NCBI GenBank assembly: GCA_021613535.1
Contig: CP075494.1
Location: 4,526,001 to 4,590,000 of the forward strand
Length of the DNA stretch: 64,000 nucleotides
Source of the DNA: Adineta vaga
Taxonomy: Eukaryota; Animalia; Rotifera
Direction: 5' to 3'
Made by a program: the position numbers and the translations under genes
The notes under the pieces: model-generated
Told to the model about the DNA's origin: nothing
Seen by the model: the letters and a program-made list of their open reading frames with translations, nothing else
Database searches by the model: none
Shown: positions 1 to 64,000 of the stretch, piece by piece
How the letters are laid out: every line of letters begins with the position of its first letter
How positions within the stretch are numbered: the stretch's first letter is position 1

Positions 1-114
1 ATCAATTTTACTCTTTATTTCATATGTCATAAACATTTGTTGATGGTTTCTGTTGCATGCAGTTGAACAGATTGTGAAATGAGGATTATTTTTCTTCATC
101 GTTTACTACTTTGG

Positions 115-1725
115 TTATAGCAGGACTTTATCTTGATGTATGATTCCATATTTTTGTCTTAATTGATGTAATAATGTATGATTATATGAACAGGTAAGAT
201 TTTTTTGATTGTCAATAATACCTCCAATTTTCCATTGTCGATATTCATGAACAAGTTCTTCAATCCAAAAGTTAAAACAAAAAAATTTCGTTCGTTCCGA
301 TCTGATTGTTACTGATGAACAAAATTCTTTATCTTTTTCACACATTTCAATAAATAACTGTCCATCTTTCGCTAAATTTTCATATGGATTCACTGGTATT
401 CGAAATCCTTGAAGAATAAGTTGACCTGCTTGTCGAACTAACCTTACGATTTCATCTTTTTTAATACCTTTAATTCGTTCATTAATTGGATAATAAAGAC
501 CTTTAATATAAGGTATTCCACTGGTCATATATTGTTCACCATATGAAGTAAATACGTACTTAGTTTTATCCGAACCATCTGGTTTTAATCCTCCAAGATT
601 AATATGAACAGATCCATCGGAGAGAAATGTTTGATACATTTGACCAGTTCCTGGTGCACTAATATGAATATTCATTTGACGTAAGAGACGTAATTGTGCT
701 ATGAATAGATTATCTTGAAATGGCGATTGACTAAAATTTCTCAGTGGAACTTGTTCATAATGAAGATATGAAATATGAATCAATGGCCATTCACGTTGTA
801 AGTTTTGATTTAAATAAAAATTTGTATAATTATTAATTTCTTGAATTGCCTCTTTGATTTCTTGAATATCATCATCAAAAAAACGTTTATTATGAATAAT
901 ATATGCTTGAAGAATCTTATTCAATGATAGTTTTTGTCGAATTAATCCATGTTGTCGATACATTCGCTCACGAAATAATCGTGAACCATCTAATTCCAAA
1001 CCACCAGGTAATTGAAAATTTGATTGTGTACAACGTTGACACATTGTTCCACTTCCCATTATGATTTCATCAAACATAAACCAGCGTCGTAAAGACATTT
1101 CTCTTAACATTGTTTCTTTAATGATCGGAAGACCAGAAAATTGTTGATAAATATCTTCACTCCAACATTTCTCACAATCACGAAAATCTGTAAAAAGTCG
1201 AAACGGTTGAAGATGTCGAGGAGTAAATCGAATTAGTGCAAGATAAGCTGGATAGAGACCATCAAATAATGCATGACCAATATTATATTGCCAATCTTGA
1301 ATAAAATAAACAGTTGGATCAGGAATAATAGTTGGTTCAGCGATCGTTCGAACATAATCTTCTAAAGAACGATAAGAATCAAATTCACGTTCTGCTATTA
1401 CTGTTGACCAAACTTGAAGAGAATTTGTTCGAACGGAATAATTTGGTAGAGATGTTCCTTTGACTTTGAAAATCATAAATCCACTATTGATATAATATAA
1501 ATTTTCAAATAAACAAGATTGATTTATCAATGAACCTACACAACGAATACGTGTTTCAAACGTTTTATTTTTTTCATCAATCGATGTTGATTTAATTTGA
1601 AGTATAACAGATTTGACCATCACTTTCTGTCTTACAATAACGAAGAGAAGAATAAGACTGATAATAATAATTAAGAATTTAACAAATGATTTTATTGATG
1701 ATGCCATCTTTCGTCTAATCAACAT
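115..1725 (-). CDS. GT61-like (DUF563-type) type II membrane glycosyltransferase
   Basis: Intronless 536-aa ORF with an N-terminal TM anchor. NIGHALFD and HISAPGTGQMYQTFLSDGSVHINL resemble GT61 motifs. Clear paralog at 49496-51194. Confidence 0.65.
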   Translation of the reverse strand: MLIRRKMASSIKSFVKFLIIIISLILLFVIVRQKVMVKSVILQIKSTSIDEKNKTFETRIRCVGSLINQSCLFENLYYINSGFMIFKVKGTSLPNYSVRTNSLQVWSTVIAEREFDSYRSLEDYVRTIAEPTIIPDPTVYFIQDWQYNIGHALFDGLYPAYLALIRFTPRHLQPFRLFTDFRDCEKCWSEDIYQQFSGLPIIKETMLREMSLRRWFMFDEIIMGSGTMCQRCTQSNFQLPGGLELDGSRLFRERMYRQHGLIRQKLSLNKILQAYIIHNKRFFDDDIQEIKEAIQEINNYTNFYLNQNLQREWPLIHISYLHYEQVPLRNFSQSPFQDNLFIAQLRLLRQMNIHISAPGTGQMYQTFLSDGSVHINLGGLKPDGSDKTKYVFTSYGEQYMTSGIPYIKGLYYPINERIKGIKKDEIVRLVRQAGQLILQGFRIPVNPYENLAKDGQLFIEMCEKDKEFCSSVTIRSERTKFFCFNFWIEELVHEYRQWKIGGIIDNQKNLTCSYNHTLLHQLRQKYGIIHQDKVLL

Positions 1726-3002
1726 TCTGATTTCAATCAGAAAACACCGAAGTTTTAACAGTTGCTTTTATGGTAAACATTTCGATTTGATTGAAAAATG
1801 TTAACAAAATTATTTACATAACTGTACTTTTCTCTTTTTTCATTCTGTCTCAAAAAAGAATTCAACGTTGAATCTACCAAAGAAATGATTCATTCAAGGT
1901 AAAATTTATTATCATCGTGGTCCTCATGTGCAAATATCCTTCAAAATAAGATAAGCCATTTGTTTTCGTTTGTGTAAACATAATTTGTACTATAATCGAA
2001 TCGAATGATATGTGGCTTAACATTATAGTAGAGTTGAATGTGGTTACCAAAGTAATTATTAATGAAAGAAGTGGCAAATGCATATACTTTCATGAAGCCA
2101 AAATTCAAATTTTTGATAATTATAGTTGAAATATTTAAATAACAAGAGCAGATTATTTATTATCACTGTTAACATCCGAACAAGTGAAGAGCATTGATTC
2201 TTCTATCTTTATTGTAACTGATCCTTTACAAAATCAATTACAACAAGCGATTAATTTAAGAAATATTCCATTGTTGAAAAATATCAATGGACGTGTTTTC
2301 TAATGAATATATCGATGCATTGTATTCTCTAGCGATGGCACGAGATAGCGTCCAATATTTAAGAGCATAGCTTCTACTAAAGCTATTTCATGAAAACAAT
2401 GATGTGTTGCCAAAACGAAGATCATTACGATTGGGAGCCAAAACTGCAATACATCAGAACGAGCAGTACAAGATGCAAAATCAAGAGTATACGCTGAACA
2501 AACACCAATTATAACAACAAGCCAATTATCGGATGAGATTTCATTCGAAACTTCTCAATTAGAAAACAATCATCCATTCATTCAAGATGTAATAAGGTCA
2601 GCATTGAAATGAATTTTACAAAATGTAAAACCAGTAAAGATTTATTCACATCCAGTTAAAGATGAACTATCAGATGTACCAAATGAACATTGGCAAGATC
2701 AACTAAACGAGCTAGATAATTTTATAAATAATGAAATTCAAAAAATTGTCGATCATTACAAACAATATGTTTTACAATAGTTTTCAAACCGAGAATATTT
2801 GGTTTTATATCAGTTGTGTGCATTGGGATCTGATAGTACAAAATTCAAAAATGGAACGTCTTTAATTTCTCAAAAGAAACATCGACTTGATCGTTATGAA
2901 AAACAAACCTACTCGAGTGAGCCCGATGGAGTGGACCAAGTGATCCAAAAGATGATACACTTTTTTTCTTTTTCTCTTCGACTTATTTATTCAATCCGTA
3001 TC

Positions 3003-3901
3003 ATGACTTTGTTCACATCTGTTCTCATCGCTTGGATTGCATTGATAATTATCGGCTCTTATTTTATTCATTCGATTCAGAATTTTTCTCTTCGAATTCT
3101 TCTAACATTCATTCCATGTGTTACATTAACATGAATTACTTCTCAAAATCTTCCTATACTTCATATAACGTCAACGTTAATCGTTGCAATAACTTGGCTG
3201 GTGTCAATTCGTTTGATTCATCTCATAAATGTTTTCAAAAAATCAGTCATTAACATTTCAATCGTTTCTCTTAGAAATTCTTTGGATATTTTTTCCATTT
3301 CGAATAGAACAATCCATGAAAAATCAATGGTCGATTAATTGTACATAACACAAGTTAGTTTTGCACGAATTCTTATGTTCTAAATACATCGATCATGACA
3401 ATATCATATATTCTTGACGTCGAAGCTGTTTTTATTCGAATTCTAACCAAAGATAAATATACAATCGAATCATTTACAGATTTTCCAATTTCAAGTACAT
3501 CATTGCGAGAATTTTGGGGTCGACGATACAATCATTTTGTTGACACTATTTTCAAAGAATCAATATTTGAACCAATTTGTAAAGAATTTTCAAGTTCAAC
3601 AATCGGTGGATTAATTACTTTTATCGTCAGTGGTCTTTTACATATTTATTTAACATCCGTTCTCTTTAATGATTATTCATTCTTAATTCTAACATTTCTG
3701 TTATTCTTCTTACATGGTTTAGTTTGTTGTTTCGAAGCAAATATAAAAGTTAAATTGCCTCATTATATTGGTTGGTTAACAACACATTTATTTCTTTTAC
3801 TAACTACAGGACAAGGATCAACATTTATTCTGTTAAATCCTCCACCACTGATTGATTCAAAATGGATACCAAAACTATTCGTACCTAATTTTTGCCCTTG
3901 A
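3003..3901 (+). pseudogene. MBOAT_2 / wax-synthase-like membrane-bound O-acyltransferase, disrupted
   Basis: SLREFWGRRYN and FIVSGLLH motifs in ORF 3395-3901. The hydrophobic N-terminus (MTLFTSVLIAW...) has an in-frame TGA at ~3132 and further frameshifts/stops before 3395. Confidence 0.7.
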
Positions 3902-4846
3902 GAAAGAAATTTTGTTTTTTTGACTGAGTGAAACTATCAATCTTAATATATCTAACTATGAAGAAAAAAAAAACGGAAATGAAATTAGCACGTTTCTCTT
4001 ATTACAATATACCTGCCTTTCTTTGATAATCGGAAGTTAATTGTCGGTTACATTACAATTGATTATTGAACATGAACGTTCATCAACACATTTTCTTTCA
4101 CTCTCAATTACATCCCTTTTTACCCTAAGAAAACATTCAATTCTGTTCTTTACATTCTTATTGGTCTTTATAAACGATATTTTATCATAAGAAGATTTCT
4201 ATTTGAATAAATCGGAGCAAAAAAAGAACAAACAACATAAACTATACTAAATAGATATGAAGAAGTCGAGAAAGAAGAAAAAATTGCATTGAGATACATT
4301 AGATGAAATCTTCAAAAACAAACTTAATGTTAAAATTGATATAAACTATAGTTAAAACAATTTACTCTAATAATATTCGTCGAAAGAACTGATCTAAAAT
4401 ACATTATCGAATCTTAATCATGACGTAATAGCGATACTCTTAGAAGAAAAAAAATCGATTTTCGAGTTAATAATTAAGAATAATGTGATAAAGTAAAGTA
4501 GAAATATGAATTCGTACAGAATTTATCACCGATATTTTGGATAGACATCATAGAAAATACTGATTAATCGTAATTCTACGTTCATGTTTTTTGGAAATTC
4601 AATAAAATCGTGTCGATTTTTACGACATGAAAAAAAGCTTACAGTTAAGATTTGTTACGGGTGTAATAAAAAAAAATCTTTTTTTCTTTCTATTTCTAAA
4701 CGAAGAATAAGACTTATATTTTTCTCTGTAATAAAAAAAAGAAAACTCGGAAATGCCTTTTGCTATCCTTCACTCATCTTGTAAATGAACTCGATTGCTA
4801 TCATGAAATGACATCCACAAGAGTTATTAATTAGAATTTTATTTTG

Positions 4847-6025
4847 ATGACTTCTATTCTCAGTCGTAGACTTTTATCTTATAAAAATATTCGTATTATT
4901 TATGTAATAGTGGTAATCACTATTCTGACAAAAATCATTAGTTTTTGTTCGTATATCGAAAATTTTATTCGTGTATGACTCATATTCTTTTTTCTATATA
5001 GTTCTATCAAAAAACGTGACTTCTTCTTTCCCAGCAAATTCTGAAGAAAATCTTATTTATCATAATAATGGAATTGCATATGATTATTATTCGAAAGATG
5101 AACTTCGAAAAGCACAAATCGGTTATCAATGGAAGATTTGGTCACTTCCACATAATGTCAAATATCATCAGATATCTCCATTTACTCGATCAAAACTTTC
5201 GTATGTTGATATAATTTATATCATGACCAGTTCACGGTTGATTGAACGACAACAACATTTGAAAAAAGTCTTTCATCGACAAGGAATTTCCATGGAATCA
5301 GTCCATTGGAGGATGAAATGGAATCAAACAACATATAATTCTTCTCGTTCCTATGTTTATCAACGACTTAATCTCAAAGATAAACCATTAGGTAGGCTAT
5401 CGAACTCGAACTCATTCACATTCATATAAACTGAACATTCTTAGATCGAAATCAACAACGACGATGTCCAATAACAATGGAACATGTTGATGTTTGGTAT
5501 GAAATAGCGAAGGAAAAGATTCGTCTAGCATTAATTCTCGAAGATGATGTGATATTTGTTCCATTTTTCAAAGAGAAATTTCTTCGCATGATTTCCACAG
5601 CTATTCATGTGGGCGCATTACAATTGAATCGAACATGTGTCGAACGAAGAGAAGGACATATATCAAAGGATGAACGGATCGAACAAAATCCTATGTTTGT
5701 GATTGGTTCATGTTTTCATTTGCATGATGAATATTTTCGACAATCTTCATCCAATGCTTTTCCATTACTATCAACACAAAAAATGAATGCATCTAGATGT
5801 ACACATGCTTATCTCTTGACATCATGTTCAGCTCAAGCACTGGTAGAACAAATTCATAAGCAAAAGAATGACTTTGTTAATTCTGATTTCTTTCAAAATC
5901 ATTTATTTCGATTATCATCAACACTTCAGTCGTTTTGGATAGATCCCCCATTAGCTTATCAAGGAAATCAAATAGTTGATCATGATCAGATCAAAAGTTT
6001 TCAAGGTCAAACACAAAACGAATAA
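4847..6025 (+). CDS. Glycosyltransferase family 25-like protein (3 exons)
   Basis: ALILEDDV and CTHAYLLT motifs with an N-terminal TM. Intron 5392-5444 (GTAGGC...TTAG) joins ORFs 4971-5429 and 5477-6025 in frame. A first intron is probable at 4941-5001. Confidence 0.75.
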
Positions 6026-6048
6026 AACACTTATTTTTTTAATCTTTT

Positions 6049-8335
6049 TTATTCAATTTTTTTTACACATACATTGTTTCTATAGTATTGAATTGTCTTT
6101 TGAATTCCTATGGAAAGTGAAGTCATTTGAAACGATGGAAAAATTCTTTTGAATTCCGAAGTATCAGCAGTACGACGTAATGGACCATCTTTATTCATAT
6201 CATTATCGAATTGAATCGATCCATTGTAATTTGCATGATGACATATAAGTTGAACAATATCAGCAACAGAGACTTCTTCACCTGCTACAATTAAAGGTTG
6301 TTGTTCATTATAATTTTCTAATGTCCATAAAACAATTTCAGCAAGATCTTGTGCAAACATAATTTGTCGTAAGGGTTTACCTGTTCCAATCATTTGTAAA
6401 GGAATGGATAAATCTTGTTTCTTTTGATTTTCTATTTTTGCAATCAATGCATTTACAAGTGGCGCTGTATTTGGATTGAAATCTCCATAAGCACCAAAGA
6501 AATTCCCTGGTAAAATCGTAACAAAATTACATTGATATTCTTTTCGATACCATTCTGTAAGTTGTGCTAATGATCGTTTAGCATATGCATAGGATTCCGA
6601 TGCTGGATGAGGTAATCCATCGTAAATGGAAGACGTATCGATTGGGAATTGTGCATTTTTTGGAAGCATAACTGTTGATAAGATAGAAACTAATTTTATT
6701 TGACCAATCCATGTTTGAAATTCGAATGTTGTTTGAAGAATATTATTATTTATTGTAACATTATTAATCCAAAATTCCACTGGTTTAGCGGACATTTCTT
6801 GAATGGATGCAAGATGTGCGGCACAATGAATAACACGTGTTGGTTGAAAACGTTTGAAAATCTTTTCAACATCTTTAACTTTTCGAAGATCTCCATCTTG
6901 ACGAGTAATAAAAATCCATTCGGAATCATTTGTTTTAAGCTTTAATGGTTTGGAATCGATTATTACTGATGAATCTGATTGACCTAAGAGAACATCACGA
7001 ATATATTGACCTAACATTCCATTACTTCCTGTAATTAATGTAAAATGATATGGTGAAAATGGAAATGCTAAGATGATCTCTACAAGTTTATCAATAATGG
7101 TTTGATCAAGAGACATTTGATGAACACCAATGAAAAATCCACGTGAATGAATAACTTCTGCACCTGGATAATTTTCCGGATGTTCTTCATCACAAAATAT
7201 TGATATGCAAGGTTGACGAATAAAATTTCCGCTGATAATCGGACGATTCTCAATTCCATTTTTTTCAAGATATTTTAAAAATTCGAAACGTTGATGTGTA
7301 TAACATCGATGTAATAAAAATCCTAAACCAAACCATGCTGGATCTACATCTTCCGAAGGTTCAATCAATGACATTAATGATGAAAATCTTTCATAACGTG
7401 CAAATGTTTCTTTTATAAGACGAAAATTTTCTCGACGATTCTTATTAAATTGATAAAGTTTATCTAATTGAACATTTAACATTGCACCTTGAACTTCTAA
7501 TGGTCGAAGATTATAACCCATATTTATAAATAAAAATCGACAATCAATATCGGGATACAATTCTTCAACTTGTTGACGATTCGTTATGTGTCTAGTCCAC
7601 CCATGGGCCCGTAGACAACGAAGAAAATTATAATCTTCTTCTGTATGACATGTTATCATTCCTCCTTCACCACTTGTAATATGATGTGAAAAATAGAATG
7701 AAAATGTTCCAAAATCTCCAAATGTTCCTAACATTTTCTGTTGACAGAAACTTCCTAATGATTCGCATGTATCTTCAATTAAAATAAGTTGATGTTCTTG
7801 AACAAATTTCATTAATAATTTCATATTAATCGAATTTCCAAGAACATGAACAGCCATAACTGCTTTCACACGATTGGTTAATTTACGTTCAAGTTCATGA
7901 AGAGATATATTGAAAGTACGTGGATCAACATCGACAAAGATTGGACGAAGACCATTTTGAATTAATGGAAATACACTAGTTGACCAACAAACCGCTGGAA
8001 CAAGAACATGATCACCTGGATCACAATGTTTTGGACGTAATTTATTTGCTATTGCTGAAACGCAATAAATTAGCTGAACTACCCGAATTAACCATGACAG
8101 CATAGGATACACCAAGAATTTGTGCAAATTTCTTTTCAACATGTTCAATTTCTTTACCTAAAGTTAATCGACCAGATAATAAAACTTCAGTCATTGCTAA
8201 AATTTCTTCTTCACCAAATGGATTCATTGCTAATGGAAATAAAGTTGATGTATCTTGTTTTTCCGCTGAACGACGAGCATTCCATTCCTTTGCGATAATC
8301 ACTTTCCATATTGGTTTGTTCGTTTCACTATTCAT
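6049..8335 (-). CDS. Fusion: ColD-like PLP-dependent GDP-4-keto-6-deoxymannose 3-dehydratase + GDP-fucose-synthase-like SDR reductase (one frameshift at ~8062)
   Basis: N-domain has DegT-family motifs NSGSSANLL, EDTCESLG, FSFYFSHHITSGEGG (His in place of the Schiff-base Lys) and LRAHGWTR. C-domain has LITGSNGMLG, YAYAK and GTGKPLRQ. ORFs 8042-8353 and 6049-8148 overlap and switch frame at NLL/VSA. Confidence 0.85.
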
Positions 8336-8578
8336 GTTCACTTGATTATACAAGTCGTAATTCTTCTATGCTCTAAGATACAATTAAAATGAATGATGAA
8401 AAGAAATGTTTCTTTTTTTTCTTTCTTTGATCGATAGTTACTAATACTTCTCGATAAAATGTTGAGTAAAATTATAAAGAAATGACAAGCATACATTTCA
8501 TTTTGTGAACGCTTACAAAGGAGAGTAGAGGAAAGGAAAGAAATTACAATTACTTCGGTTAATCGATAAAAAAAGAAC
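8336..8578. promoter_or_regulatory. Short divergent (bidirectional) intergenic region
   Basis: ~240 bp between the head-to-head start codons of the dehydratase-reductase and transporter-GT genes. Promoter function is inferred from position only. Confidence 0.5.
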
Positions 8579-10927
8579 ATGTGCTATCAAAATTTCTTCC
8601 GTTTTAATAAAAGATCTTGGCAAGAATCGAAAGCAATGATTTCATTGATAATCTATTGTCTATCTGGTACATTTCTGACTTTATTTAATAAACTTACAAT
8701 CATTCGTTTTCCCTATACAAATATTCTTTTAATTTTACAAAACACTTTCGCTGTTATTCTATTAATATTCTGTTCTCAATGTTTTCGTTCAACATTTGGA
8801 TCTCTACCACGATTAAATCGAATGGTTTTTCAAGTTTGGTTACCATTAGTTATCTTGTTTGTTCTCATGTTAATATCAAGTTTAATTGCATTAATCTATG
8901 TTAGTGTACCAACAGTTATTGTCATGAGAAATTTAACAACTTTATTTGTTTCACTTCTTGAATATTTGTTTCTAAAACATAAAACAACACGTTTTTCTCT
9001 TGTGATATTAATTGGCATGTTATGTGCTGCAATACTCTATGCAAAACATGATTTTACATTTAATATTCGCGGTTATATTTGGTTAGGTGTGAATATTCTT
9101 AGTACAAGTATTTATCAGATTTATATTAAGAAAATTATTCATTTGGTTTATTTTGAAAATATTGGATCGATTGGAATGTCGTATTATAATAATTTATTAT
9201 CTTTACCTTTACTTTGGATAATTGCATGTGGAACAGGAGAATTCAAGAGATTAATCATGGATTCTAATTATGAAATGATTTCGATTCTTTTAATAATTAT
9301 TTCAAGTATTCTTGGCTTTTTATTAAGTATATCGGCATTTACTTTAAACAAATTAATATCTGCAACTTCAATGATGGTTGCTAATAATGTGAACAAATTC
9401 TCTGTTATTCTCCTCAGCGAACTATTTATTAAATCAACTCTTGATCTAGTTGCTTCTATTGGTGCAATATCCGTTCTTTGTCTTGGATGGTTATATTCTC
9501 AAACAACAAAATCAACATTAAAAACAATCTGTCTTATCATTACTATTCTTTTGATGATCTTAGGTGCAATTATTGAATACAAATATACTAAAACTACCGA
9601 AGATTATTATAGTCAATTTCAACCGATTATTTTCAATAAAACAATATTACGCCGATCTCTAAATACTCAGCAAGGAAATGAAATTTATCAATCATATCTT
9701 CCCATATCCAAGAAATCCTATCATATATCTCATCCTAAAATTGATATACGACATGTTCAAAACTATTCTCTTCCACAAAATTGTCGAAATCGAAATGCAT
9801 CGATATGGAAAACATGTGATATTCGTTCTTGTCAACCTTATACTCGTCTACCGAAATGGAATTATCCCCAACAAACAATTTTGCAAGAAAAAACTGATGA
9901 ATTTATTCATCATCTATTAGAAATAGCTTGGGGTAGAAATCCACCTTGGATTGATTTATATTTACGTAGTAGTTGTAATGGTATTATGGAAATGCAATAT
10001 CTTCTTGAAAGTATCAAACTTTTTTGGCCAAGATTTTTAGGTTCTATTATCATTGTTCTTGATGTAAATGATGAGAAAATTTTAAAATATATCTTACCGA
10101 ATCAACCAACACATCATTATATCATTAGTTTTGAACATACACCTTGTTTACCTGGACGAATTTTTAATCAATATAGTTATTTAAATCTTGATCGACATTC
10201 ACATGCTGATTATATTTTAACAGTTGACAGTGATTGTATATTTCATTCACCAGTGACACCGGATTTAATTTTTCGTGATGGAAAAATTATTTTATCGTCA
10301 TCACAAACATTTCAACGAGATCTCTGGTTAAAACCATTGGAAGCTATTATGGGCCTGGGAATGTATGAACGACATTATATGGTAACACAACCAGTGACTT
10401 TTGCTCGATCAACCTTTTCATCATTTCGAAAATGGTTTTGTCAAACGAAAGGACAATGTTATGAAGATCAGCTTACACAATTATTACCAAAATATTATCA
10501 AGAATTTTGTTGGATGTGTCAACTTGGTACTTATTTAGAACGAGGACATGTAGAGAAAAGTGAATATGATACATATTGGTATCAACATTTAGATGATCCA
10601 TCATTAAAACCAATATTACGATATGCAATTCATATTCCATATGAACCATTTAATACAACACAATGTCGAGAGGTATTATGTTATGAGAAAACAGCAAATG
10701 AAATTATTAAGCAAGGATTATGTCGAGCATTTGGTCCATCAATATTTCAATTTTGTATGAATTATAAACATTTTAATTATATAAATAATGTCACATTTTC
10801 TTATGCCCAATTCGAAATTCAAGCAGCAGAAAAATCTGAACGAATCAATGTATTAAATGATTATTTAAAACGTTTAGCAAATGTAACAATGATGGCTTAT
10901 GATTTTAAGAATGTAGGACAATGTTAG
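8579..10927 (+). CDS. Fusion: SLC35/GONST-like GDP-sugar transporter + GT-A-fold glycosyltransferase-like domain
   Basis: ~10 TM segments with RNLTT, SYYNNLLSLP (cf. Vrg4 FYNN) and SATSMMVANNVNK (cf. GALNK/GVVNK). An extra TM follows, then a soluble Cys-rich domain with a DXD motif (YILTVDSDCIF). Intronless. Confidence 0.8.
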   Translation: MCYQNFFRFNKRSWQESKAMISLIIYCLSGTFLTLFNKLTIIRFPYTNILLILQNTFAVILLIFCSQCFRSTFGSLPRLNRMVFQVWLPLVILFVLMLISSLIALIYVSVPTVIVMRNLTTLFVSLLEYLFLKHKTTRFSLVILIGMLCAAILYAKHDFTFNIRGYIWLGVNILSTSIYQIYIKKIIHLVYFENIGSIGMSYYNNLLSLPLLWIIACGTGEFKRLIMDSNYEMISILLIIISSILGFLLSISAFTLNKLISATSMMVANNVNKFSVILLSELFIKSTLDLVASIGAISVLCLGWLYSQTTKSTLKTICLIITILLMILGAIIEYKYTKTTEDYYSQFQPIIFNKTILRRSLNTQQGNEIYQSYLPISKKSYHISHPKIDIRHVQNYSLPQNCRNRNASIWKTCDIRSCQPYTRLPKWNYPQQTILQEKTDEFIHHLLEIAWGRNPPWIDLYLRSSCNGIMEMQYLLESIKLFWPRFLGSIIIVLDVNDEKILKYILPNQPTHHYIISFEHTPCLPGRIFNQYSYLNLDRHSHADYILTVDSDCIFHSPVTPDLIFRDGKIILSSSQTFQRDLWLKPLEAIMGLGMYERHYMVTQPVTFARSTFSSFRKWFCQTKGQCYEDQLTQLLPKYYQEFCWMCQLGTYLERGHVEKSEYDTYWYQHLDDPSLKPILRYAIHIPYEPFNTTQCREVLCYEKTANEIIKQGLCRAFGPSIFQFCMNYKHFNYINNVTFSYAQFEIQAAEKSERINVLNDYLKRLANVTMMAYDFKNVGQC

Positions 10928-11340
10928 TGTCAACCGATGTGACTCGTTGCCACTAACTATATCAGTGTATATTTATATATATATACATATTCTTTTCTTT
11001 CCTGTCGTTTATGCTTTTGTTCTGTGATTCTTTAGGACATCTTTGATGACCTTTTGTTACGCAATATCATGTCCGTATATTATTACGTCATTATATTGCG
11101 TCGTTGATTTTCTCTAGTTGTTCCAGTTTCCTCCTTGTCTCGTTTCTCTTTTTTTCTACCACTTATTGTTGTTTGTCCATTTACTGATTTTCATCAATAA
11201 AGACATTTACATTCACACTTACATTCATTATCATTTACGTGAGTTCTCTTTCATTAGGACAGATCCCGTTCTCAGAGTTTAGCCTCCTCTGTTTTGGAGG
11301 CTACAGTCAGGGTTATTACACGTTATTAGAGATCCTCACA
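10922..11340 (+). mobile_element. Solo LTR (419 bp) with 5-bp target-site duplication GACAA
   Basis: Termini TGTTAG...CTCACA; GACAA at 10917-10921 and 11341-11345; AATAAA at 11196; 8-bp hairpin TAGCCTCC/GGAGGCTA at 11280-11303; no ORF. Confidence 0.8.
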
Positions 11341-11597
11341 GACAATGAATATAGAAAGTGGTTTTCATGTTTGTGATAAAAGTTCATCAATATTTTAACT
11401 ATAGCTTGACTATACATTCTATAGATTCAATTGGAATACTATGGAAATCTCCTTTTAATAAAGATACACACTCATTCTGAATTGACCAAATCAATGCTGA
11501 AATTGAGTTCTTGTTTGTACTTTATTATAATGATTAAAATAAATAGAAAAATAAAATATAATATTGTGATCGAACGTAGACTAATTTATATGAATGC

Positions 11598-12367
11598 CTA
11601 AATTGTATTGATTGATCTAGTATGAACAAGTGCTTCACAAGATGATTTGAGTGTTGCTAATTCATTGGTTAATTGATCAACTCGAGTAATCAGTTGTTGA
11701 TTTTCATTGATTAACATAGTCATTTTCAATGCTTTTAATTTTTTGTCTTCTTTATCTTTTTCTCGAGTTCTTTTTACTGCTCGATTATTTTTCAATCGTC
11801 GATGATGATATTCTTCAGAATATTTAATCACTTTCTTATTTCCAAATCGAGTCCATTGTAAAGAAGAATCGGAATTTAGTCCAGAATCATTCGACGTTGA
11901 ATCTGTCGAAACGATTATCGTATCGTTAGTGATCGAGCTAGTTACAGTTTCATAATTTTGGATTAATATTGAGTGGCATTGATTGTCGAATATATCTACG
12001 TGAGAACTGGATAATTTTTCAAAAGAATTGGGAATATTTGAAGTAACGGATGAGTCATGTAATTCTTCATTGGTCAAAACAAAATCATCAAGTGATGTAA
12101 AAAGTTCATTTTCTTCAAAACTATTTGAATCGCATGATAATGAATCGATCAATAAGTCAGTAGATGATTCGGTTGTTGCTGATTTCGTTGATGTGTTTGG
12201 AGAAAGGACATTGATAGATGTCATCCTTGTTAGCGAGATGTCCATATTGAGTATCTAAAAGATAAATATAAGGTCTGTTCTCTTGAAATGATATACTTTA
12301 ATGCCAGACTTACCGGATCCTTTAAAGAACCCTTTTCGGTGTTTATTATTTGTTGATCGTGAGACAT
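11598..12367 (-). CDS. C/EBP-like bZIP transcription factor (2 exons)
   Basis: Basic region KYSEEYHHRRLKNNRAVKRTREK followed by a leucine zipper. Phase-0 intron 12255-12313 (GTAAGT...TTTAG) joins exon MSHDQQ...KDP. Confidence 0.85.
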
Positions 12368-12551
12368 TTGATTTAAATTCTGAGAATAGCATAATATTTG
12401 TGTAGAAGAATCAACTGGATTTTGTTGTGTGGAACCTTGTTTGCTGAAGATACCAAATATAATTTTAAAAAGACGATTATGTGTGTAAACGTAAGTCTGC
12501 AATGTGTCGAATGAAAGTCTGTATGTTGATGACAAATCAAATGCTATAGTT

Positions 12552-12671
12552 ATTGCGAAATTCTTTCGAAAAAGAAATATTCCCATTTTTTTATTTGCTT
12601 TCTGTTATTCTAGTGACGCAATATCGTTTCGCAATAATATCAAAGATGAGTCAGACATGTAATTTCGTCAT
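12552..12671. promoter_or_regulatory. Cluster of bZIP binding-site-like motifs
   Basis: ATTGCGAAAT (12552), GTGACGCAAT (12613), TTTCGCAAT (12627), TGAGTCA (12647) and TTTCGTCAT (12663), upstream of the bZIP gene. Confidence 0.5.
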
Positions 12672-13057
12672 CATATAGAAAATGAAGAAGGATGGTTCAG
12701 ACATGAGTTATTATTGATTCTGATGTTAGATCAAATACATATAACTAAAAATATGTGTATAATTCTAATCACACAGATATTAAGTAAGAATGACAATAAT
12801 TTCAATTTACAGTTTATTTCGATAAATCATAAAATTATTCAAATTTTCACTAACAACCATGGAGAAATCATTTGAGTTCGTACAATCTATGAAACGAGGA
12901 TGATCATGCAAGATCGAAGAGTCGAAACGAAAAACAAAAAGAAAACAACGTTACCATCAGTAGCTCTCTACTTTTCTTATCACATTAACACTGTAGAAAT
13001 AATTGATAAGAAAAGTTGACATACTTTGCAATCATTACATTTCGTCGTTATACATCG

Positions 13058-14650
13058 ATGATGTCGAAGTATTTTTCATTTTTTATTTTCATTTCTCTTC
13101 TATTTGTATCATCTTCATCGGATTCGATTTTATCAGAAAAAGAATTGAAATTAATTCGCTATCTATCCTATTTAACACATCTTCAAACAACATCAACAAC
13201 CAATATTACTTGGAATGGTTGGGAAAAAAATTACGATGGTCCTCAACTTGGTTTAGATTCGATTCGATATCCTCTCGCTCATATCGGTTACACCGCTGCA
13301 GCTTTAGCATATCGAACGCCGAACTATCGTGAATTAGCTTTAAATATTTTAAATGATACCATAAAACGTATGTTAACTATACAAGTATGGGGATATATCG
13401 ATCAATATTGGAAGAAAACATCGACATTTCCAGATCCTGTTTATTATGAAAATATTATGTATAGTGGACATCTTTTACAATTAATAACATTATATGAAAG
13501 TATTTCTGGAGATTTTATCTATGATACACAAGGCTTTGATTTCATTTGGAATAAAGATGGACAATCTGTAACTAAAATTCATTATACAACAACACAACTT
13601 GCTTATGTTATTTATCGTCAAATGAATGAAGAATCTTCAGCAGGTGTTTCATGTGAACCAGGATGGGTCTATACAATTTGTCAAAATCATCCACATCTTG
13701 GTTTAAAACTCTATGATATCGTTCGTAATAGTACTACAACATTTTCACAAATATCATCAAAATGGAAAGATTTTCTCAATCATCATGCACTCGAAGATAT
13801 TCCATTGTATAAAAAAGATCGATATTTTAAAATGTTATATCAACGTTCTACTCATATTTGGGTACCATTTTTTGCTGCGACAGGTAATGATGGATGGGCA
13901 TTAGCGTGGATGTCATCTTGGTACGATCAAAATCAAACATCAAATTTTATCTGCAATGGATGGGAAGTAATGTATAAGAATAAATATTGGATAGTGTCGA
14001 AAAATCATAGTTTATCCAGTTGTTACCTCGAAGCGGGTGGTTATATTGGTGTTCGAATGCAAATGAATCGTTGGATAGCAACATCATTTTATCCCATTGT
14101 TGAAAAGCAATGTTCAACAACGAAGACAGAAAAATTAACATGTGCTTATTCATGGTTTGAAAATGATTTCGGATTGTTAGTAGATACAGATCATGATGGA
14201 TATTTCGAATCGTTTTACTATGAAACCAATACAGTTTATTCGAATTGGGTTACCACAAATGTTTTATTGTCATTGTTAATGGGAGAGAACGGAGATGAGA
14301 CAAGAGAATTTTTAAGAAAAATTTATACAACAAAATTTCATGAAAAATTTCTTAATGATGAACCAGAAATTTTAGCTGTTCAATATCCATCAGTACGTGT
14401 TACACGGGCACAATATGATTCGAACACAAAACTATTAATTCTTAATTTCAACACAGAGAAACCAATGATTTTATCAACACAATTCGATTTAAGATATCCA
14501 TATTCATTTTTAACTATTTCAAATATGACACGTGATGGTACACGTGATGGATTTACATCAAAACAGATAGCCAACAATAGAATAAGAATTGAATATTCTT
14601 ATAATACTTTGGAAAGACAAAATACAGAATTTCATATATTATTTCATTAA
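13058..14650 (+). CDS. Linalool dehydratase/isomerase-like secreted protein
   Basis: Signal peptide. IRYPLAHIGY, ENIMYSGHLLQLITLYE and SCEPGWVYTICQNH match the LinD family, including both Cys of the CEP...C motif. Intronless. Confidence 0.75.
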   Translation: MMSKYFSFFIFISLLFVSSSSDSILSEKELKLIRYLSYLTHLQTTSTTNITWNGWEKNYDGPQLGLDSIRYPLAHIGYTAAALAYRTPNYRELALNILNDTIKRMLTIQVWGYIDQYWKKTSTFPDPVYYENIMYSGHLLQLITLYESISGDFIYDTQGFDFIWNKDGQSVTKIHYTTTQLAYVIYRQMNEESSAGVSCEPGWVYTICQNHPHLGLKLYDIVRNSTTTFSQISSKWKDFLNHHALEDIPLYKKDRYFKMLYQRSTHIWVPFFAATGNDGWALAWMSSWYDQNQTSNFICNGWEVMYKNKYWIVSKNHSLSSCYLEAGGYIGVRMQMNRWIATSFYPIVEKQCSTTKTEKLTCAYSWFENDFGLLVDTDHDGYFESFYYETNTVYSNWVTTNVLLSLLMGENGDETREFLRKIYTTKFHEKFLNDEPEILAVQYPSVRVTRAQYDSNTKLLILNFNTEKPMILSTQFDLRYPYSFLTISNMTRDGTRDGFTSKQIANNRIRIEYSYNTLERQNTEFHILFH

Positions 14651-15061
14651 ATTGTGTTTTTCTAATAAATTTTGTCGATTCAATTTCTTACATGTGAACG
14701 TTATACGCGGTCGTTGAGTGTATAACTATAATATTATTCGATTTTACTGAATACTCACACCTACATATTCACGTCGTATGTGTTTTAGTGATAGAAGACT
14801 TCTTTTTCTTCTTTCTTCTAAATAACTCTTCGAATGATGAAGAATCTAATTGCTGACAGTTTTTGATTGAAGACGATCTTTTTCCTAAGTTTTCACATTA
14901 AATTTGAAATAAAGATAAAAATAAAAAAAAGAGCGCTTGAGATGATAATTCAATTGCAAGAGCATAAACATCGTAAAAAGGAAGACTATTGGCACTTTTT
15001 AAATGTATTTCTGAAGTAAAAATATTACATTATTTGTATTTTTTCCACATACATTGGAGTC

Positions 15062-16597
15062 ATGCTCAACCGTTACTTCAAAATTTTTATTCTGATCGAA
15101 TGGATATGGACACCAGTTTATCTACAAATGATTTGGCAATCAAAAACTAAAATATCAGATGCTGGTTTTAAATTTTCTCCTATTGACGAACAATCACTTT
15201 TTCTGTTTCAATATACTGCTAGTTCTTTAATTACTTGTACAACAATTTGTCATTCAACTACACGTTGTCGTATTTTTGATTACGATGATCAAACACATCA
15301 GTGTCGTCTTTTTGAAGGAGATTTGACAACAATGGGTTCAATTATTGTTTCATCATCATCACAATCACGTGTCGGATCTATTCAAATGTCTGGTCAACAG
15401 TTTCTTAATGTTGGACAGCCTTGTTCATTTTGTCAAGGAAACACATATTTAATATGTTTGAATACAACTTGCCAATGTCCATTACATACGTATTTTGATG
15501 GAATCATCTGTCGAAGTCAAAGATTACTTGGAGCTACATGCAATACAAGTAGAGAATGTCGGACTGATTTAAATTATACATGTTTGCCACGGCAACAGTG
15601 TGGTCGTAAGTATTAAGAATCTTTTTTTCTCAGAATTGATCTTTACAATATTTCGATTTTTATAGCACTTTCTGTGTTGAATGGTGTTACTGTTGCTGGT
15701 AATGCAAATGGTGCCGCTGGAAGTACATCGAGTGCATTAAATAATCCAATGGGAATAGCCGTAGATTCATATGGTTCAATTTATGTCAGTGATTACAATA
15801 ATTCTCGCGTTATTAGATTTCAAGAAGGATCTTTAAATGGTACAATTGTTGCTGGTACTGGAACAGCTGGCAGTTCAAACATGCAATTAAAAGGACCAAG
15901 CGGAATACACGTAGATTCATCATCGAATATTTATGTCTCTGATAGTTGGAACTATCGAGTCATGTTTTGGCAGAAGAACGCTTTCAATGGAAGTCGTGTA
16001 GCAGGTACTGGAGTTTATGGAAATTCTTTTACTACATTCGATACTATCGCTGCTGTTGTTGTCGATTCGTTGAGAAATATTTATATAAGTGATCCTTTCC
16101 ATAATCGAGTCGTAAGATGGGCAATGAATGCTTCTACTAGTACGCTTGTGGCTGGTACAGGAATAGCTGGAAATAATAATCAACGATTAAAGGAGTCATA
16201 TGGTTTATATCTAGATGAATCGAATTCAGATCTTTATATTGCTGATACTGGCAATAGTCGTATTCAACTTTATAAAACGGACAATCCAAACAATGGTACT
16301 ACAGTTGCTGGTGGAAATGGTCCCGGAACAGGAAGTAATCAATTAAATATGCCTGTGGGTATTGTTGTTTCGAAAAAGACAGGTTCTATGTACATCACTG
16401 ATTATTTAAATCACCGAATACAGCGTTGGAATCTCGGAGCAACAAGTGGAGTAACAATAGCAGGTATTACTGGTGTAAACGGTGTCAATGCAACTTTATT
16501 AAATAATCCGTATGAACTTACATTGAATCATAATGAAACTTATCTTTATGTCAGTGATAAAAGTAATAATAGAGTACAACGCTTTTTGCTTATTTGA
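15062..16597 (+). CDS. Secreted PAN/Apple + EB-like + NHL-repeat protein (2 exons)
   Basis: Cys-rich N-terminus; intron 15606-15665; six NHL repeats (e.g. LNNPMGIAVDSYGSIYVSDYNNSRV). Confidence 0.85.
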
Positions 16598-17638
16598 CTA
16601 AATCCTGTATGCTCTTTGAATGTTTTATTGTAATTGTTCTTGGAAAACCCTTATAAAATAAAGATAAAATTTCAGCAAAAGAACGATCTTCACTCTTGAA
16701 AATTCGAGAAATCGATTGCAAAATCAAGAAGATAATCTATTTTGAGGGTGTGGATTTGGCTGAGGGTACTCCAATCTCCTGTCACCCACACTCCGTAATC
16801 CTGTACGTCGCTTGAAAACTAATAAATGACATCTTCACTGTATAGTTGTTTATATCTAATTTTTAAGTACGTACTTAGCTTTTTTTCTAATAAATGTCAA
16901 TCTACAATACTTATGTTTCTTGCCTAATATACTTTCACTAAATAAAAACGCCTTTTCAAAACACAACACACATACGCTTCATTTCCTTGACATCATTCTA
17001 TCTTATAGTCTAATGTTGATCTAACTTGGTCTTAACGTACAGGCGAATACTTTTAGGAAAAACTCGAATCTGACGCTATAAGATAACCTACCTGAATATC
17101 ATTTTTATTTTATATTAAATCTATAGAGAAAATCTTCACAGATTGAATAATATATATATATTAATTTCTATGAAGATTGATTGTTGATGCGTATATTCAT
17201 CAAAAAAATGATCGTTACAATATTGAAGATCGAAATTCATAGCAAGAAGAATAATTAATAGTATTGTATATTTCATTTTCATTGTCAATTAAAAGAAGCT
17301 ATTGTTCAACATATAGACGGCGCACAATGTACTTTTCCTTTTCGTTTTTTTTTGTTGATGCACAGAAAGATGCATCTGTATTATTTCTTGGAGACGAACT
17401 AAAACTTGCACTGTTCAAAAACAATTCATAGCACAATTTCGTTGACAAACCAATGAATGAAATCATTAGAGAAATATAAGATATAATATATCAACAGATG
17501 TCAATTGATGACGAAGGAAATGAAAGAGACGAACATTAGACCATAAATATATTACGTCCAATGAAGAAAAATGAGTCAGAAGTTAAACAATGATAATGAA
17601 AGAAATGAATAGTCATTATTGTTTCAACTTTGAATTTA

Positions 17639-18124
17639 ATGGAATTCAATATTATTTTCTTGGATATTGACGGAGTATTATGTTTAAATCGTAAGATTAG
17701 TCAAGATTGTTTACAACATTTGAAAACAATTGTTGACAGGACATCTGCACGAATAGTTTTATCATCATCTTGGAAGTAAGAATCAAATGAAGAATTTTCT
17801 ACTGTAAGAATTTAAGTTTTTAGATTGTTTCCAAAATCTCGTGCACAAATTGAATCAAGATTTAAAGATATTGGTATTGAACCTTTACTAGGTTGGACAA
17901 GTTCTCGTGGTAAAACTCGAGTCGACGAGATCTATTATTGGTTGAAATTCTTCGATAATAAAACTATAGAAGACGATATTTCGATTAAGAAATGGATTGT
18001 CATTGATGATATGGATTTATTGAAATTAGACAAAAAACGAATGGAGAATCATTTTGTTTTAACAGAAGAAGAACATGGAATTACTGACGAAACTGTCAAA
18101 GAAGCTATTCGATTACTGTCTTAA
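17639..18124 (+). CDS. HAD-superfamily phosphatase (HAD_SAK_2-like), 2 exons
   Basis: IIFLDIDGVL, IVLSSSW and WIVIDDMDL motifs; intron 17776-17823 (GTAAGA...TTTAG). Confidence 0.8.
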
Positions 18125-18198
18125 TATTACTCTCTCAAAACCGTATGTATAAAAATTTGACTCATCAAAAAAGCACATTACACAATAATTTATTATTA

Positions 18199-20115
18199 TT
18201 ACCACCATATATAACATATTCGTAATTCAGATACAAAATCCATTGTAAAATTCTTTAACAATTGATTATATTTGATCATAGACAACGTTCGATTGAAGTC
18301 GCTTTTCGTAAAATCATGAATACATATAAAATGTAAATGACGTGTATTTGATAATAAAAATAATAGAATCGAACGTAAATCTGAATATTTTTCGATTCTT
18401 AAATATTCCAATTGTGGACAAAGACGAATTAAGAATTGAATTTTTTCAAATGATAATTGCTTAGAAATTATTAAACGTTTAATTTGATTTGTTTTCGATA
18501 AGAGTTCAATCTTTCTGCTAAAATCACCGTAATAATCAAAGATTAATGTTTTAATGTTCGGAATAATGTTTAATAATTCAATCAGAAATACAAATGAGTT
18601 TGGAAAAGCTTTAATATGTAATGTCGTCAGTTGTTCTAATCGAAGTATAGTACTGAGAGAAGAAAAATCTTGATCATTGCAAGTCAAAGTGAGTTTAGTT
18701 GCAGATGGAAAAGTATTCCGACAATTAATAATCGCATTTGTATTTTCAATAACAACATGGTTAACAGACTTTAGTGGAACTTTTTTACCAAAAGTTTGAT
18801 GATTATTTCCAATTATAATGAACTTCTTCATACTAAACACAAAACAAAGAAATCAATCTATTTCTCAACAATTATATTCTATTTAACCTGAATGGATTGA
18901 TGGAATAGAAATCGACAGTTATTTTATAAGAAACTGTAGAAATATTATGTTCAAAAAACCATTGTCGTTCCAACCAAAATGAAGTATGAAATTGCCGAAG
19001 AATAAGTTTTAATGATGGTCGATTGTCAATCGTAAAACGAAAATGAACAGAAAAGGTTTTCAAATTTGGCATAGAAGACATGATTAACTGTTCCCAATCA
19101 TTTGCATTAAAATAATGCGAATCATTCATTTGTGATAAATGTAATATTTCAAGATGTTCACCATGAGTTTTAATGAATGATTTGAAAAATTCAAAAGAAA
19201 TCATTAGTTTCGTTATTATTAATTTCGTTAACGGTTTCTTCAAACGAGAACAATGCATTATTGGCCCATAAGTATTTCCACAAAGTTGATTGACAGTTAA
19301 ATATCGTAGTTTAGATTTTCCCGATAGTAATGAATTCAAATTTGCAATCCAAATATTACTATCGATAATAAGATGTTCAATTGAACTATCCGAATCATCC
19401 AACAAGCGAAACAAAGAATGAACAGAATATGTTTCAAATTTAACTCGACAATATTTGAGGACAGGTAATTGAAAAAGTTCGAGAAAATACTTAACAGGAT
19501 TTTTTGATTTTTCATGACAAAGAATGGTTAAGGAATGAAGATTAGGAAGAGTTCGTAAACTCTTCAGAATGTTAATTACATGACGTTTTTCAATATTGTT
19601 AAGAATCAGTGTTTGAAGTTGAGAATAATTCGATAGAAGAGGAAATGAATAAGCTTTGAACATAAGATTGACAACGAATGAATTCGATAAAGAAAGTGAT
19701 TTAATTTGATATTGTTTGTGAATGATTGTGTTTTTATGATAATAATCAAACGCTGATTTTGATAATATTGATGGATTGAGTTGAATTGGTACGGTCCATT
19801 GGAGTAGAAAACTTTCAAATCTTATATTTAGATTCGAAAAAGCTAAATACATGTGATAAAATTCGAGATAATCGAATATTTCATAGAGAATTTCATTAGC
19901 GAGATCTTCAAATTGAGTACTAAAACAAATGAAAATGACAAAAAAGCATTCTATATAAATTTACGAACATATTCGAATTGATTTGTTCTTCTACAAATTA
20001 AAAAAAAACTTTTTAATTCATTAGAAATAACAAAGAAATTATAATTACTCTGTGTCTTCTTCTTCTTCTTCTTCTTATTTCGGTCAACAGTATTATCTCG
20101 ATAGGATCGCTTCAT
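18199..20115 (-). CDS. F-box-like / LRR-like protein (multi-exon)
   Basis: FEDLANEILYEIFDYL at ~19860-19915, followed by leucine-rich repeats in ORFs 18872-19852 and 18199-18840. A Lys-rich first exon is likely; exact exon borders are uncertain. Confidence 0.7.
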
Positions 20116-20519
20116 GTTTATGTCTGTGTGCAACTTCTAAAATAAAAATAAACGTGGTATTTTATTCCTTTTTAAATAATAATATGACAATAATAAACAG
20201 AATAAAAAAAAATTCATTTCTAAAATTACTACGATTGGTTGCTACGATAAGAACGATAAAATATGCACGAAAAGAAAAAGACGTATGTTTTCAATAGGGC
20301 ACACTCATCAGGTCAAAATAACAGCATATTCATTTCTTTTGTATCACTCTTCAACTTTTGTAATAGAAAGTTCAATAGTAGAATAAATAAGCATGTCAAA
20401 TCATTTTTCAAAACAATCTTCGTTTCATATACACACATAGTCTATTCTTCACACCCTCATTGTTAATCATTCTCTTTCGCATTTACACATCAGGTATCTA
20501 AATGAAGTCTAAACCATCT

Positions 20520-21290
20520 GTACTTATAGCTTTCATTAATTTGAAAATTGTGAGATGAATATTTTCAACAGTTGGACGATTCGATGGTAATGACTCACGA
20601 AAGATAGCTCCTGTCTGTTCTAAGTAAGATATAGTCCTAGTCGATAAGCGCTACGATCAAGCTCAATACCAGCCATTTGTTTGATAAACTGCAGCGATAC
20701 CTGAATCATTGTTTTTAAGTGATTTTTCAAAAATTTTCAGAGCACGTTTACTATACGAAGAAGTGTGATTAGTTTAACTGAGTTGACGGTATACATTTCC
20801 CATATTGTTTCAGCAAGACGCTAAATCCCGATCATGATTTTGTCCAAATATTTTTGTTGCCTCAGAATAGAATCGTAATGCAGGATCATATTCTTTCTTT
20901 CGCCAATAAATATTCCCAATAGTATTTTGAACACAACCAATACGATAATCGTCTGATGGAAGTATTTTTTGATAATGCTGCAAGACTTTAGTTTGCCAGA
21001 TGAGACTATTATCAAGATCTCCTTTAGTAGCTGCAATAAAACCTAATCCTTGATAACAGTTTGGAACAAGTTTAGTTATCGGATTGTATTTCCTTAAACA
21101 TTTGAGGATAAAATTGTTCAACTTGATCATACCGGCCAGATTTTCATAGCAATGTTCCAAGCGTTGAAAGACTATTGTTTAACTGGCGAAGTTCTTTTTA
21201 TCGACATCAGTTAACTTTAATTGAAGGAATAATTCAATCAGCAGTTGATCATAAAGAAAATTTCCATTGATATTCATTGATGATCTTTTG
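20520..21290 (-). pseudogene. Degraded TPR-repeat gene fragment
   Basis: ORF 20810-21160 has TPR-like helices (CYQGLGFIA, QNTIGNIYWRKKEYDPALRFY). The flanks contain stops and frameshifts. Confidence 0.55.
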
Positions 21291-22396
21291 ATATCGTTAT
21301 AAACATGTTACTTCATTGGTGTCGTGAAAAAATAAACATGACGAGCGCGCAAAATAAGTTGTAATATTATTTTTCTTCTCCTCTAATTCTCAATCTTATT
21401 TCGTCAATATATGTGTGAGTCTTGCTTTTCTTTTCTTTATGTTTTTCATCGACAAACCATAACTTACGGTTCGAAAAAGAAGGAAGAAGACGTACTTTGT
21501 TCAGTAGTCAAATTTACCGACGATTCTATTATAGCTATATGACAAACCATTCATCTTTAATATACTGTCACTTATATACTATCACAGTATGAATATTTGA
21601 TCATCTTAACAGGTGACTTATATGAATAGATAGCAAAACAATGCTGGTACTTTGCTAGAATCGAAGAAAGGTCAATGTAGAATTGATGAGACCAAATATT
21701 ATGTGGAGTATGACGGACGTCAAAAAACAACTGTGATTTTCATAGTATCCACATACATGTATTACTAGCAACATTTTGCTTTAGATATAGTGGTGAATTG
21801 AGTTGATGCCTTTTATTACGTCAAAATAAAATTGAAGTTCAACCGGTATACAGCCGCAGCTGTCAATTCCGAGTATGCACAGTATAGAACATACTGTGAT
21901 GATGAATACAAAACTTTCAAGAACACTTTTCTTTATATTTTCTCTCATTTTTAATATGTGAAGTTTCTAGACCAGTATTGAATATCTTCATTGGTATTAT
22001 ATATCTATTATTCACATTCATCTATGCTCTGTGTTAATTTTTGATAGATCTGTGACAGAAAAAAAAGAAATATTTTAAATGATCCCTTAAAACTTTCTTA
22101 ATTCAAACCATTATCTAAAATGCCTTCATTCTCATTTAATTAAATCATATCTCTATTTCTATATTATTGCGCAGTAAATTAAAAGATTGAATATGCTAAT
22201 ATCCTGCTCTGCTATTCCATACATAATTAACATGGGGCTCAAGATATAATTGAAATTAAAAAACCATTATTAAGTTTCTTTCCCAAGTAGAAATGCGTTA
22301 AGACGTCAAGCACAGATATTATTTTCTTTTATTTAAAAGAGAACTGGTTTTATGCGTTCATTAGAAAGAAAAAAAATTGTAGAAGATAGATTCACA

Positions 22397-23423
22397 ATGT
22401 CATCATCCTATATCTCATCTTTACAATTTGCTGAAAAACAAGTGATTATCTATTTTGGGTGCCTGATCTTTATCGGAGGTATGTTAGGTGATATACTCAA
22501 TATAACTGTATTCCTTAGTCTGCAAACATTTCGACAAAGTTCATGTGCATTTTATTTAATAATTATGTCTATTGTAAATATCGGTCAATTACTTGCAAAC
22601 GTTTTACCACGTCTATTAGGCGTAATAATTGGATCTGATGGAAGTGAAACATCATTGTTTTATTGTAAATTTCGATTATTTTTTACTGTTCTTTGTACCA
22701 TAATTTCTTTGAACTGTTTTTGTCTTGCAATGATTGATCAATATTGTGCAACATGTTCTCGTCCACGTTTACAACAATTATGTAATATGAAACTTGCTCG
22801 ACGTCTCATTCTTATCTTCAGTGTTATTTGGACTTTATATGCACTTCCTTATTACATTTTTTTCAATCATATTATCTCACCAACGACCGGCAAAGTGATC
22901 TGTACTATGACTAACACAGTCTATATACAATTTCGTGCTTATTTTGGTTCACCCGTTGTCATCGGATTTCTTCCCATTTTTATAACAGTGACATTTGGTT
23001 TGATGGCTTACAGAAATATTCAACAAATGCGTTATTACACCGTGCCACTTATTCGACGTGAATTGGATAAGCAATTAACATTAATAGTTTTAGCACAAGG
23101 AGCTATAAATACCATTGTTCTTTCGCCATATACGATCACAATTATTTTTGCATTAACTACAAATGTTAGAGATGATCCAATTTTAAAAGCACAAATTGAT
23201 TTCGTTACTGATATAACTTTTACTATTGTTTGGATATATTACGCAGTAAGTACTAATAAGAATAAAATCGTATGTGAATTAGATTTGTACTTTGTTCTAG
23301 TGTCCATTCTATGTATACATATGTGTATCACATCGATTTCGACGACAATTTATTCATGTATTCTCCAAAATACATTTGCAACATTGTAAAGAAAAACCAA
23401 ATCAAGTGATGCCACAGACGTAA
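22397..23423 (+). CDS. Orphan class A GPCR (2 exons)
   Basis: 7 TM segments, AMIDQY at the TM3 end. Intron 23246-23300 restores TM7/helix 8 (CPFYVYICVSHRFRRQ). Confidence 0.85.
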
Positions 23424-24495
23424 AACAATAATGAACAACTTTTCTTTTCAGTTTGATGTCGTTATCTTGAAGATGTTTTGTTCATAACTAAAAATAAATG
23501 TATTATCTTATGTGAAATTTATCGAAATTCTTGTTTTGATAGGTCTTTAGATACATGATCGGAAACTATACTACAGTTACATATGTTCATGATTCGGAGA
23601 TGTGATAAACGTAGAACAATCAACTATTTCAAAACACGTTGCAAAAGCCACCGAAATTAATCTGATGAATAGGAAATAGATTGTATTATAATTCCAAACA
23701 GTATGTACATTGTGACCTTAAGTAATAATGGCGTAGTTTCAATTCAATCACCCATTATGCGGTTTTCATTCATGTCTATTCAGTATTCATTTGAATATCA
23801 CAATCGTAATGAGCTTTGTATTTTTTTTCTTCGTAAATCTATTGAAATAAATACTTATGCAATAACTTACCTGTATAAAAATGGATCTTTCACTGAAAAT
23901 AATGAGTCATATAAGTTTCGTCTTACGATTCTTCCTTTATTTTTCATTCGTACAGCAGTAACATGATATGAAAATCCAAATGTGATATGGAATTTTTTAA
24001 ATAATCTTTCTCAAACTGTCTAGAAAAAGAAATTTGACTGAAGGAGTTTAATACTTGGTCAGCTGTTTAAGTTCATTCTACAAGCATCGTTTACCTTCAC
24101 TAAGACACGATACACTATTGAATGAATCGATATCTCAAAAAATTGGTGTAAGTTAGAACTCTGGATAAATGGCTCCTGATGTTCATTAAAATCTTTAACA
24201 ACAATTTTTTACACAGACCTTAAGTTATTTCTATTTTTAATAATTAATAAGCATATTTACTTGACATATTTTTAAAAAAAACAAATAATTTACTCATCAT
24301 AGAAGCCTTTCATACAAGCAATATCATATCAGAACACTTAGCTGTATTGATGGTTTCAGACTCGCATTGTCATCGATGTTACACTCATTCAATACAGATT
24401 TTCATTTCTATGTGTTTCTGTCACATCTATTAGGTTTACAAACAGTTGGATTTTCTTTCTCAAGATTTATTTCATATCATTTGATAACAGATAAG

Positions 24496-25986
24496 TTAGC
24501 ACATGGAATCTTTTTTTTCATTTATATCGTCATTAATCTTCGTCCATTCAAATCCTAATAATTGTAATCCAATGATGGTACCATCACTCAATGATTCAAA
24601 CTTGATGGAAAAACCATTTTCCTTGACAAAAAAATCCATATCAGATTCTGGATACAGAAGATATTCTTGTCTACTCGAAAGTTGGTTAGCGCGTAATTGA
24701 TTACTTTCAACGGTAATCAGTAAAGTAGCGTTTTCTTGAGCCAAGAAATATGTTCCAGCAAATCTGGCTAATTTTGAGAGTGACAATGTCACTATAGTTT
24801 TCGTTATTGGTTTATGAAAATCCCATTCGTAAGTAATGGCAATACTTCGGACGAGTTCCGTAATTAAATTCATTCCATCATCTGAATTAGTCATAATTAC
24901 TGCACCTTTACCTGAATATGCAGTACCAAATAAGAAAGATCGAAATCCTTCATTAGCACCAGTATGACCAAAAGCTAAAGAGTCTTGATCACCATAAACA
25001 GTAGGACCTAAACCCCAATCGCCTAAGTGTTTCGTCAACATCTGTTCAGTCATATCTTGTGAAAGAATTTGATTCGATTGATTTTGTAGAGATTTTTGTA
25101 TTTCAATTATATAAAGAGCTAAATCAGATGGTGTAGTCCATAGTCCAGCGGCTGCACTTTCTGGATATATGTACCAATTGTCAGGTATTTTTTCACCACG
25201 TAATCGATGACCGATGCTTGCTCGTAGTTGCCATGATCGAGGTAATGTCTGTTCAAAAGTACTATGCTTCATACCAATGGGAGAAAGTATAGAACGTTGC
25301 ATTAATGAAGAAAAACTCCATGCAGTCACATCTTCTAATAATTGTTGTAAGAGAACATATCCACCACCTGAATATCGCCAAAGAGTTCCTGGAATCTGAT
25401 CAGAAATAATAGGCCGTGAATTTGCTGGTTTTTCTCCGTTGAGTATTTGAATAAGTGTAGGTATTGTTTCATTGTGAGTATAACCGGGAAAGCCATGCAC
25501 AGTAAGACCAGCTGTATGTGTAAGAAGCCCTCGTAATGTAATCGGTTTGTTTTCTGTGAAAGATGTATTTTTTACTTTCCATGAACGAAGATATGTATTG
25601 ACATTTTCATCTAGATCAAGTCTATCTTGTTCTACCAAACGGAGAGCCGCCATTGCGGACACTGTTTTGCTAATAGAAGCTGCTTGAAATAATGTTAATG
25701 TATTGGCTTTCTTCACATGGTTCACATCGAGATGACCGTAAGCTTTTGTCCATTCGATGACTCCGTCATTTATTATAGCTATACTAACAGCAGGTACATG
25801 ATAATGTTTCATTCGTTCGTGAATTGTAAATGTTGAAGACAATTCACCTTCAATTTCAATCGCGTAACGTAATCCATTTTCCACTTCTTTTATTTTTGAA
25901 ATTGTATTATCATCAGTTAATATAGTTTGTAAGAAGCACAGCTGCCAGAATAATGTAATCACAAGCAAAATCGCTTTATGTCGCAT
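24496..25986 (-). CDS. Serine hydrolase, class C beta-lactamase/PBP family with C-terminal DUF3471-like domain
   Basis: Signal peptide; FQAASISK (SxxK), LLTHTAG, YSG and HTG motifs; intronless. Confidence 0.9.
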   Translation of the reverse strand: MRHKAILLVITLFWQLCFLQTILTDDNTISKIKEVENGLRYAIEIEGELSSTFTIHERMKHYHVPAVSIAIINDGVIEWTKAYGHLDVNHVKKANTLTLFQAASISKTVSAMAALRLVEQDRLDLDENVNTYLRSWKVKNTSFTENKPITLRGLLTHTAGLTVHGFPGYTHNETIPTLIQILNGEKPANSRPIISDQIPGTLWRYSGGGYVLLQQLLEDVTAWSFSSLMQRSILSPIGMKHSTFEQTLPRSWQLRASIGHRLRGEKIPDNWYIYPESAAAGLWTTPSDLALYIIEIQKSLQNQSNQILSQDMTEQMLTKHLGDWGLGPTVYGDQDSLAFGHTGANEGFRSFLFGTAYSGKGAVIMTNSDDGMNLITELVRSIAITYEWDFHKPITKTIVTLSLSKLARFAGTYFLAQENATLLITVESNQLRANQLSSRQEYLLYPESDMDFFVKENGFSIKFESLSDGTIIGLQLLGFEWTKINDDINEKKDSMC

Positions 25987-26951
25987 GAAGAAATAGAAGA
26001 AAAGTATGTCAATAATTTGAACTTTAAATCGATACTGACAGTCTATATTATCTGTTTTTATATTGTTCTTTTGCTAACGAAAAATAAATTATACTAATCC
26101 TTATTTACCATTTACATTGAAATGTTGTTGAGCTAGTTAAGCTTCTAATATATAATCTCTGTGAAAGTTATAATTGCAGAATATGTATGTGAATATTCAT
26201 GGATTGATTTATTACGAAAAGTTACGGTGGATTTATTCTGTGGAATTTCAGAAGTATGTCTGATACATACAACATATATCTAATACTCGAAAGTTAAAAT
26301 CAAGTTTTCAACTATTTCAATTCAACTACTCATTCAAGTCCTTTTCGAAATGTCGACCGAAAGTATCTGAATATTTGAGTAATTTAAGTGAATTTTTGAG
26401 TATTCCATAGGTTGAAACAGAAAATGGGATTTTTGAGAACATAATTTAAACAAGCTTTGTGTTCTATAAAAGATTCTTGTTCGTATAATGCTGAGACGGA
26501 AAGCAGTTCAATTTTTATTTATTGATAATGACTTTTTCGGATCATGTATTTTTATCCCAAAAACATACAATGACACAATTCTTTTTCTTATGCTCTATAA
26601 AATCTGTTGAAAACTTTACTACATTCATCGCATTTACTGCAGCACTAGTGGTATTGAGCAAAAATCGACATAAATGTTGCTCTCAATGAGACAAATGAAA
26701 GAAATACACTATTAATATCCTATTTATTATGAAGAGAAAAAGCACTGTACTTTTACATTCAATGACCTTTTCTTCTTTCTTTCAATATCATTATTCTTCA
26801 GTTACGTGGTATGTAGGTGTTAATTATTTTTATAAAAACAATATACCTATACCGATATAAATTACATTTCTTTTCAGAAAAAGCAGCACTTCCACACTGA
26901 TCAATATATACATTCTATTTGAAAAGTAAAATCTTCTCGTACTCTTCATAA

Positions 26952-27710
26952 ATGTCTTGTATGCAAAAACGTGACGATCATTGGACCTATGATGATCCAT
27001 GTGAATGGTCAAAGTATTTCTCATCTGCTGCTGGATTATGCCAATCACCAATCGACATCAAAACAAACGAACTTATCATTCACTCCTATCCACCATTTGT
27101 ATTTTCCCATAGATACAATTCGAATGAAATATTCAAATTAGTTAACAATGGACATCAAGTTGCAGCGACATTATCTGATCATACCTATGGACAAAGTGGC
27201 AGAGATCTATGGTTTACAGGTGGTGGTATCGAAGGAAAATTTTATTTTCTCAATTTTCATCTACATTGGGGACGAAATGATCGTCATGGTTCAGAACATG
27301 AAATTAATGGACGACGTTATCCAGCCGAAGCACATATTGTTTTCAAAAATCATGAAACTAGTCAAATCGCTGTTTTTGCATTTCTCTTCACGGTTACAGA
27401 TCGTTGGTATGAAGAAAATCTTGAATGGGAAAAATATTGTGATGCTGCCAGTCAATTAATCAATATCAATGACACAATTCAATGTATGTTTAATCTTAGT
27501 CAACTGATGCGAGCAAATGAACGGCAATTCTTTCGTTATATCGGAAGTTTAACAACACCACCATGTACAGAAGGGGTAATATGGACAATATTTACAGATA
27601 CAATTCCGATAAAAGAAGAAAGTTTGAATCAACTTCGTCAAAATCTGATGAGAAAAGTGTATCGACCGGTGCAGCCATTAAATAATCGAACAGTTCTTAT
27701 ATGTAACTGA
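26952..27710 (+). CDS. Alpha-carbonic anhydrase (copy 1)
   Basis: QSPIDI, FHLHWG, GSEH, EAHIV and GSLTTPPCTEGV motifs; three Zn-binding His intact. Confidence 0.95.
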   Translation: MSCMQKRDDHWTYDDPCEWSKYFSSAAGLCQSPIDIKTNELIIHSYPPFVFSHRYNSNEIFKLVNNGHQVAATLSDHTYGQSGRDLWFTGGGIEGKFYFLNFHLHWGRNDRHGSEHEINGRRYPAEAHIVFKNHETSQIAVFAFLFTVTDRWYEENLEWEKYCDAASQLININDTIQCMFNLSQLMRANERQFFRYIGSLTTPPCTEGVIWTIFTDTIPIKEESLNQLRQNLMRKVYRPVQPLNNRTVLICN

Positions 27711-28090
27711 CACTACTACTATTTTTCAATGTCAATACAAATAAATACATTATGTATTGCACTTAATAGTACCGATGAAAAAGTGCCTTTTACTCTTTCT
27801 CTGTCATTTATGTTCGATATAACATTATAGTTGTTTCGTTCTTCATTCTCTATTTCAGTTAAACTGTGTCATCTATCATAACTAATATAAAGAAGCAAAA
27901 TACTTCCTTTTTTTATACTTAATCTTTGTTTCTCGTTCAATCATGCATTCTAGTTAATCTTAATCAAGTATTTTTCTGATAATCTGTCATGAAGTGCATA
28001 TTTAAAGGATAAAAAATGTGCAGGTTTTAGTATCTATACGTAAGGAAATGTTTACATGCTATATTTCCGTGTTTATGTTTCTCATTTAAC

Positions 28091-28852
28091 ATGTCTTGTA
28101 TGACACACGATCATGATGATTGTTGGGACTATGATAATCCTTCAGAGTGGCAAAAATATTTTCCATTAGCCGCTGAGTTTTACCAATCGCCAATTCATAT
28201 CAATTCACAACAAACGATTCTTTATTCTTACCCTACACTTGTATTTTCCACTAAATATTATCCGAATGAACTATTCAAATTAGTTAACAATGGACATCAA
28301 GTTGTTGCGACATTAGCTGATCGTACGTACGGGCAAAGTGATAAAGATTTATGGTTTCATGGAAGTGGATTGATCGGTCGATTTTATTTTGTTAATTTTC
28401 ATTTACATTGGAGTCAAGATGATCAACATGGATCAGAACATGAAATCGATGGTCGTCAATTTCCAGCCGAAGCACATGTTGTTTTCAAAAATCATGAAAC
28501 TGGTCAAATCGCTGTTTTTGCATTTCTCTTCACTGTCACCAATCACTTGCAAAAAGGAAATAAAGAATGGGAAAAATACTGTGATGCTGCCAGTCAATTA
28601 ATCAATATCAATGATACAATTCAATGTATGTTTAATCTTAATCATCTTATGGAAACAAATGAACGACAATTCTTCCGTTATGCGGGAAGTTTAACAACAC
28701 CACCATGTACAGAAGGGGTGATATGGACAATATTTACAGATACAATTTCGATAAAAGAAGACAGTTTAAAACAACTTCGTCAGAAGGTAATGAGAAAAGT
28801 CTATCGACCGATACAACCATTAAACGATCGAACAGTTTTTCGTAATGATTAA
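28091..28852 (+). CDS. Alpha-carbonic anhydrase (copy 2, tandem)
   Basis: Same motifs as copy 1; tandem paralog. Confidence 0.95.
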   Translation: MSCMTHDHDDCWDYDNPSEWQKYFPLAAEFYQSPIHINSQQTILYSYPTLVFSTKYYPNELFKLVNNGHQVVATLADRTYGQSDKDLWFHGSGLIGRFYFVNFHLHWSQDDQHGSEHEIDGRQFPAEAHVVFKNHETGQIAVFAFLFTVTNHLQKGNKEWEKYCDAASQLININDTIQCMFNLNHLMETNERQFFRYAGSLTTPPCTEGVIWTIFTDTISIKEDSLKQLRQKVMRKVYRPIQPLNDRTVFRND

Positions 28853-29079
28853 AAACTACATATTATTTCTAACACTTGATGTATATGCTTTTTGCTTTCA
28901 ATGTCGATGAATAAATTAAAACTATATCCATCTGTTGATTAGTTTTAGTTGCATTTCCGTCGTTGTGCGGATATCACATAAAGATAAAAGCCCGTTTTTC
29001 TTTGATTCTCCTTTTTATTCAAAATGTTTTACAGAAAAACAGTATACTGATCGTTGAATGTAAGTTGATTAATTTTGAA

Positions 29080-32000
29080 ATGAATATTTTATTATTATCG
29101 ATCATTATCATTATTACAAACATTGACATATTCATTAATTCCTATCCAAATGAATGGGGACCTTTCAATAATCTTCACAAGACAGATGTAACATCGATCG
29201 ATTTATATCATGATTGTTTCTATATTGCGATAATCAATGTTGGTACTTACAATGAAAAGAAATCGACAGTTAAACAGCTTATCGAATATTGTATTCGATC
29301 AGAATTCAAAGATGAAATATATTTGAATGCAAATTCAATATCATCTATATTAACGTTTTCTCAATTGAAGCAAAAGCATATTACTATCGAGAATCTAATT
29401 GAATGGTCGAGTCCAATAGATCTTATTGAACGTTATAGTAAATTTTTGTTTGAAGATACATCTTTATCGCTTGAAAAATTTTACAATTGTACTTCACCAT
29501 GGTTCGGATTATTCTGTCAATATAAACTTATTTTTACTCAACCATTCACAAGTTTCATAAAGACAGTATTTGATGAGCATCGCAGTCCCGGGTTGGATGG
29601 AAGTTTTACCTGTTATATTCATATGAAATGTAACTATAGTTTTCCATCTATTTGTCTCGATTGGCGTGATATATGTGATGGAAAAGTGGATTGTCTTGAC
29701 GATGGTGAAGATGAAAAAGATTGCTTACAACTTGAATTCAATCAGTGTGATGAAAAGGAATATCAATGTCGAAATGGTATGTGTATTCATGAAGAATTTC
29801 TAATGGACGAAGTTTTTAGTACAATTAGTCCAGAATGCTTGGATGTATCGGATGAAAATCCCTACAAATTAGGCGCGTCATGCTCATATGAGTTACCTTT
29901 CAATGTGAAGATCTCATATGTCGACTTCCTTCGCAATTTAGTTGTGGAAATCGTGAATGTCTTAACTCTCCTGTTCCATCAAAAGCAACTTCTTGTCGTA
30001 ATAAACGGGATCGCATGTTCAATTATCTTCTCAACTGGCACAATCCTAATGATCAACTATATCCACGTTGCATTAAAATGCTTATGTGTGCATTAGATCT
30101 GTCTGTAGGGGAATCTTTTGATTATTATTGTAAAAGTCTATGTAACAACAAACAAGAATGTCAAATTGAAATTCGTCAAACATGTCCATCTGCATTCATT
30201 GCTCCTCTCTTTCCAGTATGGGATAATCATGTAAGATTGGGTTATTTTTCTAATCAAACATTTACTAGACCACAGTTCGTATGCTATAATTCAACACTTT
30301 GCCCATTTCTAATTCCAACATTGATCGTGGATAATTATACATGTATACATATCGATAAATTAAATCTGAGAGATTCTCTTTGGTTTTACGAAATATTCGT
30401 TGCATGTCATCGTTTTCATCGAATAGAAAATGAAAAATATTATTCAGAATCGACCATGCTGTATTGTTTGGGAATGGATAAATATATTCCGAAACGACAA
30501 GTTATGGATGGAATTGTTGATTGTCCTCATTCGTTCGATGAATCACTTATGGTAAATTCATGTGCATTAAATGATAAGTACCGTTTCCAATGTACATCCG
30601 AAAACAGATGTCTTTCACCCAGGCTGGCCGGCGATAATACAAAGCATTGCTTTGGAGGAGAAGATGCATACTTTGTTGATGGTCTACATAATGATATCTA
30701 TCGATTTCCTTTTTCTGCATTTTGTGATAATTGGAATGATTTCGCTTCTCTTACAAATGATACCGATGAAACTGATTGTGAGCAATGGCCATGTGTAAAT
30801 CAATATACACGTTGTAATAATGTATGGAATTGTCCAAAAGGTATTGATGAATTAAATTGTTCATCAGTATTTCGATGTCCTGCAGATCATCATCCCTGTC
30901 TTTCTCCAAAGACTTCTAAGATGGATTGTTTACATATTAATTATACTGAAGATGGTACTGTTGATTGTCTTGGAGCAACAGATGAGCGGTCCCATTGTCA
31001 GTCATTGTATCCGAAAGATTATCACAAACGTTATCGTTGTTGGAATGATACGACTTGTGTTCAAGTTACAGATCGTTGTGACAAATGTTATGAATTCAAT
31101 AATATTGATCAATTATGTGGTCAAAATTATCACAAGATTCGTGATATTATTGTTTATTTAGAATCTACAGCAGATATTACCTTTTATAACAAACGATTTT
31201 TTTCCCATCAATCTTCACAGATTTTACCTTTGATCGAACAATTTTCAACAGAATCATATAAACATATGCGTAACAATATGATACAGACTACGAAGCTCGA
31301 TTTACGTGATTACAAACTCGATCGACATGCGCAACGATGCTATCGAGGTATACTAGTTCTTGTTGGACAAAATCAAACACAACGTTGTTTTTGTCCAGCC
31401 AATTATTATGGTCGGTTTTGTCAATATCAAAATCAACGCATTACTTTAACAATTCGATTACGACAAGAATATTTAGTTCAAATTCATATTATTGATCTGG
31501 TTATTCGCTTTGCTGATCATACTGGTCGTATTCATTCTTCGGAACAAATTACATATATTCCTGTTACAAGTTGTAATACAAAATACAATATGTATCTTCT
31601 CTATCAAGATCGACCGAAAGATATGCAAAAGAATTACACGATCTATATCGATGCATATGGTAGAGTAGATCTTGTATATCGTGCAAGTTGGTTATTTCCA
31701 GTTAAATTTCTTTTCATGCCGGTCAATCGTATGAGCGTTCAATTGATTATTCCATCTAAACAAGATTGTCAAATTATCTGTAGTTCCGAATATCTAGAAT
31801 CATTGAGAAATGATCATACTCATTCTTGTCGATGTCATTCTAGTATAGGATATCCTATCGTTAAACACAAATGTGAGTGCTCACAAGAATCAATCTGCTT
31901 TGGTTTGGTGAATAATCGATCTATTTGTCTTTGTCCTATCTATAAAACTGGACCCAAATGTTATTTAAATTCTACATGTCAAATAAACTCATGTAAGAAT

Positions 32001-33707
32001 AATGGCATCTGTATTCCTGATGATTATCGTATTTCAATGACTCATTTTACATGCGTTTGTTCTGATGGATTTTCTGGTACGTACTGTGAAGAGAAAGATG
32101 TTCGAATTGATATATCATTTTCTAATATCAATATTCCACAATCATTTCTTGTTCATTTCATCGAAAGTATCAACTATACTATAATGGCGAAAGATTCAGC
32201 ACCCGTCCGAATAACAATGTTCACGAAAATGCCATTTGATCAAAAAATAGCTACTATCAATATGTCATTATCGTTTCATTTGATGTTTGCACAAATAGAA
32301 AATAGTTATTATCTCGTCGTTCTTCAACATATCTATCGATCATCTATTGTTATTTCAACACAAATTTCTCCATCACAACGTTGCCGACATATTCATGAAC
32401 TATTCAACCAAACTATTGTTGATTATCCAATTCTTCGTCGTGTTAAATTCTATCATCTCGCTTGTCAAGAACATTCCGATCTAATGTGTTTTCATGATAA
32501 TGAAATATTTATGTGTTTATGTACAAAAGAACGACATGCCAATTGTTTTCATTTCAATTTTACAATGAATTATGATTGTTTAGGTCAAAATGATTGTCAC
32601 AATAATGCACAATGTTTTCAAGATCATCCACATTGTCCAAAGAAAACGATATGCGTCTGTCAAGAATGTTTCTATGGTGACAAATGTCAATTAGGTACTA
32701 AACATTTTGGTATTTCACTAGATGCTATTTTAGGTTACCATATTCATTCACACTTATCCATTATTCAACAAACATTACCTGTGAAGATTAGTATTACTAT
32801 TGCAACATTCATATTAATTATTGGATTTGTTTGTGGAATTCTATCAAATATTACATTTCGATCAAAAGCAACTCGAATAACTGGTTGTGGTCTTTATATA
32901 TTTATATCATCGATCACGTCAATGATGACTATAATTATCTTTTATATGAAATTATGGTTTCTTATTGTTTCACAAATGAATATTATTACTCATCGATCTG
33001 TTCTTTTGATTCATTGTATTTCAATTGAATTCATTCTTCGAGATTTATTAGCAAGTACTGATTGGATTCATGCATGTGTCACTGTCGAACGATTTCTTAT
33101 CGTTTTTCTTGGTGTTCGATTCGATAAAACAAAAAGTCGATACTATGCCAAAATAATGATTAATCTTATTTTTCTTTTGACTACTATTTCTTTTCTTCAT
33201 GATCCAGTTCATCGTCGTCTATCTCATAATACTGAAGAACAACGAACATGGTGTTTAACTGCTTATCGATCAAATATTGAAATTTATAATAAATTTATAA
33301 ATATTTTTCATTTTATTATTCCATTTGCAATGAATTTTATTTTTGTGCTTGGAATTATTATTCTGACAGCAAAACGACATTCACAAGCTAGAAAACAAGC
33401 TACTTTTGCACAACAATTAAAAGATGAATTTGATCGTCATAAACATCTGATTCTTAGTTCAATTCTATTGATTATTTTGGCAGTACCACGTTTAATTATT
33501 TCCTTTCTACCTAATTGTATGAAATCACCCAAAGAATACAAACTATATTTAGCTGGTTATTTTCTTTCATTTATTCCACCACTCTTACATTTTTTCATAT
33601 TTGTATTAACATCTCGAGTATACAAGAAAGAATTTAAGATACTTATGCGGCGAAAGTGGAAAAATCTAAGACGATGTGTTCGTTCAAATCCAATTTTTCA
33701 AAGATAA
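29080..33707 (+). CDS. Large LDLa/EGF-repeat ectodomain 7TM receptor (one frameshift at ~29892)
   Basis: Signal peptide, LDLa repeats (CLDWRDICDGKVDC), EGF repeats and a C-terminal rhodopsin-like 7TM (VTVERF). The Cys-rich frame (TFQCEDLIC...) continues upstream of ORF 30015 to ~29892. Confidence 0.85.
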
Positions 33708-34060
33708 ACTTAAATATTCAAGCTTTATTTTCTTGCTTTTCGACGAATAAATATTTCTTAAATTAACTTTTTTCTATTCAATATGATTACAAAAGAAAGA
33801 CATAATTCTACGTAGCAATAGATATTCAAATAACCGAGCGAATTTCTGTAGAATATCATTGTTTTTAATAATGAAAAGTTCTACACAATCAAAATTTGTT
33901 CTATTTTCTCATGGAATATTAAATTTTTATTTGAAAAACCTGATTGAATTTTCTTTGTAATTGTATTTTTTGCATTCGAATGTGTATTCAATCAAATAGC
34001 GAGTATAAATGACTGAATTAGAAATATCGAAAGATATCCACCCTTTTTTTTTGATAAATA

Positions 34061-36473
34061 GCTGTATCTTACAATCGTCCAAAATTCTGACCAAATGCAT
34101 CTTGGAATCCAGCTGCAACAACGTTTGTCAGTCGTAATGTAATCGGTCCAAATCCAATGGAAGTTTTTGTTGATACAAACGATACAGTTTTTGCACTTGA
34201 TTTATTAGGTAATCCCATTGTTGTGTGGACAAAAGGAAATAGTACACCGAGCAGAATTATCTCCAATGATTTATCAAGTCCATATAGTCTTTTTGTTACA
34301 ACACTTGGTGATATATATGTCGATAGTAGTATGAGATTTGGACATATAAATAAATGGACGAGTAGTTCAACAATGTATACATGCGGTAAATGTAGGAATA
34401 TATTTATCAATACCGATGATATTCTGTATTGTTCAATGACCAATCAGCATCGATTATCACAAAGACATTGCAAAGTAATGGAAATGCATTGACCATTGTA
34501 GCTGGAACTGGAACTGCAGGAAACAATTCTTACGAACTACAATCTTCTCAAGGTATTTTTAGTGATGACAATTTGGATCTTTATGTAGTAGATTCTGATA
34601 ATCATCGGATTCAACTTTTTTCGTGGGGACAACTAGATGGGAAAAAACAGTAGTAGAAAATGGATTAGTAAATATTACAATTGCCCTCTCTGGTCCAACT
34701 GGAGTCGTTCTTCATGCTGACAAATATTTATATATTGTTGATAGTGGGAATAATCGTCTCGTTGCATCAGGACCTAATGGTTTTCGATGTCTGGTTAGCT
34801 GTTTCGGTCCATCAGGTGAAGTAACAGCCAATGATCTAATGTTACCATGTACTCTCAGTTTCGACAGTGCTGGGAACATCATTGTTACTGATATGTTGAA
34901 TGATCGAATTCAAAAATTTACTCCACAAACCGGTTTATGTGGTATGTACGTATTATCATAATTATTAACAAGAATCATTTCGGGTAGCTTGTTTTCTCTA
35001 TATGCACTTTTTGTCACGGCTAATGGCGATATTTATATAGATCATTAAATTCAAATATCAGTCATCCATTTATGAATATCAGTGAGCCATGTTTTGGCAT
35101 GTTTACCGATATTAATAATACTCTCTATTGTTCAATTTCTTATCTTCATCAATTTGTTACAAAATCTCTTCAAAGTACTTCAAATCTAACAACAATTGTT
35201 GCAGGAATCGGTTGTCAAGGTTCTAATTTAAAGATGCTCTCCTATCCTATGGGAATATATGTTGATATCAATTTGGATTTATATGTTGCTGATTGTGGAA
35301 ATATTCGAATTCAACTTTTTCAATCGACACAATTCAATGCTATAACAATAGCAGGAAATGGTGCAACAAGTACTATGGTTCTCAATTGTCCATATGACAT
35401 TGTTTTAGATGCTGATAGTTATCTTTTCATTGTCGATTCTAATGTAAATCGTATTGTTCGATCAGGACCAAGTGGCTTTTTGTATAGTTGGATGTCTTGG
35501 AACGAATGGTTTAGCAGCAAACGAATTGAATAAACCAACAAGTATGGCTTTCGATAGTTATGGAAATACCTTTGTTACAGATACTGAAAATAATCGAACT
35601 CACAAATTTCTTTTAGATATAAATCTATGCGGTAAATATTCAATTGAAAAGAGTTATACTTATCTAATTAAGAAATCTCTTCAATCATATAGATACTCAT
35701 ACGACGGAACAGTCAACTTCTAGAACAACAACAACAACAACAATATTCAAAGGTAAATTTTTGAAGATTTAATAGCGATATGTAATTATTTAATTGAATA
35801 GAAACTTCAACGAATCCGCAGTAATATCAACACTATCATCGACAGCCATTGTTTCAACAATCGATACAAGTACTTTTTGGATTCAACAGATAAGAAAATT
35901 ATTCAATTAAATGAGTTATATGAGTGTTCTCGTTTTCTGAAGAATTGATACGTCAACAAACAACAGATTTCATTGGTATAATTTCCATTGTTTTCTATCT
36001 AATGAAATTATCATTCTGTTTTTGTTTTAAGATTTCACTTCAATTTCATCAACAACAGGTTTATTCATAGCTACTCCATCGATCTTTGTTATGCTATTAT
36101 GTACAAATCGATCATCGATGACTTGGTGGAATAATGGCAAGTGATATTTTTATTTAATAAGGAAAACGTTTCTCGATTTTTCAGGTCAATGCAATATCTT
36201 GATGAATAACACATTTGAATGTCGATGTCAAGAAGGATGGAGTGAAAGTTATTGTCAAACAAAAATTAATTATCGTAAAAATGTTCAGTGTTTAAATTTC
36301 TATTATCGGTGTTTTCGTGTTTGTTTTTGTACTGGATACATTAAAATATCTATTCAGAATTGATCCAACAAAACCGAAATTAAACAAAAAACAACAAAGA
36401 AAAAAAGCGGCAACATCGTCCAATAATTCAAAAATTTAAATACGTCGATGCACCACATTTTCAAGATGTATAA
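34061..36473 (+). pseudogene. Fragmented NHL-repeat/EGF membrane-protein gene
   Basis: NHL repeats split over five short ORFs in shifting frames (34157-35723). Residual exons carry a Thr-rich linker, an EGF fragment (FECRCQEGWSESYCQ) and a TM/tail remnant. Confidence 0.7.
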
Positions 36474-36812
36474 TTCAACAGCGAATGGAAAACAACTTTC
36501 CTACGAAATATTTCTTATATTATACGCTCTCACTTTCAATATGTAAATTCTTGAAACAGAAATGAGTGGTCAATTAAAATAAATAAATATGCATCATTTT
36601 TAATTGGTTAGATAGATAAACATATGTGTTCTTTACTTATGATAACACGTTTCGTACTTTTTCTGCATTTACCTGTGACTATATATGACACATAATTGGC
36701 AAGGCATATCTGTTACTTTGATTTCCTTATGAATGAAGACGTCAACATAAACACGCCCGTTATTTTATCATTCAACGTGTTTCGTTATCGAAGGTATAGA
36801 ACGTTATATGAA

Positions 36813-39800
36813 ATGAATAGCAATCAATTTTTAGAAGTGATCCTTCCACATCGATCATCAGTGAAATCATTTCCTAATACGAAACATTCAAGCATCTCTT
36901 CAATTGATATTCAAGATTATCCGCAAGAATTAAAATCGAGAAAGCGTTCTTCTGAAATTCGTCGATCGACCAATACTGAAGAGCATTCAAGCGATGATGA
37001 TGATGATGATGAAGAGTTATCAACTCAACAAAACCGGCGATTCTCTTCACAGATCAATCGTACACGTCGTCGAAGTTCTATACAATCACTTATATTACAA
37101 CCACGATCATTATCATTACACAGATCTAATATCCATATCATTCCTATGAAATCGAAATGCATTACAGTTGATCCAAAATCTTACAAAGACTTACGAGGTC
37201 AAACATTAATACATTTAGCTGCTCGTCTTGGTTATGATGCAATTCTTCGTCTATTAGTTAATGAAACATCACAAACAGCTACACTAGTGAATAAACGAGG
37301 ACAAACACCATTATTAACAGCAATTGAAGCAGGTTCAACACATACCGCAATCCTACTTATGGAATGTGATCCACGATCTCTCATTGTAATGGATGATCAT
37401 CGATCGAACGTTTTTCATTATGCATGTGAATATTCTAACGATGTTGTACTTAATCGAGCGATTGCTCTTCTCAATCGATTCAATTCGTCAACGGATCGAC
37501 TTACTGTAAGTTCGTTAATTCTTTAAAACAATGAATAATAATTGTATTCTATATAGGGTTTGAAACGTCTTACAGAACGAAATCATTCGGGTAAAACTGC
37601 ATTTGATATTGCTATATGGAAAGGTCAATTAAAATGTATGAAGCAATTTCTAACTTCATCTTGGTTAAATAATCATATTGATATTGGAGAATTGATTAAT
37701 GCTGATTCATTGAAAAATGTTATTGATCAAAATCAATTTGATATTTTATCTTTTCTTATTAATGATATGAAACGATTAGCTTATATTATTCGTTTACTAA
37801 TCGACATCGATGGACAATATTTCAATCTTGTAAGTTTAATTCTCTTGAAATTGAAAATGAAATTCTCTTTTCTAGCTTGAATATGCAATATTCCTGAAAA
37901 AGAACGATATCATTCGATTATTAGTTAGTGTTCATATCCCTACAGAACATTACATCTCTCGTCAAGAATATAAATTATTTTTACGAAATTATAATCTACC
38001 ATTCATTCAGTCTGGTTCATCTTCGTTTTATCAAACACCAATTCAACGAATGTTAACAACACCTGAATGTATTTTGTTAGTTCCATTGTTACTTGAACAA
38101 TTCGTAGATGATAATGGAATTGATTTATCTGTTATTGATGATTGTCTGTATAATCGACCGAAAAAATCACGATGTATTTTTGGACGAGGAAAGAATTTCT
38201 CCACTCGAGATTGGTTACAACAACATCCATTAGGTAATTATAATGTAGATAAGATTTCAAAGATATGGATTCTCATTTTTTTATAGCTTTAATTGCAAAA
38301 GCCAATTGTAAAGCAATTTATGATCATCAATTTGTTCGAATGTGTGTTGATTTAAAATTTAATCTTTTTGGAAATTTTCTCTATTTTTTCATTCTTGGTT
38401 GTCAATTATTTTATGTTACACTTTATACAGGTGTGACATTAGGTTCACCAACACCAGCAAATCAAGGTACAAATTATTATCAAACAATGAATTATTCTTG
38501 TCATGATCTATGTATCAAACTGGTTAATGATTCAAACAATCCAGCACAAAATCAACCAGGAATGCATACATTACGTCTTATTTTATTAATTATATCTTGT
38601 TTGGGTTTAATCAAAGAATTCTATCAAATGTTTACACAACGTGAAAAATATTTTCATCGATTTTATATAAATCTCATTGAATTACATATATATGTAAATG
38701 ATAGAAATGATTTGACAATTCAGTAGTTTGTTTTTCCTTATAGGTTAGTGCCATAATCTATTCTGCTGATATAGATGAATGTACTCGTCAAACGGGTATT
38801 CGATGTTCAACTCAATGGATGACTGGTGGTATAGGACTTCTTTCTGTTTGGACATCATTATTATTAGTTGTAATGAATGGAATTAAATTTGGCAAATATG
38901 GTCTTCTTTTTATTACAGTTTTTACAACATTTCTTAAATTTATCGCTGTTTATATATTCATTTGGATTGGTTATATCTTAGCATTTTATATGATCTGTAA
39001 AGATATAATGGAACAATTTTTACCTTTTAATTTTATACCTAAATTATTAGTGATGTTCATTGGTATTCAAGTGATTATATTTGATTAAGAAAATAGAAAG
39101 TTTTTCTTTTGTTTAGGTGAATATGATATGGATAGTATATTTTTTTCGAATAATAATCAATTAATGCCTGGCGCAGAAGGTGCATTGATTCTTTATAGTG
39201 CATTTATTTTTACGATGTTTATTGTCATGTCAAATATCATGGTGAGTTAATTAATTATTCATTAGGAGATTGAGTTAGATGTTCTTTAGGGTGGTCTTGC
39301 CGTCGCCGATGTGAAAGAATTTCGTCTGAATGCAAAACGAGAACATTTAAGATCTCGCATTGATGTTATTCTAGGATTTCAGGCTTATCTAGGTGGATTT
39401 TGTGAAACAATTGGTTCCATAACAATGAAATTATGTAAAAATAGAAAATGGCATGATTTTTTAAAACGAATCTATCTTATTCGACCGAAATATCATTTGG
39501 AAAAACTTCATGTCACATCAGATCTTGTGAATATTCCACATCGTATCAGTACTTTATCACTAATGATTCCAACAGATCATTTCTCAGCTATATCTAGACC
39601 GAGAATATTTGAACAAGTACATCCACAAATGGCTTTCTATATTCATTGTCAAGCTGCTCGAAATACTTGTTTATCTCATACAGATGAAACTATGATATTA
39701 TCAAAGACAAATGATGAAATTAGAGACACTTTAGAAGAATCAGTTATACGAACAAATAATGAATTAAGAAAAATTGCATTAAATTTACAAAATGAATTAG

Positions 39801-39829
39801 AAGATATCAAACGACGCATTACTTCATAA
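36813..39829 (+). CDS. TRPA-like ankyrin-repeat cation channel (7 exons)
   Basis: Ankyrin repeats (GQTLIHLAA, GQTPLLTAI), pore MFIGEYD, S6 MSNIMGGLAVADV and a C-terminal coiled coil. In-frame introns at 37506-37556, 37830-37875, 38234-38286, 38694-38743, 39063-39116 and 39242-39289. Confidence 0.85.
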
Positions 39830-40653
39830 GTTATTAAGAAAATAAAATATATTTTGCGGATAATGAATGTTGTCGTCTTCTTCTATAGCCTTACCTTCAC
39901 ATTCATCCTGTTATCCTTTATCTATTGTTTGAGCAAAAAATTGTTTTCTTTTTTATTAAACTTGAAATCTAATGAAATATAGTATAATATCTTTAGAAGA
40001 ATTTTGTCTTCCTACCTTAGATATCCACTTATTTTTTTCTAACATACAAAGTTCCATCTGTGTAAGTAAAATAAAGAACTTTATTACGATGACAATGTGT
40101 ATTTATTGGAAGCGAAGCATCCTAGTACAAAAAGAAAATAATGAAAATTTAAATTCAACTAAGTATATAAGGGTATATACTCATAACTTCGTAGACTTTA
40201 ACGATAGATATTAACTAAGCTAAATAGTATTGAAACCGTTGCATCACTACTAGGATATCACTGAATCATTTTAATGCATGAATAAACTCAATTACCTTTT
40301 TCGAAAGCTGTATCAATGACGTCAATCCAACAAAAAATTCCAACTTATAGTCTATCGCAAATATGTCACTTCTCATCTGCACGAAAACAAATATTCACTA
40401 ACAGCGGGTTTAGTCATGTCTTTCATACATACGTCAATAGCTTGGATACGACATGAAATCATTAATCAAAAAATAGCTCTTATTCATCCTGTCATTGCAG
40501 TCACTTCCCTTTCTTATATACACAGCAATTACATGTGAAAAATCCCGATTTTCGTTGAGGATATATAAATACCGTAAGCAAAACAGCATATCATCAGTTA
40601 TTTATAATACACCAGCGCATCGTCAACAATTACTTTGAATTCATTTACGAGTC

Positions 40654-41574
40654 ATGTTCTTATCCAATGGTCCAATAGAGCTTATAGGTATATCGATTTT
40701 TGCCATAATTTTGAGTACATGTGATGTTCAAAGTCAAGCCACTAATCCACCAACCATTTCATGTTCTAGTTCTCAATTAGTATGCGGTGGACGTGCTTGT
40801 TATGATCCCACTACGCAGTATTGCACTGAATTTGGTACAATTGTTCAATGTATTGCTGCCTGTGGAAACCAATGCTACAATTCTGCAGTTCAACAATGCT
40901 TCAATGGCACACTATGTTCACTCGGTCAACAATTGTGTAGTATTAAGTATGACGGTGTATATGGTACTCCATATGGTTCATCATATCCTAGTTGTTATGA
41001 TCCAAAATATCAATTGTGTTTGAATAACTTCCTTTGTGACGCAGCGCGAACCTGTAATGGACGCTGTTTAGGAATCAGACAAGTATGTGCTGACAATACA
41101 ACGATTTGTAACGTTACAAATAACTATCCTGTTTATCAAGCGAATCAGATAAAACTATGCAATGGCATTTGCTATGATTCTGCAAATCAACAATGTGTCG
41201 GTGGATACGCTGTAAACTGTATACTTGATCCATTTACTCAACAATGTATTAATCAACGCACTGTTACTGTTATTACTAACACAGCATCTCCAACTACAGC
41301 ATCATGTATCTCATCGAATTGTTGTTTAATTACAGACTGCACAATAGATGCTGACTGCTGCGTTCAAAGCACTGAATGTCAATGTTTTAAACATAATAAC
41401 GACGAATATGGTCTATGCTTAAATCCTAACGAACAGCCAATTTGTGCTAAAGGTTGCTCTACCCAACGACAATGCAAAAGTGATACGGACTGTTGTAAAT
41501 GTAAATGTGGTCGGGTAACAGTAACGGGTACAAATGGAAGTTCTGTCGTCAAAAAACAATGTGTACCACGTTAG
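40654..41574 (+). CDS. Secreted cysteine-rich protein with CBM52-like repeats
   Basis: Signal peptide; repeats CGGRACYDPTTQYC, CGNQCYNSAVQQC and CNGICYDSANQQC; Thr-rich linker; knottin-like C-terminus. Confidence 0.6.
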   Translation: MFLSNGPIELIGISIFAIILSTCDVQSQATNPPTISCSSSQLVCGGRACYDPTTQYCTEFGTIVQCIAACGNQCYNSAVQQCFNGTLCSLGQQLCSIKYDGVYGTPYGSSYPSCYDPKYQLCLNNFLCDAARTCNGRCLGIRQVCADNTTICNVTNNYPVYQANQIKLCNGICYDSANQQCVGGYAVNCILDPFTQQCINQRTVTVITNTASPTTASCISSNCCLITDCTIDADCCVQSTECQCFKHNNDEYGLCLNPNEQPICAKGCSTQRQCKSDTDCCKCKCGRVTVTGTNGSSVVKKQCVPR

Positions 41575-41809
41575 TTCTCATAAAAAACATGAACTATGCA
41601 TTTTTATTTACTTTTATCTGACTGTCCTTTCATACAAAGAGTTTGCATACATTCTTTCTAATTTTATTGTATCAATTACTTTTCGTAGTTACCTTTTTTT
41701 CATTATTTCAGTTTTCCAAGCTTTTGATGTGATCTAAATAGAAATATTGGTAAAGGCAATAATTAAATAGACTTTTATTTTTAGTATTTTGACGAAAATG
41801 GTTTATAGT

Positions 41810-42568
41810 TTAATCACTAACGAAAACCGTTCGATTATTTAATGGTTGCACCGGTCGATACACTTTTCTCATCAAATTTTGACGAAGTTGATTCAAACTT
41901 TCTTCTTTTATCGGAATTGTATCTGTAAATATTGTCCATATTACCCCTTCTGTACATGGTGGTGTTGTTAAACTTCCGATATAACGAAAGAATTGCCGTT
42001 CATTTGCTCGCATCAGTTGACTAAGATTGAACATACATTGAATTGTATCATTGATGTTGATTAATTGACTGGCAGCATCACAATATTTTTCCCATTCAAG
42101 ATTTTCTTCATACCAACGATCTGTAACAGTGAAGAGAAATGCAAAAACAGCGATTTGACCAGTTCCATGATTTTTGAAAACAATATGCGCTTCAGCTGGA
42201 TAACGTCGTCCATTAATTTCATGTTCTGAACCATGACGATCATTTCGTCCCCAATGTAGATGAAAATTGAGAAAATAAAATTTTCCTTCGATACCACCAC
42301 CTGTAAACCATAGATCTCTGCCACTTTGTCCATAGGTATGATCAGCTAATGTCGCTGCAACTTGATGTCCATTGTTAACTAATTTGAATAGTTCATTCGA
42401 ATTATATCTTTGAGAGAATTCAAATGGTGGATAGGAGTGAATAATAAGTTCGTTTGTTCTGATGTCGATTGGTGATTGAGATAGTCCAGCAGCAGATGGG
42501 AAATACTTTGACCATTCACATGGATCATCATAACTCCAAAGATCATCAGATTTTTCAATACAAGACAT
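41810..42568 (-). CDS. Alpha-carbonic anhydrase (copy 3, inverted)
   Basis: Nearly identical to copy 1 except at the termini; all motifs intact. Confidence 0.95.
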   Translation of the reverse strand: MSCIEKSDDLWSYDDPCEWSKYFPSAAGLSQSPIDIRTNELIIHSYPPFEFSQRYNSNELFKLVNNGHQVAATLADHTYGQSGRDLWFTGGGIEGKFYFLNFHLHWGRNDRHGSEHEINGRRYPAEAHIVFKNHGTGQIAVFAFLFTVTDRWYEENLEWEKYCDAASQLININDTIQCMFNLSQLMRANERQFFRYIGSLTTPPCTEGVIWTIFTDTIPIKEESLNQLRQNLMRKVYRPVQPLNNRTVFVSD

Positions 42569-43634
42569 TTGAAAATACTGTACGACCTACACTGCTATAC
42601 CAATGAAATAACAGGTATAATGTTTTTTTCTCTCAAAACACATGTATTGCACGTTGCTATATGTTTTTATGTATGAAGTAACGCCCATATAATTTATTTT
42701 GAATAACACCAGAAGAAAGAGAAAAGGTTATTACAAAAAAGTACATAATTTTTCTTTCAATGATAAATGGTATATTGATGACATGTTCTTTGGTGTTTAA
42801 TATACACAAAGGATACATCTCATATCGACTGAGGAAGCAGTAAGCTAAAGAAAATGTGTTTAAAAGTTGTTGTCGTCAAAACAAAATAAAGAACATTACT
42901 GCCTGTTTGAATTTTAATTCGTCAGAGAGTCGATTCGAACACATACTCGTTTAATTAGATTTATTTATTGAATTTGTACTATCTATTTGATATCTTTCTT
43001 GCTGAGTTAGAAAAGTGTTCGGATCAATAGAAGGGTACTTTTATGGAAGTGAAAAGTGAGCCCTGTTTTGCATAGGTCTGGAGGAAACGTTTATATTCAA
43101 ACGATATTTTTCATTTTGATAAGAATAACGGTGATCACACACACTTCATTCATCTTTTACATTCATGAACAATATTTCTTTTTTATTACAAAGTATGATA
43201 TTGGAAAGACGCAACATCACTAGTTACTCACGATGCAGTTAACGAAATCGTCGTGGATGATGAACTATTTTAGTGCTGGTCACAGTTTTTATTGTGACTG
43301 CTCTTGTTGTATGGTTGTCGATTGTTACGATCTGTGTATACATACACTAATATCATATCTATCTATTTCTTTCATTCTCTTTTGTGTTTATGTACTAGTC
43401 GGTTGTTTATTCTATTCGAACTTGCATATAAATAAACAAAGGACAGATCATTAACATCGATGTTGTAACACGTGTCGATTTTGTAGCATTTTCCGTTGTT
43501 GTTTTCAACGTAGTTGCAGCAGTAGTAGTTTCTGTTGCTGTTTTCGACGTAGTTGCAATAGTAGTAATTTTTGTTGTCGTGGCTGTTCCAAGAAATAAAG
43601 ATGAATCGACACTTTGTATCCAGTTGTAGGAGAT

Positions 43635-45247
<1,613 letters not shown>

Positions 45248-45762
45248 ATTTTATTTTACTACTTTCATATGATGTACAGGTAAAAAAAAACATTCACTTT
45301 ATATATAGATATTCGTCAGTAAAATGACTCATGAATTCCTGCTTGTTATAGGGACGTTAACTGGAAAGAAATGCAACAGTCTGCTATGTTTACTTGTTCT
45401 CTCAATGTACTATTTTACATGAACCTTCATGTACTTTTATAATATTGTTGAAGCTAAAATGAATGTACTCTTTCGTTTAGTTTACTTATATTCTCGACAA
45501 GTACGATGTCGTGACTATGTCGTATAATCAAAGGAAAAAGAACGTTCTTCACGAAATTATATTTACTTAATGTAAAGAAAAAGATATAGCTACCGTTTTT
45601 ATTGACAAGAAAAACTGAGAAAATAGTATTAGAAATAAACAAAAAAAAATGATATTATTGATTTCCAAGTTCCACAATGATGAGAGCATGAATACAAAGT
45701 AATACTCATACCCACACCCCATACTTTTCAAACAACATATTAACTATATAACTATACGAAGT

Positions 45763-48154
45763 TTATCGTGTTCTATTGAAAGAAGTTGCATTAATATTGA
45801 AGAATATGTTTATTGTTTGATCGTTGAGTCCATAAATTTTTGGCATCCAAGTGGTTGTAGCAAGAAAAATCATTAGAAAAGCAATAATATTCATTACAAT
45901 ACCAGTTTTAATCTAAACAAAAGTTAGAATTAATGTTCCTATTTATAAAGAAATCTTCCTACCATATCAATTACACGAATCGTTCCACTAGCAAAAACAA
46001 TGGCATTCGGTGGTGTTGCTAAAAGATATGAAACGTAATTTATTCGATGACATTCGCTTATTCTGTTGTATTCTATATTTACCAATCGGTAACATAAACG
46101 CCATAGAAACAGCTAATGTACAAGGAAGAAGAAGAAACGCTGGATGAATATTCGAGGAACGTGCCTATGAACAAAAGACTTGTCCATTCTTTGAAAGCAA
46201 ACATTTGAATAACTTACTACTGAATCAAGAATTGGAAAGAAGATACTTGCTGTACTAATATTTGATGTTACTTCTGTGAAAAGGCCACTGATAAGTATAA
46301 CAAGGAAAATGACTGCTGCACGAGGTATTCCAGCTAAGAATCGTAGTGCATGTGCAACACTGGCAGATAGTTTTGAAACTTGAAATGCTGATGCAACGAC
46401 AAGACCAGCACCAAGTAATAACAATGCACCCCACGGCATATGTTTTGTTAAATGAATCCATTGAACAATGGGTTCATATTTCCAATTATCTAAATAGAAA
46501 TTTCAAATCTTATAAAACTTTTTATGGAATTATTCTTCTCACTTTGAAATGGATTTGTATTTGGTAAAATCAATGGAAGTATTCCACAAAGTATTGCTAC
46601 AGTTCCATCACTGATATATTTATGTCGAAAGATAATTTTCCAACCGGGCACAACAGAAAAATCTTTAGTTACCCACAAAAGAATCAGTGAAATGAAAAGA
46701 ATTCCAACACAGATTTCACTCCATCTGGAAACAGATGAACATTTCATCAAATGAAATTTTTTGTTTGAATGTTCAACTTTACTTTGGTCTTCCAAGATCA
46801 TTGTATTGTTTAATTAACATTTCTTTTAAATTAGTTTGTGCTGCACGAGTTTCTGTATCTAAACGAAATGTAAATAATCTAAGACAAAAAAGCATTGATA
46901 ATATTTATTAAAAATTTCTTCGAACTCTTTTCGATTATAAGTAATCTGTAACCAAAGCCAACATAAAACCAACATTAAGAACGCTGTTGGAAAAGCAAAG
47001 AGAAGAAAATCAAGAAAATTAATACGAAAGATCGTGCTCTTGTATTGACTAAAAAAGAATAGTTAAATATAACGAAGAAAAAAAGCAAATTGTTTATCTA
47101 TTCCTAATTTATTCACTTATCAATGAAACCTTTCAAGAAAATATTTGGTGCTGAACCAACTAAACTTGATATACCACCGATGGAAGCTGAATAAGCAACA
47201 CTAAGAAGAAAACCTGAATGGAAATAAATTGTTTTACTCTTCGAAAGTTTGCATTTCCAAAATTTACCTTTTTTCAGATTTTTATACTTGTTTTCATCGA
47301 ATTCCATGATCGTCGATCGATTAGAAAGAATAGGAAGAGTTCTTCTAAATAGAATCAAAATAAATCGATGTATTGAAATTTCAGATGATTATATTATTAT
47401 ACTTACATTTCTTTAGTTAAATCAAGCACATCTGTGCAAAAATATAAGAATGTACATGTCTGTATTTTTCATATTATATTCGTTTACCATGGATAGTATT
47501 AGCAGTTACTTTACTATGTTGTTCTAATTCATTGGTGATAGCTAATGCCACTGGTATCATAATTGATGTTGCTGCTGTATTATTCATCCACATTGAAAGG
47601 AATGCCGTCACTCCCATAACTCCAGCCATTGACCTAAATATCATATAAAGGATGTCTTTTTCTAAAGTAATAACAATACCATTTTGATGAAGTACCAACA
47701 AAACTTAAGACGAATAATGCAATTCGTCGATGAAGATTGACAGTTTCAACTGCAAAAGCAAGTGACATACTTCCAAAAAATAGTGTAATAATATCTTTAA
47801 AATAATGAGGAGCAACTATGTCAGCAGGTAGTATACCAGCCTAAATATGATGAATTTATATTAAAAATATATGAGCTTACTTTAATTATTTACCATTGGA
47901 AAAAGAGCAAGTGGCAAAAGAGAAGTAACAGGCAGAGGGATTGCTTCGAAAACCCAATATATAGTTAGAATTAGGACTATATAACCACATCTTGCTTGCT
48001 AGAAGAAAATGATTAGATAGATCATAAATATAAACGAGATTATTTAACATACCGAAGATTTTCCAATAATTGGTAATGGAAGAAGAATTAATGGTGTTAA
48101 TAGAACGAGTAATAAACGCCATCGTTGTTTCAACCAATTTATTTGGTGAAACAT
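45763..48154 (-). CDS. SLC13/DASS sodium:sulfate or dicarboxylate symporter, multi-exon
   Basis: EAIPLPVTSL, SMWMNNTAAT, LVGSAPN, TEVTSNISTASI and FMLPIATPPNAIVF motifs across short exons. Confidence 0.9.
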
Positions 48155-48745
48155 TATTCGAAAGACTTTAATAAAAGAACAAAATACAAATTGATTTTGT
48201 TTCTTCGAAGGTTAAGACTAATAAATATCATATCTTATCAATTATTAAAAAACACGATATATATGTATAGAGAGAGAGAGAGAGAGCATAAACCAAATGT
48301 TAACAGATAAGACGATGTCTATTATAAGAATATGAATGTAATGCTAATAGTTCACATTCGAACGTTTTTTTAAATATTTTTCTTGTATTTAAGATAAATG
48401 AGTATGTGATTAAAAATAGAATATCTTTTATCGAATTTAAATGAGAAGTCTTTTAGGAACGAAAAACTATTGGTTACAAAATGCCAAAGATATGAAACTG
48501 AGACAAAGACTTTTATTAACAGTGTTCAAAATCTAACACTCATGGTATCTATCCAATGAATTGATATAACTTGTAAGATAATCATTGGCTAACCATGTCT
48601 AGTTTTTATTTCATATCTTTGCAAGAATCGAGTAAAGATTTATATAGCGCTCTTGAATAATTTATTAGACTTGAAAAGTACCTTTGTTAACTGTCAGACA
48701 ACTAGTTGGCTAGAAAGTATTAGCAAAACTATACGATGAAAAGAT

Positions 48746-48808
48746 ATCTTAAGGGTGTGGGTGGGTTTGCGTCTTATCTTAGAATCTCCACACCCACACC
48801 CTCAAGAT
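48746..48808. repeat. Short inverted repeat with GGGTGTGGGTG arms
   Basis: ATCTTAAGGGTGTGGGTG ... CACCCACACCCTCAAGAT, 17/18 complementary. A related sequence lies at 16742-16793. Confidence 0.65.
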
Positions 48809-49495
48809 GCCGTTACTATTTGTTGGTTCTGAAAATTTTTCTTCAAGCATTACGATCATTTTATTGCATTATTTATACACCTTGATGAAAGTATGTATTT
48901 ACAATATTCAATGATTTTATTCTGTTACTCATTCAGTAGAGAATATACTACATAGTTTACAATCGAGTAACTGTCTTGACGAGAAGAGAAAAAAATCAGT
49001 TGTATTTTGCTTGTGTAAATACTGAAAACTTGAGAAAACAAAAGAAAAAAATTTTTTTTTAACAAACAATATGTGTTGATCGATGTTGCTTATAATCATT
49101 ATACTTTCTACCAAATAGATAAAAACATCGATGGCAATCAAGTAGTATATTTCTATCGAATATAATTTTGTCCTTCCGTTCTGTTACTAACACATTCTTT
49201 TTTCTATCTAGATATTTGCTTCCTTTCACTCGTCCTTCCTTTTTTCTTGAATAAACAATTCGATTCGTTCTATAAATCTCTTGAATTTCTCTCGTTTTAT
49301 CACACACCAAAAATGTGTCTTTATATGTGTTACGTAGCAGTAAACGAGAGCAAACGTTTTTTTTTAAATTTCTGACTAAAACTAAGTCTTGCGATTGAAT
49401 TACTTATGATTGTTATGTACGCGTGTATTTTATGCGATCGTATTTCTTTTGACGAAATACAATTATTGATTTGTTTCACTTGAGATTACACTACA

Positions 49496-51194
49496 ATGCT
49501 ATATTCACAGAGAAAATTGAAAAGAATTGGTTTAATTATATTTTTTCTTCTTACTCTTATTGTTTTACATCAAATTTTAAGTTTATATACAATTTTTTCA
49601 TCGAATCGCAACGATCATCAACAACGAAAGAATTATTCTGTATTACACAGTTCATCAACAAATCGATCATTAATAACAACAGTGAAATGTATTGGTCCTC
49701 TCTACAATCAATCATGTCTTTATAAAAATCTTTATTATACTAAACAAGGATTTTTAGCTTTATCCTTAAAAGAAGATAATTTAACATTACCAGGTGTTCG
49801 ATTAGGAGCATTAGCTACAACTGATTTTCGTCCACATCATCGAATATTTGATACATATGAAGAACTTTATCGATTTGTTCGTTTAATCAATGAACCACGC
49901 ATATTTTCAGGACTTACAATTCATTTTAATCAACTTTGGCATGGAAACGTTGGTCATGCACTATTTGATGGACTTTATCCTTCTTATATCGCCGCAATTC
50001 GTTTTGCTCCAATACATCCAACCATTTCGTCTTCTTATTGGTTTCGATAAAAGTCAATGTCGAAATTGTTTCAGTGAAGATATTTTTAGTCGTTTTGCTG
50101 GACTTGGTTTAATTAAATCGAATATTCTCGATTCACTTGTTGCGAATCAATGGTTTGTTTTCGAAGAAGTTCTTCTCGGCAGTGGAATGATGTGTCAACG
50201 TTGTATTCAATCAAATTATCAATTAGCTGGTGGAATTGAACTTGACGGTTCTCGATTATTTCGTAATCGAATGTATAAACAACATGGACTTTATTCTTCT
50301 CATGTTCGTCAAAATCATTCAGCAGAAAAACGTCATTTCAAACAACCATTGAATGCATATATTATTCATAATAAACGTTTTACAGTCGAAGAACAAGAAG
50401 AACTTCGTCTTGCAATGAATGAAATCAATGATTATACAAATTCACATTTAAATAAAACTATTAATGACATTAAGACATTACCATATCCACTTGTACGAGT
50501 TATTTATCTTGATTATCGTAATATTACACCTCAAAATAATATATCCAGTGATTTTAAAGCAACTGAAATGGATTCAAGATCTCCAATGTATGAATTATTA
50601 GATAATAATTTTATTGCACAATTACGTGTTGTACGTCAGATGGATATTCATATAACAGGACCAGGTACAGGACAAATGTATCAAACCTTTCTTTCAGATG
50701 GATCAGTAAATATTAATCTTGGAGGAATGAATCCATATAAAAAAGAAACAACACCGATTGCTTATCCATCATTTCTCGAACAATATGTTACAGCAGGAAT
50801 ACCGTATATTAAAGGTCTTTATTATCCAATTAATAAAAGACGTGATGGAATCAAACGAAATGAAGTTGTTCAATTAATTAAACAAGCAGCACAAATGATT
50901 ATGAAAGGATTTTCTATACCAGTTAATCCAAAAGAAAATCTTGCGCCTGATGGTCAAGTCTTTGTTGATCAATGTGAACATGATAAAGATTTTTGTCAAT
51001 TAGTTACGATTAGAAAAAGTGGTCAATTCTGGTGCAACAATATGTGGACAGAAGATCTGGTACATGAACGTCGACAATGGGCTGAAGGAGGATTTCCTAT
51101 CAATGGTGCAAATGTTAATTGTTCATTCAATCGAACATTATTACGTAGTTTGAGGCAGAAATATGGAATTGAATATCGTTCTGGCCGAGAATAA
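49496..51194 (+). CDS. GT61-like glycosyltransferase, paralog of 115-1725 (frameshift at ~50017)
   Basis: ORFs 49496-50050 and 49890-51194 together align end-to-end with the 536-aa paralog. The frame switches at RFAPIH/QPFRL. Confidence 0.65.
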
Positions 51195-52217
51195 ATAGAA
51201 GAACAAAACAAATTGAACATTTGCAATTTATTTTTAAGTTGATATTGTAGTCAATGACGGTTTTGTGAACATAGTTACTGTGATCTACGATGTTGAAATA
51301 TATGTATGACTATTTTGACTTTATGGAAATTTTCGATAAATTAGTTTTGGTACATATTGTGTAGAATTATAATCGTTTTTATATATGGACTAAGAGATAT
51401 GAAAATGATGAGGATTGAAATACAAATTCATATTTCAGTCCCTTCAAAGTAAGAAGTAAAATATCTTATAGAATTTGTTTTGAATTAATATGATTTAGTG
51501 AAGCGATAAGGATCCTAGAAAAGATTTAAAAAATGAGGAAATACAATGAGAAGAAAACCAGGCGTTGTAAGTTTTTCATATTGTTTTAATCAACCTAATC
51601 TTCTTGATAAACTTGCTTCAAATAGATTAATGAAAGGTAAATAATCTATTTGGAAACGTCTCGTTCAAATATATAAATCATATATTTTGCTATAGAGACT
51701 GCAATTTAACTTATATTAACTTTTTTTGTATATATTTTATCGGTAATTCAAAGTTCGTTTTTGATACTATACCCTTTCTTTTCTCTGTCCATATTCATAC
51801 TAAATAATTATGCGTAAAAACAACTCCTTCGAAGACCGACCATAAAGCATTTGAAAATGATTGAAAAATAATAGAGAACGAGAATTGGTCGACGTTTTTT
51901 TTATTGACACTCGCCTAAATTATTCTTTATCTTCTGTTTACAAGAATAAGCTTAATAGCATGTATGTTGAATTGATAAGAAAATATTTGCAATCAAAAAC
52001 GTGCTTAAATAACTGTAATAGAATCATAAAAATCATTGAATGTAAATAACCTTTTTCGCACGTTTGGAAAGGTATTTTTCTCACCTCATAAATCATCTCC
52101 ATAAAATATCGGTTGAAAATGTCCTCCGAGGACATTTCTCATACTTCATAAAAGACTTGTTTCTCTTTCTGCCCTTCAAAATCATCATTCTCTCTTTGAT
52201 AGAGACATATCATAGAA

Positions 52218-54807
52218 ATGAAATTTGGTATCCATCTATTGGCGAATCTCACGCCCGAATGGAATTCTCAGTATATTCAGTATCAATATATGAAAGAATT
52301 CCTTGAAAAAGCAGTAGCAGATGCACCTGTATCGATAGCTAATAACGAGGATGAAGATGATAACAATTCAATCTGTGAACAATATTTTCTTCGAGTTGAT
52401 GATGAATTTTTTGAAGTGAGATATTTTATTATCGTTTTTTTTCGTAATTCATTTCTCTTTGTTTATAGTTTTGCAAAAAGGATGTAACAAAAATCAATAC
52501 TTTCTTTGCTGAAAAACTAGCCGAGTAAGTTTCACTCCATGTTTACCAATTAAGAAGAAGAAGAAGATTGAAAATATAGGGCATTCCGACGTTTTACAAC
52601 TCTTAAAGATGAAATTGAATATAGAAAACTAATGTACGGAGAAGTCTCTCCTCGTCGTAAATCATCTCTTGCTATTATTCACAAAGCAAATAGAGTGGAT
52701 CAATGTACTGATAATACAGCGTTTACCACACATCGAAAACAACAATCCAATACCAAAACATCAATGAATCATATTGTACCTGATCAATTTTTGAAAAATA
52801 ATGAAAAAAAACACAAATTGTATAAAGATATTAAGAATCTTAAACTAGCATATAGTGAATATTATCTGATGCTAGTTTTATTACAAAAATATCAACTATT
52901 AAATTTTACTGGCTTTATTAAAATATTGAAAAAACATGATAAATTGTTTCAAACTACACGTGGAAATGAATGGCGGTAAGATGCGTAAAATATATGAATA
53001 AAAACAATAGAAATTTGTTTCTAGAAAATTAAATATTGATACAGCAACATTTTATACATCGACAGCAGTAACAGAACTTATTCAAGATGTAGAAAGAATC
53101 TATATTGATGAACTTGAATCAGGTGATCGAACTCGTGCAATGAAACGTCTTCGAGTTCCACCACTCGAAGAAATACAATCAACCATGGTAACATTTCGTC
53201 TTGGTATTTTTATTGGTAAATTAACTATCTCATTACATTGCATCTAACTAGTATGCAATTATTTTATAGGAATGATCTGTATTCTATTACCAATAGTAAT
53301 AATTCTGACTGTTGTTCTGAATAAAAGTCAATCAGGAAAAGCATTAGCATGGCGTGATGCTCTTCATCTCTATCGTTCACCACTCCTTATCATTTTTCAA
53401 ATCATACTTGCTGGTATTAATATCTATGGTTGGTCATCGTCTGGTGTAAATCATATTCTGATATTTGAAATTGATCCACGGAATCATTTAACCTATCAAC
53501 AATTACTTGAAATTGGCACATGTCTATGTGTTTTCTGGTGTATCAGTTGCATTGCATTCATTCTTACATCTTATCTAGATTTTTATCCATTTCTTCAGCC
53601 ACTTATTTTTGTTATACTGATGATCTTTTTTATTATTAATCCAGCACCAATCTTTTATCGACCAGCTCGTTATTGGCTCTTAAGAACGTTGGGATTAGTC
53701 TTTTCAGCTGCTTTTCATCGTATTCATTTTGCAGATAATTGGTTTTGTAATCAATTGACATCGATTGAATTAGCATTTTTCGATCTGGAATATTTCTTTT
53801 GCTTTTATTTTTCAAATCATCAATGGTGGTCAACAAAATTAACATCATCATCATCACCGGAACATGCATTCTGTACCGGATGGTCAAGATATCTTCTACA
53901 AGCATTTCTACTTGCAACACCATCTTTACTTCGTTTCACTCAATGTTTACGACGATATTATGATACGAAACTTAAATTTCCACATCTATTGAATGCTGGA
54001 AAATATTTCGCAAGTATTTGCGTAGCAATTACGAATTCTCTTCGACGTGGAACTATTGCATTGAATAAAAGTCAAGGAAATAATCCAAAAAAGAATCCAT
54101 TTGTTTATGCATGGATTATTGCTGCATTGATTAATTCAACTTTTAAAATTATCTGGGATATTAAAATGGATTGGGGTTTATTTCATAAGAATGCGGGTGA
54201 AAATCGATTCTTACGTGATCATATTATTTATCCATCTAAGAATTATTATTATTATGCGATGATTCAAGATGTCGTCTTTCGATACAGTTGGACAATAAAT
54301 ATCTTTATACAATTTCATTCAGGTGCAGCAGAATATTCAGATGTAATTGGTTTAGGTTTTGGTTTGATTGAATTAATACGGCGTTTTTCTTGGAATTTTT
54401 TTCGTTTAGAAAATGAACATCTAAATAATTGTGGAAGATATCGTGTAATTCGAGATATTTCAATTAAACCTATTGGTGCTGGAATTGATTTTACCTTAGT
54501 TGATTCGAGATTAAATAAAAAATTCAGTTTACGAAGTCGACGATGTCAAACAATTACTGAAGAAGACAATATAACAACTGGTGATCAAGCTGCAATGGAC
54601 GATCTCGAAAATAACATAGCAGATTTTGTTCAAAATCAAATGTCAGCATCTCGTACATCGACGATATTAGAAGTGAATGTAGTTCATGCAACACCGAAAC
54701 ATATTTCATCCCGAAAATGTCATTCACTTTCCTCATTGGATAAATATTCGGATTTAACATATGTAAATAAAAAGAACGATCGAAAAATGACTATTTTACC
54801 ATCGTGA
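52218..54807 (+). CDS. XPR1: SPX-EXS phosphate exporter (XPR1/SYG1 family), 5 exons
   Basis: MKFG start, [32 protein letters not shown] and [15 protein letters not shown] motifs. Introns at ~52416-52469, 52524-52579, 52976-53024 and 53216-53269. Confidence 0.93.
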
Positions 54808-54902
54808 GAACGACTATATGTTTGTCGAAGACATTCAGTTGCAAGAAAGATTTCAATATAGTTTTTAGAAGATCAATATTTAATAATAAAAAAAAAAGTT
54901 AT

Positions 54903-55256
54903 TTAGCTTTTTATATTAATTTTTATAAATGAGTGGAGGAGTAGCAGTGTATGGAGGATGAATCTGGTGTTGATCTAGACGAATAATGACAACAAGAACT
55001 CCGGCATGAACCGAATAAGGATCGATACCATGAGCTATGATAATATATTTCTATTTTTTATAGTTTAACTAGAAGAAAACTTACCCCTTAATTTATCCCG
55101 AATTATAAAATGATGGCAACAGCCATAAATAATTGATAAAAAGAGAACAACACCAATGATAATGAGAAAGATTCTATATGCATGAACAAAGATATAGTTC
55201 TACATGATTTCTCTTTTTTTTACTCACAGTATGCGTGTCGGTAAACTATAATCCAT
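54903..55256 (-). CDS. Possible small 3-exon single-pass membrane protein
   Basis: TATA-like box at ~55310, two canonical-looking introns (GTGAGT, GTAAGT) and a hydrophobic exon (IFLIIIGVVLFLSIIYGCC). The ATG is out of frame by one base. Confidence 0.3.
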
Positions 55257-55595
55257 TTTGTTTTTGTGTTGAAAATATGTTTTTTTTAGTAAATGCCCTA
55301 CTTTTTTTTTATATATAACGACTCTTCTTTTAATCTAACTGCGCAATTTTTTCTCTTTATTTAAAGATGACCTGAAGCACACTCTTATAAACAAAATCAT
55401 CAAAACAAAATAATGACTCCTCATGGAATACCTCAGAAGAGATGTGTGTCATTATATATAACGTGCTTTATAAATAAGTATGACAATTAAAAATAAACAA
55501 AACTGCTCTCGATTAGTTTATTCGTTTCAAAAACTAATCCTGTAACTGATGAAAATGAATTTTATATTCATGTTCATTCAGCTTCCATAGAGTTG

Positions 55596-55962
55596 AAAAT
55601 ATGATTGTAATTGAAACTATTAAATATATTTTCTGTTTTCTAAACACACACACATATTTATCATCTACCACCCTCGAAAAAAAAACAACAGAACGAACAA
55701 ATTCGTATTCAATCACGTCATGGATCGATCATAATAATGTTATTACGAAAGTGTTTCATTTTTCTTATTCAATATTCTCATGCAATGTTAGTTAATAACA
55801 AAAAAAGAAAGAAAAAAAAACATAGCAGTGGATAGTTTTGATCTATCGACCTCTGAGTTATGAATCCAGTGCTCTTCCACTGAGCTACACTGCTTGTACA
55901 TGTTTTTGAGTGAATATCTTGTAGAGACAAGTAGAAAAAAAAGTAAGAACTTGTTTAGTATC
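55596..55962. repeat. ~370-bp direct duplication, copy A (contains tRNA-iMet-like gene)
   Basis: Near-identical to 59957-60325. Confidence 0.9.
55823..55894 (-). tRNA. tRNA-iMet(CAT)-like gene, possibly a pseudogene
   Basis: AGCAGTGTAGCTCAGTGGAAGAGCACTGGATTCATAACTCAGAGGTCGATAGATCAAAACTATCCACTGCTA: A1:U72 pair, ATC T-loop, downstream oligo-T terminator. The anticodon stem has a G.T pair and an AxC mismatch. Confidence 0.85.
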
Positions 55963-56612
55963 ATATGGAAGATGTAAACTATTTTACAAGCTTTTAAATT
56001 TCAATTGCCCGACTCATTGTAATTAAATCTTTAGAAGATCGGGATTTTAAGTGAGAATAACAAAGACGATATGTATTAAGTCGAATCTCTGCACTCATTC
56101 GCTTTCAAGAGAATTTTAACTATAATAAAACCTCACACAATGAACCCTTTCCATTATCAACTATCTGTTTACTTGAACGTTCTCAGAACTTTCCAAGTTT
56201 ATTTTGCTAGTTGTGTACCTGCCCCATATTAATAAAATAGATAGCTGATATTGTGAATTTAGTTCGTTGTAGAGTTATAGAAAAGATAAGGAGCGGAAGA
56301 CATTGATTTCAAAATGACGTCTATAAACGACATGAATTCGAAATCAGAGGTTATTTTAATTAGAGACAATGAACGCAGTGTATCTTTACGAGAATTAAAC
56401 GAAAGCCTCGTTTTTCTATAGGAAGTGTATCTAATAATCTAAGAAAAAAATGAATATTTGTAATGTATTTAGTCATAATCAATGATACTTTATTGAATAG
56501 AATGAGAAAATCTAGTTGAAACTACGTATAAAGTTATTTTTGCTGCTGATTTTCTCTGTAATGGGTCACTTGCTTCGACAATGAACTTTTAACTGGTCCC
56601 GATAGTGTTCAA

Positions 56613-57587
56613 TTAAGAGGATTTTACTGTCGGTCTTATTGCTATGTTATGTCGCCCACAGAATATTTGCTCTTTGACTGTTCGACGAAAGCGTTTCGAT
56701 GTTATTAAGAAGGTATAACAACTTCCCTAAAAACACAAATCGATACATCAAAGTATCAAATCAATAATCAATTAACATACAACGTAGTATAGATATGTTC
56801 CCAAAGTAACAATTGTATTGGCAAAATATTCTTTCATTTGTCGATCTGAATCTTTAACAGTTCCAGTTGTAATTAAAACATAAGCTCTGTTAATCCCATA
56901 TGGTATCAGACTAGTGGCAACAAGTAAAATATGAATAAAAGTCATTCTTATTAATTGACGATCAGCTTGTAATTCAGCAAGAACTATTGTTCGATGAATA
57001 TTACGATAAGTCAACAGTCCAAATAGAGTCATTATGCCAACTGGTATTCCACAAATAATACCAAGTAAATATATCGGTGAATAGATAGCCAAAGCAGGAT
57101 TGTCACTTCCACAAGTCTTACTTGTAGGTAAAATACGATACAAGAAAAAAACATGAATACCATAAAGACACCAAAACGTGATAACTATGGCTGATATTCG
57201 ATGAGCCCATTTTAGTTGACTACACTGTCGAATAAAATTACTTTTTGATGTGATTAAAAATTGATCTATTGTAGCTAAACATGAAAAAGTTACAGAAATG
57301 AGAGAAGGTACAAAAAGAAGAAATTGCCGTATTTTACACCATACATCAGATGTTCCATATATGTTAACTTGGTAACTATCATTCAAAATACGAATAATAA
57401 GATTAAGTAATACATAAAGTATATTGTCAATTGAACCCATTAAAAAATAAAATGTACAAGGATTTGTGCGATAAATACGAACTTTTGAAAATACCAAAAT
57501 ATTTATTCCATTACCAATTACACCTACGATAAGTAGACAAATACCAACATAAAGTGTCAATTGTTGAGCATAGTAAATTAATGTCAT
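56613..57587 (-). CDS. Orphan class A GPCR (2 exons)
   Basis: 7 TM segments, ATIDQF. Intron 56727-56780 is at the same TM7 position as in the 22397 paralog. Confidence 0.85.
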
Positions 57588-58751
57588 GATAAATGTCTTT
57601 ATGTTCAATCGTACTTAGAGCTTTTTCAAAAATATACAACGTATTTCAAAACAAGAGAGAGATAGGTAATGTTGTTTCAAGTTTTAAAATATCAAGGTCG
57701 TATTAACATTAGTAGAATGAAATAAAATTACAAAAAAAAGAATATCTACATATTTTATTTAAAGAGAGAATATTATATATATAGTTGCTCGTTCTTTTCT
57801 TTTCAAAAACTGAACTCATCATAAAACATCCACAGATATTCTTTTTAATTACACAACCAGTCATAATCAGGGTGATTTGACGTCATAAAAGAATTCTTTA
57901 AATGACATCCAACTATCAAGGCAAACATTTTTATTGTTGGAAAAAACGTTTTTCCGAAGAAAATGTGTATGAATCAATGCGCACTTTTTCGTATGCGTTT
58001 AGGCGCGTTAGACGGCGACTAAAAGTTGAATTGCGTTCTTCGAAATTATTATTGTTATATGATGTATTGTTAAAACGTAATTGTTCAGTAGATTGAATAA
58101 TGATGGAAAATAGAAGACATGATATATCTGATAATTGTAAGAGTAAAAAGGATAGTGAGGGTGAATGAGTTTACTATAGAATAATTCCAAGCTACGTATA
58201 CGACGATAGTTTCGAAAAGAGTTTAATCGATTCACTGTCAAATAAGTTCAGAATCCAATTCTTTTTTTTGTTAGGTTAAGAGAAACTGAATTGGGAACAA
58301 TTTTCATGTGAATTAATGAATGTCAATTGAATTTAAGTTTTGAAATGAATTGGAAATGGTGATATCGAAATTATGTTTTTATGAAAGAGTGAAAGCCATT
58401 TTCGAACATGTGCGATTAATCCAACTAAAATAATTCCTCATTGTTTTGATGATTTTGTTCTTCCGTTTGATTGTAATGAATGTTTTCCAGTTTTATCGTT
58501 TATAAAATGTTGTTCCTTATATTGTATTCGTTCATTTGAACTTATTTTTTTTCAAATCATATTGCTGTAATAGTGACTCGATATATATTTCATCGAGATA
58601 TTTCCAATTGTCATGATCTCATTCGCGTTTGAACTACATTTGGGATCGTGGACATCAGAGCTCGGACGAGTACAAGCAAATACTTGTTGAGTCAGCAAAT
58701 GATGTATATATCTTTTTTTGTTTGTCATCGTTACCATGTATTTGTTATCTT

Positions 58752-58777
58752 TATATATATATATATATATATATATA
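58752..58777. repeat. (TA)n microsatellite
   Basis: Directly visible TA run. Confidence 0.9.
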
Positions 58778-58815
58778 GTTATATACTTCTTTTAGAAGGT
58801 GAAGACAAAAGAAAA

Positions 58816-59913
58816 ATGAAAAATATTGTGTTGATATTGTTGTATTTATCTTCAACATGTGGACATCTTTGTTTATGGCAACCAATGCAACGAGGAAATA
58901 TGAGTTTAAATCCTCCAGGTTCTCATGATTGTTATAGAAAAATTCAACCTTGTGGTGGATTTAATTCTTCAACATCAAGAGAGAGAACAACAATTGAATC
59001 TGGTTCCATTTATCAAGTTTTGTTTCAACAACATATAAATCATTATTATCCATTAAATCCTGGTAAACTTGATATTTCATTTGCTCATGGATTAGAACCT
59101 TTAGAAGAAGATTTTCAAATATTATCGTCACTTAATGATTATAATCCAATGAATCATAATACTCAAACTAATTTTTCAATAAATGTGCAAATACCCAATG
59201 AAGAATGTGACCAATGTGTCTTAAGAGTTCGATATATAACAAATAATCCAGATGAAGAAGATCATGGAATGACTTTTTATCAATGTTCTGATATTAAACT
59301 AATTAAAACTTCTCAAAATTCTTATAAATCAAATTTTAATCCAATTCAATCAATAAACCATAAAAATGATTCACATGATTGCTGTTCTCCATCAAGTTTT
59401 CAAACATCATTTATTCATGTTATACCAGATATTGATTATTTGAGTACAGGTATTGTTTATTATGATAAATTATTGAAACAAATGCGTTTTCAAATGAATA
59501 TGATGGGAATTAATTACAATATGTGGATGAATTTTACATCAGGAAAACAATACTATCATAATGTGAACAATAACAGTTGCCATTTATTTGGATTAAATTA
59601 TTGGAATGATTGGTGTTATGGAAATACCTTTAACCAAACTGAAGATTTTACTAAATCTAATATTTCATGTACATTTGATTTATCAAATAATTGTAATCAA
59701 TGGATCAATGGAGATTTCTTATTTGAATCAACACTTAATAGATGTTATCCATCGTCGTTGTTCAGATTATCAAGTAATGAAAAAACAATTTATTTCGATC
59801 AAAAAGATGGACCATTTTCACCTGAAATCTTTCAACCAGATCCAATTTGTTTGAAACAAAATCAAATTTATTCAAATCATTGTTTAAAACATTTGATTAA
59901 TCCTTTAAATTGA
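58816..59913 (+). CDS. Secreted LPMO-like (N-terminal His) domain fused to an ependymin-like domain
   Basis: Signal peptide MKNIVLILLYLSSTCG followed directly by His; PCGG, HINHY, CDQCVLRVRY and FYQCSDI motifs. The C-domain has the pattern CCSP...YYD...MRF...FQPDPIC. Confidence 0.6.
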   Translation: MKNIVLILLYLSSTCGHLCLWQPMQRGNMSLNPPGSHDCYRKIQPCGGFNSSTSRERTTIESGSIYQVLFQQHINHYYPLNPGKLDISFAHGLEPLEEDFQILSSLNDYNPMNHNTQTNFSINVQIPNEECDQCVLRVRYITNNPDEEDHGMTFYQCSDIKLIKTSQNSYKSNFNPIQSINHKNDSHDCCSPSSFQTSFIHVIPDIDYLSTGIVYYDKLLKQMRFQMNMMGINYNMWMNFTSGKQYYHNVNNNSCHLFGLNYWNDWCYGNTFNQTEDFTKSNISCTFDLSNNCNQWINGDFLFESTLNRCYPSSLFRLSSNEKTIYFDQKDGPFSPEIFQPDPICLKQNQIYSNHCLKHLINPLN

Positions 59914-59956
59914 TGTAATCGATGAAGATGAGTTATACTCATCTTCTATATGGGTA

Positions 59957-60325
59957 AAAATATGATTGTAATTGAAACTATTAAATATATTTTCTGTTTT
60001 CTAAACACACACACACACACATATTTATCATTTACCGCCCTCGAAGAAAAACAACAGAACGAACAAATTCGTATTCAATCACGCCATGGATCGATCATAA
60101 TAATGTTATTACGAAAGTGTTTCATTTTTCTTATTCAATATTCTCATGCAATATTAGTTAATAACAAAAAAAGAAAGAAAAAAAAACATAGCAGTGGATA
60201 GTTTTGATCTATCGACCTCTGAGTTATGAATCCAGTGCTCTTCCACTGAGCTACACTGCTTGTACATGTTTTCGAGTGAATATCTTGTAGAGATAAGCAG
60301 AAAAAAATAAGAACTTGCATAGTAT
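59957..60325. repeat. ~370-bp direct duplication, copy B
   Basis: Near-identical to 55596-55962; differs in (CA)n length and a few substitutions. Confidence 0.9.
60189..60260 (-). tRNA. tRNA-iMet(CAT)-like gene, second copy
   Basis: Identical in sequence to 55823-55894. Confidence 0.85.
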
Positions 60326-60339
60326 AACAACTCAATCAA

Positions 60340-61730
60340 GAGACTGAATAACCTCTACTGGTGGACTTCAAGTCACATTTTTCACCTGAATTACATTCAG
60401 TGAGGAAAACTCTGAATCCATCGGTGTCTAGTACGTGCATTTATATGGCTTATATAAGATAGACAAGACCAAGTGGTAAAATATAATATAGTTCTATACC
60501 ATCGATGACATCTATACCCTCTCGAGCTATCATGTCATTCAATATGGTTTTTTCTTCAGTGCTTGTATTATGTCGTGAGAAACGCGTCGCAGTATATCCT
60601 TGTGATTACTTCATCGTGTGAAGAATCAGTGAAAAGCGTCAATCCTTATATTTGTATTGGGTGTGGGTGTTCTTTCTCTCACTCACATCCGTATTCAGAA
60701 GTATTCGGATTGAAAGAAATTAATTTTATAGATATAATCGATAAATGTCAAAGAACACCATGTTGTCTATTAATGGCCTATATCATTTTTAGCGCATCGT
60801 CATATCTAAACTTACTGATTTTACATGGTTTGATTGATCTTGATCATACAATAATTGATATGGAATATGCCAGAGAAAACTCATATTTAGGCATGCTCAT
60901 CGCCGCCATAAAACGACATCTTCAGCTGACATCTACAAAATGGAATAATATACATGATCAATTAGCTCAACTAAAAGGCATGCTAAATGAAAAACTAACG
61001 ATTACCTTTTTGTTACCAAGAACATCCCAACTAAATTGACTTAATAATAACATGATTTCACAATTATTAAGTATAATAAATTCGTAGAAAATTACTCGAG
61101 ACCTAATCAAGATGATTCTATGGCAAATCAATTTGGATTAGCAGCCGATTTTTGTTCACTTTTACTTGATCGAACAACTGTTTCTTTACGGCATATTGAT
61201 TGTATCAATTTAACTTCTTTTCTGTCTAAGAATAATGTAATAAGTATTACTCCATTAATTATTCAACAACGTATTGAACAATATACAAGTGATTATTGTA
61301 GTAATAAAATTATTAATGAAACTGATGTAGAGAAAATTCCTAAGAACTTTGTTGAAGGATGTCTTCGTGAAGTGTAAGGACTTATAACTAATGTTCATAT
61401 TCATATTTATTCTAATCAAACATGTCAACATGCATTTGAATTTATTCGTCAACTGAAAAATGATAATCCAACGATTCAAGTTCAAATATCACTTGATGAT
61501 GAATTAATCAGAAAGGCATGGCAATCGGTTGTAGTTCTAACTTATGAATGTAATCAAAATTATGTCTTGGCATGTGCAAAACTCGATGACTTTCTTAGAT
61601 ACATTTCAACATGTACGTCATCCGAGGAAATACTTAAATGCTGCAGAAATTCACAATTTATTCTATAAGAATATGGTAATACGTATTCAACAGCAAAGTT
61701 GTTCGTAGATTTACAGGAAAACTAACTAAA
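60340..61730 (+). pseudogene. Probable decayed fragment of an unidentified protein-coding gene
   Basis: Consecutive short helical-protein-like ORFs (60563-61039, 61120-61377) broken by stops. No family recognised. Confidence 0.3.
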
Positions 61731-61988
61731 TTGAAAATAAACTGCAAAGATATCAATGTTAAATATTAATATGACATTAATAAAAAAAAGAAAGCGTTTT
61801 TTGGTATTTCAGCTCCACGAAGTTTCATAATTGAGACTGAATGAATGAAGTCCAATAAATTGTTGACTTGATGGTATAAGTATTCAATCAGTCCGCAAAC
61901 GACAACCATATACTAATTCAGAATTCTCTTGGTTCAATTGATAATAGCTTTGAACATAAATTATATGAAGACACGTGTTGTTATCTGA

Positions 61989-63096
61989 TCATATTATTAT
62001 TTCGTGTATGTAGATGGGAAATACGTCAATACTCATATCTAAACATGCAACTACTCGACGAGTAAATGTTGCTGTTTGATCGTCACGATGATAATATTTT
62101 TCGATTGTCAATGAGCGTTTGATATCTCGACGAAAAGCAACGTTAGAAAACAGTGATACATAGAAACTTGTCGCGAAAAATATATATGACAATAAATGAA
62201 TCAATTCGGTAAATACATTTTCCATAGCCAAAAATAATGGTGATTTATACCAATGTTGTGTTATATTTTCATAAGTTAATTCAATTGCATATGGAACATA
62301 TGTGATTACTGCAATAAGTGATTCTGCTATTAACATAATTGTTAATAGTTTATCCATCTGATTAATAATTGATCCATTGGAAATATTGATTGATGGTACA
62401 ATTCTTCGTTGAGCAACACGTCGAACGCTTTTAAGAAGTAAAAACGCAAGTATAGACATACCAATTGCAGGACATAGAGATGAAAATATGACTTGAAAGT
62501 AATTATCATAGTAACTATAGATACCTTCAGGAGGAGTACAGTTTCCATTGTTAATTCTATAGAAGATAAGCCGATGACCAATGAGTAGAAACCAAAAGAG
62601 AGGAATTAGAAGAATCATTTTATAAGCTAAATTAACACGATTACTCCATCGTCGAAATTCTTAAATAAAAGAAAGCTAGATAGAATTCAAAGAGAAACAA
62701 ATCGTATAAAAATTTACTATTTAACTGTTGCGCCGATAGAAGACGATCAATTGTTGCAAACGCAAATAAACTAAAACCAACCACATTTCCCCATATGGTG
62801 CTAAATTGTCGAAGTTTACATATAACAACATATTGATTCATCAATGGAATTCCAAAACCTTTCTGAATTATTCGTGTCAATAATACAAAATTAAAATAAT
62901 GAAAATCAGCTATTGCAGATGCAAATAAATATATTGAATAAGCTTGTTTACGAGATTTACGTGAACCATACACGATCATATTTCCTATACAGCCAATATT
63001 GCCAGTAAACCAAAGAAATAAACCCAACCAAATGTTTAATTGATAAGGAGCTATTAATAGAGAGTAACTGATCTCAATCATCGTACCATTCATCAT
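61989..63096 (-). CDS. Orphan class A GPCR (2 exons)
   Basis: GNIGCIGN in TM1 and FATIDR in TM3. Intron 62660-62717 joins ORFs 62641-63096 and 61989-62618 in frame. Confidence 0.85.
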
Positions 63097-64000
63097 TAAA
63101 TGACTTCCACTGCATTCAATTTCTATAATATTTGTTTTCTAATAAAGTTCTATTAAAGATAAAAAATGACATATATTAAATTCCTGTTCGCATAATTAAA
63201 TTTTAACTTTTAAAAGAGCATAAGATGTCCTGAATAATGTCTTCTAACTATTTTCTCTACTCTTATCTGTGATGAATTGAAATGAGAATTAATTATGACT
63301 TTCATGTAAGTAAAGAGGAAACAGTATGCTCTCAGAAGGATTCTCAAACGAGAAAAAAAAGTTAAACATAGATACAAAGGTAAAAGATGAATAAAAAACG
63401 AATGACCAATTATAATCATGTAAGAATAACTATCTTGTATTCATTTGAATTATGACTTTGTACGAATGCATATTTGAATATGAAGCCATATGTATCAACA
63501 AGTAAATCTGTGAGTACAGATAATTAGAAAAAAAGGAAAGAAAATGGAATTTGAAAATACTTTCTTATAAGCTTTCGCCGAAGGATCCTACTGACGCATG
63601 TCAAAAAATGATAACAGATATTAATAATCGTGTTGTTGCATCTTTTGCAACTTTTTCTCTCATTTTTCTTTGATCTTTGAACTTGCTATAATTTTAAATT
63701 GTAAGAATCAATCGTCTGTGTACTCTAGAAACTATATGGTTTACTTATAATCAAACGATTGTATTCTGATTGGGTCTATATATTCACTTCATCTTTCAAT
63801 ATTGCATATTGAATAACCATAGTCTTTTATTATAAAAAGTAATGATTGTAATCATAAAATTCGTTCAACAAAAGTTTTATAAAAAAAAAGGAAAGAAACA
63901 TAATCAAGCCATATCAAACTTACAGACCGCTTGTAATTTCTCAGTTCTATCAAAAATAGCATAAACTGTAACGTCGCCTTCGACAACAACTTCTTTATTG

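Follow-up and report, generated by a model that had tools for sequence, protein, structure and literature searches.

The three closely spaced genes at positions 4847-10927 of a 64,000-nucleotide stretch of Adineta vaga chromosome 5 (C5:4526001-4590000; the window) appear, on balance, to form a module for the synthesis, import and transfer of a GDP-3,6-dideoxy-D-hexose, with a GT25-family glycosyltransferase acting on the acceptor. The first is the GT25 gene; the second is an open reading frame (ORF) in which a DegT-fold dehydratase is fused to an SDR reductase, and the third is an ORF that joins a TPT transporter to a C-terminal domain. The whole would have been acquired horizontally, before the sampled bdelloid lineages split.

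Gene layout and genomic setting

The A. vaga assembly is haploid and comprises 6 contigs (100.8 Mb). The dehydratase fusion matches A. vaga I4U23_023207, which lies on a 16.9 Mb contig, with 100% identity, and the host is thus an animal, as the preliminary description had supposed. The spacing of the genes given there is also borne out: 23 bp separate the GT25 stop (the gene ends at 6025) from the stop codon of the dehydratase fusion (6049-6051), and 243 bp lie head-to-head between the ATG of the latter (8335-8333) and that of the transporter fusion (8579). This divergent intergenic region (8336-8578, assigned to neither strand) is a possible shared promoter of the two fusion genes, and the same head-to-head layout is found in A. 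ricciae (L001). The cluster is a divergent/convergent gene cluster and not an operon, the likeness first drawn for it: the genes lie on the plus, minus and plus strands, and hence not on one strand or in one transcript. As to the neighbours, an MBOAT acyltransferase within 5 kb was correctly noted; it is an MBOAT_2 ORF (3395-3901, plus strand; Pfam PF13813, E 1.6e-9), a neighbour that is not kept beside the cluster in A. ricciae L001. A GT61-like gene, also said to lie nearby, was not recovered, PF04577 giving no match at E<=0.1 across the window region or in the neighbouring ORFs tested. The window holds more foreign-looking genes (Ldi, beta-lactamase family, LPMO).

The dehydratase-reductase fusion

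The fusion CDS occupies 6049-8335 on the minus strand and, with a continuous frame, encodes ~760 aa matching Pfam DegT (PF01041, E 3e-62) and Epimerase (E 6e-39). Its best PDB matches are ColD (2gms, E 4e-66, residues 38-358) and GDP-fucose synthases (E 1e-52 to 5e-54); against the dehydratase domain (7114-8335, minus strand), E1 structures score lower (2e-50) than ColD. An SHH motif in this domain aligns to ColD His188, a column marked by PDB entries of the H188N and H188K mutants. The catalytic His, which replaces the Schiff-base Lys, is encoded by CAT at 7686-7684 and followed by a second His (7683-7681), and the His-His pair is kept in 94 of 94 fusion homologues. The pattern C-x-C-x7-C marks the [2Fe-2S] cluster that separates E1/SpnQ from ColD; we looked for this motif in the dehydratase domain and did not find it. 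The domain is thus a ColD-like dehydratase, as first proposed, and predicted to depend on PMP, with the DegT fold, His for Lys and ColD as the best structural relative.

The reductase domain (6073-7038, minus strand) derives from the GDP-fucose synthase family and, as had been recognized, is an SDR reductase fused to the dehydratase: the catalytic Ser (6678-6676), Tyr (6591-6589) and Lys (6579-6577) align to those of human GDP-fucose synthase (4e5y), and the codons were checked. Among GDP-fucose synthases, this half of the protein resembles the eukaryotic ones more closely than that of E. coli. At the two positions required for epimerisation, Val (6672-6670) stands for Cys and Pro (6462-6460) for His. 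We take the acid/base pair to be Cys109 and His179 of the E. coli GDP-fucose synthase, the roles of which were reportedly described by Lau and Tanner in 2008. The Cys column among 95 fusions is mostly Val (54), followed by Phe (16), Glu (9) and Cys (4). As a control, the SDRs encoded beside bacterial ColD genes (n=7) all keep Cys and His, and several giant-virus fusions likewise retain both. Because both acid/base residues are lost in the rotifer protein, C5 is probably not inverted, and the product is likely to be a GDP-3,6-dideoxy-D-hexose, with L-colitose unlikely.

The same ColD-SDR fusion occurs in giant-virus contigs, in a dinoflagellate, in Chromera and in many environmental sequences. 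In the tree, the rotifer sequences form a clade (SH-aLRT 100) inside a bacteria-free clade with the giant-virus, dinoflagellate and Chromera sequences (98). The fusion is not peculiar to rotifers, and their clade nests among these sequences and not among bacteria. Judging from this tree, the rotifers received the two enzymes already fused, from a eukaryote or giant-virus lineage where the fusion is widespread. Close relatives (59% identity) lie in glycosylation gene neighbourhoods in giant-virus-like contigs and GVMAGs, and at the viral and bacterial loci no NST, DUF6492 or GT25 relatives were found beside the fusion. Horizontal transfer is itself unsurprising, because foreign genes are common in bdelloids.

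The transporter-transferase fusion and the GT25 gene

The transporter-transferase ORF (8579-10927, plus strand) encodes 782 aa. Its transporter domain (8579-9517) matches Pfam TPT (PF03151) with 32-33 bits (cut-off 30), and in the PDB it comes closest to the GDP-mannose transporters 5oge and 9s35 (E 4e-16). The guanine-nucleotide motif is kept: YYNN (9182-9193) pairs with FYNN in Vrg4 and with YYNN in 9s35, and is found in the homologues, a few of which carry single substitutions. The mannose-recognition motif of Vrg4, GALNK, aligns to NNVNK (9383-9397), and NN(V/A)NK is present in nearly all homologues. This replacement argues against GDP-mannose as cargo, but not against a GDP-sugar. Beyond the part aligned to Vrg4 lies an extra hydrophobic helix (9518-9574, plus strand; Kyte-Doolittle mean 2.68 over 19 residues), which is predicted to place the C-terminal domain in the lumen.

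The C-terminal domain (9836-10927, plus strand) is at best distantly related to DUF6492, judging from a Pfam score of 20.7 bits, under the cut-off of 22.9, and from its language-model (Atlas) neighbours, which are DUF6492 clusters (0.95). It was modelled with AF2 (pLDDT 75.7, pTM 0.79). Among the first 50 Foldseek matches listed, almost all, and all of the top ones, are GT-A-fold enzymes, at TM 0.35-0.5 and with a best E of 2e-5. VIA gave Z 11.3 to GlcNAc-1-phosphotransferase, and many GT-A transferases scored Z 9-10, over ~200-240 residues. The best fold matches are Stealth-type hexose-1-phosphate transferases (GNPTAB, CpsY) and GT-A glycosyltransferases (GT6, GT8, GT64), all of them GT-A-like folds that use nucleotide sugars. 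These fold matches are moderate; the rotifer domain has the DxD-like motif expected of such enzymes, but its identity to them is 6-16%, and the small Z differences do not distinguish glycosyl from glycosyl-phosphate transfer. The motif, DSD (10226-10234; the DxD metal/nucleotide motif), is kept in nearly all homologues spanning the region. We regard the domain as a putative GT-A-like nucleotide-sugar transferase. The motifs, the TPT match and the fold matches together agree with the initial description, in which a GDP-sugar transporter and a GT-A domain form one gene.

The GT25 gene (4847-6025, plus strand) has three exons (~4847-4970, 5002-5391 and 5445-6025), which were translated one by one; the junction of exons 1 and 2 is the one placed by inference, while the 53-nt intron between exons 2 and 3 (5392-5444, plus strand) has GT..AG ends and is skipped, as 53 bases, by a spliced contig of run X12. 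Exon 3 matches Pfam PF01755 (Glyco_transf_25, E 9e-10; 39.2 bits, cut-off 24) and encodes an EDD motif; a genome search finds the gene too. The protein begins with a hydrophobic N-terminal anchor. Characterised GT25 enzymes take UDP-sugars, which counts against a role for GT25 in a module built on a GDP-dideoxysugar.

Linkage, proposed pathway and comparison with known systems

The same three-gene layout is found in A. ricciae (L001). The transporter-transferase gene also lies beside the dehydratase fusion in L192, where the two are convergent, and in L196, where they are in tandem, so that, from one bdelloid lineage to another, the adjacent pair takes three orientations. In A. ricciae and in A. 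steineri, GT25 orthologues adjoin the dehydratase fusion; in A. steineri, GT25 alone is near a dehydratase-fusion paralogue, the SDR of which is degenerate. In Rotaria socialis, neither partner gene was found within 10 kb of the dehydratase fusion, and no dehydratase lies near the transporter-transferase gene at L193, at L195 or at the A. vaga paralogue on C3. The synteny check proposed in the preliminary description thus found the linkage conserved in relatives, though not at every locus: it holds in A. ricciae, L192 and L196, and for GT25 in A. steineri, but not in Rotaria socialis, L193 or L195. Purifying selection acts on each of the three genes, with dN/dS values of 0.11, 0.20 and 0.17, that of the dehydratase fusion (0.11) being the same against A. 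ricciae and against Rotaria. The genes appear to be transcribed at a low level. Run X12 has low-depth RNA contigs on all three, including the spliced GT25 contig, and contigs of X15 and X22 each touch a small part of the stretch; the RNA support amounts to a few contigs of depth 2-5, contig data from which expression levels are not rankable, and most runs presumed to be RNA contain almost none of the stretch.

On the favoured reading, the pathway would begin in the cytosol, where the host GDP-mannose 4,6-dehydratase (GMD) would form GDP-4-keto-6-deoxy-D-mannose. The host is able to supply this substrate, as had been assumed, since C3 and C6 of A. vaga carry GMD genes with several exons. That the fusion acts on this compound is indirectly suggested by ColD as the best relative, the GDP-fucose-synthase-like partner domain and the presence of GMD in the genome. 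The N-terminal ColD-type domain would take off the 3-hydroxyl with PMP and the catalytic His, independently of an iron-sulfur cluster, and the C-terminal SDR domain would reduce C4 with NADPH, giving a product of D-arabino (tyvelose) configuration or its D-lyxo 4-epimer, rather than GDP-L-colitose. The GDP-sugar transporter, with its guanine-nucleotide motif kept and its sugar motif altered, would bring this product into the Golgi. There, an eleventh membrane helix would join the transporter to the lumenal GT-A-like domain with its DxD motif, and import and transfer would be coupled in a single polypeptide. The group transferred to the acceptor could be the sugar or the sugar-1-phosphate, and the adjacent GT25 enzyme probably makes or lengthens that acceptor. 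The preliminary description held that two fusion genes would suffice to branch off the fucose pathway, import the sugar and attach it to glycans. The domains it named and their linkage are borne out and the key residues are present; colitose is an unlikely product, and the link between synthesis, import and transfer is one suggested by adjacency and motifs. A further, tentative proposal, which we hold less firmly than the module itself, is that bdelloid glycans bear a tyvelose-type 3,6-dideoxy-D-hexose, made from GDP-mannose through the GDP-linked, non-epimerising fusion and delivered by the transporter-transferase.

Other readings of the locus bear on different steps of this scheme. The fusion could be a straight equivalent of ColD plus ColC and yield GDP-L-colitose, either through epimerisation of C5 by the fused reductase or through the use of released 4-keto-3,6-dideoxymannose by the host GDP-fucose synthase. 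Such a product would agree with ColD as the best structural relative, with the homology of the reductase to GDP-fucose synthase and ColC-type enzymes, with the other GFS-like loci of A. vaga and with the giant-virus fusions that have Cys and His. However, with Val and Pro at both epimerase positions throughout the rotifer clade, with Cys and His in every SDR found beside bacterial ColD, and with a fusion that would favour direct hand-over of the intermediate to its own reductase, we consider colitose unlikely. It is also rather unlikely that the adjacency has no functional meaning: on this view foreign genes landed together, the fusion makes a soluble nucleotide sugar used elsewhere, or nothing, and the transporter-transferase and GT25 take common donors (GDP-mannose, GDP-fucose or UDP sugars). 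The C3 transporter-transferase paralogue, which has no sugar genes nearby, would be in keeping with this, as would the pair missing at the Rotaria socialis and A. steineri loci, L193 and L195 without a dehydratase, and the other foreign-looking genes of the window. Against it stand the three orientations in which the pair is adjacent in separate lineages, the family-wide replacement of the mannose motif in a transporter that keeps the guanine motif, and purifying selection on all the genes.

The fusion may also be a decaying pseudogene in A. vaga, and the module no longer working in that species. The chromosome-level reference carries a frame break at 8061-8065 (minus strand), with two bases fewer than read contigs and orthologues, in what is a single-copy gene of a haploid assembly with very low RNA coverage; the NCBI gene model masks the break with a 28-nt 'intron', dropping the near-invariant GSSANLL segment. 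However, contigs from runs of two separate studies, one of 2013 (X4, depth 72) and one of 2018 (X12), hold both missing bases, a T following 8061 and a G following 8065, and with them the frame seen in the orthologues; the broken form is absent from all aligned contigs. Moreover, the Rotaria and A. steineri orthologues are uninterrupted ORFs, the 2.3 kb of the A. vaga fusion contain no further stops, the dN/dS is low, and the X12 contig across the site (8044-8192), taken as RNA because of the spliced GT25 contig of that run, has the intact form. Decay is thus very unlikely.

The preferred reading, a module for a GDP-3,6-dideoxy-D-hexose, would have several consequences. The 3-dehydratases for 3,6-dideoxyhexoses have been reviewed as bacterial enzymes, and the sugars treated as components of bacterial O-antigens. 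In animals, 3,6-dideoxyhexoses are known from nematodes. In the literature searched we found no report of genes for their synthesis in any animal, nor, in agreement with the preliminary description, of a cluster of this kind. If the reading is correct, it would supply a testable gene set for such a pathway in an animal. Should bdelloid glycans bear the sugar, as tentatively proposed above, a 3,6-dideoxyhexose pathway would for the first time be defined genetically in an animal, and it would be a second, non-CDP route to this class of sugars. The preferred reading would also give a case of a horizontally acquired multi-gene function staying linked in an animal genome, and would point to a large unstudied dehydratase-reductase family in giant viruses, dinoflagellates and chromerids, the epimerising and non-epimerising forms of which predict different sugars.

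The closest known system is the bacterial colitose pathway (ColD and ColC; E. coli O55, Yersinia pseudotuberculosis), which starts from the GMD product. Its first enzyme is PMP-dependent, has the DegT fold with His for Lys and does without an iron-sulfur cluster, and its second is an SDR resembling GDP-fucose synthase, as is predicted for the rotifer pathway too. In contrast, the rotifer enzymes form one polypeptide in an animal host, and their reductase half lacks the Cys/His pair and is more eukaryotic. The GDP-3,6-dideoxyheptoses of Campylobacter jejuni are made by a PLP-dependent C3-dehydratase and then a C4-reductase, and there a ColD-like dehydratase with reductases, and no separate C5-epimerase, yields 3,6-dideoxy sugars of D-arabino and D-lyxo configuration (Ghosh, Xiang and Raushel 2023, PMC10440746), a precedent for the product predicted here, although that system has heptose substrates, separate proteins and a bacterial capsule context. 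The CDP-tyvelose and CDP-ascarylose pathways (E1/E3; Salmonella, Yersinia) also lead to 3,6-dideoxyhexoses, tyvelose included, with His for Lys in E1, but are based on CDP-glucose, and E1 depends on a [2Fe-2S] cluster and on the reductase E3, whereas the rotifer protein has no such cysteine motif. Giant viruses have nucleotide-sugar pathways of their own (chlorovirus GMD/GMER, Mimivirus viosamine and rhamnose, Megavirus RhaNAc); the 2022 review that covers them (PMC9614988) names neither colitose nor tyvelose nor any 3-dehydratase, which suggests that the viral fusion enzymes are themselves undescribed. Unlike the rotifer cluster, the viral loci encode other transferases and methyltransferases, and no transporter fusion. 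A natural transporter-transferase fusion was not found described in the literature. The coupling of Golgi transporters and transferases is known in the form of non-covalent protein complexes (PMC6453868). The rotifer transporter half aligns over its length with Vrg4, of the Vrg4/GONST family of GDP-mannose transporters, and keeps the nucleotide motif, but has NNVNK for GALNK, and its link to the putative transferase is covalent, through the extra helix, an arrangement that, if confirmed, bears on donor channelling in the Golgi.

The three-gene cluster and its setting

Positions 4847-10927 of the window are occupied by three genes: a GT25-family glycosyltransferase of three exons on the plus strand (4847-6025), with a hydrophobic anchor at the N-terminus and an EDD motif; on the minus strand (8335-6049), a 2.3 kb coding region in which a DegT domain (a ColD-type 3-dehydratase) is followed by an SDR domain (a GDP-fucose-synthase-like reductase), hereafter the dehydratase fusion; and on the plus strand (8579-10927), a single 782-aa ORF in which a TPT-family transporter is followed by a further domain, hereafter the transporter-transferase gene. 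The GT25 exons and the frame pieces of the dehydratase fusion were each searched separately. The gap of 23 bp given by the preliminary description between the stops of the first two genes is exact on re-reading the coordinates, and the head-to-head starts of the dehydratase fusion and the transporter-transferase gene, said to lie about 240 bp apart, are separated by 243 bp. The reported MBOAT acyltransferase neighbour is present as an ORF matching MBOAT_2 (3395-3901), but a GT61-like neighbour could not be recovered, as PF04577 has no match across the window region (E ≤ 0.1) or in the neighbouring ORFs tested. The 536-aa ORF adjoining the cluster (115-1725, minus strand) has a weak plant-transposon (Harbinger-type) match as its sole match; it is possibly a transposase that has decayed or been domesticated.

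Outside the cluster, the window (AT-rich throughout) contains ordinary animal genes (bZIP, NHL, PAN, GPCR, LDLa, EGF, ankyrin and EXS), and no sugar genes additional to the trio were found there. Other genes look foreign: a 544-aa ORF (13016-14650, plus strand) with a strong match to linalool dehydratase/isomerase (Ldi; E 4e-41), a family unusual in animals, is probably another foreign gene, and a beta-lactamase-family ORF (24496-25986, minus strand; E 9e-52) and an LPMO_10/BIM1-like ORF (58648-59913, plus strand) are likewise foreign-looking.

A contig from the public sequencing run X12 omits exactly the 53-nt GT..AG intron of the GT25 gene, and X12 is thus RNA. Its contigs extend at low depth across all three genes; two presumed-RNA runs each cover a small part of the stretch and most RNA runs contain almost none of it; expression of the cluster appears to be low. 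Before 4943, one X12 contig runs into a loose end of 30 letters that are absent from the window, and run X4 has TA inserted, heterozygously, after 4994, within a putative first intron (31 nt) of GT25; the 5' structure given here for this gene is putative. That the cluster derives from a contaminant is a reading we reject, because it lies on a chromosome-scale contig (the window is 4,526,001-4,590,000 of A. vaga chromosome 5, in an assembly of six contigs, 100.8 Mb in all), with a flat GC content of ~30%, an RNA-supported spliceosomal intron and metazoan neighbours.

In the reference, the minus strand at 8068-8059 reads tta ttg c gtt, and the frame of the dehydratase fusion shifts at 8062, whereas the Rotaria and A. 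steineri orthologues are uninterrupted ORFs with LLAVSAI or LLSVSAI at the break site. The NCBI model skips 28 nt (8056-8083) as a GT..AG intron, with loss of a GSSANLL segment. We reject this intron because it would delete a motif near-invariant across the fusion family and because the X12 contig is unspliced through the site; the public protein P0001, which lacks ten conserved residues, is probably a wrong sequence. When contigs from four public runs were compared with the window, a T was found inserted after 8061 and a G after 8065 in both X4 (a 2013 run, depth ~72) and X12 (a 2018 run). These two bases give back exactly the orthologous reading and the broken form was absent from every compared contig of the four runs; hence, at least one intact allele exists. 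Moreover, 49 of 5,126 positions in the X4 contig are different from those in the window, and since the X15 run agrees with the window at some of these variant sites, two haplotypes exist. The break at 8062 could be either a real broken allele or a mis-assembly.

The dehydratase fusion and its predicted product

The closest solved structures to the dehydratase half are four ColD entries (E 4e-66 to 2e-64), with the CDP enzyme E1 (E 2e-50) and the perosamine synthases (E 1e-29) ranking lower. The segment FSHHITSGEGG aligns with YSHHIATMEGG of ColD, and its first His, the codon for which was checked, is the catalytic residue that stands in place of the aminotransferase Lys, in the column marked by the ColD H188N and H188K structures; the 94 fusion homologues with sequence at this site all have the His-His pair. 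An aminotransferase or perosamine synthase is rejected on the presence of His, not Lys, at this position. An E1-type CDP enzyme is equally rejected: it scores below ColD, and no C-x-C-x7-C iron-sulfur motif is present in the dehydratase domain, an absence that is characteristic of ColD but not of E1 or SpnQ (review PMC8987622). The assignment as ColD-like made in the preliminary description is therefore borne out, and with these ColD-type features the fusion is unlikely to yield an amino sugar.

The reductase half is nearest to the eukaryotic GDP-fucose synthases (Naegleria, E 5e-54; human, E 1.5e-52), its match to the E. coli enzyme being much weaker (E 1e-22). The SDR triad of Ser, Tyr and Lys is retained. 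However, the two epimerase positions of GDP-fucose synthase, which we take to be Cys109/His179 in E. coli and Cys116/His186 in human, are Val and Pro in A. vaga. The combination Ser-Val-Tyr-Lys-Pro is found in rotifers and in one giant-virus lineage (L025/L030), and Ser-Cys-Tyr-Lys-His in several giant-virus fusions as well as in every SDR found by tblastn within the bacterial ColD loci L125, L127, L140, L151, L162, L170 and L185. Over 95 fusions, the Cys column has Val in 54, Phe in 16, Glu in 9 and Cys in 4. A ColD-like GDP-sugar dehydratase acting with C4-reductases, and no epimerase, leads to D-arabino and D-lyxo 3,6-dideoxy products (Raushel's group, PMC10440746). Given this precedent and the Val and Pro residues, the sugar is probably not L-colitose; the expected product would be a GDP-3,6-dideoxy-D-hexose with the tyvelose configuration, or the 4-epimer of this. 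Multi-exon GMD genes on A. vaga chromosomes 3 and 6 make the substrate available from the animal itself, as had been supposed, and the proposed pathway, which branches from that of fucose and continues with import and attachment of the sugar, is reasonable. Two distinct GDP-deoxy sugars may be made by the viruses of the giant-virus-like contigs L034, L037 and L038 (130-428 kb): there, the epimerase positions of the fused SDR are Asn and Arg, and a second, separate SDR at a distance of ~7 kb retains Cys and His.

The transporter-transferase gene

The description of this gene as a GDP-sugar transporter fused to a GT-A-type domain is supported for both halves. Over its first ~310 residues, the protein aligns with Vrg4 and 9s35, which are GDP-mannose transporters (E 4e-16). 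Its nucleotide motif (FYNN/YYNN) is retained, NNVNK stands in place of the mannose motif GALNK, and both the YYNN-type and NNVNK motifs are conserved over the homologues, with substitutions in a few. Residues 314-332, after the match to the ten-helix transporter, form a further strongly hydrophobic helix. Both termini of Vrg4 are cytosolic, and with this eleventh helix the predicted location of the C-terminal domain is lumenal. The domain itself is distantly related to DUF6492 (20.7 bits against a cut-off of 22.9; atlas score 0.95). With its AlphaFold model (pLDDT 75.7), Foldseek returned almost solely GT-A-fold nucleotide-sugar enzymes (best E 2e-5), and VIA-align gave a Z of 11.3 to GlcNAc-1-phosphotransferase and of 9-10 to many GT-A transferases. 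Of the homologues that extend over its DSD motif, nearly all conserve the motif. The domain is a predicted transferase of either a sugar or a sugar-1-phosphate; its relatives are few (33, unnamed, mostly rotifer or environmental). A full-length, intronless paralogue with 49% identity is found on A. vaga chromosome 3 (L011; G000:C3:19144372-19146693), the public annotation of which (P0180) seems to cover only the C-terminal 364 aa; no sugar genes lie near it, only RdRP and kinase ORFs.

Origin, linkage and relation to known systems

Named rotifer homologues of the dehydratase fusion occur in Adineta ricciae, A. steineri and Rotaria socialis (60-78% identity), and further homologues in Chromera velia, Bathycoccus, the dinoflagellate Yihiella and hundreds of environmental sequences; the fusion is not a rotifer invention. 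One homologue, P0029 (59% identity), is encoded on a 159 kb contig, also filed in IMG/VR, that is gene-dense and intronless and carries RNase III, an Erv1 oxidase, DNA methyltransferases, two sugar methyltransferases and glycosyltransferases; additional fusions were located on giant-virus MAGs and on contigs as long as 428 kb. Bacterial matches are mainly stand-alone ColD proteins with at most 51% identity (56% at one locus). A quick maximum-likelihood tree built from the dehydratase domain (short search, midpoint root) places the bdelloid sequences in a single clade (SH-aLRT 100), nested in a bacteria-free clade (98) of giant-virus, Chromera, dinoflagellate and environmental sequences. A direct bacterial donor is provisionally rejected on this placement. 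Together with the eukaryote-type reductase half, the tree suggests, also provisionally, that the fusion arose in a eukaryote or a giant virus and reached bdelloids ready-made. TylF/Methyltransf_24 sugar O-methyltransferases near the fusion in L028 (Bathycoccus) and L025 (a giant-virus-like contig) suggest that these two systems make methylated dideoxy sugars. Within the bdelloids, a further group of paralogues (P0014, P0017-P0019, P0022-P0025, P0031, P0044, P0045 and P0047; A. steineri and environmental), of which no copy was found in A. vaga, keeps His-His but has a degraded SDR triad (e.g., Pro for Ser, Phe for Tyr, Glu or Gln for Lys), and its reductase half looks inactive.

The trio had been presented as operon-like; it is a conserved gene cluster, but not an operon. 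Synteny is kept in A. ricciae, which has the same trio in the same layout, and the transporter-transferase gene adjoins the dehydratase fusion in the bdelloid-clade contigs L192 (convergent) and L196 (tandem); in A. steineri, GT25 adjoins the fusion paralogue. In contrast, the Rotaria socialis fusion has no partners within 10 kb, and the transporter-transferase gene stands alone at L193, L195 and the chromosome 3 paralogue. In 160 viral and bacterial loci, the surroundings of the fusion contain nothing related to GT25, the transporter or the DUF6492-like domain; the pairing was therefore assembled in bdelloids. Between A. vaga and A. ricciae, dN/dS for the three genes is 0.11 (the dehydratase fusion), 0.20 and 0.17.

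The preliminary description was thus largely right, also in knowing of no earlier account: the literature searched holds no description of the dehydratase fusion, of the gene cluster or of a natural transporter-transferase fusion, and nothing on colitose in eukaryotes, giant-virus 3-dehydratases or nematode tyvelose biosynthesis. A search for rotifer glycans returned nothing, and the main review of giant-virus glycans names neither colitose nor tyvelose nor a 3-dehydratase (PMC9614988). Nucleotide-sugar and lipopolysaccharide enzymes of foreign origin in bdelloids have so far been mentioned only as pathway counts (PMC3499245); the key enzyme of the present cluster is a member of a wide, hitherto undescribed family of eukaryotes and giant viruses.

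Follow-up and report, generated by a model that had tools for sequence, protein, structure and literature searches.

A rotifer fusion of a ColD-type 3-dehydratase and a GDP-fucose synthase-like reductase without epimerase residues: a candidate source of GDP-D-tyvelose

The fusion gene and its surroundings

The stretch of DNA analyzed here (the window) comprises 64,000 nucleotides from the bdelloid rotifer Adineta vaga (GCA_021613535.1, CP075494.1:4,526,001-4,590,000), and searches of the A. vaga genome covered 100.8 Mb in 6 contigs. At positions 6049 to 8335, on the minus strand, lies a single-exon gene that fuses a ColD-type 3-dehydratase to a C4 reductase resembling GDP-L-fucose synthase (FX). 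Its product, I4U23_023207 in NCBI (P0001 among the homologues), is 762 amino acids long when an assembly error is allowed for, and full-length homologues have 730 to 830 amino acids. The N-terminal part (7066 to 8335, minus strand) is a DegT-family PLP domain (Pfam PF01041), and the C-terminal part (6049 to 7050, minus strand) is an epimerase-family SDR domain. The PLP domain was assigned to the ColD type from the Pfam match, the PDB match, and a survey of motifs. Its best PDB match was ColD, at 228 bits versus 175 bits for E1, and the [2Fe-2S] cysteine motif of the E1/SpnQ type was absent from the sequence after HGW. When the domain was aligned with ColD and with a ColD variant that has Asn at the same position, a catalytic His equivalent to ColD His188 fell at 7684 to 7686 (minus strand), where an aminotransferase has Lys. 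With His at this position, no Fe-S cysteines, and a closer match to ColD, both an aminotransferase (perosamine synthase) and an E1 enzyme were ruled out.

In the assembly, the reading frame is broken near 8060, and the 752-amino-acid NCBI model omits ten conserved residues there. Contigs of runs X1 and X4, each from a different, independent DNA study, have one base more than the assembly after 8061 and again after 8065, indicating that two single bases are missing from the assembly (8061 to 8065, minus strand). When both were restored, the gene was intronless, encoded 762 amino acids, and was in a frame that fits the conserved motif of its orthologues. Because the contigs of both studies carry the extra bases and the frame fits the orthologues, the apparent frameshift was attributed to an assembly error, and the reading of the gene as a pseudogene was ruled out. 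At 8099, at 8107, and at several other sites of the window, both DNA runs also disagree with the assembly, which suggests that the assembly has more local errors around the frameshift. The amino acid changes that result from the listed allelic differences are conservative. When A. vaga, A. ricciae, and Rotaria socialis were compared, dN/dS was 0.09 to 0.19 for the reductase domain and about 0.06 for the ColD domain, with synonymous sites near saturation. The reductase domain is thus under purifying selection. As to expression, two short contigs match the gene, from runs only guessed to be RNA.

Head-to-head with the fusion gene is a gene for a Vrg4-like nucleotide-sugar transporter of the TPT family (PF03151), itself fused to an uncharacterized C-terminal domain (8579 to 10927, plus strand). 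The only PDB matches of this transporter were GDP-mannose transporters, and it is 46% identical to the transporter found head-to-head beside a homologue on the eukaryote-like contig L006. A second transporter gene, 45% identical to this neighbor and with a similarly long frame of 796 codons, was seen elsewhere in the genome (L039, G000:C3:19145794-19146693). On the other flank, a convergent neighbor consists of two ORFs, probably exons (4971 to 6025, plus strand), with a glycosyltransferase family 25 domain (PF01755; E = 9e-10 on 5477 to 6025), and by its position alone it may belong to the pathway. Farther out, the window holds two paralogous membrane-anchored proteins (115 to 1725, minus strand, and 49496 to 51194, plus strand) that are 53% identical and have no Pfam match. 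A 23-residue stretch of these paralogues weakly resembles the gene adjoining the fusion in L006 (E = 0.004), and they are possible glycosyltransferases. Also present are an intronless linalool dehydratase/isomerase-like gene that is likely foreign (13016 to 14650, plus strand; PF18566, E = 4e-41), an intronless ORF of likely bacterial origin for an apparent serine hydrolase of the beta-lactamase/penicillin-binding fold, recognized by eye from SxxK (24496 to 25986, minus strand), and three similar alpha-carbonic-anhydrase-like ORFs (26952 to 27710 and 28091 to 28852, plus strand; 41810 to 42568, minus strand), the first and third of which are nearly identical and inverted.

The active site of the reductase domain

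Sequence matches and an AlphaFold model (pLDDT 96) both identified the C-terminal domain as FX-like; the top structural match of the model was human FX (4BL5; rmsd 1.7, TM 0.87). Among solved structures, GDP-L-fucose synthases of the eukaryote type come closest to it (Naegleria, E = 5e-54; human, E = 1.5e-52). A first-pass annotation of this DNA had compared the domain with E. coli Fcl and had reported that both epimerase residues are replaced while the reductase residues are intact. The substitutions were right, but the closest relatives are of the eukaryotic FX type (E = 1e-52 to 1e-54) and not Fcl (E = 1e-22). Against NCBIfam NF047922, a model built for prokaryotic proteins, the domain scored 152 bits versus a cutoff of 500.

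In the alignment with human GDP-L-fucose synthase, which is gapless at both sites, LSTCIFP stands opposite LSTVMLP and EDGHVLPGLI opposite NTAPLVNALI. The epimerase base, Cys116 in the human enzyme and Cys109 in E. coli, is thereby replaced by Val (codon at 6670 to 6672, minus strand), and the epimerase acid, His186 or His179, by Pro (6460 to 6462), within a segment at 6451 to 6462 (minus strand) that continues with a family-conserved Asn in place of Pro189; the clade described below mostly has Asn in this column. These are the same two codons that the earlier annotation had singled out, and neither shows a variant among the 40 differences listed, 6 weaker ones aside, for the contigs of the two independent DNA studies. 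At the position of the catalytic His acid, Lys is tolerated. The remaining catalytic machinery is preserved, as had been claimed. On the minus strand, the alignment located an intact Rossmann GxxGxxG motif (7009 to 7035), the catalytic Ser of the SDR triad (6676 to 6678; 99% in the clade), and the YxxxK motif (6577 to 6591, with Tyr at 6589 to 6591 and Lys at 6577 to 6579), and the Ser/Tyr/Lys triad as a whole is conserved in 99 to 100% of the clade.

The changes extend well into the sugar pocket. In the structure of human FX, Asn79 and Asn140 are sugar-pocket residues, and Lys194, Arg215, and Lys282 contact GDP (PMC12362431). By comparison of alignment columns, the substrate loop of the rotifer domain (6793 to 6813, minus strand) is remodeled from VGG to LAS, with Met in place of Asn79, and Ser replaces Asn140 (6598 to 6600, minus strand). 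At the Asn79 column, 95% of the clade has Met and 97% of canonical enzymes have Asn; at the Asn140 column, 85% of the clade has Ser, Ala, or Gly and 93% of canonical enzymes have Asn. The basic GDP contacts (Lys194, Arg215, and Lys/Arg282) are kept in the clade, and the Lys that contacts guanine O6 is Lys or Arg in 100% of it; the guanine-stacking Phe77 and Trp208 are replaced, although both are variable in canonical enzymes too. A column-wise sequence search of the sugar pocket for a substitute acid or base found no gained His, Cys, Lys, or acidic residue; the sole candidates were the change of Lys282 to Arg and an Asp at query position 301, the latter also common in canonical enzymes. The pocket looks remodeled and more hydrophobic, as would suit a 3-deoxy sugar.

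Loss of the two residues does not by itself create a reductase, since the human C116A and H186A mutants are inactive (<0.01%) and were not turned into reductases; therefore, the argument for a reductase-only enzyme needs the remodeling of the pocket. The dead human mutants, the frameshift in the assembly, and some bdelloid-like paralogues that also lack YxxxK might instead speak for a noncatalytic or decaying appendage, or for a pseudogene in this strain. Such decay is very unlikely in light of the contigs of two studies without the frameshift, the near-invariant triad across the clade, and dN/dS well below 1. The native human pocket does not reduce the 3-hydroxy manno ketone; the missing 3-OH and the pocket changes may permit C4 reduction without epimerization.

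Distribution and genomic context of the family

A search with the reductase region retrieved 62 proteins, most of which represent the same fusion at full length. Cys or His was found at the two epimerase columns in 0 of the 62 fused homologues, and further protist members likewise lack both. A strain-specific or sequencing substitution was ruled out by this absence and by the lack of any variant in the contigs. Among close sequences with an intact YxxxK motif, Val is present in 58 of 66 and Pro in 64 of 66. The conservation of both substitutions in orthologues, which the first-pass annotation had proposed to check, is therefore borne out, and protists, which it had proposed to search, do share the architecture. 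Named members come from Adineta, Rotaria, the dinoflagellates Yihiella and sp. MGD, Chromera velia, and the amoebozoan Phalansterium, and other members sit on giant-virus contigs. Its further suggestion of a link to Trichinella found no support. No match among those listed is named as a nematode protein in protein searches limited by word and by length, in which most matches are unnamed and one of which gave the best 120 of 616; this is a lack of support and not evidence of absence. The feature is genuine; it is conserved, is under selection, and marks an uncharacterized eukaryotic and viral family.

In a FastTree phylogeny of 193 domains, with a midpoint root only, the Val/Pro family forms one clade of 78 rows (SH 98), and the named bdelloid sequences form a subclade within a background of protist, viral, and unnamed sequences. 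This placement fits a horizontal acquisition of the fusion gene, for which no donor is claimed. Throughout the clade, the reductase is fused to a His-type ColD or encoded head-to-head with one. A few unrelated lineages independently lack one or both epimerase residues. No bacterial member of the clade was found in a one-pattern scan of 185,579 genomes, a weak test, and no plasmid member was found in another weak test, where the best match was about 30% identical. A viral scan gave no match with a single protein as the query and one locus with a profile.

Bacterial genes provided the contrast. Of 54 Fcl-like genes that lie beside bacterial ColD, 51 keep both Cys and His and the other 3 keep His alone, so that His is present in 54 of 54. 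Therefore, colitose-type synthases, needing only C5 inversion, retain the pair. The A. vaga genome also contains a separate, intron-containing canonical FX with both residues (C6; exons checked motif by motif), and fucose synthesis is therefore independent of the fusion gene. One giant-virus contig similarly bears a canonical FX as well as a ColD fusion without Cys and His.

Several related arrangements were observed alongside the family. ColD-FX fusions with intact Cys and His occur in both domain orders (P0114 at L034, P0119, P0129, and P0131), at least one of them on a giant-virus-like contig, and are candidate one-protein GDP-L-colitose synthases outside bacteria. Among bdelloid-like paralogues (P0021, P0043, P0052, P0057, P0058, P0275, P0277 to P0283, and L042:5710-8016), the named ones of which are from Adineta steineri, the ColD domain is intact and strongly conserved and the reductase is missing YxxxK or the Arg that binds GDP. 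Such proteins resemble a live dehydratase with a pseudo-reductase attached, and at L042 a transporter is still head-to-head with the fusion. Other ColD-linked FX homologues (L131, L133, and L134; P0166; P0100; L088, L096, and L097) have Asn/Arg at the epimerase positions in viral loci, Gly/His in a fusion, or Ala/His in three actinobacteria, and the epimerase site has been rewired several times independently among them. Many viral contigs in IMG/VR (L149 to L209) carry ColD beside a gene for GDP-mannose 4,6-dehydratase (GMD), with no Fcl-like partner detected within about 5 kb, and Pelagibacter ColD-like proteins (L053 to L070) have SHQ for SHH after the catalytic His, with no Fcl-like neighbor detected.

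The genomic context bears on the nucleotide to which the sugar is attached. At L048, an unfused cluster contains ColD, a Val/Pro reductase, two GMD genes, two transporters, and a GT10 gene, and the A. vaga genome has three intron-containing GMD-like loci. The presence of GMD in the unfused cluster and the Vrg4-like transporter adjoining the fusion suggest a GDP-mannose-derived pathway feeding the secretory route, and the GDP linkage that had been proposed from the sequence is probable from context. The A. vaga genome also has a divergent, intronless pair resembling rmlA and rmlB (L011, G000:C3:3657070-3661014), for which no rmlC was detected, and other sugar SDRs. These genes and the lost guanine-stacking aromatics would be compatible with a different substrate, such as a UDP, CDP, or dTDP sugar, a heptose, or a 3-hydroxy ketosugar reduced directly to GDP-D-rhamnose or 6-deoxy-D-talose uncoupled from ColD. 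We regard this as quite unlikely given the constant association with a His-type ColD across the clade, GMD adjoining the reductase in L048, a transporter most like GDP-mannose transporters, and the invariably basic residue at guanine O6.

Predicted product and comparison with known systems

In the proposed scheme, the rotifer obtained by horizontal transfer one enzyme with two activities, which together lead to a GDP-3,6-dideoxyhexose. Judging from genome content, rotifer GMD would first convert GDP-mannose to GDP-4-keto-6-deoxy-D-mannose. The 4,6-dehydratase exchanges H5 by itself (PMC10440746), so the D2O test at C5 suggested in the first-pass annotation would require a control. The ColD domain, going by its homology and catalytic His, would then remove the 3-OH using PMP and glutamate, and the C-terminal domain would reduce C4 with NADPH, presumably leaving C5 uninverted, since it has neither epimerase residue nor a replacement for either. 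The adjoining transporter would carry the GDP-sugar into the secretory pathway for glycan decoration. Four products are possible from GDP-4-keto-3,6-dideoxy-D-mannose, namely, D-arabino (tyvelose) and D-lyxo without C5 inversion and L-xylo (colitose) and L-ribo with it. The earlier proposal of a reductase-only domain is well supported at the level of sequence, with loss of both residues family-wide, the contrast with 51 of 54 bacterial enzymes, no substitute residue, and no RmlC-type epimerase found. Hence, a reductase-only enzyme with a D-configured GDP-3,6-dideoxyhexose as its predicted product is the likely reading.

An L-sugar (L-colitose or L-ribo) could still arise if the fusion reduced an intermediate inverted at C5, whether through a stand-alone epimerase, through the canonical FX of the host working on the 3-deoxy ketone, or through unrecognized residues. 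In Campylobacter HS:5 and HS:11, the work is indeed split among a 3-dehydratase, a separate C5-epimerase, and a reductase (PMC10440746). Moreover, canonical GFS reduces epimerized substrate only, and a canonical FX is present in A. vaga. An L-sugar nevertheless appears unlikely. No RmlC-type cupin was found in the A. vaga genome by an exon-wise search, which can miss genes, or in the gene calls of those eukaryotic or viral loci that were inspected; the pocket gains no ionizable residue; and the ColD fusions with intact Cys and His would give L-colitose in one step.

Within the D series, the outcome depends on the face of hydride delivery. The human C116S mutant released mostly the D-altrose product, with a D-configured C5 and a manno-type C4. 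This product shows the hydride face of FX on an un-inverted sugar, so tyvelose would be expected from the fusion; delivery to the same face would yield GDP-alpha-D-tyvelose (3,6-dideoxy-D-arabino-hexose), the C5 epimer of L-colitose. The opposite face would give GDP-3,6-dideoxy-D-lyxo-hexose (3,6-dideoxy-D-talose), which is equally in accord with the loss of epimerization (0 of 62 homologues, the bacterial contrast, and the pocket columns). From the same substrate, the GFS-family reductase of Campylobacter HS:3 makes the D-lyxo heptose and that of HS:53 the D-arabino 3,6-dideoxy-heptose (PMC10440746). In these heptose analogues, the anomeric signal lies at about 5.25 to 5.4 ppm for alpha-D products and at about 4.87 ppm for beta-L ones. 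As the rotifer pocket is extensively altered and HS:3 gives D-lyxo, the C4 face may differ from that of FX. The D-lyxo sugar is a minor possibility, because the domain descends from eukaryote-type FX, whose C116S variant gives the manno-type C4 on a D-sugar. Tyvelose is, besides, a known natural glycan sugar, whereas we know of no comparable natural role for the D-lyxo isomer. We put GDP-D-tyvelose as the specific product at roughly even odds, and the odds are about the same for a single polypeptide, shared by bdelloids, protists, and giant viruses, that turns the GDP-fucose precursor straight into GDP-alpha-D-tyvelose.

Tyvelose is known mainly as a bacterial O-antigen sugar and as a Trichinella epitope. 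If the prediction is correct, tyvelose would be made naturally in GDP-linked form with neither a C2 epimerase nor an Fe-S enzyme, an animal would display it, and eukaryotes and their viruses would have a short path through GDP-sugars to 3,6-dideoxy sugars, with an unreported sugar predicted on the glycans of rotifers, dinoflagellates, Chromera, and giant viruses. The fusion would also give simple enzymatic access to tyvelose as an activated donor. Because point mutations merely inactivate the human enzyme, the family is of further value as a natural experiment in which a GDP-fucose synthase became a plain reductase. A search of 8.4 million full texts, among which most subscription papers are missing, gave no match for "GDP-tyvelose", a result short of proof of novelty; two reviews of giant-virus glycosylation mention neither colitose nor a 3-dehydratase. 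Both half-reactions have precedents, and their combination was not found in the literature searched; the Val/Pro fusion would thus be known chemistry in a new form, with a predicted product.

Among known systems, GDP-L-fucose synthase (human FX/GFUS and E. coli Fcl) shares with the rotifer domain the GFS-type fold, the Ser/Tyr/Lys triad, and the GDP contacts Lys194, Arg215, and Lys282. The rotifer domain differs in lacking Cys116, His186, Asn79, Asn140, and the VGG loop and in being fused to ColD, and by its sequence it falls outside the fucose/colitose synthases on both catalytic residues. RMD and GDP-6-deoxy-talose synthase are likewise reductase-only SDRs that act on GDP-4-keto sugars, but they belong to a distant SDR lineage (2PK3, 18% identical and rank 48 among structural matches) and are uncoupled from 3-deoxygenation. 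The CDP-tyvelose pathway of Salmonella and Yersinia (E1 to E3, paratose synthase, and tyvelose 2-epimerase) would reach the same sugar. It is based on CDP-glucose, depends on an Fe-S-containing E1, and ends with a C2 epimerase, whereas in the rotifer the manno configuration at C2 would come from GDP-mannose and the dehydratase is of the ColD type. Tyvelose 2-epimerase was only a distant match to the reductase (E = 1e-6 to 1e-7), which, together with the ColD-type dehydratase, places the fusion outside that pathway.

The GDP-L-colitose pathway of enterobacteria and Vibrio (ColD and ColC) relies on the same kinds of enzyme, in that a His-type PLP 3-dehydratase lacking an Fe-S motif acts first and an NADPH reductase of the GFS fold second. 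The eukaryotic and giant-virus version is instead one polypeptide with neither Cys nor His, whereas 51 of 54 bacterial partners have both, and the Val/Pro family probably lacks C5 inversion. The GDP-heptose C4-reductases of Campylobacter jejuni (HS:53, HS:3, MlghC, and DdahC) also have the GFS fold and are stand-alone C4 reductases, but they act on heptoses, are about 20 to 23% identical to the rotifer domain, and are unfused. The 3,6-dideoxy products of HS:53 and HS:3 were obtained solely in vitro, from mixed enzymes (PMC10440746). Descent from these reductases is not indicated, since eukaryotic FX scored 320 bits versus 136 to 164 bits for the Campylobacter enzymes. Rather, by analogy, the rotifer fusion is predicted to work like ColD combined with a Campylobacter-type C4 reductase.

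Follow-up and report, generated by a model that had tools for sequence, protein, structure and literature searches.

The gene and its conservation

Within the window examined here, a 64,000-nucleotide stretch of the Adineta vaga genome, one reading frame seems to join a nucleotide-sugar transporter to a transferase-like enzyme, and this raises the question of whether such a fusion is a real gene and, if so, which sugar it carries and what its enzyme part does with that sugar. In the ORF listing, the frame runs from an ATG at 8579 to a stop codon at 10927 on the + strand (8579..10927), is uninterrupted over 782 codons and encodes a product of 782 aa. An SLC35-type transporter domain, an eleventh transmembrane helix (TM11), a stem and a GT-A-like domain with a DXD motif, all of which the initial annotation had assigned to this single ORF, were each recovered where it had placed them. 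The probability of 782 codons without a stop was computed as ~2e-28 at the GC content of the window (30.7%), and since the architecture is also conserved along its entire length, a chance ORF was rejected. An artefact of gene modelling was rejected as well, on the grounds that two paralogues and many species share the open frame in their raw sequence. The gene is thus real and conserved, and its product is predicted from sequence to be a bifunctional membrane protein of the Golgi or ER. No description of a natural transporter-transferase fusion was found in the literature.

Proteins of 791 aa from A. ricciae are 70% identical to the ORF over 98% of its length, and A. vaga itself has a second, intact fused copy of 795 aa on a different chromosome (C3), for which the NCBI model (P0038, 364 aa) comprises the C-terminal domain (C-domain) alone. 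Fused proteins of 770-840 aa with 50-70% identity occur in A. ricciae and in metagenomes, and more distant fusions with 34-39% identity were found in GC-rich, eukaryote-like contigs (P0021, P0022, P0060, P0067 and P0077). Neither A. vaga copy has a stop in TM11 or the stem, the frame is equally unbroken there in >20 orthologues, at identities down to 34%, and in the aligned fusions the catalytic and binding residues are invariant in both halves. Bdelloid assemblies also hold transporter-only genes that retain TM11 and C-domain-only genes that retain a relic TM10/TM11, and so the two halves need not remain joined.

The transporter domain and its recognition motifs

The N-terminal part (residues 19-307; 8633..9499, + strand) is a ten-TM, GDP-mannose-transporter-like nucleotide-sugar transporter, as identified by PDB matches and Pfam TPT. 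Residues ~18-296 matched solved GDP-mannose transporters (9s35, E 8e-16; 5oge, Vrg4, E 3e-13), which were the only solved matches to this domain in the PDB, and TM7-TM9 aligned to 9s35 and 5oge without gaps. The Pfam TPT profile (PF03151) scored 32.2 bits against a cut-off of 30, which places the domain in the SLC35/TPT family by sequence, while an NCBIfam search gave no match for either half of the fusion. Ten transmembrane helices, the family pattern of two 5-TM repeats, are indicated by the alignment, which spans Vrg4 residues 20-312 (TM1-TM10), and by AlphaFold helices over residues 11-307. A simple hydropathy scan resolved only some of TM1-TM10, and the confidence of the AlphaFold model was low at TM9-TM10 (residues 271-292), in TM11 and in the stem.

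The guanine-recognition motif of TM7 is retained as YYNN (residues 202-205; 9182..9193, + strand) and aligns with F218-N221 (FYNN) of Vrg4; all of the fusions have N205, and at least 90% of them have N204. At the GALNK site of Vrg4 in TM9, the protein has NNVNK (residues 269-273; 9383..9397, + strand), which corresponds to Vrg4 G285-K289 in a gap-free alignment with an offset of 16 to 5oge. Thus GALNK is absent, with only its N and K preserved. The fusions never vary at N270 or K273, and either NNVNK or NNANK is found throughout the transporter subfamily; because GALNK is replaced family-wide, the protein was not filed as a GDP-mannose transporter. The exchange of GALNK for NNVNK was therefore borne out; YYNN is no alteration, since the guanine motif is given as (F/Y)YNN and YYNN is native to Candida Vrg4 (PMC13342644). 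Residues Y26, S250, N204, N205 and K273 are equivalent to Vrg4 Y28, S266, N220, N221 and K289, the roles of which have been described (PMC6789118, PMC13342644), and A286D, which lies within GALNK, is a loss-of-function allele of Vrg4 (PMC13342644).

In comparison with Vrg4 and GONST, the fusion shares the ten-TM DMT fold, (F/Y)YNN, the Lys of the TM9 motif, the TM1 Tyr and the TM8 Ser, and GMP antiport would be expected. It differs from them in having NNVNK for GALNK, Met for Y281 and Arg for K118, and it adds the eleventh TM and an enzyme domain of ~450 residues that is predicted to be lumenal. On these residues, the transported substrate is probably not GDP-mannose. The earlier suggestion of a GDP-linked but non-standard sugar agrees with the retained (F/Y)YNN, with NNVNK across the family and with the 3,6-dideoxyhexose-type synthesis genes of the conserved neighbourhood described below. 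NNVNK marks a transporter subfamily with a sugar pocket unlike that of GDP-mannose carriers, which aids the prediction of SLC35 substrates from sequence.

The eleventh helix, the stem and the predicted topology

The N- and C-termini of nucleotide-sugar transporters both face the cytosol. In the fusion, an eleventh TM helix follows (residues 314-333; 9518..9577, + strand), which was detected by hydropathy, in the AlphaFold model and in the alignment of the fusions. The helix originally quoted, TICLIITILLMILGAII, corresponds to residues 316-332; its hydropathy of 2.68 is the second strongest peak in the protein, and AlphaFold places a helix at residues 312-340. It leads into a poorly conserved stem of ~100 residues (334-439; 9578..9895, + strand), modelled with low confidence at 341-385, that contains three N-x-S/T sequons and, at its end, the first conserved Cys residues (402, 413 and 418).

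With ten TM helices (PMC13342644) and cytosolic ends on the transporter, the addition of TM11 would place the C-domain in the lumen, as had been proposed. This is supported by the presence of TM11 in 21 of 21 aligned fusions, by stand-alone relatives of the C-domain that carry N-terminal signal anchors or signal peptides, by eight conserved Cys and by 2-8 sequons per protein after TM11, and a lumenal C-domain is the coherent reading of this predicted topology. The positive-inside signal around TM11 is modest (+19 vs +9, summed over 21 sequences). A cytosolic C-domain was rejected, since it would be at odds with the conserved Cys and with the signal anchors of the stand-alone relatives. The substrate channelling that the initial annotation derived from this topology was overstated: the weak conservation of the stem and its low-confidence model suggest that it would act as a tether rather than as a fixed hand-off.

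Fold and candidate active-site residues of the C-domain

The C-domain (residues 440-780; 9896..10918, + strand) is a GT-A-fold, nucleotide-sugar transferase-like domain and a distant relative of DUF6492, as judged from AlphaFold, structure comparison and the Atlas. AlphaFold modelling and Foldseek, which had been put forward as a check on this domain, returned a GT-A fold: residues 400-782, modelled separately, gave a pLDDT of 93.7 and a pTM of 0.92 with the Rossmann-like alpha/beta/alpha core of GT-A type, and Foldseek matched GT6, GNPTAB and CpsY at E ~1e-6 with a probability of 1.00. Against solved chains, the model had VIA Z scores of 13.7-13.2 with Stealth enzymes and of 11.7-9 with members of many GT-A families; 79 solved chains reached a Z of at least 8, nearly all of them GT-A enzymes (GT2, 6, 8, 13, 14, 15, 27, 31 and others). 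No GT Pfam family was significant (best Glycos_transf_2, E 0.056, in 3 of 34 members), no characterised GT family was reached and no curated family threshold was passed by the C-domain, and a PDB sequence profile search with it gave nothing at E <=10. Hence, of the claim that the C-domain is a glycosyltransferase, the GT-A fold stood; its identity as a glycosyltransferase was not established, given that no GT-family threshold was passed and that the best structural matches were Stealth enzymes.

Three candidate active-site positions emerged. D495 (10061..10063, + strand) is an invariant Asp that ends the second strand (IIIVLD) in the alignments and the model and, by analogy with the general GT-A pattern, may take part in nucleotide binding. 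DSD (residues 550-552; 10226..10234, + strand) is the only D-x-D in the protein and the predicted DXD-type metal/nucleotide-sugar site; it directly follows strand 545-548, the fourth core strand, after which GT-A enzymes have a conserved DXD. Across 34 relatives D552 never varies, and at least 90% of the sequences keep D550. H685 (10631..10633, + strand), located 133 residues past the DXD and invariant in the alignments, is a candidate C-terminal metal ligand, as in GT-A families with a C-terminal His. No GDP-specific residue was pinpointed in the C-domain.

Neighbouring genes

The fusion gene diverges from a two-exon gene (6049..8353, - strand) that encodes, according to Pfam, a DegT-type 3-dehydratase fused to a GDP-fucose-synthase-like reductase. 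In the DegT part, in SFYFSHHITSGEGG, a His replaces the PLP Lys, and the best NCBIfam matches of this neighbour were RfbH and GDP-L-fucose synthase, both below cut-off. The two genes are separated by a 225-bp AT-rich spacer (8354..8578), which we infer to be a shared promoter region; the same divergent arrangement was found at two other loci (L017 and L019). Fragments of a GT25-family glycosyltransferase (4971..6025, + strand; Pfam Glyco_transf_25, E 9e-10) lie convergent with the neighbour and are a possible further member of the cluster. The dehydratase-reductase gene is single-copy in the A. vaga genome, and the ~9 kb that flank the second A. vaga copy (C3) to each side contained no dehydratase or reductase gene.

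The transporter subfamily lies beside a 3-dehydratase and a GDP-fucose-synthase-like reductase in four independent contexts that differ in gene order and fusion state, and in two of the four the transporter and the C-domain are encoded by separate genes that lie next to each other. At L004, the fusion adjoins separate DegT and epimerase genes with 59.5% and 42.5% identity to the neighbour in the window. At L017 and L019, three adjacent genes encode a DegT-epimerase fusion (52-55% identity to the window's neighbour over 690 aa), an unfused NNVNK transporter and an unfused relative of the C-domain (E 4e-79 and 8e-78). The cluster in the window, small as it is, seems to provide for the synthesis, import and attachment of a rare sugar, which is probably made by the neighbour. 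Bacterial O-antigen clusters for colitose and other 3,6-dideoxyhexoses (ColD/ColC, RfbH) share with it the PLP-type 3-dehydratase with His for Lys, the GDP-fucose-synthase-type SDR reductase and the clustering of synthesis genes with a transferase. Unlike the bacterial clusters, the eukaryotic version requires import into the secretory pathway and so includes a dedicated SLC35 transporter, joined in certain lineages to the transferase as one protein. The cluster points to 3,6-dideoxyhexose glycans in an animal, for which tyvelose on Trichinella N-glycans is the only animal precedent that was found in the literature (PMC9100689).

Proposed mechanism and alternative readings

We put the probability at about 0.6 that the fusion imports a GDP-linked rare sugar and that its lumenal C-domain transfers this sugar to an acceptor. 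The ten-helix SLC35/Vrg4-type antiporter would import the GDP-sugar, with guanine recognition kept and the sugar pocket remodelled from GALNK to NNVNK. Beyond TM10, which ends on the cytosolic side, TM11 would return the chain through the membrane, and the flexible stem and the disulfide-rich GT-A-fold domain would thereby lie in the lumen. There the domain would use its DSD/His metal site to bind the GDP-sugar that has been brought in and would transfer the sugar to a lumenal acceptor, presumably as a glycosyl rather than a glycosyl-phosphate group. The cargo would most likely be a 3,6-dideoxyhexose of the colitose or tyvelose type supplied by the divergent neighbour. Tethering would probably provide co-localisation and 1:1 stoichiometry rather than a rigid channel, and may bring a kinetic benefit. 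The mammalian SLC35A2-UGT8, SLC35A2/A3-MGATs and SLC35A2-B4GalT1 complexes likewise couple a transporter physically to a transferase that uses its cargo in the Golgi membrane, an association put forward as a link between the supply of the sugar and its use (PMC9368800, PMC6453868). The mammalian complexes are non-covalent and handle UDP-sugars, whereas the rotifer coupling is covalent and genetically fixed, needs an extra helix and would handle a GDP-sugar. The coupling of nucleotide-sugar supply and use in the Golgi has so far been argued from non-covalent transporter-transferase complexes alone, and a conserved covalent fusion, together with neighbouring separate-gene versions, is a ready system for testing it.

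With the same architecture and topology, the lumenal domain could instead be a Stealth-like hexose-1-phosphate transferase that releases GMP, a reading that we consider unlikely but to which we give an appreciable minority chance. Its four best solved matches were all of Stealth type (GNPTAB 7s6n, 7s05 and 7dxi with Z 13.7, 13.6 and 13.5, and CpsY 8j2n with Z 13.2), some 1.5-2 Z units over the best glycosyltransferase, Kre2p (Z 11.7), but this gap is small, and sequence identity to the Stealth structures is 12-14%. The GNPTAB catalytic domain and M. tuberculosis CpsY, which were also among the leading Foldseek matches, superposed at an rmsd of 3.5-4.2 over 206-233 residues; like the C-domain, as predicted, they are GT-A-like, membrane-anchored and lumenal or extracytoplasmic and have two acidic residues where the DXD lies, and they differ from it in using UDP where the C-domain probably uses GDP. 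In Stealth enzymes the metal site at this position is DD, and a His serves as the base (PMC9388126, PMC8913297); the C-domain offers its DSD and, before the corresponding strand, the nearly invariant H599. Nucleotide-sugar transporters swap a nucleotide sugar for an NMP (PMC13342644, PMC9368800); on the Stealth-like reading, GMP would be the counter-substrate of the fused antiporter and a lumenal GDPase would thus be unnecessary. Pfam Stealth_CR1-4, however, was not found in any of 34 members at E <=1. A search with PF11380 for a Stealth sequence to compare gave nothing in the A. vaga genome or in 14 control genomes. In a mapping made from published residue lists and secondary-structure order rather than by superposition, H599 is a candidate for the Stealth His, but the strictly conserved Stealth Arg that binds the beta-phosphate (GNPTAB R986, 30 residues after H956) is without a counterpart at that spacing, residue 629 being Glu, with R617 and R681 as invariant Arg residues of the C-domain. 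By the same mapping, the C-terminal metal ligand would be a His, as in classical GT-A enzymes, where GNPTAB has Asn. A bolder version, for which we see a rather small chance, would make the C-domain the founding eukaryotic member of a Stealth-like but sequence-distinct group of GDP-sugar:acceptor sugar-1-phosphate transferases, the module having moved as a cluster among protists, giant viruses and bdelloids. If it were a sugar-1-phosphate transferase, the same polypeptide would take in the GDP-dideoxyhexose, place the sugar-phosphate onto a glycan and send GMP out, independently of a Golgi GDPase.

Import of ordinary GDP-mannose (or GDP-fucose) for a C-domain that acts as a lumenal mannosyl- or fucosyltransferase, with the dideoxyhexose genes adjacent only incidentally, is improbable in our view. 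Every solved relative of the N-terminal domain is a GDP-mannose transporter, the best glycosyltransferase matches include the GDP-mannose-using GT15 enzymes Kre2p (Z as above) and Ktr4p (Z 11.4), and no synthesis gene flanks the second A. vaga copy. This reading has to contend with the subfamily-wide replacement of GALNK, a motif in which A286D is a loss-of-function change in Vrg4, and with homologous dehydratase and reductase neighbours in four contexts, a preservation not expected by chance. We think it very improbable that the ORF is not expressed as one protein, with an internal promoter or processing yielding a transporter and a type II transferase, or that it is a decaying relic of horizontal acquisition. 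Stops would be expected to accumulate in the poorly conserved stem of a gene in an AT-rich genome if the join were unselected, and yet both A. vaga copies and the orthologues read through TM11 and the stem without interruption, and the key residues of both halves are invariant; a split or relic is suggested by the transporter-only and C-domain-only genes of bdelloid assemblies and by P0038, which covers the C-domain alone.

The wider family of the C-domain

DUF6492 (PF20102) was the only Pfam family detected in relatives of the C-domain, in 20 of 34 members (best E 1.7e-5), all below the gathering cut-off; scores were 19-20.7 bits, with the fusion's own C-domain at 20, against a cut-off of 22.9, and covered profile positions 100-210 only. 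In the Atlas, 28 of the 30 nearest named clusters were DUF6492, and the model of a phage DUF6492 protein superposed on the core with a TM score of 0.89 and an rmsd of 2.2 over 235 residues. These matches support the C-domain as a remote relative of DUF6492, an uncharacterised family mainly of phages and bacteria. Compared with that family, the eukaryotic branch has an extra N-terminal extension rich in Cys and, at the C-terminus, an additional helical subdomain of ~100 residues. A pattern scan of genome contigs for prokaryotic relatives confirmed none, and viral contigs contained phage proteins only (20-28% identity). One of the phage proteins, encoded in L006, reaches the DUF6492 cut-off and adjoins an FkbM methyltransferase gene, an uninformative neighbour. 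At E <=0.001, the C-domain family comprises ~690 representative clusters from eukaryotes, giant-virus-like contigs and phage DUF6492, and for this large uncharacterised family the gene cluster yields a specific donor prediction. Homologues of the C-domain are also fused to STELLO and Nucleotid_trans GT domains. In A. vaga itself, the STELLO-like ORFs reached on C5, near 13.47 Mb, had no transporter domain. Among the remaining sequences, a metagenome protein (P0027) is a transporter-STELLO fusion, and one distant homologue is a Closterium protein.

A single reading frame joins a Vrg4-like transporter to a C-terminal domain

The fusion gene at 8579-10927 (+) consists of a single ORF of 782 aa, and at the base composition of the window (GC ~30%) the probability of a stop-free run as long as this is ~2e-28. 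All the elements named in the initial annotation were found in this gene: the hydrophobic helix TICLIITILLMILGAII (residues 316-332), YYNN (residues 202-205), NNVNK (residues 269-273) and a DXD motif, DSD at residues 550-552, which is the sole D-x-D of the fusion protein. The A. vaga assembly contains exactly two genes with this transporter subfamily and this C-domain family (C-domain, residues 440-780), and both are fusions. The second copy lies on another chromosome-scale contig, C3 (G000:C3:19144357-19146744 (-), identical to L002:1486-3873), as an uninterrupted ORF of 795 aa carrying the motifs FYYNN and INNMNK; its transporter is 43% and its C-domain 59% identical to those of the window gene. 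The NCBI protein of this copy, I4U23_016904 [Adineta vaga] (P0038, 364 aa), spans the C-domain only, and the transporter half was therefore missed by the public gene model. Proteins of 791 aa from A. ricciae show 70% identity to the fusion protein across 98% of its length, metagenomes yield proteins of 770-840 aa at 50-61% identity, and distant fusions from GC-rich organisms (P0021, P0022, P0060, P0067 and P0077) keep the order of the parts at 34-39% identity. Full-text literature searches found no natural transporter-transferase fusion; a 2022 review on Golgi nucleotide-sugar delivery discusses only non-covalent complexes of nucleotide-sugar transporters (NSTs) and glycosyltransferases as hints of coupling.

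Separated halves were seen in a bdelloid-like assembly (ENA ERZ25069412). The transporter gene P0212 has retained the eleventh hydrophobic helix (TM11), after which comes a short tail rich in sequons; in the 5 kb that follow, no ORF for the C-domain was called. The C-domain gene P0037, in which TM10 and TM11 survive as relics, is immediately preceded by an LTR retrotransposon. Both genes seem to have arisen by fission of a fused gene, which suggests that bdelloids had the fusion ancestrally and that the halves can function separately; this last point speaks against obligatory channelling.

The guanine side of the predicted transporter pocket is retained

The N-terminal half scored just above the threshold of Pfam TPT (32.2 bits; threshold 30), and its only solved relatives are GDP-mannose transporters, aligned over residues 18-296, with matches to Candida Vrg4 (9s35; E 8e-16) and yeast Vrg4 (5oge; E 3e-13). 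The 5oge alignment is gap-free across TM7-TM9 with an offset of 16 residues. According to two papers on Vrg4 (PMC6789118, PMC13342644), guanine is recognized by (F/Y)YNN, sugar and phosphate are recognized by GALNK including K289, and Y28 and S266 are ligand contacts. In the fusion protein, F218/Y219/N220/N221 of Vrg4 correspond to Y202/Y203/N204/N205, S266 to S250, Y28 to Y26, Y281 to M265, K118 to R117, and G285/A286/L287/N288/K289 to N269/N270/V271/N272/K273. Taken together, these correspondences and the published residue roles indicate that the guanine side of the predicted pocket is kept and its sugar side is rebuilt. The initial annotation had described a retained YYNN with a changed GALNK, and this is what the gap-free alignment contains (GALNK to NNVNK). 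YYNN as an alteration was ruled out because Candida Vrg4 carries YYNN. NNVNK (or NNANK, or NNMNK) is common to all fusions and to many stand-alone transporters, and as a predicted signature it marks a transporter subfamily, not a one-off mutation.

Gene neighbourhood ties the fusion to a putative GDP-3,6-dideoxyhexose pathway

The neighbouring gene at 6049-8353 (-) has two exons and is divergent from the fusion gene, 225 bp apart. Its first part is a DegT-family domain in which His takes the place of the PLP lysine (SFYFSHHITSGEGG) and whose best NCBIfam match is RfbH, and the best NCBIfam match of its second part is GDP-L-fucose synthase, both below the equivalog cut-off. A DegT dehydratase combined with a GDP-fucose-synthase-like reductase is the logic of GDP-3,6-dideoxyhexose synthesis, after ColD and ColC, and by analogy the predicted domain pair of the neighbour follows this enzyme logic. 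An animal precedent for a 3,6-dideoxyhexose was found in the literature, tyvelose on Trichinella N-glycans (PMC9100689).

In the window, dehydratase and reductase are fused, as are transporter and C-domain. At locus L004, dehydratase and reductase are encoded separately (59.5% and 42.5% identity, respectively, to the window's neighbour), accompanied by a fused transporter and C-domain (P0021). On contigs L017 and L019 the dehydratase-reductase is fused (52% and 55% identity, respectively, over ~690 aa) and divergent as in the window, with transporter and C-domain as separate, adjacent genes; the L017 pair consists of a stand-alone ten-TM NNVNK transporter and a signal-peptide-bearing C-domain gene (E 4e-79), and L019 has a C-domain gene at E 8e-78 together with a second C-domain copy. 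The three functions thus stand together in four contexts with differing states of fusion, as is classically seen for functionally linked proteins. This neighbourhood, the strongest functional evidence, links both the NNVNK transporter and the C-domain with the predicted product of the dehydratase and reductase. The L017 and L019 regions (L017:4735-11510 and L019:7006-16419) belong to GC-rich (~57%), gene-dense contigs with a stand-alone NNVNK transporter each, one and two stand-alone C-domain genes, respectively, methyltransferase and GT90 genes nearby, and proteins with poly-Q and poly-T/S tracts.

TM11 would place the C-domain in the lumen

Both termini of NSTs are cytosolic; given ten TMs, an eleventh span would therefore leave everything that follows it on the lumenal side. 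NSTs are described as ten-TM proteins in PMC13342644. The second highest hydrophobicity peak of the fusion protein falls on residues 314-333, a hydrophobic segment occupies this position in 21 of 21 aligned fusions, and in the AlphaFold full-length model an unbroken helix spans 312-340, after which confidence is low through residues 341-385. The charge bias of the TM11 flanks is in the expected direction and modest (+19 vs +9, summed over 21 sequences). Stand-alone relatives (P0043, P0044, P0056 and P0057) start with a single hydrophobic anchor or signal peptide and then a stem; the stand-alone C-domain genes of L017 and L019 have the same layout, as is typical of Golgi transferases. In the C-domain, eight Cys are invariant or nearly so, and 2-8 N-x-S/T sequons follow TM11 in each fusion. 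The lumenal C-domain proposed in the initial annotation is thus supported, at the level of sequence, by the anchored or signal-peptide-bearing relatives, the conserved Cys and the sequons.

The C-domain is predicted to adopt a GT-A fold

Profile searches found no curated family above threshold on the C-domain; DUF6492, whose cut-off is 22.9 bits, reached 19-21 bits, over the central third of the domain only. In the AlphaFold model of the C-domain (pLDDT 93.7, pTM 0.92; 34 relatives in the input alignment), the predicted strands and helices follow one another as in a GT-A core, with strands at 458-463, 490-495 (ending in invariant D495), 514-519 (ending in invariant E519) and 545-548, the DSD coming directly after the last. 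Foldseek with this model retrieved GT6 blood-group transferases, GNPTAB and CpsY at E ~1e-6. Of the earlier designation as a GT-A glycosyltransferase, the fold therefore stands; the term glycosyltransferase is not proven, since sugar-1-phosphate is what the closest enzymes of known structure transfer.

In the mechanism that we favor, the transporter half would import the neighbour's GDP-sugar with GMP moving out in exchange, TM11 and a flexible stem of ~100 residues would keep the lumenal domain near the transporter exit, and this domain would move the sugar onto a glycan or lipid acceptor via a DSD/His metal site. The main rival, which we consider rather unlikely, keeps the same layout but has sugar-1-phosphate transferred, and the GMP that this would release directly is the antiporter's counter-substrate. 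Stealth phosphotransferases lead the ranking of a second, Foldseek-independent structure search at Z 13.2-13.7 (7s6n, 13.7; 7s05, 13.6; 7dxi, 13.5; CpsY, 13.2), above GT15 mannosyltransferases (11.7 and 11.4), GT14 and xylosyltransferase 1 (both 11.4), and dozens more GT-A enzymes at Z 9-11. The key residues of GNPTAB given in papers are D407/D408, H956, R986 and N1151. Matched by these residues and secondary-structure order, the acidic pair of the C-domain would coincide with D407/D408, and the nearly invariant H599, which precedes the putatively equivalent strand, is a candidate for the His; the C-terminal ligand position would be His (H685) instead of the Asn of GNPTAB, and there is no Arg at the Stealth spacing.

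Distribution of the C-domain family and other genes in the window

An exhaustive profile search of the C-domain gave 690 representative clusters at E <= 0.001. In ESM Atlas searches the nearest named family was DUF6492, which is mentioned in no paper found by full-text literature search, and a 122-member cluster with the C-domain fold was commonest in Cnidaria. Composite proteins combine the C-domain with STELLO (P0116 and P0118) or with Nucleotid_trans (P0170, from Closterium), and P0027 combines a transporter with a STELLO domain. The STELLO-like loci that the analysis covered in the A. vaga genome, on C5 near 13.47 Mb, showed no transporter part. The stand-alone relative P0056 (contig JGI 3300050821) lies among tightly packed genes for family-B DNA polymerase (PolB), Skp1, ankyrin and GT15; the contig looks like that of a giant virus, and the family would therefore be spread across eukaryotes and their large viruses. 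At L006:7989-9385, a phage gene for DUF6492 stands immediately before one for an FkbM-type methyltransferase, and the two may make up a small module for sugar modification.

In the window, two adjacent ORF pieces, 4971-5429 and 5477-6025 (+), run convergently to the dehydratase-reductase gene and could encode an additional transferase belonging to this cluster. The second piece matches glycosyltransferase family 25 (E 9e-10); L004, L017 and L019 showed no counterpart. Immediately 3' of the fusion gene, a 215-aa ORF on the other strand (11598-12245, -) has a C-terminal bZIP_2 (E 1e-8), an ordinary eukaryotic transcription factor amid sugar genes. A 544-aa ORF at 13016-14650 (+) matches Pfam Ldi (linalool dehydratase/isomerase family; E 4e-41), a bacterial-type enzyme that is unexpected in an animal genome, and may be another horizontally acquired gene.
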